From the NCBI GenBank assembly GCA_027604505.1, contig JADIIX010000080.1:1-64000 (forward strand): a DNA stretch of 64,000 nt, given 5' to 3'. The notes under the pieces were generated by a model, which was given only the letters and a program-made list of their open reading frames with translations, did not search any database and was not told the origin of the DNA. Position 1 is the stretch's first letter. Each line of letters opens with the position of its first letter. Positions 1-64,000 of this stretch are shown piece after piece. The translations under genes and the position numbers were made by a program. The stretch comes from Gonapodya sp. JEL0774. Its lineage: Eukaryota.

Positions 1-1330
1 GGTGGCAGGTTGGCTGCCAACGTAACTTAAGGGACCACTGCAGCGGGTTGGCCCGCAAACAGGGGAATGGGGGGAACAGTGATTTGTGGTATTTGAGTAC
101 GAGGCACTTGGATGCCTGCGAGAGCAGGCAGTGGAATGGTTGTAAGAACTGGGGTTGGCCCAGTGGTTGCACTAGCGTATGTGGTACCAGATGTATTTTG
201 GTTTACATCACTCATCGCTACTGACACGACGGGACCTGCGCTGACATTCATTATGTCTGCGAGAGGGGGGGCAGCTGTGACACCTGTCAGAAGATGGGCT
301 CCAGCGAGGTTGCTTGTTTGGTGGGGGGCAGTAGGAATCGCCGAGTCGGGGGCCACACTGGTTTGCGGTATCTGCTGTGTCCCAGTTGCTTGTTTGTCCT
401 GCTTTCTGCTGTTCATTGTTGCAGTTGAGGTTTGAGGAGGGGGTTGGTGCACTCGGAGTTGGTCCAGTTGCCGACTGCTGGACAACTGGGGCGTAGGCGT
501 CAATTGCAGACTCTGGCACAAGCGTTGTGATGTCGCTGTTGATGGGGATACCAGCGTTCAGCGCAGTTATAGACGCACAGAGGAGGAAAGTTGTACGGTT
601 GAACCAAGGTTGGCTCCGGTTCAGACAACAGGAATGTCACACGGTCAATTGGTTGACTGGCAACGTACCTCTGTGCAAGGCCAACGCTTACTGAGGTGGT
701 GGAATCAAGAAATGAGTTGAAGTGGGTACGCACCGTTGGTGGTACTCCCACTCGTTTGCTCGGGGTTGCAGAGATGTCAGGAACTTGTGGTCGACTCCAA
801 AGTGGGCGTGGATGCCAACTGGGAGGTGATAATGACGGCCTGTTGGGTTGTTCAGCTGGATGTCACCAAGGAGATGGTGCCAGAGGTTATCGTAGAAGAC
901 CTCCTCCGGTACGATGAGATCAACGCCGGCGGGGAGGAGGCTGCGCGGTACGACTTGGACGAGGATGGGGTCTTGTACAGAGTTTTGGCCTTTGTGCTCG
1001 AATGGTTTGTGAAGGTTGACTGGAGTGTGCAGCAGGACATTGTCTGTTGACCCGCTGAATTGGCGAGTGTGCAAGTGAAGGGGCGCGTCGCTGAGATCAC
1101 GGCACTGGGCGGTGAGGATGACGGAAATGCCAAGGGGGACTTACGCGTAAGCGATGACGGCGGCTGTATCCTGATGGTGCACGAGAATTCTTTGGTAGGA
1201 GTCAAGCGCGATGATCCACAATTTCGGGTAGGTGTCTGAAGTCGCAGCCCAGAGTGGGAGGACGGTATTCGGGTTGACATGCACACCAAAGAGAGAAGTG
1301 AGGTGCACAATGCAAGGTTGACTGTAATGC
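1..1330 (-). pseudogene. Decayed internal ORF(s) of an LTR retroelement (Pro/Thr/Gln-rich, gag-like N-terminus); continues off the left edge
   Basis: Lies downstream of LTR+PBS. A coding-like frame is broken by in-frame stops at ~1141, ~688 and ~637; the following low-complexity frame has a stop at 27-29. No RT or integrase is visible in the window. Confidence 0.55.
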
Positions 1331-1574
1331 GTAGTGTGATCTCACAGTCGCATATACCCGCGATGAGATAAGAGTTGGAGACTGGGGTTGGCCCAGTATA
1401 TCAGTGGTAGCTGGATTGGTTTCCAGTACACTCTTCTGTTGCCAGGTGACTGATGATACTACAGCCGGATGTGGGTGGAGCGCTTGGTTTTGGGTTTTGC
1501 AAGCGGCAGAGAAAACTTGAGGGACTGGGACAGGACGGCACCAGGAGGACACAAACGCACGAAGGACGGATTGA

Positions 1575-1593
1575 CCCAGTAGGCGGGGCACCA
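1575..1593 (-). promoter_or_regulatory. Primer-binding site (PBS) of the retroelement
   Basis: Minus strand TGGTGCCCCGCCTACTGGG begins 2 nt after the LTR 3' end (...CAACA-TT-TGG). TGG is complementary to the tRNA CCA end. Confidence 0.7.
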
Positions 1594-1595
1594 AA

Positions 1596-1887
1596 TGTTG
1601 CGGTTTGCAGCGGAACTGTTGGGTTTCTGTCCTGAAACTCAATCGGTATGTCTGAACTCTTTGTACAATGTGTTCACTAAGCAGCTGCAGCTGAGCTACC
1701 CACACAACTAAGATCACTAGGAAAATCTCAAAACTACTCTATATGCATCTATATACTATTAGATATCACATCTATCCTAGGAATGAGTGCTGCAACCAGG
1801 GGTGACGTGTGGGGGTGAATGGGGACGACTGCTGTGGGGTCACGTGACTCCGGCTAAACTCCCGCTTTTAGCCGTCTTCTCACAACA
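1596..1887 (-). mobile_element. 5' long terminal repeat (~292 bp)
   Basis: Minus strand begins TGTTGTG and ends CGCAACA (TG..CA termini, near-perfect 7-bp inverted repeat). Internal AT-rich TATA-like tract; followed immediately by the PBS. Confidence 0.7.
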
Positions 1888-1889
1888 GA

Positions 1890-3264
1890 AACTTTGTCAT
1901 ACAGTATGTATATGGCTACATACATCACCCAAGTGGTCACCTCTGGTGCCCAGTGCACCACAGTGCTACACAATATATCAGTGGCGTATGGTGGTTGTGC
2001 ACAAGCCAAGCTTTGCCACATATCCCTTGCTATCTCCATCCTGCTATTAAGAACCCATTATGGATGTTCAGAAGATCAGCTACTCTTCAGCATGTGGTAA
2101 GGATGAATGTCATTTGTTGAGCTCAGCAATCGAACAGTTCAATCATCAATCTGAACTCTTTGTTTAGCAGTAGAAGCAAAAGACTCAAAGCCCCTGGAGC
2201 CACCCCAAATCATTCAGTGCCAGCATTATCTCAACAGCGGTCTCCTCTCACCGATATCCCAATCGGCAAAGGATGGTGTCCACCCCATCTCACGCCAAAC
2301 TGAAATGCCACTGTGCCCAGCTCCCACTGTATTCACACTGTCTGAACAAGCCAAAGATATTTCAGTGGAGAAAGATGAAAGTTTATCACTGGGTTCAGAT
2401 GTGGTGTCCTTGGCGAACATGGTGACAGTTTACCAGCAGAACATTCTTCTGCAAACTGAGCGGGACCACCTGAAATCATTGGTTCAAAAACTTCAGTCTG
2501 CCAACAAATCCTCACTCAGTCAGGCTCAACACCAAATTCAGAGGCTCCAAGCACAAAATCTGTTGCTGCGGGAGAAGCTGACACGACACAGACACACCCC
2601 TCGAACATCTGTTCCTGGCAATCTTCACACATTAAGTCAACATAGTCATATAACAGCAGCTGGGAGAACCAGAAGTACAGCAAATGCCAGAAGATGACGT
2701 TGAGCACTTGAGCTTGGAAAAGGAAGAACTTACAGGATGCAAGTAGATGCAAATGGATATCCCTGAAAGAGAGCTGCATTCTTGGGCTGCTCTGTCAGTA
2801 GTTTTGCCTGCAACTTGGTCAATGGCCAACAAAGGAACTGAGTGAGGACAAAACAACTCCATTGAACTTTTGAGCAAACCCCCAAACTCAGTGGAACCTT
2901 GATTGTCCAAATCAAACACAAAAGTTGAGAGCAATGATAAGGAGGACAATTCAAAATCATTGAAATCAGGACACTTGGATAAGGTGCTATAAGCATAGTA
3001 CATTTCCATCCGTCACAAATCACGAACTTGATAAGATTTAGATATATCTCTTTAGGCTGCAATTATAGTGATTGTATTTACATGACCATGCATGTTGTAT
3101 GTGGTATCACACGTGCTGACGTGCATATGCACTTCAGCATTCCCACTTCCAGTCCCCAATTTCTCACCTTCTCTCCCTTTCATTGGGTGACCGTGGGCCG
3201 TGAGTCTGGGTCCTCTAATCCGTGCACCCTCAACAGACGTCACTAGGTGTACATCGTCACAACA
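1890..3264. mobile_element. CpG-poor degenerate repeat/gene remnant, with a coiled-coil ORF fragment (2305-2697 +) and a possible second LTR fragment ending CACAACA at 3264
   Basis: Few CpG and many TG/CA dinucleotides by eye; broken ORFs; the same TCACAACA terminus as the LTR at 1887. Confidence 0.3.
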
Positions 3265-3650
3265 AGAGTCGGGGGGGGGGGGGGGGGGGGGGACCCGGGT
3301 TTTGGGGGGAACGGGGTGCAGCGGCATGGGTGGGCGTGGGGTNNNNNNNNNNCCCCGCGCCGCCCCCCCCGCCCCGCCCCCCCCCCCGGCCCCGCGCGCC
3401 CGCGCCCCCCGCAACCTGGTGATGTGGGGCTCGAGGTGCATCTGCATGGCTGGCGATGCTGGTACCTCCCAAACTCATGTGCTCCTCCCAATACTGCAAC
3501 GCACAGCTTGTGTCGGATAGTGTTGTGTCTGTGGAGTTGGCCGGCCCAGTTGTCTCAAGGCCCTCCCCTCGGTCCACCCCGTTCCCGTTCCATTCCGGGT
3601 GTCACATCCGCCCCGCCCAAATCCCTCTCCACTTGCCCTCCATCCTCCCC

Positions 3651-6148
3651 CTAGTACGCCCTACTTTCCATCTCGATCACTTCACCCTGCACCCTCTTCA
3701 CCTCTGCCAACATGGCCGCCAACTGGGCCTGTGTGCGGGAAAACTCCTCGCGCACACGCTGCATAGTCTGGTGAAGGCGGGTCAGTTCGCGGTGTTCGGC
3801 GTCGGGGCCTGGTGGGCGGGAGGAGGATCGAGGTGCGAGGGGATGGGGAAGGAGAGGGTGAGCAGGGTTGGCGTATCGTGCCGGACGGCGCGTCATCGCG
3901 CCACACTGGTCGTGTCCCGGTGTCCACACGGCGAGCGTCTTCCCACGGTAGCGCTCCGTATTGCAATCCGGTGTGTCACGGTGGTCCAGTCCACCACACT
4001 CGGACCACATACCACACACCCCCAATCGACGGCCTTGTGTCCTGTAATCCCAACCGGCCCGCAACTTGTCTCCTGGTGTTTTTTTCCGCCACCCCCCAAT
4101 AACTAACCACGCCTTCCCCTCCGCCCCCTCCGCACTTCCCCCCCCCCCCCCCCCCCCCTCCTTCTCGTCGGGCCGCCCTCCTCTCCCCTCCCTCAGCCCC
4201 AAACTCACCCAGCTCGGCTGGCCTATTCACCGGCGGCGGGGGTACAGACTCGAGTGCGCGTAACATGCCCTCGGTGGGTTCGTTGAAGATCTGGTTGTGC
4301 CAAGCCGTGGAAACAACAACGGGGAAGAGCAGGGGGGAGATGAGGGGTGTGTGGGTGTGTGGGAGGGGGGAAGGGGGAGGCAGGGGGGCAGGGCAGGTGG
4401 TGGAGAGAGGGAGTACATTAGTCACTAAGGGTCTCGACGGCTGAGTGGTGCTTCGCGCCTCGAACAAAGACCTCGGTCCTCGTTTATGGGCCCCAAGATA
4501 CAACACTATGCGGTCTGACTCGAAAGGATGCCACGCCCGGTTGGGGGTGTAGTGCAATCAGGGCATTTCACCCGAACCCCAACCCCACCGGGTCTTCCGT
4601 TCCAGTACGCAACGTACGACGGTACGGGGACGCGGAGTCGTAACCGGAGCAATGAAGGGATGGCGGGGCAAACCGCCTGCCTAGTTTGCCCGTGCGAGTT
4701 ACGCGCGGACACACCACTCCCATCAGCACCACACACGGAGCCCGCAGGAAGGATACCCGCCCCTCACCACCTCGACAACCAACCCACAATCTCATCGTAC
4801 TTCTCCGCCTTCACGGCCTGCCTCCCGACCAAACCCGTGTCCTCCTTGGCGTACAGCTGTAGATTGTGGTACAGCGTCACGGGCCGTTCGGCCGGGTCGG
4901 CGAAGTGGATCTTGATAGAGATTTCAAACTCGCCCCACCCGGATTCGCGGACTTCGAAGGGGTCGGTGTCGACGGCTGGGGGAGGGGGCGACGGGTGAGG
5001 AAAAGTTTAGGTGGTGGAGATAAGGTGGCAGGGACGGCGTTCCGTGCCCTACATCGCTGTTTCACTCTGCTCCCATGCCGTTACAGCGAACGTGCGCCCT
5101 AAACCTTCATTCCGTCCCCGCATTCCCCATAGCGCACTGCGCACACCCTTCGTTCCCACCAATACCGGAACAAGTACCACTCTGAGACCACGCGGGTTCA
5201 GAGTTCATGAGGACACACGCGTCCTGACCAAAGAGTCGAGGGAGTTCGACGCTCCGTTCCGTTGAGGTGGAGGGGATGAGCGATGTGCAGCAGGAAGGGG
5301 TTCCCGTACACAGGACTGGCTGGTCACCCGCGACGTCCGTGGTGGCCGTGCTTCGAAGAGCACTTATCGCACGTCTCAATGTGTCGATACGTCAACACGC
5401 TGAGCTCTCCATGTGTCGACGGTCCACAAACGTCCCGCCCTCCAACAGGCTACGCGCTCTCCAGCTCTATAGCTCCGTGCATGCACGTGGTCCCACCATA
5501 TGGGAAACTTGATTCACTCTTCCCGTCAACCAAGTCACCCAACTCCGTATTCCCCATCTCGCAATGAACAGTCCCATCATGCCCCCCAGAGCATGGTCTT
5601 CTATGTCATTGCGTCCACAAGTCCGCATGGTATGCAATCCTTATGGCTTGCGGCCATTGAAAGGATATCTCGCATACAGCTCGAATGCGGCTCGCTTAAC
5701 CGCTCGCTGCTCGCCTGTTCCATCCTCCCACTGGAAGCTAAGCCCCACACTCACTTCTGGTAGGGACTTCGAAACTCTCATGGAGCTTAAATACGACTTT
5801 TTTGACGTAGTTTCCGATGCTCTCCCCGTCAGCGCCTCTCACGAATACGATCCATTCGTGGGTGTGACCCTGAGCGTTCTTTGTAGGGAACGGTTGAGCG
5901 TATGAGCCGTATATGATTGATTTGGTGACGACTTTGTTCTGAGAGCGGAAGGGCCGGGAGGATTGGTGGAATCAGGGAATCGGTCAGGGAATATTCAGGT
6001 TGGTCGGGATGGGAAAGGTGAAGACATCATCAAGACAACACCCGAGACAAGGCACGGAACAAAGAGGCATAAAAAGAAGAGAAAATCAGAAAGAGGAAAA
6101 CTTGGATTCACCGACCTTGACTCGCGGTGTCGTCTGCTTCACATTCAT
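3651..6148 (-). CDS. YAF9: YEATS-domain protein Yaf9/GAS41 (NuA4/SWR1 subunit), 5 exons
   Basis: Spliced: MNVKQTTPRVK|NKVVTKSIIYGSYAQ..GHTHEWIVFVRG..VKKVVFKLHESF..|PFEVRESGWGEFEISIKIHFADP..LYHNLQLY..EKYDEI|IFNEPTEGM..|C-terminal coiled coil ..EMESRAY*. Confidence 0.93.
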
Positions 6149-6462
6149 TCTTATTAGTGTGTGGGTTGCCGGTGTTACTATTTGAACGTTCACACTCTGG
6201 CCGCACCCGGCATTTCAGTGAGGCAGCACACTCTTCGCCCACATCTGCAGGATCTTTGAACCTTCCACCGGTGACCCTTGCGAAGAGATCCACAACAAAC
6301 ACACCTTCAAGGACAAAAGCTTAAGTGCGGTGGCCATTCGCAGCATCACATCATCAGGGGAGGAGTGGAGTCTCTCAGGCAACGTTCGCCGAATTCAAAC
6401 ACCGCTTTTGCTCATCATCAAACAACTTCTTTACTCACCAAGCACTGCATAAGAGTACAAAC

Positions 6463-6874
6463 ATGGACCCCTCTGCCGATCACACCGCCCACAATGTGAT
6501 CGACGAAAGCGCTCTCCCAACCGGCACCCGTACCCCTCCCGCTCCTTCCACTCCTTCCACCCCAGAGCCGCACCCGGCCACACCCACTTGGTTCAATAGA
6601 GCGATCCACTATCTCACGATTATCCGTCAAAGAAAGAAGAGACCCCGCGTGAGATTCTCGCATACGGTGAGTGAGCGATAATGCGCCACTGTGCCGTTGG
6701 CATGTCAAGACTCAAGAAGATGCTTCGTTGCCGTTCAAATGGAATGGATCACCCCCGTCCTGCAACCTGTTCTAGGAACCCATTATCATCCATTACACTG
6801 TTGAGAGTCTTGAAGCTCATTCGGCAGCAGGGTCAGAAACTACATCAAACCCACCAACGGTAAGTTGTCCATGA
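6463..6874 (+). CDS. Small (~100 aa) two-exon protein with an RVxF PP1-docking-like motif
   Basis: ATG at 6463; GT-AG intron 6667-6775 keeps the frame: ..RQRKKRPRVRFSHT|EPIIIHYTVESLEAH.. Confidence 0.45.
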
Positions 6875-7673
6875 AACCCGCAAAAAACAAAACAAAACAA
6901 AAATAGAACATATATACCTTCTTTAAAATGCGATCATTCCTTCTTCCGTTGTTGTTTTCCTTCTACACCCCTCTGGTGACCTCCCAATCCATCCCAAGAC
7001 TCCCCACCTCCTCCCCCCCCTCCCCGGGACCGCACCCCCCCACCCCATCACCATCTCGTCCAGCCTGGGCCAACGATCTTCTCCATCGCGGCGCACTCGG
7101 ACTAGATCCCTTCCCCGGAGCTGGCGTGAACGGTCAGAGTCGAATTCGAGGGCGGGTTGGGAGTCGGGGGAAGGGGGGTTCGAGGACGACCCGCCTCCGC
7201 CTCCGCTGCCCTCCCCGCTAGATTCTCTGACCTTGCGTGACGAGTTAATGAAATGTGGAATCAGAGATGTGGGCTACTTGTAGGCTTGGGTGTGTGTTTG
7301 CTCACTCGGCACACAACGAGACAAGGGATGGTTCCTGAAGAAGATCTGGACGCACACACAGATCGGAGCTTGCAAAATCGATTTACTTTCTTTAACCATA
7401 TTATGCAACCTGCATTTCGTATCGATACACGGTGGCGGCTTGAACGGTGTGACGACCTCTGTGCCAACACTCCCATTGAGGGAGATGAATGAGAGACATT
7501 TTGTTGTAATAAAAGAGGCTTCCAAAACAATGCTCTTGCTGACTTCTCCTGCAGTGTTCCCGAGATTTTGACATGGACTCTGCAAATCGTTTCTGTGCTA
7601 GTTTCTTCAGACACTTCATTCCTAAATGTTGACGTCATTCGTTCGCTTCCAAAACCAACACCCTTCCCCCACC

Positions 7674-8488
7674 ATGGACGCTCATCTCATCGAAGCCGTC
7701 GAATCAGAAAACACGCAAGAAGTCCGCCGCCTCCTCCACCTCGGTGCCAACCCTTGTGCGCGCAAAACAGTCTCCTTGCAGCGGCGAGTCCGCACCCCCG
7801 AGCAACAGATCATCCACACACGCACCTTCCTGAGCGAGAGCGCTCTCATGCTCGCCATCGTCAATGATTTTGCCGACGTGGTGGCCCTGTTGCTGGACCA
7901 CGGGGCGGATCCCAACGCGGAACAGAGCTGGATTGTCGGGGGGTTCTGCAACGACCAGACCCTCAAAACCACGCTGGGGTGGTCCAGGTACACATTTTCT
8001 TCTGCACTTGCCCTCGCAGTCGGCTGCTGGCATCAGTGCACTGAGTCGTGGCCGGACGGGAGGACCACGACCTACCGAGCGCTGTTCGGACAGCGTGTGC
8101 CGATCAACACGCCGGGATCGCACGTCGTGTCGATCCAATCGCAGGCAATTGAGACTGATCAGGTGTGGACTAAGTTCGAGCCGTCTGTGCATGTTGTGTG
8201 GCGCTGGTGGCACGCGGGGTGGTGGCCAGTGCGGAGGTGGTGAAGTCGGTCGAGGAAAGGAAGTTGTTTGATGTATGGCAGGCACTTCAAGGTCATACTG
8301 TCAGGCTAAAAGGCTTCACCTTGGAGAGGTCCCCAATGAGCTCCGCTGCTGAATCTCGACCGGATGCTTCGCATGGCGTATCTGTCGCCAAAACCGTGCA
8401 CACAGGCAGCTCCGCCGACAACACAATCAACTGCGACGCAGCAACACTTTCTACAATGCATTCAGCATCTACAGACGAAACTGTGTAA
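7674..8488 (+). CDS. Ankyrin-repeat protein, apparently frameshifted near 8199
   Basis: Ankyrin motifs LIEAVESENTQEVRRLLHLGANP and ESALMLAIVNDFADVVALLLDHGADPN. The ankyrin-like continuation ALVARGVVASAEVV lies in a different frame. Confidence 0.7.
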
Positions 8489-9093
8489 AATTTTTTTAGA
8501 GGTGATCGAATGTATGAACTGCTTTTCTCGTCAATCGTTCTCTGACCTGCACTATCGATACCCCTCCCAAGTTGCTCCACATGCATTAACAGGGACTCAC
8601 AGAGATGAAGTTCGAAGGGTTAATTGTGTAATGGGCTTGTGAGCAGATGTGTATTCGATATGCGGTTAACATTGCTGCACATAAAATAAGGTGGACTGAG
8701 CGATCCAGCAGATACATCTCAAAAAGCACTGAGCGAGAAGGCTGAACAAACACCAGCTCTTCCCTTATCTTTCGTGCTTCTCATCTTGCACTGGCCTGTG
8801 ATGATGAGGGTTCCGACTCTATTTCCGACTCGTCTACCTTTGTGTGCGTTGTTCCCGCCTGGAGGACTCTCGTAGTTATACTTCATCTCTGCCAGTTGTT
8901 AGGCGGAGTATTTGTGCTTTTGTCTTGTCTTGTTCTTCATTTGTTGAGGGAGAACCAAGCGCAGGAACAGAGGTGAAGGCCACAGACCCCAGACGAACGC
9001 AGACTCATTGCAGTAATTTGGTAGCAAACGCACGGACGGGCAACCAACCCCCGGGCGAATAAGGGAATCTGCTCGAGATCTGTTTTACCTTGG

Positions 9094-12000
9094 ATGGCAC
9101 AGATGGAGCGGCTTGAGGATCAGAACGGAAGGACTGAGGGAATGGACGTTGACGTTCATGCCAACGAGCTCGTGGAAAGGGAGGGCGGAGAGTGGACTTG
9201 GAAACGCGATCGAGAGGACGATCTTGAAGGTGTGATAAGAAACGAACTCGGGAAGCGACGCCGGGTTGGAGAAACGGAGGAAGAAGCGTTTGGTGAAATG
9301 GGATCCGTGGACACCCCAACCAATGCGAAGACCCCGCGAGGACAGGAACGCCCGCAGTGTAGCGGTGGAGCAAGCGAAACCATGGTGGAACGGATGGATT
9401 GCACGGATGTCGGTGTGGATCAGCCAGAGTTTCCGGTGGAGATGTTGACCGACATGGACGCTGTGCGCGTTGAACTCGAAGTGGTTGACGAATACCCCCA
9501 TGAGCTCCCGGAACAAGAGCTGATCCACGACATGCAGATTATCGACTTTTGTGCAGGAAACCAGTTCTACATCGGCTCGATACTTCTCTCTTTGACCATT
9601 TCTAGCACCAACCTCGGCACGCGACAACATTCCCTTGGCAGTCGCCCCACCACGTTCAAATTAGCCATCGTCTTTTCCGACCGCAACGGTGCCATTCCCG
9701 CCAGATTCCATCTCGTCCGCAAGGATACACGTCAGGTTGTTGTGTCGGCACCAGTACCCACGACAACCTCACCCGCCCCTGGCCGTCCTCTCCTACCCAC
9801 ACCTGAATCCTACCTCCTCGCTCTGTACGAAGCCCGTCTCTTTATTGCAACCGTTCCGGACCTCGTTGCCACGTTTACGATGCGTGATGTCACGCTCACT
9901 TCGAACGTAAATGAAAACGGATCCGGGGGGGTCAGTCTTGGTACTCACGGTGGTGGAGTTGGCGATGAGCGGACAGCTGACAGGACCTGGATCGACAACT
10001 TCTCCACCTTTCGACTCGACCTTCACATCCCCCTCTTCATCCCTGTCTCCTTACTCCCCACCCTCTCCCCGACCTCCGTCCACGCCACGCGCACCCTCCA
10101 CTCCCCGCTCACCACCCTCCTCAACTTCCTTCACCCCCCGCCTCTCCTATCCCGCGCATCTCTTGCACGAGACCCCACTGCGGCACTCCATGCGGCGTGT
10201 TTACCTCGTGTGACCGAGGACGAAGACTGGGACTGGGATGTCGACATCAACACCCGTGCCTCCCATCCTGACCACGACGAAGGGGAACAAGTTGACACTC
10301 AAATGGAGCCTTTCCCCCCGCAAGACCTCGTGTGTCACTTGATGCCTTACCAACAGCGGGAACTGCGGTGGATGATGGCACGGGAAGGGGTACCTGTACA
10401 CCTGCCTCGTCGAACTGGACGCCTCGCAGACACAGATAGGGCCTCGACCGCCCTAGTGGCGCACTGTGCACCTCGGGTACCCCCATATGTCTCCTTCTCG
10501 GCGTCGCTGCAAACATCGTTCAGCTTCCACCGTCTCACGGGCGCCGTGTACCCGACTAGCTTTCAACCGAGTGATGAGGAATCTGAGAATCAGAATCCCC
10601 TCATCCAAGCACGAAGGTTGAATGGGGGTGTTGTGGCCAGTGAGGTGGGTTTCGGTTGTGTCGAGTGTGCTGGTGGATGTTGGGAGTGTGTGGAACAGTG
10701 GCCGTTGTATGGTTGTGGTGTGGAAAGAATATCGTGAGAGTGCGAATGCTCAGTTACAGACACAAGATGGTAACTGGTGCCGAACAAGCTTTTCATGACA
10801 TGGAGCGGCGTATGGTGCTTGCGTTCTGAAATCGCATGAAGCAGTTCGGTCGTCCCTCCCTCCTAACTCCATGTATTCATTCCCAGATGGGTCTCGGCAA
10901 AACTGTCCAGGTCATTGCACTCGTCTTGGCACACCCGTGGCGTCCACGCGCCAACCCCGCGGATGCCGAAGAATTTTCCAAACTCGCCAGCGCAAGGCGG
11001 AAGGGGAAGGGTATGTGGTTTGTTTTGGAACTGCCGCACGCTTAAGTATCTATGCACTCTCTGTACCATGTCCAATACAGGCAAAGCACATACAAAGAAC
11101 CCGGCCGCGTTCGTTCCACAGTTAGCTGCTCTTCAACCTCCCTTCACACCCGACGACACTCTTCCATTCTGCCCGTCCACACTCGTCGTGTGTCCCCCGA
11201 CACTCGCCGCTCAGTGGCTCAGCGAGATCCACACCCACGCGCCTGGACTGGCAGTGGCAGAGTACCGGGGCGTGGGGGTGGACATGGTGGCGTACCCTGT
11301 TCCCGATGCCGACGAGGATGAGGACAACGCAGAGAAAGTGGAGCCGGTGACGATGCCAGCCACGCCCGAGGTGCTCGCCCGATTTGCGATCGTGATGACG
11401 ACCTACGACGTACTTAAGCGGGACGTGCACTACGCCAGAGCATGGAATGCGCCAAAGAAGGATTTAAGAACCAGGAAAGCCACCAAGATAACACCGAGCC
11501 CGAAGCAGACACAGGCGCCGGACCAGCAGAGGGGTGGCACTCCCTTGGTCGCCGTGCGGTGGTGGCGGGTCGTGCTAGACGAGGCCCAGGAGGTGGAGGG
11601 TGGTGCCAAGATGGGTGCGGAGATGGCAGGGAGAGTACCTTGGGTGAATGGCTGGTGAGGGGCACCTTTTGGAAGGAGAACGTAATGCGGTCCGGCAGAA
11701 TTCAAAACTCTGTGTTGTTGTTTTGCCGTCGGCACGCTTTCAGGGCTGTTTCTGGTACTCCGACTGGGAAATCGGGAACTGCTGATCTCCTCGGCTTGAT
11801 CACTTTTCTCCGTCCACCTGCCTTAACTCACCCGGCCGTCATCCGTCGTCTCTTGCGATCGGATCCCCCGCACCCTGCGCTGCTCGTCCACTTCATGTCG
11901 ACCATCTTACGACGGACCACCAAGCTCAGTGTGAAGGACGAGCTGGTTATCCCCAGGCAGCGGGAACGGGTCGTTAAGGTTTCGATGAGCAAGGTGGAGG

Positions 12001-15000
12001 GGGCGTGGTATGAAGGGCTGTGGGAGAGGGCGGCGAGGGAGGTTGGAGGGGGCGGTGATGGTCACGGGGGATACAGGTTGGGGGGGGTGGATGAGAAGTC
12101 AGACAAGGACTGGGCCAAGATGAGAACGTGGCTGTTGAGGTTAAGACAAGCATGCTGTAAGTTTTACGAACGAGGCATGTCTTTTGCCGGGTTTGTCTGT
12201 TCGGGACTCTTTCGTATTTTTGTTTCCACAGGCCATCCCCAGGTGGGTGATTCCAATCGCCGGGATCTCGGTGGAGGGGGCGTCAAGAGCATGTTCGAAG
12301 TACTGGAGCACATGTATAGGACTGCCACGGCGAATGTGCACACACTCGATAGGCAGTGTGTTGCCGTGGTAGTGAGGAGGGCACAAGCATGGGAGAAGGG
12401 ATGGGAAAAGGATGGAGGATGCGATAAGAGTGTGGAAGCGTACAAAAAGGTGGGTGGGTCACTGTGGAGGACGGTTTGTTCGTGGGTTTGCTGTTGGTGG
12501 TGATCGTACAACACGATTCCGTTGGGTTTGGCAGCTTTTGCCGGCGGTGCAAGCTCGCGTCCACGAATCTCGAAGAGAGATTGCTGACCTAGAGAAACGG
12601 AAAGCGGCGCAAGTCAGGGACCAAAAGAATGGTCCGCACCAACAACCACGAGCTAACCTATCGTCTCCGGTTGCTGCAGTCATGGCCGCAGACATCGATC
12701 GCACCGATGAAGAAGAGAGTGGGGATGAGGTTGACAACGAGTTAGTTATACCTGGTGGTCATGGAATACGCACGTCCGGCACTTCTAACTCGCGAAAACG
12801 CCGAGGTTTGGGCAAGAATCTGCCAGGGACGGCAACGACGGTTCTTTTTGACAAAGCGCTGGACCCAAATGAAGATCATCTTGCTCAGTTAAAAATGAGA
12901 TTGCAACACTGGCTTGAGGCGCTTCACCGATGTCAATTTTTCTTGGCGAGTGCGTACGTGACGATGGGCGACGTTGCGAAGGAGGAAGAATGGTACGAGA
13001 AGGCACAGGAGACGAGGAACTTGATGTTAAAAGATAAGATGGCGAGGGTAGAGAAGTGGAGGAAGAAAATTGCTCGGGCAATTGAAAGGAGAAAAAAGGG
13101 AGAGGCTGATGAGCACGATAAAGACGGAGCCGCTATCTTGATTGGAAATGGAAACATTGTACAAGAACTTGATCTGGGTATTCGGCCTATCCAGGTGCCG
13201 AGTTACCTGGCCCAAAACCGCACAATTACCGGTGCAAACACAACAATAGGGATTTTGAACGCGCAGTGGGATTTGATTCGGGGTTGGCGAGACCGAATAT
13301 TGAGGATCCTTACGGCGGATCTTGAAGTCCGGAACTACGATGGAGACTATCGAACACTGGTTGACACTATCGGGAGAGTGGATTTGACTGTCGAACCAGG
13401 GAAGAGGGCGCCAAAAGCGAAGGATGTGCATGTGTACGCCCCAGCGTTTGCAACGTTTGCGCAAAATAAGGATTCGGGTTCGGGTTCGGATGCTGGGACA
13501 CCAAAGCCTGAGGAAAGGCAGACTGCGCACGCGGTGACGAAGACTGGTTTGCAGATTGGAGAAAACTTTTCACCCGGCTTATCGGGAGTGCTCGCCACGG
13601 CTAATGGGGAACCAGTCGAACAACAATCTGATCCAAGTCCCGCGAGTGAAGAGCTGTCTGCTTCTGTCCCAGCAGTCATGGCGCCGACCGCGGCGGACGA
13701 AAAGCCCACAGGAAACGAGTACGATGCGGGATTGGCTTTGCAGGAAGAATGCTTTGTGTATCAGGTAAGACTTTGAACGCACAACATTGAAATGAAGATA
13801 CCGGAACTGATGGGACCTTGCGTTACTGTTGCTGGCGGACAGAACACCTACCTTCAAAGCTTTCCCGAACGCCGTATTCTCCTGACTGGTCTCAGTTTAG
13901 TTCGGCAGCGCTTTGCAGAGCCCAACAATGACCTCGGCCGTGACCTCCGTGAGGCACTCTGGAAACTTCGCTGCTCGAAGCCCAGGGAAGAATCCATGGC
14001 TGCCGCGCTCCAAGCTTTGAAAGTCACCATTGAGAAATCCAATTTTCTGAATGAAACGGATCAAGATGTTTTGCGCGAGGAAGTGGAAAGGCTTAAGACC
14101 GACTGCGACAAACAACTCAAGGCTGTGGAGTGGCTTGAGAAGTGAGTCCCGATGACTTTTTGGATCGGCTCGACCGTTCTACTGAGGAAATATTGTTAGA
14201 GAATCCGTGTCCTTCACTCAGCTTGCCAACAGCCGTGTGGAATACTACAGACACCTCCAAAGTATCTCAGATTCAGTCGATGCGTTGGTGTTGCCAGACC
14301 GATGTCTTGGTGACGACGAAGCTCTTCGAATTGAGTGTGAAAAACTGGTTCAGCGAACTTACGAGGATGAAGCAGATTTGAGAAAGAAAATTGCCCAGGC
14401 GGAAGGAAAACTTCGGTATCTTGCGACACTGTTGCAGGAAGAAGGGATCACTGTCAACGCTGGATCGGGTTCAATTCAGGCAAGGATCAGTTCGAGTGGT
14501 GAGGTGATGGGGATAGAATCAGAGGCGCTGTTAGAACAGAACAGTGCGGAATCTCAATCCACTCCGATTGGAGCTCGAAGAACATGCGGAATTTGTCGTG
14601 AAGAGGGATTTGCGGTTGGAGGCGTGACTGAATGTGGACATGTATTTGTGAGTCCAGATGAGACGGGTGCATTGTTGGAGTTCCCAACTTAAGAGATTTC
14701 TGATCCCCCTATGCCGCTGCTCGCAGTGTTACGAATGCATTTATTTGGTGAGATACAAACGGACGTTTTGACTGGTATTGGGATTGAAAGTTTTGTCTGC
14801 TCAGTGGCTGAGACGATCACCTCGATGTCCTGCCTGCAATCTCAATATCTCCGCAAGCACCTTGATGAAAGTGCACTTCGGAACAGACTCAAAGCCTACA
14901 CCGTCTTCCTCGCCCGGAGCTTCCAAGGCTGCACATGAGTTGTTCTCCGGCTTATCAAAGACTGAAGTGCATGGAGACGACCCTTTGCTGCCGTTAGATC

Positions 15001-15818
15001 GAATGGCGGCACTGCGCATCAATGGGTCTTTCGGCGCCAAGTTGGATCATCTTGTGAAGCACCTGTTGTGCTTACCCCAGGCAGACAAGTGTCTGGTGAG
15101 GATCTATTGGTGGAGGACTCGAGTACTCCTGGATCTTCGATTGCTTCGTCCCTTTATTGCAGATTTTCTCCCAGTGGGATGAGGTCCTCTCCATTCTGAC
15201 GGTGGCATTAACCCACAACGAAATCAAATTCGTCCGGATCGATGGCAGTAGAAAGAACAAGCTCGACGCCATCACCAAGTTTCGAGAGGACCCCCAGATC
15301 AAGTGCTTCATGTTGCACGCACGGAGTCAGAGTAGTGGGTTGACGCTTGTTCAAGCAAGGCACGTGTTTCTTGTGGAACCCGTCATCGACCCTGGCTTGG
15401 AACTGCAAGGTGTGTGTGTGGACTCTTTCTTTCGTTTGTAAAACCAAAATTGTTCCATTTCGTTTCTGTCACTAAACCCAATGCTCTAGCCGTGAACCGT
15501 GTTCACCGCTACGGACAAAAACAAGAAACCTACGTATGGCGCTACATTGTTGCCGGCACTGTCGAAGAGCGCGTGTACGCAATTCACGCAGAACGATTGA
15601 AAGCTTTACGACACGGACACTCAGACATCGGTCATTCGCAAGATGCCGTTGGGGGTGGGAGCACAGACGATCCAGCGGATTTGGATGCTATGGAAGCGGA
15701 AGGTGTTGTTGAAGAGGCGTATGGTAACGTGCGACAGAGGGCGTTGGCGGGCAAGAAAGAAGGTGGTGGTGGAGAGTGGGTTGCTGACGAGGACTTGGCA
15801 CACATCTTCTTTGAGTAG
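9094..15818 (+). CDS. IRC20: SNF2-family helicase / RING E3 ubiquitin ligase (SHPRH/Irc20 type), multi-exon
   Basis: LMPYQQRELRWM; GGVVASE|MGLGKT; TLVVCPPTLAAQWLSEI; WWRVVLDEAQ; AVSGTP; LRLRQACC; C3HC4 RING CGIC..CGHVF|CYEC..|CPAC; HelicC IFSQW..GLTLVQARHVFLVEP..Q|AVNRVHRYGQ. Confidence 0.9.
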
Positions 15819-16011
15819 TATTTGAATGTCTGCAACTATGAACATAACCATTGATGTTCCTAGCATTCTAGAATGTATTCTAATCAATTGAATTAGGAGC
15901 TCAAGCAAACGGTAATGTGGAGATCCGAAGTCCAATCCAAAGTGACAACTACGTCCAAAAGCACACTTCAATCCACAACATGTCCAATAGCATGCCATGT
16001 CTATTGAGATT

Positions 16012-18991
16012 TCAAATCTTCTCCAACGCTTGCGCGAGCTTTCCCGCTCCTTCCTTTCCAATAGCCTGGGCCATCCGTTCCCGCATCTCCTCGTCACTTG
16101 GTTCGACTGACGATGCTGAGGCATTGTAGATGGCGTCTAAGTACACCTAAAACCAATTACAAATTCAGTTTCACAGAGCTTGCCGTACTTGTTTCACCCC
16201 TTGCAGAACCCACCTTCGCGATCTCCCCCGCTACGGCAGATTCCACTACACTGCCTTCGCCGTACACCGCGGTCATTTCCTTATTCCTCACTTCCCCGCG
16301 GGCCTTAGCCGCCAGTCCCCTTTCTCTTGCCCACTCCACCGCCTCTCGCGTATCTGCAAGCAACTGGTCGACCGCCCGTGGTGTGATGAGCGTGACGGCG
16401 AAGTGGAGAGCAGGCGGCAGTTGGAGAGATGAGAGATGCCTAGAAGGGTGTGCATGGTGAGGCGAGGCTCTGTGGTCGAACGGGTTGGGACTTTCCAACG
16501 CACCAGTCCCTTTTCGACATAAACAATCCAACATCCCCAATATCCACCAAAGGATCCGCACTCTGCCATGCCACTACACAAGCGATGGGGTTACCCATGA
16601 CTCTAACTCCCGGTATGGCGTTTATGCTACAGAAAGAAAATGAATTTCAAACACCATCCAATCACGAAAGACGTACGGGCCACCAAAAGAAACTCTCGCA
16701 CTCACCCCTCTGCAATCCTCTTCTGGGTGGCTACAATCTGCTTCGTCGAGGCAATATAACCATCTTCGCCGTATTTCACGAGCGCAGCCCAACAGCCAGC
16801 GATGAGCGATCCTGGTCTCGATCCTGCGACGCCGCTAGAAATCGATGGCGGGGTACAAAGCAATCAATCCATTGCCTACTCTCAAAGAAAAGCCGAGTTT
16901 TTACTCACTGACTGGCATACAGCCCTCCGGGCCATCCCGTCTCAATTGAGTACTGGTATCGTCGAAGCTCCGGGGTACGGTACAAGATGGTGGACGTTCC
17001 CTTGGGAGCGAATGCGTACTTGTGTGTATCGCAGGATATACCTATCAGAAAACAAAACAGATGGTCCAGTGATGTTCAGTCCATGCCGCGACCCCTCACC
17101 CAAACTCACTCGTGACACCTTCCACCTCAAACCCGCCTCCCCAACCCACACTCCCCTTCCATTCCAAATCCTTCTTCAAACTCTCCCCCAAACCCGCCTT
17201 CTCCATGAAGGCGACCACGAACCCGCCCAGACACGCGTCGACATGTAAGCCAACACCGTACTTTTGAGCCAAGCGGCCGAGCGCAGGGATAGGATCCATG
17301 ATTCCGTGGGGATAGTTGGGGAGAGAGCCGAAGAGCTACGCGATGCAAGCGATAGATGTGATTTGTAAAGACTCCACTATCGGCATGAAGTACCTCACTT
17401 AATTGGAGGTGAACTCACCGCCACAGTGTTCCCATCTATGGCCCTCTCCACGGCCTTCAAGTCGACTTTATATGTCACCAAATCGAGCTGCACTTTGCGG
17501 AGCTGAATGCCGAAGAATTGAGAGGCCTGTACATCGCCACAAAGAAGGCCGTCAGCGCCCCTCAAAGAAACGAGAAACGAACAGCGCGTGCACGAAGAAC
17601 AGCAAAGGAAACGGCTCCACCACGCGCCTCACCAAATGATCACCCACCTTGTCTACCGCCGCGTGGGCCGTGCACGGAACAACAACGTTTGGTCTGCGTA
17701 TCCCCTTCACGTCGCGTCCCCAATCTCTGTAGGCCTTGAACGCCATCAAGAGCGATTCGGATCCACCGCTGGTGACAAGACCGCAGGCTGTCGGTGGAGG
17801 ATTGACTGGGTAATGCGGGGAACGGGCGTTTCTTTAGGGGAGGAAGAGACAACGAAGGAGTGACGATATTTTACGCACAGAGGTTGAGCACCATGGAGAC
17901 GATTTCTGCTTCCATGGATCGAGTGGATTCGAAGAGGGTTGGGTGGAGGGCCTTTGCAAGGTAGACGAAGCGCGTGAGGTGTGAAAACTGCGATCTACGA
18001 GTGATTGCGAAACTCCATGCAGAGCGCCCACTTTACGCTTACATTCGCCGTGATAAACATCTTGACCGCCTCTGCAGCGACTTCCTTGACCTCTCCCTCT
18101 CCGCTATAAACAGCCCCTGACACTTTGCCTTCGTTAACCTCGTGCGCATCACGCTTCTTGTAGTTTTTCAACTCGTTCAGAACCTGGTCCGTTGTCAAGC
18201 CCGACGCGGGAAGGTGGGTGTAGTGCATGAGCGACGTGTCGTAGGCCGAGGGAGAAATGCGCTTGGAGACGCGAGATGATGCGGCAAGCACAGCGGATTG
18301 GAGGGGGTTGGGTTGTTTGAAAAGGCGGAGGAGGGATGTGGCGAGGGCCTTGGGGAGAGAGAAGGGGGAGAGGGAGCGACATTGATGAAGAACGGGCAAT
18401 AGAATGACGAAGAGCAATCACTCAAGATGGGAAGGCAACAGAGTACCCGAGCGGGGCGGTGAACAATTTGCTGACTTCCATTGCTTCGCACTCCCGCTGC
18501 CAAATTTCCGGATGACATCACTCCCAGTCCCAAGTTCCCAGCGGCACACTCACCAAGGGTGCATTCTTGGCGACATAGTATGCGGCTCTCCACAGTCCAC
18601 CGTGAGTTCGTATAAATTCGACGGACAGAGATGAGGAGGTGTAGATGAAGAACTGTAGGAACGAAGAATGCGAAGTTGAGAAAACGCATGGAATATTCCG
18701 CGTTAAGATGTTGCCCGATTATCACTGAGCTCGAGCAAGGAGGTTCCGGTTTCCAATGATACATAAACTTGATCCACACAAAGGATCATTGCGCTCATCC
18801 AAATCACAACCTCATCGAGACTTCGAAACACCCAAATTGCTGATTGCTCTGCAGCTCAACCAAAAACGCACCACAAAAACGATATTTTTTGCCAGGGTGA
18901 TTGACGGCGAAGAGTTGAATTTTGTGAGAGATGAGGAGAGGATTTGGAGGACATTCCGGAGCGATGAGGACGATGGGAAAATGGAAGACAT
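16012..18991 (-). CDS. DPL1: Sphingosine-1-phosphate lyase (PLP-dependent), multi-exon
   Basis: N-terminal [12 protein letters not shown] anchor; [66 protein letters not shown]; catalytic [30 protein letters not shown]. Confidence 0.92.
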
Positions 18992-19278
18992 GGCGATGGA
19001 AGATGTGTCGTGCAGTTGTGTAGCGAGCAGAGTTGAAACGGAACAGTGATGGCGTCACTGCACTGGAAGGAGAAGCCGGTTTCCGCTTGAGTTTGACTGA
19101 GCCGTTCAAGGACCGGCGAGTACACAAAGCGTCGCCAGAAATGTGCGGTATCGAGAGAATCAGAAGTTGGATCCAACAGTTCCTTCTTTATGTACAAAAC
19201 TTGGAAAGATCGCAGATCGCTTCGGTCCGGGGATTCGGTTGGTCGGTTCTCAAGTTCTGCCGGGTCCTGATCTGTCCT

Positions 19279-21020
19279 ATGATCCGACCCGATGACAGAG
19301 CAAGCAAACTACAGTATGAAATAATTATTCTGTCCTTTTCCCTTTAGTTCTCTTTGGATGCTGGCAACAAACGCCAGTCCAACTATTCTAAAAGTTATCC
19401 TCTTCTTCGGCGCTGTGCGCGAGATTGTTTTCAATGGAATGCATTCGCCCTCCTTCAGTTCGAAATCACGACTTCAAGATGGATGGCGGATGACGAATAT
19501 CGGCTTCCAATTTTCGGGCCTGGAACAGTCGGCCAGACTCGCGAGCTAACTGATGAAGTAATGAATGTGTGTTGTTGTCCTCTTCCGTTGCCTGACACCT
19601 GCCTTGCTCTCGCAGTGATCTGCGAATGCTCTCAGTCTACTATTCAAAAGCACCAGACTGCCTTTTTAAGAGCCAAACCACGGTAATCAAATTGCACCCG
19701 GTGATCATTGAATCTCTTTGGGGACAGTGGCTAGTCCGTCGATGGGGACAGTGTTGGGCAACAATGCCCCAGAGATCGACCCGGCTCTTGATTTGCAGGT
19801 CTATGTGAACTCGATCATACTCGCGAGGTAGATATTCCCCGCCATATATTTTAGGAAATTTCCTCCTTGTTTATCCATGTCACAGCTTCACAGCCCAATG
19901 TGTCGTCGTGGCAACCTTTTTACAAGACATTCGCCGTTTCCCAATCAACCTCCGCATTCTGGGACTCATTTCCTTATCTTGCTCCTTACTTTGTGCTCTT
20001 TGCGCCTTTGTTTCCAACATTTACCAATGTGAACCGGCCATGCAGTCAGTAGTACCGCTGTTCTATGTTGATCCTCACCATAAGGTTACCTCACCATAAG
20101 TGAACCTGTACGGTTTCCGCTAGAATCGGATGCCACGTGTCCTTTTTGGGCACATTGTGTGAATGTCTCACGTACGGTCTGCGTATTTGGGCCCTTTCAA
20201 ACCGGAATCGGAGAGTCGGGATGGCACTGGCCGTAGGCGTGTGTGTTAGCGCGGGAGCAGCACAAGGGTCTGCATCAATAGTCATTGCTGTTTCATCGAC
20301 GTGGCGTGTAACATTGCCCAACGTTCTGTTCTCTCATTTCTCAGCTACTGCGCGTCAGTTTCTGTATACCGTGCCCTGCCCCTGCTCTGCGCTGTGCCGC
20401 GAGAGCCCCTGATCCAGCTCCTTCAGAGTATCAATGGAATAAGTACAGCCATCGTACTGGTTGCGTTCATCGCTCTTCATTTTTTCTACATCCGCAACCA
20501 CTCACTCGCGATTGCCGCTACGATTGCTCTGACCCCAATTGGAAACAGCCCCCAGAACGAGGAGCCTCTGAAAAAACTAGTTGCAACCATCAAGTTATTC
20601 GCAACAAGCACGGTGGTCATGGCCATTGATGCAAGCCGGATGTTGATTGTCGGAACTGTAGGTTAATTCATTTACCGCAGAGTCTTCAACAAAAGTTCAA
20701 CGATTCATGTTGCCTTCCGGCTTCCATTGCCCACAAAGTTGGACGTCAGCCCAACCACCTTCTTTATTTTTGTTTTTGGATTCCAAATTTTGCACGACGT
20801 GGTGTTTTGCATTTACATGAAGTCTTTTGCGAATGAAATCCGCGAGTCCGAGAAACTGGCTCGTCTCTCCAGAGGCCAGCTTGCGAACTCTGTAATGAAG
20901 GGCGAGGTGTCTCTGGCAGGACACAAGTCCCACCAGTCGTCTGTCGATTCAGCACGCCCTTCGGTAGTGCGTTCTGCGAGTGTCCGGGCGGGAGTGATGA
21001 ATGGAGACCCTGCAGTTTGA
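19279..21020 (+). CDS. Orphan multi-pass membrane protein (GPCR-like topology possible); start uncertain
   Basis: Series of GT-AG exons encoding hydrophobic helices (LGLISLSCSLLCALCAFVS; YGLRIWALS; TAIVLVAFIALHFFYI; FFIFVFGFQILHDVVFCIY) and a Ser-rich tail. Confidence 0.55.
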
Positions 21021-21456
21021 TATCGACATTTTGAACAGTATTGGCGTCATTTGTCGTGACACCCACGTGCGTTTGATGGCATGAGACACAATAGCGACAT
21101 TGAATGCGATTTCAGAACCCAGATCTTGGTGTTTATTTCATAACAATATAGGGATATAAACACGAAGTTGGTGATTCTTCTGGAATGGGTACGGGAGCAA
21201 ACTCCTCCTTCCCATCGGGTCCAAAGGAAGAAGGGGCTAGCCATCGTCCAAACAATTACATAAATATAAGTAAGTTAGTTGAATTGATTTACATAATTGC
21301 ACGCAGGCAAAGCGGAGGTTCATTGGAGGCAATATGAGTCACCACCTGCGCCACCTTCATGGAGAGGCTCCCTGTCTTTTATTCAATTCATTCGACGATT
21401 CCGCCCGCACAAACAGCTCGAACTTCAGCACCAACTCGGAATTCAAATCAGCTGCC

Positions 21457-23101
21457 ATGCTCGTGTCGCTTTCGCACTCCGTCTCCTCTCTCTTCGCCCC
21501 CGCGCTCGCCCGTGCGGCCCTCCCCGCGTTGGCATCTTCCGCTTCAAACGTCGCCATTTCTCGAACCCATTCCGCTCCCGCCACTCGCCAGGTCACCAGA
21601 CGTGCTTACAACTCCGCATCACTCTCGGAAACCATCGAGGATCTTCTCATCGCTGATCACAGGTGTGTGCCGCCAAATCCGTTTGGTTCGATCCGAACAC
21701 CCGTAAGATTTGAATTTATTTGCTCATCGGAACAGGAACTTCGCAGACCTCATGAGACGGTACAATCTCACCAATGAAAAGGCCGAAAAGAAGGTGTGTA
21801 GCTTTCCTCCGCTTTTTGATCCCTGACCTGACCATCGTCCTCCCTTACCTCGACGCTCCCCACCCTTGTTTTACATTACCTTACCCCTCTGCAATTTTCC
21901 ATTTTTTTGCTTTGTTTTGCCACACACAAACTCCAACCCACTCCAATGGGCCTCCTCTCCGAATCGCGCTCCTTGCAAACAACACTCTCACACCTAGGCC
22001 GCCCTGGCGGAGCTCATCCGCCAAGTCGCGGTCCACTCCGTCGGCGAGGAGAAGATCCTTTACCCGGTGAGTCATAGTCAAAGAACGTGAACCGGGAAGC
22101 TTGAACTCTCGGAGCTACCTGGACGAGCTGCTGTTGGAAGGATATTAATATGGCACGGATGACAGAAGTCCACACGAGAGGCGCGAGGGTTGCCCAATTA
22201 AGAATGCACACCATTGACGAGAAACGATGGAGGACTGGGACGGGAACAGCCCAACATGTAATCCATCTTCGTATGCCCGGGAATCTCACATCTGTCCAAT
22301 CGCCGTTCTACTTGCACATATTGCCCATTTCCACATAATTCTTTCACTCTCACAACAAGATCCTGGAAAAAATAGCTATCAAGGGCGATGCCAAAGCCGT
22401 TATTGCGCGCGAACGTCTTGAGCACAAACAGGTTCGGGACATGCTCTACGACCTCTTGGACCGGAATCTCGCGGTAGGCGAGAGTGATTTTGAGAAGGAC
22501 GTGGAGGGCATGTACAAGTACTTGGCAGCACACTGTGAGTAACGGTAGTGAGTTGGGCTCCAGAAAAGGTGATGCTAGTATGAAATCTTCAAAGTTGGAC
22601 TTGTGTGCGATCAGGTGCAAACGGAGAGTGAGGAATATGGTACACGAAGCAGAACACAAACTGGACAAACCATTACGATTGGGATAGGCATTTTTCGGGC
22701 ATTTTTCAGGTTATAACCCGTTCTTCTCAAGCTCACATTCACTCCCCTTCCTGACCCAATGCGCCCTTATGATACCGCACGCAGGCGCCGGCGAGGAAGT
22801 TTCTGACTGTGCTGAGATGGCTCGCTTCTTCCCCGAGTCGGCTCGTCGAGAGTTCGGATCCAGGTTCACGGCTGTAAAGAAGTTGGCGGAGGAGCAGGTG
22901 GCGGAGGGTGGGTTGGATTTCAGTTCTGTGCGAGTTTGTTGCCCACAACTAACAGCGCAAACTGGATGTCGATTACACCTCCACGGTTAATTTCCTCTTC
23001 CGAATCCGCACCGCACCCTGCTCCGAAACACAACAGAGATCCTCGACATGGAGTCCAAAATCAATGTGAGCACGAGAGTGGACGCTACGATGGACCATTG
23101 A
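21457..23101 (+). CDS. Hemerythrin/HHE cation-binding domain protein with mitochondrial-like presequence
   Basis: Arg/Ser/Ala-rich acid-free N-terminus; LLIADHR; VAVHSVGEEKILYP; ERLEHKQVRDML; YLAAHCAGEE. Confidence 0.8.
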
Positions 23102-24226
23102 GAACAGTCAACTCACTTGTCTTCTGTCATATTCCTTATTCGCTCAGTTGTGATTACCCTGTCGTTGAAGAAAAACAACACTTCCCTTTGCCATGTTTCT
23201 CAACTCCGGCTTTCTTCCATACTTCGCTTGCACTATTCCGCGTCGGAAACCTTTGCCTTTATTCTCCCCTGGACCTCCGTATCGTGTTCTCCACCTCCAC
23301 GATCGGCCCAATAATTGTGGTATCCAGTGAAGTGTAGTCCTTAGAACAACAGAATGCTGTTTCATAGAAATTTGTGGTGGGTGGGAGGGTTGTTGGTAGA
23401 ACCATCACCAATACTATTCATTGATTTGCGCTGCGGGGACCAACACCCGGCAGGTGCCGTGGCAGGTTTGGGTGCCAGAAATCTGGAGGTTGTAACAGAT
23501 CTGACAAGCATCATCAAGTTTGGGTGTTCGAGATGGTTACAAATTTCATCATGCTTCATCGAGTCATAAGAATTGTTTCCTATCACCAAGGGTCTTTGGA
23601 AAGATGAGAAGAAAAGCTCAGATAGTTGTCGCCCCGAACTGACGTTGAGCTTCATATCGTGCTCTGCATATCCGACCCTCACCATTCCCGGTTCTAGTGG
23701 AGATTTTAAATTGAGAAGAAATCTCGGAGATGAAACAATTGTTAAACGATGATTGTGCGAGCCTGGAACAACGCAAAAGTCGCGCTCAGATGTTCCCTCT
23801 GGCTGAGAGCTCATCCTAACCAACAGGTGGCACTTTACATGCAATATTGACTTGTGAGGGCAAACCTGTTCTGAGCTCCTTTTCGAAATACTTGATCGCG
23901 GAACCAATTCTTTCCACAAGCTCGCTATTAATTTCGCCGTGCTCGTCTAAGCCAATCTGGCCTTTCACTAGTGGCAGCAATCCATTGCAGCAGAGGGGGC
24001 AGCAGCGCTCCTGGTGGTAACGCAAATCTTGCCTGGACGAGAGTGGAAAGTAGATTACGGCAACGAAAGGAGCAATCGTTTTGACTCTGTGTGAGAAGAA
24101 CAAGCTCTTTGGTTTGGTTGATTCAATTCTGATGGTGCCGCCGATAAATTCGCTCGCCCATTTTTGAACTCTCCACGATTCAATCGACTCACATGGCCGG
24201 GAAAATGAAATCACAGTTTGTGAATT

Positions 24227-27200
24227 ATGGCGGTTGTTCACCCGGTTGGGGAGGAGTCCTACAGGGAGGACGGAGAATCAGAGACAGACACCGAGTCAAA
24301 CTTCGAATACACGGATGCGGGCCCTGGGAAGATCATGCTAGATGACAGTGATACTGTTGTCTATACTCCTGGTCATGGTGGGTGGCTCGAAGAGCGTACG
24401 CTGTTCCCAAGACGGTAAACTGGCCAGCGTCCTTGCAGAGGTGTTCTCTCAGTCCGAGCACCATACCATCCCCATACCGATTACTGAGCAGAACGAGCTT
24501 TCTCTTGAGAGAGGTATCCACCGCTTCCCTGACCGTGGTGGGGGAGCACAAGACGACCGCGCTGGATTCTCGACGCCCTTCCAAGAAACAGAGATGTCCA
24601 TGAACTTCGGCTACAATCCTTTCGGCGAAGATGTCCTGTACAGCTCGGAGAGTTATGGCGCAGATGGATTTGGTGCGAGAGCGGATGCTCCATCCGCTGA
24701 CGGTGGCGAAACCGATTTGAATATGAACCCGGTGGATTCCGGCTCCAATCGCACAGGCGCGGAGATTGGCCAGGTCGTAATTGGTGATTTAAATACGTCG
24801 CTGGACAACACTTTTGTGAGCGCCGACCTGTACACCAACACCACTGTGCCATACGAGGACGGCTCACTGACCATTCTTGCCGACATGTCATTTACGCGCG
24901 GTCATCGTGGAAGAGACACTGATCACGAAGATGGCATCGATGGTCTCAAACAGCAATATCATGATATCGACGACAGAGCCACTCCCGATATTGAGTCGGG
25001 TTTTGATTTTGCTAATGTCACCATGCCTGATAACAACAGCAGTCTAGGGATGCCCTCAATGTCTTTGGGACACACTCCTGACCAACTTTCGCCGCAGCCG
25101 TTCGCCTCTCCCTCTAACGTCTACGCGTTTGCTCAACCATTGGACCGCTCTGACTCCGCTCCATTCAATGAACTCATGGACGCGATTCAAAGGGAGGCAA
25201 TCGGAGCGGAAGACACCCAGGATGCGCCAAAAGAATACAAAGAACGGCGTGGGTATGACCTTTCAGGATCCGAGCTGCGGTAGGAGACATCGCCGTGAGG
25301 AATCTTCCTTGGAGTTGGGGGTTGGAGGAGTGAGGTTGGTGGGGATGGGGTTTGGGAAGCGCCGAAGCAACGTTGGACAATACGGATGGACAATGCTTGA
25401 AGCGGTTTCCCGCTGTGTATTTGAAGATTGACTTCAACTAATGTCGCTCCCTCCGAATAACAGATTTGTATGTCTACGATCCTTCCGATGGCTCGTTGGC
25501 TCAAAATCAATCCAAGTCGCAGCAGCCTTCCAATCACTTGTATCAGCGCCCTAACTCGAAATTCGCATTAGACGTTCGAGGACAGGTGTACGATGAAACT
25601 GCTAGGGATAACGTTGAGCGACCCCGTCATGTTGACCCAGGAATACCAAATATGGGTGAACCGTCGTGCTCCGTGGTTTTGTCACTACTCCTTTTTGACA
25701 AAATTGGACTTTTAGACACACATCCCCAAAACTTGGACTCTCAGAATACACAGAAGATAACCCGTACTGACGTTTTCGGGCACTCGACTAGCCAACAACC
25801 GTTTGCCGCTCCTGGAGGCTCCAATTACGGTGATTTGCGCACTACAAGGAAATCCGCTCTTCAGTCCTAATACAATATTCATCAGCAGAGATTACGCCGC
25901 ACGAGCACATGTTGATCCCTTCCTCTAAATTGAATACAACCCCACGGTTTGAGCTCGGTTTTGTTTCAGACGAGCGATTCGACTTTCCTTATCACTTTCA
26001 GCAAGAGCAGCGAACGAGCACATATGGGGCACCGCAGATTATCTACACAGCAAGACAGTATGAGGGTTGGGACAGATCGTCACCTTTGGGAGGAATCGAA
26101 GCTCTGAGAGGACCAGGCTCCAATACAGCGAGCCTCCCTGCAGCATCGGAGTGGATTGCAATAGATTCGGAGCTTATAGGAAGAAATACCCGACATCGCT
26201 TTTCTGACAGTTTCAAAGGAGAGTCGGTGGATCTGAACGTGAACAAGGAATCGGACACCGCATCACATTCTTTCAAGACACAAATTGTGGACATGAGCGG
26301 ACACCTCTGGGCGTATGGGGCTCCCAACTCTACTTTAAATCAAGGGGATGTGGCGAATGTCCACAATGAACCTACAGAGTTGCCGGCTAACATTAAAGTT
26401 GAACTTTCCGAATCGTCTCCGCCGAATGGTGAACCCAGTACATTAACAAGTCAACCGTCCATCGTCGCTGGTCGGGTGATGACGGGATCACTTCATGCTA
26501 ACGAGCAGGATTTGATCAACTTTCACCAGTCCGAAAATGCTTATTCGTTAAGGCCTTCACACTCTTCTCGGCGCCCCTCTCTGAACGTTGGTGTACCTCT
26601 ATCAGTATCGCATCAAAAAACCACACAAAGACGGCAGAACACTGCTGAAAAACTGCTTGCTGCTACTGCCACTCCGATTTCAACAGGGGGTGGGGTTGCG
26701 ACAGCCTTTGTTGCTCCCGCATCTGCCACAGCCATGCATAATTTCGCAGATGATCGCATGGAATTAATAGAGGACGACCATCAGGATGGTGCATCAGATG
26801 AAAAGAAGCACGTGTGTAGAGCATGTGGTATCAAGTTCAACAGGAGCCACAACCTCAAGAGTCACATGCTGGTGGGTTCACCAATGTGAACCGGCGCGAA
26901 TGCTAATTCATGTGTGTATCCAACTGTGTCGCTTCAGACCCATACTGGTGAGCGTCCATTCAAGTGCGAAAACTGTGAGCTGTCTTTTTCTCGCCTCCAC
27001 GACTTGCGACGGCACAAGAGACTCCACACGGGCGAGCGACCTCATGTTTGCGCTGGCTGTGACAAAAGTTTTGCTAGGTGAGTTTGGATAGGCCTACAAT
27101 ATTGAGCACGACGCATTCGTGTAGCGAGGAACTGGATGTGCACTCGGGACATTTGCCTCCGAGCCTTGCACCCCTCAGTTGAAACTTTCCTATTGTTTGC

Positions 27201-28017
27201 TAGGCGTGACGCTCTTCGCCGTCACAAGCGCTCGGGGCAATGTACTGGCGGTATCACAATGTGCTCTGACGACGAGATTGCGGAGGGTGGTCGCCTCCGA
27301 GTTGCGAAGTCTCGTTCAAAATCTGCCGGCATCTCAAAGTCTGCTGCGAACTTTCCCACCACGGCACGAACAGTATCAGCATCGTCGACTGGGTATCATG
27401 ACTATCGTGAGCCTGAGTTCAGCGGTGTCCCTGTTTCCGTCGAGAGAGCTGGTGTGGCGTCAGCAACGGACTCTGAAGTATTGCCTGACGATCTCGCACA
27501 GGAGCCTTTTTCTGGGACAGTCTCCAACCGCCAGCTAGCAAATCGGCTTGAGATTTGGGGGAATGTGGGCGGGTACCTTTTGGAGACTGATCCCAACATC
27601 GGTCGAACATTTTCAGTGTACTCGGCGAACCCACTAGTCGGCGCCATAACGTCACCACTGTTAATCATGGAGTCCCAAGCTGTGATGATGGAGCAACCCT
27701 CAAATGAACAACTTGCAAAGAGTAGAGAACATGAACAGCATCAAGAGGAGCGTGAAAAGAATTCCCTTGTTCATGATGGAGATTGGGGTTTATCGGACAG
27801 TCGTGACCTTTCCGACTCGGAGAGCAATGAGAAGTACGAACAACAAAAACTTGCGTACAATTCTGGGGACTCAATACCTGACTTTGGTGAAGACCGTGAT
27901 GCTTCAGACGATGGATTCATCACCGACGCAGGGGATTTGGAGGGCGACACGGCACTCAAAGAGTTCTTCCGTGAGGATTGTGAGTTTGAACCCCCAAAGA
28001 AAAAAATGAGGAAATGA
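24227..28017 (+). CDS. C2H2 zinc-finger transcription factor (3 fingers) with long acidic/disordered flanks
   Basis: [75 protein letters not shown]. Frame-compatible introns link the upstream ORFs; C-terminal PPKKKMRK. Confidence 0.85.
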
Positions 28018-29345
28018 CCTGCAATTATGACATATTGTTGGGGACGATACCTTTTCTATCACCCGTAAATAGTTTCTAAATAGTTTTGTTTGTATATTAG
28101 TCCTTTCCGGAGTCGGTTCAAAGTTCAGTCCATAGTTAAATTTCATCGTCAACCGTTTCCATCGTTTACAGAATGGTTGAGTCCAAGACAGGCAACGGTA
28201 CGGATATTGTGGGACCATGATGCCCCAAACTATCATAGGTCGGGGGTTTCCCTTCATGCTGCGATGTTCTCATTTATGACCACCTTTTAAGTCCCCGTTT
28301 CGAGTGATGCTGTCGCAGGATACCCAGTGAGCCCCGAAGTCACTCTCTTTCTTCTTATTTTCTGAAACGCGTCTCTGTTTAGGATATCGGAAAGAACATA
28401 CAGCTTGGGGAGGCCCCCACCGATATGAAGGCCAGACTTGAGGCTACCGGAAAGGAAAGCCAATCCGAAAACATCATTGGCTCCAAGAGCAAGCAAGCAA
28501 GAAGGCGTTCCGTCAAAAATCCCGGAGATCTAGTGGGAAGGTACGTTCGAATGGCAAGATGACGTCAGTCCACTGATGTAAACAAGTTTGTTCTTTGCAC
28601 CGTTGATCAGGTACAACGAGCCAGAAGGAGGAGTCGTCCCCAAAACTGCGAGTGAAGGTGAACTTGAACAGCTTTTCGTGCTTTTCGGAATGTGTTTCCT
28701 CAACAGGTGGTTTGGACTCAGCAGCTGTATCGGCGGCCAGGGCGGGAGAGGGCGAAGTCTCCAACAAAGAGTGAGCATCGCGACAAAATTAATCTTTCTA
28801 ATATTTGTATGGATGCACTTCCTTTGATTTCCATTCTAGGCCGCGACTTCTGCACAGTGAGGTAAATATGGCGCAAGCTCGCAGAGATCTCTCTCTGAGA
28901 ATCAGAGAATAAAGCTCTTTCACCTCAATTAAATAACTATTAGAACCCGGAATTCGCAGACGAGTGGGGCGTCGATAACACTGCAAAAAGTCAAGACAAG
29001 TCCTACGGTGGGAGATCATCCAACGAAGGTGTGGGTCGTGGAAAGGGAATAGAAATGGCTCAAGAGATTGAAAACCGCAAGCGTGCCGAAGGAAAAGGTC
29101 CCGAGAAGGCTTTACTGGAGGCGAAAAGACAAGGTGCGATTGATACGAACGAGCCTGTTGAAAGCACGAAAAAGTCAAAGATTTGAGGAGAAAGTCAATG
29201 ACGGAACCCCCGAATTGTAGTGCAGCCGTTTTGGAACGAGGAAATACATTTGAGAACGAATACCTCAGGGAGAAGTCGGTGCACGGACCAAATAATGAAT
29301 TGAATTTGAACCTTCCTCATCGCCTGCTTCGACGCGTGGGAGGCA

Positions 29346-30628
29346 ATGTCTGAGCATACGCTCGTGGGCTCAACGAACGGCCCCTTTTCTCTTAATGAAT
29401 TGGAAGCTGGGAATTCGAGCTTCGTGGATGGGGTGGCGAAGAATGCAGAATCCACAGAAAGGAAGCGTCGAGGAATGTTTGCTGGTTTCTTTGACGCAGG
29501 AGCGAAAGGATGGCGCGTTGTAGGAGAGATTGCAGTAAGTTATGCGCGCTGAGATAGTTCTGGCATTCGTGTGGCGGTTCTTTGAAACTCAAAACCAGGA
29601 CCGGTTCGCAGGCCAAAACCGCGGACGTCATTGTTGGCGGTGCTGGGTCTCCTGGGCCGATTCGAACCTCTTCTAGAGGTGACATCGAATCCACTAACGC
29701 GACTGCTCCTTCAAGGAATCCTCGAGGTACCCAACGTCCTTATGGGAGTCAGCACTTAGTTCAGAATCTTTATGAAGCACCGTCGTTCCAACCACCTCCT
29801 ATCAGTCAGCAAGTCATCCGAGAACGCAGGCACCAGAATCGGACTCTCTCGGGGAACCCGTACGGGCAATTCGCCGTTCCATCGAGTCCCTATGATACAG
29901 CTAATTCAGTCTCAGCACAAGGCGGCCGCCGCTACAGTCGAAACCCAACACAATGGAGCCTCAAAGATCTTGATTGCGACAATGAAAGATTACAATCCGT
30001 CCATGATCGAGCCGGGTCGGTCTCCTCCCTTCAAATCCATCAACCCCCAACACAGGTCACGGTAGCTTCCGAACAAAAAGTGGCTGTCAAATCTAGGCAT
30101 GCCAGCTCCGAGAATCACCATGAAAGCTTTGAACCACCTCTCCACCACCCGATTCCGCTACGCAGCCGCCAAGGAAGCGCCATTTCGTTTCAGCTACCAC
30201 CACCAAGCGCGATTCCCAATGTTTTGCGCGTCTACAGTCAAACTTCGTTGGGTTCAGCTCAAGTTGATTCGGGCTCTCAACGGCAACTCTTACAAACAGG
30301 ACCAAGGGATTCTATCGCACACACTGCAGCCGCCACCTACAGCGACCCATATCCAGGCATTGTTCTTAAGTCAACTCACAGAGCCACGAAAATTTCCACC
30401 ACACCAAGCGAGAAAAGAACAAACCATTCAGTGAAATCGCGCCCCACTTCTTTCGCCTCGGCCTCCTCAGTCACCCTGCTGAATGAATCAGGTCGAGGAA
30501 GATCCAGTCAAGATATATTGGCCGACCTTGAGGAGGGTTTTGGTGGGGGGTTTCAGAAGGTCGAAGAAAGCAAATGGAGCCTGTTTAACTACACCGGGAG
30601 AAGGAGGAAAGGTGGAGAAATGGTGTGA
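29346..30628 (+). CDS. Hypothetical Ser/Pro/Arg-rich disordered protein, 2 exons
   Basis: ATG at 29346; gtaagt..gcag intron joins to a 348-codon ORF; no recognisable domain. Confidence 0.5.
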
Positions 30629-30882
30629 ATCACAAGAAGAGATATGAACATTTTGAGCTGGTTGTCCGATCCTGAGCTGCTTGTCCCATTCCAAAGGTTT
30701 GGCCACTATGACCGTGTATATACTTAAGCTAAAACGTACATTTAGGATAATTCTGGCGTGTGAACTAGGAATGTATTTTTGATTATGACAAACTGCCACG
30801 AGCAGTAATCGTGAGATCCAATAGTAATATGTTGTCTAATGTCCATGCACAGTCAATCTACCCATCTCCACGATCACCGACA

Positions 30883-32715
30883 CTATACCGCCGCCTTGGC
30901 TTTCTTTTGCCTCTCTGTAAGCCATGCTCGTGCCGTGTCGCCTCCGAACACGATGCAAACTGTCAGGGGTGGGGAAGGGAAGGGGGGAGAAGGGGGGTGT
31001 GCCCCACCGGTAAGTTTCTTGAGTTCAACACAAATCCTATCGGCGACCACCCACCCGTCTGCCATACTCCTAGACCGATCCTGGGCGTGACCCCGCGGTA
31101 AAATCCTATAAAACCATTTTTCTGGTAAATGTAGCGAGCGACGTTGCCGATTGTCATCTTTGCAGGCCGATCCGCGGCTTTAATCTGAGATTGCATTTCG
31201 ACACGAATAACCTCACTGAAGACAATCGAGCGAGAGCAATGTCAGAAGAAGAGCCACAACATCTCGAGGCCATACACTCACATTGGCTGGTTCCAGCAAC
31301 TCAATGCTCCCGAAATTACCGAAGCCGAAATTCGTTGGAGTGGGGTTAACGGTTTCCCTTTTTGATCTTCTCCACGAGCGTTTACCATAACGGATTCAAC
31401 TATTCGGGCGATACCGATTCGCGAACCCCAGTTGGTCATCTAGCAAGATCAGGAGTTGCGGTGAGGGGAAAGAGGAGGTGTAGCCATACGGCAGGCCTAC
31501 CTGTCGGACCGCCACAGCGTTAACACCTTTGTTGATCCCTCGGATACCTTCACGTTTGAAGATATCTCGGGCGATTGTCCAGGTGGAAACGGTGTGGTCA
31601 GGGTTCTTATGCCGTGTGACCTCAACCGTTTTCATAAAGGTGCAGAAGCTGGAGATCCGCAAAAAGTTCGAATCAGCACAAATTATAAATCAATGATATG
31701 AGCGTAGCTGGGTGCTCTTCTTATGGGACGAGCGGATAGTTTTAAACTCACCCCATAGTTGTATAAGCTTGTGCGATACCCCCCCCCATTCCGGACAAGA
31801 TTCCTGCGGCGCCCTTCGACAACCCAAGATTTGATCGCGCATGGTATTCGAGCTCGGATGCTGTAAAGAGCAGAATCCCGCCCTTGGTCGAGGCCTCAAT
31901 CCATGCCCACTATTGACAACTTCTGGTTAGGGCAGCCGCACAACGCGATAGCAGCAGCGCCGGGCCAGAACCAACCGGAATAAGACCTTGGTAAAATCCA
32001 AGAACACCACCACGCGCGTATGTTTTCTTGACAGCAGTCAGAAACCCGTCTCCTCTGTTACCACGAACACGAAACAAATTCACAGAGTCAGCTCGCTATG
32101 CGAAGCTACGTGACAAATGCGTCCTCACCTGTTCGCAGCCATGTGCGTCTTGACGACCTGTACAACGGCAGAGATCAGATGGCTGATTGAGTGCTAAACG
32201 GTTACCGAATCGCAGAAAGTGCCCATCTCACCTCAAAGGGTTGTCCTAAGGTCTAAAATCCATGCCATAATCGATTGAGTCAGAAGGGACGGTCATGGAA
32301 GGCATTAGGATGTTCAAAGTGGTTAGTGATCCACTTTGGAATGTCGTGTCATCCAGTGAGAGCAGAAGACTTTCAATTGAAAGAACATCACCCCATTTTA
32401 ATTTAGCTTAATCCATCTTCGTGGTTGATTTGATGGTGCTCTCCAGCATTCAAAACTTGTCCCCCAGTACGAGCTTGTCTACGTGTGGAGCTCAACGCCG
32501 ACACTCAACAAATCCCAGCAAATCCTCCTGCTCCCACCTCAGTCAGCTTCACTCGAAGCCATTCATTACGATGCTGCACCTGCGCGCGTGAAAATCTTGC
32601 AACTCACCGAAACCTCGAAGATGGTCAATGCGGCTCCCAGCGCGAGGTTCGAGAACTGAATGGGCTTCTTCTTCACAGTTCCATCGTCTGGCGTGGAGTC
32701 GAACGATGGTGCCAT
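30883..32715 (-). CDS. YHM2: Mitochondrial citrate/2-oxoglutarate carrier Yhm2
   Basis: [107 protein letters not shown]. Confidence 0.93.
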
Positions 32716-33724
32716 GGCGATTGTGATCGAGTTTGTTTGGGATCAAAGGTTTGGAATTGAATAACGTGTGTGTTTTGGGAGAGTTGAAATTGGGGGTTTC
32801 GCGGCTCCGCATTCGGCTCATTCCTCACTGCGCCCTGGTGGAAGTCGTACCCCCAAACAGTGAAACCTCTTTGTATTTTACTCGTTCCGCAACAACACAT
32901 ATTTAGATTCAGGACGATCCACGCGCACAAACTGGTGCTTTTCGGAAGTTGAATTTAAAAATTCTGATGAAAATCTCAAATTGCCCTGTTTCGTCAGACC
33001 GAATCAGCATGTGTACGTGTCCATGGCGCATTCTTCAATTCACATGCATTAGACGGTTCTTCACGCAAACTTTCAAAGGAGAGAAAGGTCTGATGCAATA
33101 CGTAGACTTATCAGCGTTTGGCTGTTGTGTACCCATTGACGTAGCGAACACAATCAAACAATTGATTTGATACCGATGAGAAACAGACCGCCAAAATAAT
33201 AGCCGCGCGCACCTGAAACCTATAATCACGAAAAGAACCCGACCACCCGTGGTCGTTGAGTAGTGCTACTTCATGGCGTTGAATTTCCAGCCTCTCATTA
33301 CCGGGATTCATTTCAACAGGAGACAGAGAGCGAATCTCATCGTAACTGTTTTGTACTGTTGTTCTGGAATCAGGCATTTACGAAACAGATGTTGTGGCAG
33401 GATCTGTAGCTGCTCATCATCATACCCTGCTGGCTGCCGCTTGCCCCTTTCGCCAACCCATTCATCCAAAGTGTCCGATTTTTTCAAACCAAAAGCGACC
33501 ATCTCACTTATTTACATTCAAAATTTTGTTTCTCTTTCTCGTCCGAATCTCTCTTGAAGTGGAAAACCCTGTCAGACTCGACATCAGAAAGTGGCTTCGT
33601 CATACTCCTAGGAGGACTACGACACGGAACCGTGATCAGAACAACATTTGGTTCGCCTCCTACGAACTTTTGCCCTCCAATCGTTCTCATCCAATTCACC
33701 CAACCACTCCCTCGCTCCTCCGAA

Positions 33725-35037
33725 ATGGATTACGGCGCTGACCGATACAGCCGCCAGGCCTCCTCCAGCTATTACCAGCAACAGTATGATGCCCGTTACG
33801 GAAACCAAGCAGCGAATTCTGGGTGGGGCCAGTGGAATCTGATTACGATGTCGAGCTATGTGGGGACCGTTGGAGGGTTCGCGTTCCTGACGCTTAGTCT
33901 AGGTATGTTGCCGTCATATGTTCGATGAATGAAAATCTCATGAAGAAACTGTAATGATGGTCGCTGTGTCGCCTGCGGTGGCGTGTGTGCCTTGAATTTG
34001 GCTTTTCAATTCGTTTACACCTATAAGCTTGTGGGCTCTATTACCTCGCCGAACTCGTCGAAGAATACTCCATCGTCGCGAAACGCGTGATCAAGTGGTC
34101 ACTCATAGTACGTGCACCACACTGCCTGAACGATCATCATCGCCAATGTCACCCAATGTCGGAAACACTCTTCTGCCCGTTCAATCCCCACTTTTAGACC
34201 GTCACAGCCCTCCATCCCCTCCTGTACTTTGTTGATGGACTTTCCTTAAGCCGGGTCTTATTTTCCCTTGCTTGCCATGTCGTGTACTGGCAGATGCTGC
34301 CAAGCTTCCCCGTGGTCAGGCTGTCCAGCTGGGTCTTCATTCTGAGCTGTGGTGAGTCATATCGATGTTTGCGGATCGAGAAATGGAGAACCGAGTGTTT
34401 CAAAGTCCCTTGATGCTTGGAAACCTGTCCTCTTCCATTCTCCACTATTCTCCTTCGAATCTCACGGACACCACCGGCCCACCCACTGTCAACTACAATT
34501 TACATTAGTTCTTGCCGTTTCCAACCACTTCTTGTGGTTCTCCTACTTCGCACGAAACTACCACACGTTCGCACAGGTATCGTCTTTCTTCGGAATCTAT
34601 GTGTGGCTGGTGCCTTTCGAATTCTTCATAAGCTTGTCAGCGAACGAGAATGTATTGCCGAATTGGGGTGAGTTCCATCTGTGAGAGAGTGAGAGGTTCC
34701 GAGACGAAAGTGCAACGGTGTTCCGGTGGACGTTCTGCTGCTGGTGTCTGGCTGTGGTACTTGAGTTCGTTGTATGATGACCGATGGTTCTACTCGTACG
34801 AAATGCTCTTTTACTCATCTCTCCTCGCGACGGCCCCCAGATTCCGCCTCCCGCCCACCCTCTCAATCTTCCCTGTTCCCCACTTCTCCTTCCTCAACCC
34901 AGTTCGACAACACAAATATTTACCCCCCTGCGACGTCTCGACCCCGAAAGAGCCGAAATTTGATTCGGTGGTTAGTAGAGACCGTATGGAGGGGGGGTGG
35001 GGACGTGCTGCCCAGCACAAGAGGAAAGGCATTATAG
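33725..35037 (+). CDS. SVP26: ER-Golgi cargo adaptor Svp26/Erv26 (TEX261 family)
   Basis: FAFLTLSL|ACGLYYLAELVEEYSIVAKRVI..NHFLWFSYF..SFFGIYVWLVPFEFFISLSANENVLP. Confidence 0.92.
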
Positions 35038-35582
35038 CTTGTGGTCCAATGCGAGGGCAGGTGGTTCGCACCAATCATGCACAACAATTTAACACTTAAT
35101 TTTGAGTACCGAGCAAATGGAATCAATCAAAAGGTCAACCGGGCGCACTCTCATACAGACGTTGTACAATATGGCATCTCGGTGCATACATCATAGTGCG
35201 TTGAGGTTCACTTCCCTTTTCAGGTCGCTTGGCAAAGCAAACCAACACGTTTATTCAACAGTGCGAAGAAGATGTGTTGAGGTATGTGAGGATTGGGGAC
35301 ATTGCGCTAGTGTCGCATAGAAGTGACCTCCGGCCGGAGCCCTCTTAACTGTTCCCTCGTTCTTAGTCTTTTTGGTTCAATTTTAGAGGGTATCCGGTTG
35401 GTTTTTTGGCGTGGAAGACCTTGTTCTTTTTTGTGAAGTCTCAAGGTGCCGATGCTTTGTGTGCCAGGCCCACTTGCCCCCCGAAAACCCGACTTCAAAT
35501 CTTCAGATTTGACCCAACTGCAACTCGCTCCCGCTCGACTCTCACACCCACTTCTCAGCACTCAGACCAAATTTTGTTATCG

Positions 35583-38005
35583 ATGCCTGCACCCCTGAGC
35601 CACGCTGCTCCCATCAGCCCGCGTCCTCCGCAGCAGCCCGCTCATTCTGGCGCCAACAGCGCCTCGGCCTCAAGGAGCCGGAACCAGAACGGCATCGACG
35701 CGGCATCAGGCGTGTCATCAGGGTCCGCTCGCCTTGTGGTGAGGACGCTTATTACACGGGACGACGTCGCAAATGTCATCGGTCGAAATGGATCGAAAAT
35801 TCGAAAGATCAACTCTGAGGCGCAAGTTCGGACGACGTTTTCGCCCAACGTGGAATCAGTCGAGGATAGAATCATGACAATTACTGGACCAGTCCATGGT
35901 ATTGCGAAGGTGAGTACTCATGTGCTAGCTTAAGGCCACATCCTCCTTCTGGGCCATCGTTGTTCCATGTCTCGTTCAATATCGTGTTACTCACGTTTTC
36001 TCGCTCTTCGAATTCCATCAGGCGCTCCGCCTTGTGGTTGAAAGGATCATTGACAGCCTCGAATTCGAGGACGAACAAAATGGCCAGAACGCCGCCGCTA
36101 AAGGGGCGGACCAAGAATACACGGACGTCGCCACTGTCCAGCTTCTTATTCCCGATTCAATGGCCGGAGCCATTATTGGCAAGGGTGGAGGTCAGATAAA
36201 GGATGTTCAGAAGTCGTCGAAGTCGAAGGTGATGGTGGGCAAGGAAATTCTGAGAGGGAGCACCGAAAAGTGAGTTTGTGGGTTTGCATCCTTTGCAGGG
36301 TAAAACAGCACATCAAATGGTACAGAAAGCTATGATACTATTCCAAGATTGGTCTTGAAATGAGTGGAGTCACGTGACGTATTGACTTGGTACTTTCCTC
36401 GAGAGCTGAGATGAAAATGGTGAACCAGGAGACATCATCCCTTGTCAGATGATAATAAGCATTGTCGGTGTACACTGACCGACCTCATCCCACATTCGCT
36501 CTGTGCCTGGCCCAACAGAATTCTTTCCGTTCAAGGAACCTCCAAGGCTATCGAAGCTGCCATGCTTGGGCTTGGACCCCTCATTATCGAGCACGCAGTG
36601 CTGGCGGTGGGTTGCTGTGCTCGTGATCATCGGTTAGCTGGACTATTGATCACATTGTCTCAATCAATGATGGCTCTGTGGACATCGTCTGTGTCGTCCA
36701 TAGTTTGGCACGGTTTACTACAACCCCAGTAACTCGCCTTCGCAGGTGTCTTTTGATACTGCCCCATCAAAGGAACCTGTTACCCGACCATCTGCTGCTC
36801 CCGCTACTGTGCCCGTCGCGACGTCTGCCCCTGAGTCGACACCTAAAGCTGCGAGGACCCCTTACCAAAAGCATGTACCAGTAGCGGCGCCCTCTTCCGC
36901 CAATTTTCCACCCAACGATCCCGTTGCGGCCCGCCCACCACCAACGCCCAAGAAACCTGCCGCGCCAATCGCATCTACATCGACCGAGGGCGATGATTCT
37001 GAAACTCTTGAAGAGGTCCGTGGAGGGACCCGTGCGAACAGAGATGGTCGGGGAAGGGGAAGGGGGACAAGGGCCAGGGGCAGTGTGTTTTGGGCAAAAC
37101 CCGAAGGAAGAGGGAGGGGAGTTAAGAGGGATAGCAAGGTCCAAGAAGATGCGGAAGTTGTGGAAGTCAATGGATCGGATTCTGGTTAGTGTTTTTAATG
37201 TGCATTCTGTTATCTCAGTCACTGATGCTCTCTGCTTCATTCAACAGCCGAGAAGTCGAGCTCCGTGCCTGTGGCTGCACCTATACCCGAGCCTGATGTC
37301 TCCGCCGGCCCACCTCGCTCCACCCGCCCAAGTGTCCGCTCTTTTTCAGAACCTCCGGCGGACCGGTCCGCGTCTGTTCCTCAGCCGGCTCGCCAAATTG
37401 CCCCGACAGCCGCACCATACGTAGTGGCTGCGCCGGACGTTCCTGCTGCGGCTGATGCAGACCATCATACTTCTTCTACCGTGTCATCGTCCCGGGTTGC
37501 TACTCAGAGTAGAGAGGATGTTGAATCAGCGAAGTTCGACTCTCAAGCATGGCGGCCGATATCAACCTGCTACATGTGTGGGAAAACCGGTCACTTAATT
37601 CACCGCTGCTTCGAAACGCAACGGTTGTGCCGGGAGGGCACTGTGTACATAGATGACACCAACGGGAGATTCGTTGTGCGGTACTCCGAGGATGGGTCCG
37701 GAGTAGTGTTTGCAAGAAGAATGTTGGACGAAGGAATTGCTATGAGGGATGTCATTGAGGGGAGGTATGATGCGGTTGAAGGAAAGTGGATTGAAGGAGA
37801 AGGGGTCAAGGGCACCCGGTACCCGGCCGAAGTGCAAGAGGCACGGGGAGGACGAGGAGGAGGACAGAGTGCGAGGGGAGCGAATGGCTTCAGGGCAAGG
37901 GGCTACATCTACCGGGGAAGAGGTGTCAATGGGGGAGCTTGGCGGGGAAAATGGAGACGGGATGGTGAGGCGGGGGCGCATAACGAAGGTGTGGAGCTCA
38001 AGTAG
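35583..38005 (+). CDS. RNA-binding protein: two hnRNP K/PCBP-type KH domains + CCHC zinc knuckle + RGG repeats
   Basis: KH1 VANVIGRNGSKIRKI; KH2 LLIPDSMAGAIIGKGGGQIKDVQ; knuckle CYMCGKTGHLIHRC (37568-37609); RGG/RG tracts. Confidence 0.8.
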
Positions 38006-38369
38006 GGAGAGCTTGTCCATGTGCGCTTGGAGGGAAGGGGGAGCATGAAGAACGCGAAAAACGACAGGAGGTTCATTCGTTTTACTGCAGGGTGTTTGAT
38101 ATCATTAAATGGGACGGGCTCCGCGTTACGCTTATCCTGTAGCGTGTCGGACATAGATCGGCAAAGACAAAATAACTGTAAATGCGCTCATTAGATACCG
38201 ATTTTCATGAACATTGTCATTTATGTTCGCCTCGGTGCGAGCATTTCAACAGAGCTACCCAATAATGTTAATGTATCGCTCGTATCAATGGCTTTTCAGC
38301 ACAAAAATCACCATATTTGTGAAGAGGTCCTCGTCAATTCTCTCCGACGTCTCCAGGGTTCCGTTTCAA

Positions 38370-39472
38370 CTACTCGCGAAGCTCCCCAACATCTTCCACT
38401 CGCCACACCTCAAACCCCATCATAACTTCTTCTCCACGTACTACACCATTCCATTGTGAGAAAGAGCCGCGGGTGATAAGATCGAGGCCCTGTTACAGAT
38501 TCATTTGCGTTTTTGGTCATTCGCGAGAGCAGCAAATGGCTCACACCGTGTTTCAATGCGAGTCGCCTGAGCCGTGTTCACTTACTTCTTTTACTTCCTT
38601 CCACTTGGCACCAAACCCATCCACGGTGATCCACTTTACTTTTCTCCGATCGCTGCTTGCTTGAGCTTCACCGCCATCCCCCACCAACACAAATCGCCTG
38701 CTTGCGAACGCATTTCCTGGCAGTCCTTTACACAGAGGGTCTCGTATCGAAACACAGTGTGGGCCGAGTGTGAGTATTTGGCGGGGAGTCGGGGACGATG
38801 GGGAAGGCTCACGTAGGACGACGAACGGGGTTGGGATAGAGAGAGGCAGCCGGTGCCATACTTCTTCATCTGCGCAAAAGAGGGCAAGAGTGCACGCGAT
38901 GATTCTTGGAGGTGGATCACACTCAACAAAGAATACGTACATGGAAACTCCCTCCCGTCTTTCACGGTGCTACCAGTCTCCACCATCACCAAGCCGTCAA
39001 CTTCCATCTCACGTGAGGCGTCTTCAATGGCCTCTGTCACTTCCTTCCCATTGTACCTTGCAATGGCACCGGCCCCAGGCATCTTCGTTTTGAACCTTCG
39101 AGTCTCGATCCTTGCCTTAAACAGTTGCTGTCTCGGTACTCCTCTGTGATCTTGAATATGCACGAGTTTAATTGTTTCCGTAGAAGGAGAGTACGATGCG
39201 TCGCAAAAAAACGCGACCCTCCCTCCCGTCTTCGTGGCAGACGGAACATGCCCTGCACCATCCGGCGCGCCACCTGCACCGGATTCACTGAGGGGATATC
39301 TGTGCGTTGCCGAACAGTTTGGCGTCAAGATCCAGAGCGCGTCGTCGTTCTCCGACGGTTCGAGTATTGGGGGAGTTCGTGGGGGAGATGAGAGTGGGGC
39401 GAAAATAGAAAGGGAAACTCTGTGCCAGGCACCGCAGAGCCAAGATGGGACGGCGCCGAAATCGGTGTCCAT
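38370..39472 (-). CDS. HRI1: Hri1-family protein (3' end approximate)
   Basis: WHRVSLS..EPSENDDALWILT..VETGSTVKDGREFP|YEEVWHRL resembles Hri1 motifs. Confidence 0.55.
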
Positions 39473-40252
39473 GATGAGAAGTGTTTGGCAGTACAGCAGG
39501 ACTGGTTTGGGACTGGTTGGGATGCCGAGCGATCATGCCTCGATTCGTCCTCACCCTCAACTCTAAATAATTCTAAATAATTCGTTCCTTCCGCCGATTC
39601 CTTCAATAATCGATTTCAGCCACAGACTCTGGACTATATCCCTCGAAAGCTCGAAATAGTCTCATGGAAATCTACCAGGACGAGACCGCTGGACTGTGGG
39701 CTGGCGATACGAAGTACGGATGTACACGTTCACGCTCCCTGCGAGTGAGCGTCGACTCAGAGTCAGAAGACTCTCATAGTATTGGAAGTGGAATGCACTA
39801 AATAAACCCACATGAAGCACTTATCCGGTGAATCGACGGTTGCTTCCATCACTATTATGTCTCACTATGTCTCCGTTTGTTCTATATAGTTGGTGATTTA
39901 TGCTTCCCAGGGCCGGAGTCGGTCATATTTTGACAGGCGAACCACCCCGAAGTTACTGAGAACGGTGAGGTGGCGTCGCGCTGGCAAGGAGCGGGTCAAC
40001 GAACGGCCTTCTCGAACCACGTTAAAGAGAGAATGCCATGAGGTCTTCATCGACACACAGGGTCGCAGTCACTTCACAAATTTGATTGCATATCTCTTTA
40101 TAAAGTCATGGAAAATGATATTTCTTGTTACAAACATCTACGGGACGTTCCGGCATACACATACTCATCAAATCATGAGTTCCAGCAGTTGGTTTCAGTG
40201 GTTAATGGATGAATATGAATACAAAGCGTTAGTTTAGTCTGAGCAAGGGTTG

Positions 40253-40301
40253 TGAGTCACACTTCGCAAGTCTGTGCGTTCGCTGAGTGGGTGATGAGTC
40301 A
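40253..40301 (+). promoter_or_regulatory. Pair of AP-1/Gcn4 response elements (TGAGTCA)
   Basis: TGAGTCA at 40253-40259 and 40295-40301, upstream of the bZIP gene. Confidence 0.5.
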
Positions 40302-41097
40302 CCGTGTTCCAAATTTAGAAAATTTTCTTATCGAATATGTGTCCCGGAAAATACATTTATAAAACCAGTGCGCCAGTGGTGTTTTTCTACCGGTGCTTGA
40401 ATTTCATTGCCGTGGGAATGGAGTGGAGTTGCCGCTCTTTCTTTACATAACTCCATAAAAGGAGAGACAAATAACGGATACTGAGGTACGAAAGGTTTTA
40501 CTTGCCTAGTAAGTTTAGGCTGGTGGAGAAGATCAGGACTGAGTGAGAAATCATAATAATTCTTCAGGGTTGGTCCCTTCAGGTGTGCAGGCGGCCTACT
40601 AGGGGTCCACCACAAGAGCGGAGAAACGCAAAACAAGAGCGAAGACTCGTTGAGAGAAGAGCGTGAGCATCGCGAGCACATGCAGATTCCAAGTCGTGCG
40701 AGGCTTGAGTCGGGAACTTGCCTGGATGCCGGAGTGTTCATAGGGCAAGAAGTTTGACAGCGGCGACGTCTGCGCGCTGAAAATGAAGAGCGGATGCACT
40801 ATGAACGTTTCTGCATTCATTGAACTGTACCATCCACCATATAGCGCGTATTGGGTCCTTCATCCCCCAGAGAGTTCGTTCAGCTGCGTCTAGATCCGTC
40901 CGCTCTGTAACTCACTTCGCACACAATTATGAAAGTGACACTGGAAAGCCAATTTGAGGACGGAGCATTTGCAGGTTCGTCTCTGTAGCATTTATTTATT
41001 ACTCAGCTTCTCTTCTCCGTCGTCAAATTGAGGCATTCTCCTTGCGTCCGTTGTCCCCATTCATTGTTGCATTTTTCGGGTGACGTCCCTTCTAATC

Positions 41098-41331
41098 ATG
41101 TCGCCCCTTCTCCCTCAAATTTATTACCTACTTTGTCTGCACCCACCTATCCGGGGCTTCTCCACATGTGAACCGACACCCAAACGCACGCCATACACGT
41201 ACCTCAGCATTTACCCACAGCAACCAACTACCCAATTCCCAATTGCCCTCTCCTTCTCTCTCCGATATCCATATCGACACGATCTTCGACCCGTGCGATG
41301 CATCCACGCTCGCAACGTTCCTCGACTTTGA
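41098..41331 (+). other. Candidate uORF (77 codons) containing an out-of-frame ATG-TGA start-stop element (41166-41171), in the leader of the bZIP gene
   Basis: ATG 41098 to TGA 41331, out of frame with the bZIP ORF; ATGTGA at 41166. Confidence 0.45.
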
Positions 41332-41473
41332 CCTCACGACACTGGATGACTCCACCCTTCAGTTCCTGCAGCGCGAGTTCTCCACAGCGCTGTGTAACTG
41401 TGACGGAGAACTGCCGCACCGCGTTGACTTGTCGAACTCGATCTCCCCGCGAATCCGCGGAGGAGATTTGCAA

Positions 41474-42787
41474 ATGGATTTGGGAACCTCGAGTCTTCCC
41501 ACCCCCTCTGAGTCCGAATTCTCCGCGACTCCGGGGGAAGGAAACGCCTTGCCATCACAAATGCACCTTCAAGCGCAAGGAAGCCAGCAATTTCCCACAG
41601 GAACTGTTGACAGTGCTATCAACGTGGACTCGACTTCCCCAACCCAGCCCGCTTTGGGAACCTCGCAGGATGCTGAAAGCTCTACGCGGATGAGCCGACA
41701 CTCAAATCTTCTCGCCGCACCTACCAGGAAGACCGCGAAGAGTGGATCCCGAAGAGGTCGACGTGCCGTCACTTCTTCCCCGTCCACTGGGAAAGCCAAC
41801 CCCACCAAGTTCATCCTTCAAAACCCGATCGACAACCACTCTGGTGGAAGCCACACCACCAGTCCATGTGAAACATCGGTGTCTTTTCCGCTGGATGCGC
41901 TCACTCCGCCATTGGAACAGTCTCGAACGGAGACAGTCAAATACACCATGGCACTCCAACCAATCATGGTCCCAATTGTAACACCTCCAATGCTTTCTGC
42001 GGAAGTCCCCGCGCACTCGATAGATCCTATAAAATCCAGGAAGTCGTTCTCGTCCTCCAAGAGACGCAGCTCGTCCACTTGCACGGCCTTCGACATACCC
42101 ATCTCCAGTTCAGTATCTCCTGTCGCCAACTACCTTCCAGTCACCTCGGAATCCGCAACGAGTACCAAGGGAGTGCACCCTGAGCCGGCTCTGGGCCGGG
42201 AACAGAAACGAGTCCGACCGGATGAATCTAATGCCTCCCTGAGCGAAGAGCTCACCGAGGAAATGGATGAAATCGCGAGGCGAAGAATGAAGGTGAGTTG
42301 CTGATTTGGCTGGAGATTGGAGCCTTGGTGCGGTGATCCACCTGCATACATCTCAATGAATGCCCGACCTCAAAACTCACCATAGAACACTCTCGCGGCA
42401 CGTCGCTCGCGTCAACGCAAAATGACCCGTCTCACTGAGCTTGAAGCTATCGTTGAAAATTTACAACGAGAAAATGACGAACTTCGAGCCCGTATTGCTG
42501 AGTTCTCTGGCGACGCAGCACAATGTGCACGCCCAGATAAAACTAGCGAGGAGCGTGGAAGCTGCTCTATCAAGCGTCACTTAATGGAAACAAACGGATC
42601 CGATGACGTGCTGGATCGTGGAGATCTGGTGCAAGCGCAGGTGCACGTGCTGCGACCGGCAGCTCCGCCAGTCTTTCACTCTGTCGCTATACCGTCTTTC
42701 CGTGACCCGATCGTGAGCGTGGTCAAGGACTTCATGAACGGACCTCCGGTCAGCGGAAATTTTCAGAGTTTGGCGGACACCGTGTGA
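41474..42787 (+). CDS. GCN4/CPC1-like bZIP transcription factor (frame open upstream to 41096)
   Basis: EIARRRMK|NTLAARRSRQRKMTRLTELEAIVENLQRENDELRARI; intron 42293-42385. Confidence 0.8.
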
Positions 42788-43561
42788 GAGGCGGGCAGAG
42801 CAGCTAATAGAGGAGGGGACTATTTACAACAATGAAGGCAGCAAGAGAGCGTTCTGCGAGAGAAACCGGAGGGTACGAGGCGATGCCATTCCTGTTTGAG
42901 CGCTACGTCGGAACGTTCACCACCGGGACATGGACTCGCCGTGGTTTCGGATGTGTTTTGGTTCGGATTCATGTCTGATATTTCGTCATTTTTCTGTTTC
43001 ACCTTGTTGCTTCTGCTGGTGCTGAAACTGTTCTCATGGCTTCGTGACCCCGTTCTCAAACAAGTTTGCATACCACTAAACTGCACAAAACTATAATGTT
43101 CAATGTTCAGATCAGATCAATAGGATGCAATTTCTTTTGCGGAGGTTATCTGGCATCACCATAACAGAAATATGCATAAATCTAGAATCTCTGCCTGTCT
43201 GGTTCTGAGGAGCGCAGACAGTACACAGAGTAGGTTCTATCTGGCGCTTACGCAGCAGTTGATGAGGACTCTCTTACTTGCTGCCCGTGAGCGTGCGTGG
43301 GTCCGAGTTATCTATCCAGTTTCGACAAAGGGGTTCGAACTTTCAATCGTGAACAAAATGGGTTCCTCGTTTGCATGTAGGTAACCTAGAGTGAACGCTT
43401 GAGGCGAGTTGAAGAATCGCAAAAGCGTTCGAATGCATGGGATCCGACATTGCGCACAGTGGAAGCGGTATTAATTGACATGTACAGAGGTGTGATTGTT
43501 TGTATCTTCTTCGTTATGAGAGTTTTAATCGTATTATTGACCAATGAGGGCAATTCATTGC

Positions 43562-43954
43562 TCATCGCGTTATTGAGTCAATGCTGAACGGATCAAAAAG
43601 GATTATTAGTTGTACGGCTTCTCGCAATGTGGGTCCATCTCTCACCGCTTTACACGATCCCAAACTATAACTCCTCTTCGCTTGAAGTAACGGATCTTGT
43701 TGATAAGCCGACGGTCAGTTTGAGTATTGTTTGCGTGCTGCATCATCTGGACTCACCCTGTGCATCGGAACGAACGCATCGTCCTCCAAAACCTTGCGAA
43801 AGCTCTCCAATGGCTGTTCTTGAATGCCCATGAAGCGATCCTCGTACCCCACGATCCATTCGCTCAGTGGATGGAGAGACGGATCCCACAATGCGCGATT
43901 GAGGAGGTCTTGTGCCGGTCGTAGGACAGACTTGGCATTTGTGGTGTCCGCCAT
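43562..43954 (-). CDS. Standalone MJ1316 (DUF504) RNA cyclic-end recognition domain protein, 3 exons
   Basis: LRPAQDLLNRALWDP..WIVGYEDRFMGIQEQPLESF..FVPMHR|IRYFKRRGVIVWDRVKR|IDSITR*. Confidence 0.85.
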
Positions 43955-44433
43955 CAGATTCGAGGAGCTCTGGTGTGTAGGAGAGTAGGGAATGTAAGTG
44001 TCGAAAGGAACCATGTCTTTCTACATGAGGTGTTGGCGAGGGTGGCGAGTGAGTGGTTCTCAGGGAGGGGTGAAAGTACGCTGCACATCACCTGTTTTGT
44101 CTACACCAGTTGTGTATGCTATGTTATAAATTGTACTTGGGTACCGGAGTAGCTTGCTTGAATCACTGAAGCGCCGCCTAGAAAGATGCGTTGAGGTCTT
44201 TCACGCCTTTGACCTCTCTAATATGCAACCATTCCCTTAGTGGAGCTGGGTGATGCATTATAGTCATCTTTTAGCGCACTGCTGAATTGTGGAAGACGCT
44301 TGCCGTGTTATATTATAGAATAATGCAGATACTGCGGTGATCGAGTATTCGGACAAACGGAATCGGGTGAACCTCCTTCTGCCGAGTTGAAGATCGTATC
44401 GGCGGTGAGCTTTCAATCAAGTACGACGCAAGC

Positions 44434-46369
44434 ATGAGATCTTCGACTCCATCCACTTCCAACAGTGATAAGTCACCGTGCCGTCTCTCGACCTCATCAA
44501 GTGGAGCAACTGCTTCTAATGAGCCCGAAGAGTTTAACGACATGTTCGCTGCACCGCCTCCTCTTAAGTTTCAGCTGAGAGCCAGAACCGCAGCCTCGGA
44601 TGAAGGATACGACAGAGTTGTGGCAGAAACGCACCTAGTGGCTTTTCAACATGGACTTTGGGGTTGGTCGGACTACATATGCTGATGTAACCCTTATCGG
44701 CTCCAAATTAATCCCCATGTTCTCTCAATAAGGAGTGCCCGATAACCTCTACTATGTAGCGAATACTTTGCGCAAGACGTACCCAGGCGTATGCGTTGTC
44801 TCGCTCAAGGCCAACGCTGGTTCTTACACATAGTATGTCGTCAGATAGTTGGTCACTGTCTTTGACCTAATCATGCTCCTTCACTTAGCGACGGCATTGA
44901 AGTTTGTGGAAAGAGATGTGCCGAAGAAGTGCGATTTACTCGTCGTGTGTATGTCGACCATGCCGTTCTACTCAGTTTCGCTTCAGGTCATATCGGTCAC
45001 AGCGTCAATTGAGCAACTCGATGTTCGCGTTTCCAAGTTCTCGTTTGTTGGATACTCACTCGGTGGATTAATTGCACGATGTGCTGCAGGAGTCCTTTGG
45101 ACACGAGGATACTTCTCTAGTCGTGTTATGATGGTAAGCTACCTTCTTCGCCCTCCCAACAGCTCCTCCTATAATCCCAAGTGGAATTTTGCACACATTC
45201 AGTCTTACAGCTCCTTTGCTACACCTCACCTTGGCGCCGCCCCTTCAACACACTCTTTTTTCGGGGTTGTCCAGAATGTAGCGGCAGTTAACCTTCTCGG
45301 TCCGACTGGAGACGACATGGCCTTCATAGGAGCAGAAAAGGGCATCAAGACCGTATTGGAGAGGATGTCTGAAGAAGAGTCGGTGGAGTACAAGGCACTA
45401 GCGGCATTCCGGAAAAGGACTCTGTACGCCAATGTTCTGGTGAGCTGCGGTTTGCAGCGAGATGTAACTGGCATAGAGCTATTCATTTAAAGCGCATTCT
45501 CGCACATACCTAAGAACGACCGAATAGTCCCGTTCTTCACGGTAGGCTTCCCATATTTCACACAGACATTAAAGGAAGGAACTATCTCACTCACACGGAT
45601 ACTCCACCTGAATACTCAGGCTTACATTGACGAGGGAGATCCTTTCACTAATTTTGATGCTGTCCAGCTGTAAGCCGAGTTATGATGATGCCCATTCGCA
45701 CCCTTGTTGAGCCCCAGCTGTCTCACCCCCTCAAGCACTTACCATCCTACCCACTCTCAAATCGTCCTTACCCACCATCCTATCCCACCACCACCACTAC
45801 CGACAACAGGGATCTCTGATATTGCGGTCTACGCCGGGGTTGGAGTGATGTTGGTTGCCGCAATACCCCTTATAATTGGAGGTTTGACTTACTCTGGGTG
45901 GAGAGCAGCCTCGGCACGACACAGAGTTGCGTCGTTCGAGACGAAATGGGAGAAGCAAGGTGACAGTTTAGAAGGACAAGGGCAGTCCAAGGACACTGAA
46001 TGGAAGCAAGAGGAACCACTTGAGGAGTCCTCCTCGGCACTATCGAGTGAGCTCGCACTCGAAGCTGCTGAAGACACGATCGGTAGGATTGTTGAGAATC
46101 CGGATGGCATGGATGTGTACACGGGAACTCCCATCCCCACCAAGATACCGACGAACACCGACAACTCTTCAACTCCAACAACCGGGATCACGAATATTCA
46201 GCTTGGTCCTCGTAGACCAATCTTCACTTCGCTCAACAAACTCGCGTGGAACAAGTTTTTGGTGTGCATTCCCCACAGGCGGAGTCATGCGGCTATTGTG
46301 GTCAGGGAGAAGAGGTGGGAGGAGTATAACGGTGCCGTAACACATTGGGTGGAAGGGTTTGAGGTATAG
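44434..46369 (+). CDS. DUF676 putative serine esterase/lipase (Rog1/Lpl1-like)
   Basis: HLVAFQHGLWG; DGIEVCGKR; FSFVGYSLGGLIAR (GxSxG); FATPHLG; RTLYANV|NDRIVPF; SHAAIVVR. Confidence 0.88.
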
Positions 46370-46872
46370 ATGTGGGCTGCTGATTGTTTAGATATGTAGA
46401 CCAAAGTGGGTGTGCGGGGTGTGGTTCATGCAATAAGTCACCCGCCTGAGATTGACTTTATCTCAAAATCTGATTTTTTTAGATTTTCTAGTATCATTCT
46501 GTGTTGACCTGGTTAAAATTAATTGACATTCAGAACTTACAGCATCCCGACACACCCTCCAATGATTTTCGATCTGTGCTGGGAGAAATGCTTTGGTTCC
46601 TAAGCGACATTCTGGACTCAGCACGTCCATCGAATTTGTTCCCAAATAACGTCATTCCAAGGACCTCCACAGATACTGCATATTATTGATGAATTGGGCG
46701 CCACCGGGTCTGGCTGGCCCAGGGACAATCTACAGGGTACGGTAATGATGACATGCTACATGGACACCAGGCCAATGTAGATGAGTGCAACGGCGGGAAG
46801 CTACTGGTAAGAAAATGCTATGGGATGCTCCATCTCTAACAGTTAGCGAAGCCACCAATGGCATGTTGAACA

Positions 46873-49800
46873 CTATCCAATCTGCCCCAGTCCCAAAACC
46901 TTTCCCGTCCTGAAATCCACGCCACACCACACTCCAAATTCCTCTACAGTCCTTGTAGCTCCGAGTCCGTACTTGCCACCCACTTTGTGCGCGGCGTCCA
47001 GCTCTACTTCTTTTCCAAAAGGCAAACACAACATCTTAATGACGACACCTTGACTTCTCTCCCGCTCCGCTTTCCACCCACTCAAGTCTCCTTCTAGTTC
47101 CACCTGCGTTCTGTCCCCCACCACGGTCCTCCTGTACCCCCTGGACCACCTGTGCCTCACCACGTCGTCCAGTCCAGAGAATCCCACACCAGTCCCCATC
47201 ATCGCAACGTCCAACCCCCACGCATCGGGTTCCCATGTCCACAGGTCCCATCCCCCTGTCCACGCGCGTGCAGAGTAGAGCGTTTCCTCCCCAAAAAAGA
47301 GGTGTGCAAGTGTCGGGTCCAGAGGCACATCGTCAAGCAGGGAGGCTGGGGCAAAGAGGAATCCGGCGGAGGCGAGCCGTGAGGGGAGAAGGCCAAAAGA
47401 TGTGACGGGTGTTGTGGGGACATAGGGAGAGGACGGAATGGATGCAGTGGTAGAGGAGGATCGCAGAGTTGGTGGAAGAACTTCCACGGATAGTGTTGGG
47501 ATGGAGTGCTGCTTTAACGGGTGGGAGAGTCTGCCTGAAACACGCGGCATGCCGTCCTGGTCGAAACGTGATATGTAGAGAATAACGGGACCAGTTGCGG
47601 CAGGGGAGGTTTCGGACATGGGGAGGGGAATATCATGCGTCGTGTCCGGGCGATGCAGAGTGTCGTTGACTGACGGTTTGACTGACGGGAACAAATACGA
47701 CAAAGATGACATTGATGGTTTGGGCGATGTAGAAAGCTCTGGTGGCGCATCTCCCGGAGGGTTGGCTGTTGTCGGCGGAGTCGAGGGCACGTAGTCTGGC
47801 GGGTACGTTGTGAGTATTGCCCGATTCGGGTTCGGGCACCTTCTGATCAAATCGATAAGTCGAGCGTCCCAGTGGAGACCGAAACGCTGTTCAGGAAGAG
47901 GCAAGGTGCGGTGCGAGAGTTTAGAGTGAAGAAAGTGAGTGCAGGTTGACCGCCCGACACAACATAGAAAGCCGGGCTACACTACAAAATGAAGATCTAT
48001 CGCACACCCAAGTGTTCAAATCAACCCACCATATGTGAATCCACCTGCATGTAAAACTCTTCGTCCTCCAACATGCTAGCCAACCTCGCTCTCGCCACCA
48101 CGGGCCCCGCAGCCATCCTCGCGTCGAACTTCTCCCGCCTGACGTTCCCCTTCCATGGTTCGATCACCCGATCGTCGTGAAGGTTCAGATCCTCCGGGTG
48201 GTCTTGGTAAAGCAAGCGAGCGTGCACGCGGTGAGGGCAGAGCGCTAAACTGAAGAGTGAGGCGATCGTGTGATGCGTTTCTGGGTCACGGTATGCCGGG
48301 ATGGAAACGAAGATGCGTGATGTGGTGTCTGGCGAATGGAGGAACCGCAATGGTGAAGCGGGATGGCCCTGCAACTGGCTCGTGGGTGGTCGAGCCTGCC
48401 GCCGGCGCAGCGCGTGCGCGAGGACATCGGGTGAAGGAAGGTGGAACCAGACAGAAAGTGCGGTGCGCGGGGCGTATGTGGGGAGGACAGCGTGCGTGCT
48501 GGAGGATGGGAAGATGAGAAGGCGGTCAAGGGTCGGAGTCACGTCATAGTGAAGGGAGTCTACTCAATGGGATGGGGGGGTGGTGTGTGGGAGAAGGCGA
48601 TGGCATCCACCGTTGTGATTGGTGCGCGTCCGGGTTTATTCAGAATCGGATCCCAACGGAAACCGGAGATACAGCACTCGTTCATTCTCCCTGTCTCACC
48701 TTCCCCCTCACCCTCATTCTCACAGTGCTTTCGTTCACCAGTCCCCGTGTCAGTCCTATCGTCGCCGCCAGGCCACAGCCTCAACTTGCCCCCGTCCTCA
48801 TCCTTCCACCGCTCGTTCAAATACAAAATGCACGTCATTGCCCGCGTAGGGTTCGTCGGTCCACTGTCCTTGTGTGGCACATATCTTGCACCGTTGGCCG
48901 GGTAGTGGGCGAGTTGGAGGGAAGGGGTGGAGAGAGGTACAGGGAGGTGGAGGGAAAGCGAAATGTGACGGGCGAGGGAGGCGAGACGAGCATAGAGGAG
49001 GGGGAGGATCGGATGCGGGGACCCCGACGGGGGCGTGGGGTTGGCATCCGTGTCCGGACGGCCTGTCGAGGCCTCAGGTACGGTAGCCGAGAAGGAGCTG
49101 GGTGAGAAGAATCGGACCGAGTCGCCACGAAGAGCAGGATCAATTTTTCGGGTGACACCAGTGCCCAGGCGGGCGGGGTGGAGGGATGGGAGGAGGGACT
49201 GGGGAGAAGGGGGAGTGCAGGGGAGCGGCGTGACCAGCGCCTGTTTCAGCTTTTTCCCAGATAGAACCGAAAACTAGATATCATGAATACTCGAGGAAGG
49301 AAGGACGCGGACCTGAGCCATATCAATGGACTTTCGAGTCAGATCCTCTGCCCAGGGGTGGTGGGGCATCGTGTCCCCCTGTCCTGGACCCACTACACCA
49401 CCCGAATCGGTGTGATCCAAACCACGCAACACCACACCATCTAGAGTTACGAATCCGTCTCTGGCGAGCGAATCAATGGCCTCTTCGATCGTGTGGTGAA
49501 ACCGCGCGGGGACCGAAACAGAAACAGGAGCGGAAGTTGAGGGTGGGATCGGTGTCGCGTGAGATGGTAAGGGGGAAGAGCGAGCGTTGGCATTGACGAG
49601 GGCGAGTATTTTGTTTTGGATACCCTGAAATGGGGAACGCGTTGGAATTGGAAACAGTAAGAACGAGTTTGTATGATGACTAAACGGGGAAAAGAACGAG
49701 AAGGGTAACTCGAACAGCCACTTGACTGATCACTCCCTGCGTGGCGAACACACCACAACACCATATGAGATGGGCCGTGTCCCGTCCCCTTCACGAGCGG

Positions 49801-50127
49801 ACACCTGAGGAGGAACGGCAGTCACGCACACAGAGGAGTCCCACCTGGGAAGCACCTTCACTACAATCCACTGAAATCCAGGACAATATATCGTCGGCCC
49901 TCAAAAGACCCGGCGCCCCTTTCCAAAAGCGAAACAAACGCGTTTCAGCCAGTACGGCGGTGTGTCCTTCTGTCACTGGGTGCGGTCCCAATTGCTCGGG
50001 CCGAGCCGGTGCCTGCCCCGTGAAGTGCCTGAGCAATAGGCTGGAGGAGGAAAAGTGTTTTTTCAGTTCAGTCGGTGTATTAGAGCAGAGAGAAGGGTAG
50101 ACTTATCCTGTCAACTCACTCCGTCAT
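46873..50127 (-). CDS. Bifunctional 2OG-Fe(II) prolyl 4-hydroxylase (EGLN/PhyA-like) + GT60 hydroxyproline alpha-GlcNAc-transferase (Gnt1-like); PhgA-like fusion; 5' exons approximate
   Basis: P4H: AIDSLARDGFVTLDG, PARLGTG..LRGDSV, LAHYPANGARYVPHKD, MTCILYLNERW..GGKLRLW, PTLDRLLIF..STHAVLP..RTALSVWF. GT60: IFVSIPAYRDPE, QVDSHM|RFGLHWD, AILTTYPPDY, AGFLF, LFFGEE..ARAWTGGWD, YGLGATRTVEEF..GVDF. Confidence 0.9.
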
Positions 50128-50949
50128 GGGACAGTGATGCAAATGGATTCACGCCACCCTACATTTCCGTCGATGATCCTTCCATTCCACTTCGACACGC
50201 AGTTTCACGAAAAAACTCTCAACCGCGTTCACGTCAAACATATGGAACCCGACTCCATCGCTCCGTCTGACCGTCACACCCACTTTTACTGACCTGGGGC
50301 AACTTTGCCATCTCCAGGCTCCCCTCGCTCGCTGCTTTCACCGAAGAGCTGGATGCCATCATGCGAAGAATAAGGGACCTTGGATCCGGATGGAACTGTC
50401 GACTTTGATGGAATCGAGTTTCGGACATGTATGCTGTGGCCGCCTGATCGTACCCTCATTATAGTATGTTTGGATACCTATAAAGACCAGCCCAGCTCCA
50501 CGCTCAATCTGTGTCTGACCCCGTTTGCCGCTCTGTTGCTGCAATCCACCACCATCGTTTCTGGGATGGTAGCTGCTGAAGTAAATCGATGCACATGTGA
50601 CCTCATCTTTAGCGCATCAGAAATACAAAGAAAATCCCCACCGACATACATGAATTACACACGCCAATACACCTTTTCACTGATCCACATCATGGGCTTC
50701 ACAGCTGCTCCAATGCCAATCATACTTCAAAAGCCCCTGCCAACTTGCACATCTCAATAGATTGTGTTGCTCTGGTCCTTCGTTGTATGCGCCAAAGGGG
50801 ACTTGGAATGTCGACTAAGACACACTCCCGCGACCATGTTACCCTCATCAGATGTCAATTGCCTCTGTGTATAAGCACACAGTTTGATCTGTCCTGCTCC
50901 GTCCTGCACCAATCGGCAATCCCCCTTGACCATCCTCATCCATTCCCAC

Positions 50950-52098
50950 TAGTAAGTCTTTGCCTGGCACGGGAGGTCTTTCAAACAGTATTCCACAGCT
51001 TTTTGCTTGTCCTTTACCCTTCTACCCCACCTGTGCTCATGGAGAATTCCCAAGTGTGAAACAATGTCAACCATCCCTGCATGTAGTAGAACCTCCCTGG
51101 CTCTTCCTGCATCATGCTTACACCCAACAAGACAACCATCCAAGATTGAACACATATCTCCTTGCTTTGTGGCCACTGCAAAGACTTTCTTCGCTTTATG
51201 TACATCCAGTGACAAACTTGTGGCTCACATACATCCAAGCAATGTTGCTTTGTTTTTCTTTTCCCTGTTGCATAAGACTGCTTGGTAGCCTTCCTGTACC
51301 CCTTCACAGCCTCTGCCTTGTCCTTCTGTACACCTCTGCCATTCTCCTACATGAACCCAAGATTGGGCTGCACAGGAGCTGTCCTGGTCAGCTATTCTCA
51401 TACCACCACACAGCCTCTGCCTTGTCCTTCTAAACACCTCACCTGTTCTCATACATGCACCAAAGATTGAACTGCGCTGTTGGGCATTGTGGCCTGTGAT
51501 CTGCAGTCTACGCTAGTCGCAAGAGGATGCAGTGGCTGCAAGGTGGTACAGGAAAGCTGCAGAGCAGGGCTATTCTGTTGCAAAGACTTCTCAAGTATTC
51601 TGGCATGTGATGGGTTAGGGTATATGGAGATAAAGAGACTGTGAAGGGGTACAGGAGGACCGTATGTAAGCCCGGACTGCGCCCATATGTCACCCACATC
51701 AGTGGCTCTCATGTACCACTTCACAGCCTCCTTAACGTCTTCTGCATATCTTTGTGCATAATAAAAGCAAGTGCCCAGGTCAAATTGCGCTCCAATGTTG
51801 CCTTGCTCAGCTGCATCTAGGTAGAAGTGTTGTGAAGGTCTTTGGGAAGCATCCAAAGTCCATTCTTGTGTATTCCCACGCAGAGGCAAGTTCAAATGGT
51901 TCATGCGGTGCATCTCCATCAATAAGTGACACGAGCGCAGATTGCCAGGTGTCCGGGATCGCCAACGGGAGCCCAGGAGTGGTTTCTCCCCCGATTGGAG
52001 AGGTCTGTTGCCTCTTCCTGCGCTTGGGCGGATCCGTCTGCAGCATTGCTCTCAAGAGACGACGTGATGACACTGAATAACTCTGCGATGGAGAGCAT
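50950..52098 (-). pseudogene. Degenerate Sel1-repeat gene
   Basis: FYLDAAEQGNIGAQFDLGTCFYY..DVKEAVKWYMRA; AQFNLWCMYENR*GV*KDKAEAVWWY; many stops and frameshifts; CpG-poor. Confidence 0.75.
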
Positions 52099-52243
52099 CG
52101 AATTTTTGTTTTTGTGGACGATGGATTGGCTGACGTGACCACAGCTGCTCCAAAACCGAGGGATGCGATTCAGCCGCACATTTGAATCCAGCCCACAATC
52201 ACCCCAGACACTCATCCATCAGCAGACAGGTGGCCAAAGCAAA

Positions 52244-54289
52244 ATGTCGTGGGCTGGATTCAAAAAAGGTGAATTCGATTGAACCGACAAAGACACGAAA
52301 CCACTTCAACCCCGTTTCAACCCGTTTAACTCTCTGTGACAAATCTTTCATGTTCCCCACGCTCCCCAATCGAAGCCATCAACCGCGGAATCGGCCAGAT
52401 TCAGGTGTCTGCGGGCTTGGTCGAAAAGACAAATGACCCAGTCTTCGAAGCTGAGGAGAAGCGATTCAAAAGGTCCGTCGTTACGGGGGAGCCAGGTGTG
52501 GGGACGGGGACGGCAGCGGCCCCATGAACCCAAACTGAGCATTTTACTGGGCTGAATGCAAAGCGACGCAAGGGAGACGGACTCATCAGCTGCTTCGCTT
52601 TTGCTTTTGAATACGCTAAACACACCCACCTCGTGAACCCCCACAGTTTCGAAGCACGACTCATCAAGTACCAAAAGGAAACCAAATCAAATCTCGACTC
52701 CGTGCGTGGTGCGTGTGCTTTGCGTTGGCGTGATCGCCATCGTGGGAACCGGACGTTGCAACGACTTTGATTCAGGGAGCCGAGCGGTTGGAACCAACAT
52801 TCGTCGGAACCTGCGGACAAGACCACACACAATTCGCGCACCCTCCCGAGAGCACACCGTTTGACCGAGAATACACCGTGCGAAAACTTCTCACCGCTCT
52901 CCTCCATACCTCCCCTTTCTCCCGCTCGATAACACACAGCCGTCACCATGTCCCAAAAGACCATCGCCGAAGCCTGCGAAGTCATGTACGACGATCCCAC
53001 TCAGGGGAACGGTTTCGCCGCGCTCAAGTATAAGGAGATTTCGGCGAAGATCGACGAGGAGGGCAGGAAGGAGTTTGTGAGTGCACCTCGGGGGGGCGTC
53101 CTGTGTGGGGGTAGGGTGGATTCGATGGATGCGATGAACTGGGCTTGGCTGTGGTGTGGGCTAGCCGGGGTGTGTCTGTGGCTGGGTGAAAGTTGAGGTG
53201 GGGCCGTCGACGAGTGATGGCCATTCAGGACATAAGAACGTGCACCGACACAAGTCAAAGAGAGTCGCACGGAGGAAGAACGAGCTGCGCAGGCCCGTGT
53301 AGGGCGGGAAAGATGTCCTGGGAGTCAGAGTGCCAGGTCGGGATTGGGCCCTGCCCTAGGCACTGGCACTTGGCGGACTGAGGGACCTCACATCCCCGCA
53401 TTCTCCCCTACCTACCTCACCCCACCCCATTTGCCTCCGGCGTGGGGGGGGGGGGGNNNNNNNNNNTTCCGTCGTAGCCACCCACTCCCACGATCATACG
53501 CCTTGGGTGGCGCCGTCGCGGCCCCCGCCCCCCACCCCCACCCCCTCCCTTCCGCCCCTTCATTTCCTTGTTCACTTTACTCGACGCTCCGGCTCCCACT
53601 CTCATCCCAGGACGATGCGTACCGCCTCGCCGTCTTCGAACCCGTGACCACCATCACCACCTCTGTCTCCAATGAGTTCAACGCCTGCATCGACAAGCGC
53701 AAGAAGAAACTCCTCGACTACGACCTGCAGAAGGCGAAAGTTAGGAAACTGGTCGAAAAGCCCAGTAACGATCATTCGAAGCTGCCAAGAGTGGGTTGAA
53801 TGGGTGTATGCGCCGGCGGGAGCGTGTGGGGGTTTGGGCAAGAGACGCTCGCAGCTCAACTGCACCGCATGTTGCCGCCAACACAGAACGAAGCCAAACT
53901 CACCGCCGTCCGCACCAACTACGAATCCCTCAACACCCTCCTCCTCACCGACATACCGGGCCTGCTGTCCCACCGCCACGACCTCCTCGACCCCTCAGTC
54001 GAAGCACTCGTCAAGGCCAACCTACAGTTTTGGCGGTCGGGCGCGGCAAAACTCCACGAGGTGGAGAAAAAGGCGACGGGGAGTGATCTGAACCTAGGGA
54101 ATTTAGGAAGGGAAGGGGCGGTGGAGGATGTGAGTGTGGTGTGGGGGTTGGGATGGGCAGGGCAGTGTTTTGGCGTCGGTGACTCCTGGGAACTCAAACA
54201 GAATCTTGTTTCCCGCCTCTCTTTCCCGCCCCCCGATATAGGCACTGGAGCGAATGAAAGAACTAACGATTTGCAAGGGGGCCCCGTGA
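52244..54289 (+). CDS. RVS161: BAR-domain protein Rvs161/Hob3 (amphiphysin-like)
   Basis: MSWAGFKK|AINRG..VEKTNDPVFEAEEKRFK..KRKKKLLDYDLQKAKVRKLVEKPSNDHSKLPR..YESLN..LLDPSVEALVK..ALERMKELTIC; no SH3 domain. Confidence 0.93.
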
Positions 54290-55020
54290 AGCGTGAACGG
54301 TTGGGGGGTGTTGCGCAGTGGTTTCGATTCGGTTTCGGATGTTGGGATGTGCGGTGGGTGCGAGAGCCGGCCCTGTACGTTGCGTTGGATGTCATATTAC
54401 GTCATTCATGTAGAAATGAAAATAATTGTATTCGAATCTCTTGCGCAATCCGTCGTTGTCCACCTTACCACCGCCCTGCGCGCGTACTCGGGGTATTATT
54501 AATCACATCACCATCGGATGGTTGGTGGGGCATCACTCAGATGATGTGTGGAGGCAGGTGTTTGTGTTACCCACAGATTTTGCGTAGGTGGGCAAACTTG
54601 ATGTGAGTTGAAACTACTGTTGGGGGGGACCCTCACAGTTAAGGCTCCCTCACCTGGATACAACAATGGATGGTGTAGAGTATAATGGAAACGTGCTCTA
54701 GACACTGTGATTACCTAATTCAGTATAAGAGCTGCAAGTTTGATTTCAATCACGTAATTTGCATCTTTCGTGGAATTTGATATTGTAAAAGCAAGTGAAG
54801 ACGAGACGGCCACCAGCCGACAAAAGAAGTAGCAAACGAGGTACAAAAGGTAAAGAAAGTAAAAAGAAACAAGCATTGCAAAGAAAAGCAATGTGCGCTT
54901 CAGTTACGTGATCTCCCGCAATATTTTCGTGTGAAGAAAAGTGCAAAGTCCGCCAGCGCTGCCGTCCTCCCGAACGCACAGCTTTCCAGAAATGTTTGAC
55001 AGGTCTCGCCACGACATCTG

Positions 55021-56908
55021 TTAATGCACCCCATCCAACATATCGTCATCATCATGTTCCTCGCCGTGTCCATCCTCGTCAATATCCATCGCGATGTCAA
55101 AGCCGACTTCATCGTTGTGCATAACATTCCCTCTGTCACCGTGCACGTTCCTCACAGCATTTGAATCACCCGGTGTCAGACCGGGGCTGTTCCTTGTGAG
55201 TGGTCCACCCACCACTGCCAAATCGTCCTCTTCTCCTTCATTCACCATCTCTCCCGCCGTGCTGCCTCCCCAAGGAACGTCACCACACATTTGCGAGTCC
55301 GTCTCGGGCTCGGGAGTGCCGGGTAGGGGAGCTCCAGTCTCTATCTCAGGCTTGATCCGCCCGTCCGCCATTCGGTCTATCGGTAGGCCCGTGTCTGTGT
55401 CGGCATCTAAATCAGAGTCTGTAAACACAAAACCAATCTGCTGCGCGATGGTACAAGTGGGTGTGGAAGTCGACCAAAGCTCGCCAACTTGATCGCCACT
55501 ACCCTCATTGCTACCGTGGGGGGAGGAGAGAAGCGTCGCTCCACCCTTTGGCCGTTCACGGGTACTTTTGAGCTCATCCGCCTGAATTGTAGGAAGGATT
55601 TCATGAGCAGTATCGGACTGTCCTTGTTTCCCGACACTCTCCTGTTCTTTCGGTGTACCGGAGCTGATCAGCACATGATCAGGAGGAGGAGATCCTGAGT
55701 CTGTTCCCACGCCACTATTGTCAAGGGCAGCTGCCGCAGCTGCACGGCGGGGTGTCGGTGATCCGTTGTCTGAGGGAGACGAAGACGTCGAAGCCGTCTG
55801 CTGATCATCGACGGGAAGGGGTTTCGGGGGAACAGTTGGGGGTGTGAACGTGGTGTCAAGGTCCTCGGTAGGTTGCGAGGGCTGGCTTCGTTCGAGAACA
55901 GGGGCGTGTGCTGGGGCAGGTGTGGGCGGGGATGAGGAATGAGGCTGAGAGGAAAGAGCCAAGGACGAGTTGTGCGATGGTGTTGAGGGCACCACTCTCT
56001 GAATGACCTCTGCCGCCGGAGGAACTGCCGAATTCAATCTTATCCCCTTGCTACGTCCCAAGGCCTCGTCGTAGAAAGCGACCTTGTCCACTGCGGTTGT
56101 CCAAGCTTCCCACCGCTTGGCGCCCTCTTCTGTCACTACACCATTCTGCGCATCCACCCATGCGGCGTCCCAGTCACCCAGATTAACTGCCAGGACGGCA
56201 TTGGTGAGATCCCTTCGAGCTGCCCGGCGGGGTGGAGTAGTGGGTGGGGGGCTGGATGGTCGATCGATCAGGGTTGGAAGCAGGTCGACGAGAGGAATGA
56301 GAACTGTGTTGGCGAATGATTCTAAGAGGTGTTTGGAGGCATCGAGGAAGGACAAGGGTGCATGAGCAAGAAGAAAGATGATCACACGCTGCGAGCGCTC
56401 ATCTGACCTAGCTGCTCATTCACGGATCGCATTTCTTCTTCGAGTTTCTCGCACAAGTCGAGGGTACGACGCTTTGAGGCATTACGGGCATCAATTGTGC
56501 GGCGGAACAACGCGATAGCTTTCGTCAGTGATGGTCGATGAACAGAAGTGAAAGCATAGTGATTAGTACTACGTTCCGTTCTATGATAGTCTATCTTCAT
56601 ATTGTCGAGAAAACCCCTGGGCTGTTCCACTCACCTTCCTCGTAGTCAAGGACCATCTGGGACCTCTCTGTCCTCGATACCTTGAAAAGGGTCCAACTCA
56701 TCAATATCCTCATTCGCGTTCCAGTCGCTCCCGGATTCTTCCATTGTGGGCGTATTCCAGTCGTTTTCAAGGAACGCGGAGTCGTGAGCAAGTTTCGGAT
56801 CAGACTTGTTGAGATTGCTGCCAGATCGAGAAGGTTGGACGGAACGCGGAGGAACGAAAGAGGATCCGTGGGAGGGAGAAAGAGCTGGCGATTTTCGAGA
56901 CCAGTCAT
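55021..56908 (-). CDS. Hypothetical protein: coiled coil + helical domain + long disordered acidic tail
   Basis: Successive minus-strand ORFs (56908-, 56630-, 454-codon ORF to 55021) separated by GT-AG introns. Confidence 0.55.
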
Positions 56909-57465
56909 GCAGTTTCGATTCCGTTCGTGAGAGACGATTTACATTCCAAGAACGAAAAGGGAGCGAATTCGAGATTTGAGCGCAGCTTGAACAGAAAAAC
57001 GCAGAACGAGACCTCACGCGCAGACATGGCGTTACTGGCGCCGATGGAGCAGTTTCCCGCTGGCTAGCGTGGACGCGTTTGTGTTCGCGATGGTTTGGTT
57101 GTGAGACAGCCTGCTCTCTGTCTTCGCATTTCGTCCTCGCACAGAATAATATGCAAATGAACACCCCGGATTTTTCAACCAAATGAACCAATATTTGGCA
57201 AGACGAATTAATTTTCTTCAGTGATATCTCACTCGACTCAGGGTTTCACATGTAACTTACTCCTTTGCTAATGCAGAGAGTGTTCGGAGGACAAATAGAG
57301 CCCTGATGGCAGTCTTATGTGAAAACAACGACGTAACTGCCGATGAATATAATTCTCAGCCATTTACATTCTCATTGTGTCACGTGTATCTCGTCGCTCT
57401 GAGTTGTCCCTGTTCCAACAAGAGAAACCATTCTGACACAAACACCCAAACCAAGACGTCAACGA

Positions 57466-59728
57466 ATGCCAAGCGCGACTTCCTTGGAGAATCCTGATGT
57501 GGTAGCGCGATCTCATTCAGCGACTCTTTTGCAGGCCGCTGTCTCTCGTTCACCTCCGGGACTTGACGCAGCGTTCACAGCACTTCTTGAAATCACAGTA
57601 TATCCTGCTCTCTTTCCGGCCGAGTACGCTCAGCTTCGTCTTTCGCTACCTCGTGGCGTGCTGCTGTACGGCCCACCAGGGGTAGGAAAGACGCACCTTG
57701 TGCGATCTTTGGCTGCCATCACTGATGCCCGGCTCACTGTTGTTCAAGGGCCAGAGCTGATTAGTCCTTACCCTGGTGAAACTGAACGAAGACTGCGCAA
57801 ACTGTGGAGAAAAGCAAAACGAAGGACGACCCCAGAGGAGGTTGTGGGAGAACATACAGAGGCCACACAGACATCGACCAAGGAGCACCAAGACACAGAG
57901 AAACGACTTCCGAGTCGCAACATCCTGTTCATCGACGAAATTGATGCTCTGGCACCTCGCCGCACCTCTCACACGCCCCAGTACGTGGCACGCACGGTCG
58001 CCCAGCTGCTCACTCTCATGGATGGCCTGCAGGCAAAATCCACGCAACCCTCTACTTCCCAATCTGCTCACGACCCTGGCCGAGGCACTCATATTTTCTC
58101 CAAAGACGCGGATCTTGTCGTCATTGCCGCCACGAACAGACCGAACGACCTGGACCCCGCACTCAGGAGACCGGGCAGGTTCGATAGAGAGGTCGACGTG
58201 CCTGTTCCCGACGCCCTCTCTAGAGAGCTTATCCTGCGAAGTCTCATACAAGAGTTTGGTCCTTTGATTAATGACGAGGATGCGGAGGGCTCAACTGAAC
58301 CTTTGTCGGGAACAGTTCCCGCTCATATGAACGCAAACACACCGTCACCATCGCAGTCGTTTGCGCCCTCTCCACTCCATCTCCTCCGTGCCTCTGACCT
58401 CCCTTTCCTCTCCCTCGCCACTCCCGGCTTCGTCGCCGCTGACCTTCGGGCACTTCTGCAAGCATCGTTTGCCTTCGCAAGACGCGAAAGTTCTACAGTC
58501 GGCCCTCGCTCCACTTATTCTCCCCTCCGTCGACACCACATTGAAGCGGTTCTAAGAGAAGGTTCAGTGACTGCCAGTATCAGGAAAGGGTGGACCGTCG
58601 AGACCGGAAAAGTGGGATGGGAGGATGTGGGGGGATGCAAAGGCGTGAAGGAGGTGAGAGATTGTAAACTTCACTGCTGCTTTATTCTTCATTGTGAACG
58701 CCATCGAGGACGGGCTGAGTGCCACAACAGTGAGAAATTAAGAACTGATAGTCACATATCACCTCCACCATCAGCAACTTCGCCACCTGATCACACACCC
58801 CCTCCTTCACCCTCAAACCCTTCTCCGCCTTGGACTCTCTCCCCCATCAGGTGTCCTTCTCCACGGACCGCCGGGGTGCTCCAAAACGACACTCGCCCGT
58901 GCCGCCGCGAGCGAGGCCGGGGTGAGCTTTTGGAGCGTGGACGGGAGTGTATACAGTGCTTATGTTGGGGAGAGTGAGAGAGCGAGTGAGTGTTCAGAGA
59001 TGCGGTGTGGTGGTAATCGGAGGAAGAGTGATAGAACCGACATCCTACTGTTTCCTCAACCCACCTGCCATTCCGACCAAGTCCGCGATATCTTCTCCCG
59101 CGCTCGCGCATCAGCCCCTTCTATCCTCTTCCTCGACGAATTGGATGCTCTCGCCGGATCCCGCTCCTTCTCTTCCTCTTCCCCATCGGGCGGATCGGAC
59201 TCGGACCCGTCACGGGACCGACTCCTCTCCACCCTCCTCAACGAACTCGACGGCATCACGTCTCCTGTACCCGGTCCCGGTGCTTCGGTGGCGGATCTGG
59301 AACGGGCGCTCAAGAGTCGCGTCGTGGTGGTAGGTGCGACCAACAGACCGGCCGCGGTAGATCCGGCGTTGAAGCGGCCGGGTAGGCTGGATCGAAGCGT
59401 GTATGTGGGTCCACCAGACGAAGAAGAAAGGTGGGACATCGCACGCAAGGTGTCCAAAGGAATCAAGGGAGTCACTGACGCGGATCTGAGGCGTGTGGCG
59501 GCAATGACGGTCGGTTACTCTGCGGCGGACGTAACCGCTGTGTGCAGGGAGGCGGCGGTGACGGCTGTGAGGAGGGCCGTTGCGAGGGCCGGTGGGGGAC
59601 TGGAGGGGTGGCAGGAGGACGTGGTGGCCGAGGTGGAGTGGGCTGATTGGGCAGAGGCGGTGAAAATGGTTCCTGGGAGCTTGGGAGAAGATGTGATGAG
59701 GTGGTATAGAGAAAGTGGTGAGGCTTGA
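57466..59728 (+). CDS. Double-ring AAA+ ATPase, AFG2/SPATA5L1 (AFG2B)-like
   Basis: D1 [57 protein letters not shown]2 [40 protein letters not shown]. Confidence 0.88.
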
Positions 59729-60016
59729 GTTGGGGGAAAATTATAAGGAGCTGGATCGTGACATTATTTATCTCTTGATTAATCATTGCACTCAGTCCAA
59801 GATAAGTAGTTGGATACAGTTTTGCATTCGTAACAGTTTGATACTCTTGTTCAAAACAATAAAGACCGGCTACAAAGGTCATGAGAATATAAATGTACAT
59901 GGAAGCCATAACAGAATTGACGATGCGCTCGAACTTCGGAGTCTCTTGTGCTAGTGCTCACAAGAATATGGAACTCAAAATGGTGCTGACCGTTGATGCA
60001 AGTTCGCCTCTCCTTG

Positions 60017-61025
60017 TCACTCCAGTCGCTGGAAACGATTACCGTCCATGGCAGGTGGATGACTTAATCCCAATGGCGACTTTCGCACCACGTTGACGTT
60101 GCCCACAAATGCTCCCACCGATGCGGGTTCCCTCACTGAGCCAACTTCTACCACCCCCTCAAGTTCCACACGCCGACCCTGCTGGGTAGGTGAAGAGGGC
60201 CCTGCTGAGCGTGCATTCGATACGGCCTCCATTTGAATAGCTTGGAAGGTGTCAGAAGCGGAGACTGTTTCTCCTTCGGTGAGGGCGGCGTACACAGGAT
60301 GCGGTGATGTAGCAGTGGGGGACATCAGTGGTCGCAGGATGATGATGGTGACGACCTGAGAGGTGGAGGAATATGAAGGTTACTGCACGAAGTTTATGGC
60401 CGAAGTAGATAGTCATGGTATTGTACCTCGATGGGTGGTGTTTTTACGCCCATGAGACGGAAGTCCCAACGGTGCAAGCGGGCACGGCTGGTCCAGCATA
60501 TACCCATAGGCTCATCTTGCGCGTTGAACTCAGCGAGCATCAAGTTAAGTGCCTTGGAAAACTGATCATCATTATAATTGAAGTTCGGTGTGATCAAACG
60601 GATGGATGGATGATCACAAGGAAAAGAAACGCGCTCACCCGCCGGTTTGACACTCTGGTTTGAATGACCCAGTTGATCGATATGAGCAAGAACAGAGTTC
60701 CCATAACCAAATCAAAGAGACGCGTTCTGTTCTCCCGATCCGGGTCCGATGCCCAAACAAAGAACAGAATGCACGATATGGGCACGAACACCAAATAGAT
60801 GAACAGATTGAGGCCCTGATATAACGCGTAGCGGGGAAGATTGTTGTTGAGCGTTTCGATCCGCTTTTTGAAGTGGTCGTAGGTCATGTAGGGGGACAGC
60901 ATGGACGGACAGAGGTCATCAAATTTGACCTTGGATTCGCCGTTCCAGTCGAATGAGCATGCATCAGTTGTGATGGAATAGAGCAGATCGAATGCAGAAC
61001 TGAAATTCTTCAATGATTTCGCCAT
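60017..61025 (-). CDS. Hypothetical two-TM protein (weak Golgin-A7/ERF4-like pattern)
   Basis: CPSMLSPYMTYDHFKKRIETLN, two hydrophobic helices, then LAEFNAQD..GICW; spliced disordered tail. Confidence 0.45.
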
Positions 61026-62011
61026 CCCGCGTGGAAAGAATCTGAATTCTTGTTCTCCTTGAAACGGGTGATGAGACAGGGTGACCGCGACCAGTAACAA
61101 ACCCACATCCCAACAGGGCTGATCGCGTTCTTCTCCGACCACCATACACCATACGGTAATATCTACAACCAACTCAAGAGAAAGCAGAAAAACTGAAATG
61201 AGACGGATGGTCAAAATTTATTACGGATGTTGATGATGACTCCGTTTGCACTAACAGCTCAGCTGCTAGGGTTCCAGATTTAACCACCAACGAACTGGCA
61301 GTATACACCAAGATAGACCCAGATCCACGGCCACATCAACTTTGAAAGAATGAAGACTATTTATAAAGTGTAGCAAGGGCGAGCAATAATCCCCACAAAC
61401 TAAGGATCAGTCGCATGGGCAAATCAATAATGGCGATGAAAGTTCACCTACCACACCACCCACGCTCAGACACCTCCGAGACTAAACACACGAGCACACG
61501 CCCACGCATACGCCACCTCGCAACGCGCACAAGCACAAACGTTTAACGCACCACTTCTCCTCAACCGCATCACACGACACCGAGGTACCAAACAAACGAC
61601 ACTGGTCAACCCCGAAATAAGCACCCCCAGCACCATCAGAACGAGTGAGCCCACGGCGAAGACCGTATGAAAATGGAAGGTTAAAATACTGCCCCAACGT
61701 CTCAATTGAGACGACAGTAGGGTGAGAGGGTCAGCATGTCCCGACTGGATTAGTATCCGGGGTGATCCCACCGAGACGACAACGGCGAGAGTGTAGGAAC
61801 TAGGAGCGGAGCACACGGAACGAATATCCGAGGGCTCTCCCTCCGGGCCGTGACTGTAATATAATCGCGGGCCGGATGGGAATATCTTCAATGTTTGGAT
61901 ATCATAATAAAGTCCTATTCACGATGAATTAGTTGTCCTCCCGCCCAATTTCACCTCACACGGTATATTCACTTCGATCTATAGTTTTCCCAACCACCAC
62001 CGCCTTGAACC

Positions 62012-63518
62012 ATGTCGAACTCTGGTCGTGTCGCGATCGTCACTGGCTCCTCCTCAGGAATTGGAAAAGCAGGTGTGCTCCTTCTCTTCGGCAATCGGAT
62101 CGAACGCATCCGAACTCACAAAAGGTTCCGTCACAACACGACAATACCTCATTTACAGTTGCAATTCAACTAGCAGCTGCTGGATGGAATGTGGTCATTA
62201 ACTGCTCTTCATCAGTGGCGGCGGCCAACGCAGCTGCAGACGAAATCAACGCGAAGCAACAAGGGAAGGCCATCGTTGTGCAAGCAGACGTGGGAAAGGA
62301 CGAGGAGTGTAAGAAATTGGTGGACAAGACTGTGGAAGCTTTCGGGAGATTGGATGCCGTGGTTAACAATGGTGAGTCCGGCTTGGACACGGGCAACCGA
62401 CAGCCGGTGTGCAATGCTCCGAACCATCCGGATCACTAATAATCAATCACCAATAATGTCGTCTTGCTCGGTCCGAATAAGCTGGTACGACCAAGTTTAA
62501 CGCACACAACAACCTCCCGGGTCTCACCTCGGAAGATTTCCTCCGTATTTACAGCGTGAATGTCGTAGCCCGTGAGTTGCGACCAATTCGCTCCCTCAGC
62601 GAAATTGGCGCTCCTCACACTATCTGTGCTTTTTGCTCTCGTACTCCACCTTATCATTCACTCGACATGGTACCCCGCGCGTCCGCCAGCATACAACATG
62701 GTGAAATACGCAGAACCACATCTACGTCGTTCTGGTAAAGCATCCGTTGTAAACGTATCTTCTATCGCCGGAATCATGGGTGCTGGCTCCTGTGCTGCTT
62801 ATGGTGAGCTTGGGAACAAGGACATTACCTCATATATTGTGGAATATTTACAAAAATTATACAGCGGCTTCGAAGGGAGCTCTAAACACTCTGACCCTTT
62901 CCATGGCACGGAATTTAGGGCCTGAGATCCGTGTGGTGAGTTGGAAACCCAGCGCCGCCGCAACCTCGGAACAGTCCTTGCTAAACCCGTGTTCTACATC
63001 AACCTGCCCGTCTCAACCCAACTCGCCGCTTCATTGTCCGAATCAATGTTAGAATGCTGTGTGCCCCGGTTTTGTGGAGGGTGACTGGCTCCGGAATGGG
63101 TACGGTGACAAGGTCTACGAAGCGATGAAAAACAATTATGCCAAGTCAACACCACTTCATGCGTCGGTGAGAATGATGGAATCATTGGAACTATGTCTGT
63201 TACGGAGAATGAGTAGTCGCTGAAATGTTACCTTTAGGTGACGGCAGAGGATATTGCAGAGTGCGTCGTGTTCCTGTGCTCATCTGGAAACAAAGTTACG
63301 GGCGAGATTCTCAAAGTGGTGAGTAGTGCAATTCGGGGGTCCATTTGCAGCGTCTACTCATAAAGCAACACGTGCTCTACTGCTTTCACTGACCGTCATT
63401 TGTACAGGACTCGGGCTGTGAGTATTTATATATGTTGACGTGGATATCTGAACAATGACTAACAATTCACCACCTCACAGTTAATCTCAGCGCTGTTGCC
63501 CCTCCAATCAGGCTTTAG
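62012..63518 (+). CDS. Classical short-chain dehydrogenase/reductase, ~9 exons
   Basis: VAIVTGSSSGIG; GRLDAVVNN|AG; VVNVSSIAG; AY|AASK (YxxxK); IRV|NAVCPG; VTGEILKV|DSG. Confidence 0.92.
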
Positions 63519-63863
63519 GTCCAATCCGCCGACGAGACCTCTTCGTGACTTGTTTGCTGATATCATACAAGTAGACAGGCGTGTGTGGATGTAAGATGGC
63601 CCCATTAATTTTGACAAATAATACATGAATGCTCACATCGAAGCATGGGTGATGACATCTACTTGCTCTCGGCAAGTCTGTTACGGTCTCTACCTACTGT
63701 GAGAGATCAAAGCTTCTAAAGTAACCGTGACCAGAGTAATAGACATATCAATGGGGAGGGTATGACAATTGATAAATTCTTCCCGACAGCACTAAACCCA
63801 ATGAGTGCTAGTACGTAGTGGACACGAGTGAGCCACACTTCTCACACTTCCTTCCTGCGCACC

Positions 63864-64000
63864 ATGACCGCTTTCGTACCCCTCAATGTCACGAGCGTTC
63901 CGGTCGAGTGGCCACACCTGCCGGGGACCTGCCACGGGGCTCTATTATCTGCACGTTTCTCGAGTGGAACAAATGTGCCACCAAAGCAAATACGGCAAGT
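63864..64000 (+). CDS. 5' end of an unidentified ORF running off the window
   Basis: ACCATG start, open to the window end (MTAFVPLNVTSVPVEWPHLPG..). Confidence 0.3.
   Translation, partial: MTAFVPLNVTSVPVEWPHLPGTCHGALLSARFSSGTNVPPKQIRQ

What the first reader, a model, noticed from the sequence alone, without database searches (positions are those of the whole stretch)
46873..50127. Prolyl 4-hydroxylase-GT60 GlcNAc-transferase fusion: candidate Skp1-type oxygen-sensing glycosylation system in an apparent fungus
Seen: an EGLN/PHD-type hydroxylase with intact HxD (HKD, 48866-48874), distal His (STHAVLP) and 2OG-binding Arg (APRTAL). It runs into a GT60 domain with SIPAYRD, DSH, FFGEE and YGLG..RT..EF..GVDF motifs. 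The hydroxylase C-terminus and transferase N-terminus lie in one uninterrupted frame (ORF 48021-48542), so the fusion is not a splicing guess. No signal peptide or TM segment is evident, suggesting a cytosolic protein. Established: in Dictyostelium and Toxoplasma, PhyA hydroxylates a Skp1 proline in an O2-dependent way and Gnt1 adds GlcNAc, regulating SCF E3 ligases; oomycetes (Pythium PhgA) fuse the two enzymes. The pathway is known mainly from protists, not model fungi. Inference: this organism has a HIF-independent O2 sensor acting on Skp1 or a new substrate, from ancestral retention, HGT from oomycetes, or an independent fusion.
Basis: partly seen in the sequence, partly recalled or inferred. 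Interest (0 to 1): 0.9.

Follow-up and report, generated by a model that had tools for sequence, protein, structure and literature searches.

The report
Fused Skp1 oxygen-sensing enzyme in Gonapodya
This gene of an early-branching fungus joins a proline hydroxylase and a sugar transferase in one protein that likely tags the ubiquitin-ligase adaptor Skp1 according to oxygen supply; the same fusion is known from a water mould and occurs in many early-branching fungi and algae, so it is a fungal member of a known system rather than a new one.

Summary
Confirmed. One reading frame (48563-48021, minus strand) carries the end of a PHD-type hydroxylase and the start of a GT60 GlcNAc transferase. All 15 catalytic or signature residues checked are intact. 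The host is Gonapodya sp. JEL0774 (100% match). The fusion is not special to it: 22 named records from 16 genera of early-branching fungi carry it, as do oomycetes (including Pythium ultimum), green algae, diatoms and Naegleria. A two-domain tree puts the fungi in one clade (100/99) apart from oomycetes, which favours inheritance over transfer. The literature already says pathway genes occur in 'pathogenic fungi', and this scan found the same fusion earlier in another chytrid (e1-9716074). One addition: the gene likely starts further upstream (50311), and skipping an exon of the GenBank model restores a conserved N-terminal helix on a flexible linker. It weakly resembles the first helix of an F-box (below Pfam cut-offs) and could tether the enzyme to Skp1. 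Skp1 activity, the host's Skp1, the downstream transferases and the binding are untested.

The parts
46873..50311 (-). Whole gene, five exons in my model (791 or 804 aa depending on one acceptor); PhyA-Gnt1 (Phgt-type) fusion
   Evidence: Both models are open to the stop with GT..AG introns. Model B equals P0001 from its residue 7 onward.
50294..50311 (-). Exon 1, ends in Leu-Pro-Gln; first half of the N-terminal motif (an in-frame ATG at 50359 is used by the GenBank model)
   Evidence: Donor GTCAGT at 50293 scored best of 241 candidate in-frame donors against the family motif; mapped.
49754..49870 (-). 39-codon exon of the GenBank model, likely mispredicted (or optional): it splits the conserved motif
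   Evidence: An insertion found only in P0001 among 26 aligned sequences, exactly inside the motif; motif score 3.7 with it, 18.0 without.
49313..49624 (-). Exon 2: second half of the N-terminal helix (49624-49595), Pro/Ser-rich linker, start of the hydroxylase domain
   Evidence: In the Spizellomyces model the motif is helices 2-5 and 10-23, followed by a linker at pLDDT <50.
48700..49198 (-). Exon 3 (acceptor 49199, alternatively 49241): RGD motif, HKD iron ligands at 48874-48866
   Evidence: PF13640 E 4.6e-10; H274/D276 invariant in 26 of 26.
48030..48559 (-). Exon 4, the fusion junction: distal His354, 2OG-binding Arg363, linker, GT60 start, DSH (Asp505/His507)
   Evidence: Both Pfam families match this one ORF; these residues invariant in 26 of 26.
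46873..47886 (-). Exon 5: rest of the GT60 domain with low-complexity insertions, FFGEE, His753, stop
   Evidence: PF11397 E 3e-23; G707/E708/E709/H753/R757/R760 conserved in 25 of 25 rows with residues.

Best explanation
The gene encodes one protein with a PHD-type prolyl hydroxylase fused to a GT60 GlcNAc transferase, which likely works in the cytosol and likely hydroxylates the conserved C-terminal proline of Skp1 in an oxygen-dependent way and then adds GlcNAc, as its Pythium counterpart does. Shown: the fusion, intact active-site residues, no signal or membrane segment, and placement with the eukaryotic fusion family. Inferred: Skp1 as substrate, a role in oxygen sensing through SCF ligases, and inheritance from early eukaryotes through the fungal ancestor with loss in yeasts and their kin. 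More speculative (about 0.35): the N-terminal helix on its flexible linker docks in the F-box groove of Skp1, so that the enzyme would prefer Skp1 free of F-box proteins.
For: Collinear with the Globisporangium (Pythium) ultimum fusion P0312 over both domains, 28% identity, E 1e-60. The family profile's best solved structure is Dictyostelium PhyA 6t8m (163.7 bits versus 158.7 for PHD2); the Spizellomyces model is 33% identical to 6t8m versus 22-26% to the PHD2 rows. The transferase half matches ppGalNAc-T1 best (Z 22.6, rmsd 3.4, 281 aligned), the known relative of GT60 (PMC8724618). 15 of 15 checked residues are invariant. Two-domain tree: 17 named fungi plus 1 unnamed form one clade (100/99); oomycetes, green algae and diatoms each form their own. 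PhyA enzymes act on Skp1 in Dictyostelium, Toxoplasma and Pythium (PMC7864055). Motif: 20 of 96 and 16 of 64 held-out fusions, 0 of 155 and 0 of 11 others; Pfam F-box-like in 6 of 25 hand-picked N-termini, best E 0.0028.
Against: No biochemical data. The host genome was not held, so its Skp1 and the downstream transferases were not seen; none lies in the window among 90 + 15 ORFs scanned. The margin of PhyA over PHD2 is only 5 bits, and single-sequence searches ranked PHD2 first. Dictyostelium and Toxoplasma Gnt1 and the Golgi paralogue were not retrieved, so they are in no tree. The hydroxylase-only tree is poorly resolved and mixes three unnamed non-fungal-type rows with the fungi. The F-box likeness covers only profile positions 1-23 of 47, is under the cut-off (16.5 versus 24.3 bits for the first member), appears in only 2 of 13 further N-termini (one row dropped), and a ubiquitin-binding motif also matches 2 of 25. 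The oomycete form of the helix mostly scores below threshold.
Confidence: 0.8

Rival explanations
1. The fungal enzyme keeps both chemistries but has moved to another cytosolic substrate, and Skp1 is no longer its target.
For: PHD-type enzymes have changed substrate before (EF-Tu, Skp1, HIF; PMC7864055). The host's Skp1 and downstream transferases were not seen. The two Gonapodya proteins sit on a long stem (0.63) and carry large insertions.
Against: Architecture and N-terminal helix are shared with Naegleria, green algae and (in diverged form) oomycetes. Gnt1 is reported as highly Skp1-specific (PMC11570480).
Confidence: 0.11
2. The fungal genes came by horizontal transfer from oomycetes or other stramenopiles, or from bacteria or viruses, rather than by descent.
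For: With the transferase domain alone, a fungi-plus-oomycete clade is not rejected (p-AU 0.076) and deep branches are open. Bacteria carry GT60 and hydroxylase domains together.
Against: Gonapodya plus oomycetes is rejected (p-AU 0.003); with both domains fungi plus oomycetes is rejected, though narrowly (p-AU 0.035). Fungal subgroups are recovered within one clade. The bacterial double-domain proteins inspected have the reverse order, and named bacterial and viral GT60s fall outside.
Confidence: 0.07
3. Concerning the N-terminal helix only: it is not a Skp1 tether but a ubiquitin-binding motif, a self-association helix or a helix that packs on the enzyme itself.
For: UBM matches 2 of 25 members (best E 0.055). 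Only the first F-box helix is present. The PDB profile search gave nothing significant (best E 0.6; FBXO4 at E 1.3 and 1.7).
Against: F-box-like, F-box and PRANC matches are more frequent and stronger (6, 4 and 2 of 25). The only PDB hits covering the whole motif as one stretch were FBXO4 F-boxes. The presumed substrate is the F-box adaptor itself.
Confidence: 0.45
4. The fusion is an annotation artefact or a decaying gene.
For: Proline/serine-rich insertions and a frame change between exons 3 and 4; no transcript was seen.
Against: The junction is inside one exon, the introns are canonical, all checked residues are intact, and G. prolifera has the same fusion.
Confidence: 0.02

Closest known systems
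Pythium (Globisporangium) ultimum dual prolyl 4-hydroxylase / GlcNAc transferase (van der Wel 2019; title seen in a reference list, text not held; name Phgt recalled)
   Same: Same order of domains in one chain, same catalytic residues, 28% identity end to end with the P. ultimum fusion P0312; no membrane segment in either. That P0312 is the protein of that paper is inferred from species and architecture.
   Different: Fungal host, separate clade. Longer low-complexity insertions. The N-terminal helix is closer to an F-box start than the oomycete form is.
Dictyostelium PhyA + Gnt1 and Toxoplasma PHYa + GNT1
   Same: The family profile's best PDB match is PhyA 6t8m; same two reactions expected.
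   Different: Separate genes there (separate knockout strains). Gnt1 sequences were not retrieved for comparison.
Animal PHD2/EGLN1 (the GenBank name is 'Egl nine 3')
   Same: Same fold and iron/2-oxoglutarate site.
   Different: PHD2 acts on HIF-alpha and not on Skp1 (PMC7864055); it has no GT60 partner.
Bacterial and phage GT60 + hydroxylase proteins
   Same: The same two domain families.
   Different: Reverse order in those inspected, no N-terminal motif, and a separate part of the tree.

Membership tests
PhyA-Gnt1 (Phgt-type) fusion | PHD-type hydroxylase N-terminal to GT60 in one chain | tested here: met
PhyA-Gnt1 (Phgt-type) fusion | HxD...H iron triad and 2-oxoglutarate-binding Arg | tested here: met
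   H274, D276, H354, R363 invariant in 26 of 26
PhyA-Gnt1 (Phgt-type) fusion | GT-A fold of the ppGalNAc-T kind with DxH, distal His and GEE | tested here: met
   D505/H507/H753/G707-E709; fold tested on the Spizellomyces homologue, Z 22.6 to GalNAc-T1
PhyA-Gnt1 (Phgt-type) fusion | Cytosolic: no signal anchor or membrane helix | tested here: met
   Maximum 19-residue hydropathy 1.32; a simple scale, no dedicated predictor
PhyA-Gnt1 (Phgt-type) fusion | Groups with the oomycete enzyme family rather than bacterial or viral GT60 | tested here: met
   88 support; 74/91, weak; Golgi GT60 and Dictyostelium Gnt1 absent from the trees
PhyA-Gnt1 (Phgt-type) fusion | Hydroxylates and GlcNAcylates Skp1 | not testable with these tools
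   Needs enzymology and mass spectrometry
Skp1 glycosylation pathway | Host Skp1 with the target proline; PgtA and later transferases | not tested
   No genome held; none in the window. Fungal-type Skp1 with the proline is common in metagenomes, so the proline alone would not discriminate
F-box domain | Full motif of about 45 residues above the Pfam cut-off | tested here: not met
   Only positions 1-23 of 47 match, below cut-off; a disordered linker follows
F-box domain | Binds Skp1 | not tested
EGLN/PHD HIF hydroxylase | Closer to PHD2 than to PhyA; stand-alone hydroxylase | tested here: inconclusive
   Profile prefers PhyA by 5 bits, single sequence prefers PHD2; the fused architecture argues against

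The most novel reading that the evidence does not exclude
Early-branching fungi of five phyla kept an ancient, HIF-independent oxygen sensor on Skp1 that yeasts and moulds of the Dikarya lost, and the fused enzyme finds its substrate by F-box mimicry: a one-helix 'half F-box' on a flexible leash plugs into Skp1's F-box groove, so the sensor marks only unoccupied Skp1 and competes with F-box proteins.
Probability: 0.3. Interest if true: 0.7.

Novelty: new member of a known kind. Interest (0 to 1): 0.42.

Why it matters
[quoted passage not shown] A vertically inherited copy in at least 16 genera of early-branching fungi would place the oxygen sensor in the fungal ancestor and give non-pathogenic chytrids as test organisms. 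Stand-alone PhyA enzymes bind Skp1 weakly (Km 200-350 uM, PMC7864055), so a tethering helix would be a real mechanistic addition and is cheap to test. The core enzyme and the fusion are already known, which caps the interest.

Tried and rejected
No host genome was held, so no search for Skp1, PgtA, Glt1, Gat1 or AgtA was possible. Complex prediction of the N-terminal helix with Skp1 was not available: no verdict. RNA runs: none was listed, which is no evidence either way. The Atlas search on the N-terminal fragment did not complete; the whole-protein search gave the same family, 100% eukaryotic, score 0.94, possibly the query's own cluster. NCBIfam gave nothing useful. The PDB profile search with the motif gave no significant hit. 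Neighbouring genes (ankyrin, SNF2, KH, bZIP, MJ1316, DUF676, BAR, AAA, short-chain dehydrogenase) show no pathway cluster. No ascomycete or basidiomycete name appeared among the named rows, but those list only top hits (120 of 402) and many rows are unnamed, so loss in Dikarya is not shown. Papers not held: van der Wel 2019, West and Kim 2019 (19), the JBC Gat1 paper (24), West and Blader 2015 (25); these may already list fungal orthologues or the N-terminal helix. Considered and rejected: secretory GT60 (no signal anchor, fused to a hydroxylase), recent oomycete transfer, a start near 50127 (no fit to the family N-terminus).

Full report
Observation. The ORF 48563-48021 on the minus strand matches the end of Pfam 2OG-FeII_Oxy_3 and the start of Pfam GlcNAc (PF11397), so the fusion point lies inside one exon. 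A database protein identical over this ORF, P0001, is labelled 'Egl nine 3 [Gonapodya sp. JEL0774]'; Gonapodya is a monoblepharid fungus. Mapping P0001 on the window gives six exons; my five-exon models are also open to the stop, with GT..AG introns of 669, 72 or 114, 140 and 143 bases.

Active sites and fold. In an alignment of 26 fusions all 15 positions checked are invariant among rows that have a residue there, and the window's protein has each: R189, D191, H274, D276, H354, R363 in the hydroxylase; D423, D505, H507, G707, E708, E709, H753, R757, R760 in the transferase (P0001 numbering). An AlphaFold model of the Spizellomyces homologue (pLDDT 86.6, pTM 0.60) has two domains. The first matches PHD-type hydroxylases (Z 23-26; 33% identity to Dictyostelium PhyA, 27-29% to the three others); the second matches ppGalNAc-T1 (Z 22.6) and Toxoplasma GalNAc-T3 (Z 21.2). 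The window's own protein was not folded. The family profile ranks PhyA 6t8m first among 47 PDB matches, 5 bits above PHD2, whereas P0001 alone ranks PHD2 first. No membrane-like segment was found in 7 of 7 proteins tested.

Distribution. The fusion is common. Of 264 proteins stored, 109 had the hydroxylase-then-GT60 order; 64 of 75 new ones did too. Named fungal records number 22 (list), from 16 genera: Gonapodya, Spizellomyces, Rhizophlyctis, Borealophlyctis, Nowakowskiella, Cladochytrium, Blyttiomyces, Phlyctochytrium, Irineochytrium, Chytriomyces, Obelidium, Physocladia, Entophlyctis, Paraphysoderma, Thamnocephalis and Umbelopsis. The last three are Blastocladiomycota, Zoopagomycota and Mucoromycota; placing the other twelve genera in Chytridiomycota is from recall. 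Outside fungi it occurs in oomycetes including P. ultimum, green algae, diatoms, Guillardia and Naegleria. P0001 aligns with the P. ultimum protein over both domains (28%, E 1e-60). No Dikarya name appeared, but the lists are truncated and partly unnamed.

Origin. A quick tree of 211 GT60 domains (50 multi-repeat or short rows left out) put all 16 named fungi in one group of 24 (98) and all hydroxylase-first fusions on one side of a branch (88) away from named bacterial and viral proteins. A careful tree of 50 chosen rows gave a fungal clade at 100/99 with an open backbone. The hydroxylase-only tree (48 rows) was weaker and placed three unnamed non-fungal-type rows among the fungi. The two-domain tree (42 chosen rows, 508 columns) recovered fungi (100/99), oomycetes (100/99), green algae (100/99) and ochrophytes (95/94). 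AU tests: Gonapodya with oomycetes rejected (p 0.003); all fungi with oomycetes not rejected on the transferase alone (p 0.076) and narrowly rejected on both domains (p 0.035). The trees have no firm root and used LG+G4 without the mixture model. Descent from an early eukaryotic fused gene is the simplest reading; an ancient transfer is not excluded.

An N-terminal helix. Many fusions begin with LPxxLQLxILxLL, followed by a low-complexity linker. A matrix trained on 12 fungal proteins scored 20 of 96 and 16 of 64 held-out fusions above the 99th percentile of shuffles, and 0 of 155 and 0 of 11 other proteins. Many misses are truncated or diatom-type proteins, and the controls are largely unnamed or prokaryotic, so they are not matched. 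17 of 22 named fungal records carry it, 12 of them the training set; three of the five without (P0002, P0159, P0262) start late in the alignment, P0183 was not checked. In the window, joining exon 1 to exon 2 restores the motif and is the best of 241 candidate donors; the GenBank model's extra exon sits inside it. Pfam sees the first 17-23 positions of an F-box in 6 of 25 hand-picked N-termini (best E 0.0028) and in 2 of 13 further ones (one row dropped; the window's half-motif exon alone gave nothing); the scores shown are below cut-off, and a ubiquitin-binding motif matches 2 of 25. It is therefore not an F-box domain. Because the presumed substrate is the F-box adaptor, a tether into Skp1's F-box groove is my preferred reading (about 0.35), untested.

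Mechanism. From the literature: PhyA hydroxylates one proline of Skp1 in Dictyostelium, Toxoplasma and Pythium (PMC7864055, passages); Gnt1 adds GlcNAc, and loss of either changes F-box protein levels (PMC9485057 and PMC11570480, passages). Inferred for Gonapodya: the same two steps in one cytosolic protein. Whether the glycan is extended is unknown, since no genome was held.

Novelty. PMC8724618 (passages) says enzyme pairs of the pathway are often fused in protists and that the enzymes were in the last eukaryotic ancestor. PMC10539598 (passage) says the genes are evident in pathogenic fungi, and PMC12101541 (passage) says likewise. bioRxiv 764241 (passages and section 7) says the pathway disappeared in yeasts. 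Searches pairing the pathway with chytrid or zoosporic fungi found no relevant paper, and I saw no mention of the N-terminal helix in the passages read, but four key papers were not held and no supplements were read. This scan reported the same fusion in another chytrid (e1-9716074). Verdict: real, a new member of a known kind, interest 0.42; the breadth in early fungi and the possible half-F-box tether are the parts worth following.

Noticed in passing
window 43718-44020 (-): ORF with an MJ1316 RNA cyclic-end recognition domain (E 8e-12).
   Followed up: no
window 44849-45487 (+): DUF676 putative serine esterase exon, convergent with the fusion gene.
   Followed up: no
window 50950-52050 (-): Sel1-like repeat fragments spread over several frames with stops, possibly a decayed or many-exon gene just upstream of exon 1.
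   Followed up: no
P0214, P0221, P0228, P0251 (P0214 from the dinoflagellate Biecheleria): Eukaryotic fusions with the reverse order, GT60 then hydroxylase, forming their own clade: a likely independent rearrangement.
   Followed up: partly
P0123-P0130, P0288-P0292: Large proteins (1,088-2,461 aa) with several GT60 repeats, some with redoxin-like and 2OG domains; the named one is alphaproteobacterial.
   Followed up: no
P0073: A GT60 protein from Sicyoidochytrium minutum DNA virus groups with Fibrocapsa and unnamed stand-alone GT60s, not with the fusions.
   Followed up: no
P0002 (Gonapodya prolifera model): The annotated protein starts inside the hydroxylase domain and probably lacks its first exons.
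   Followed up: no
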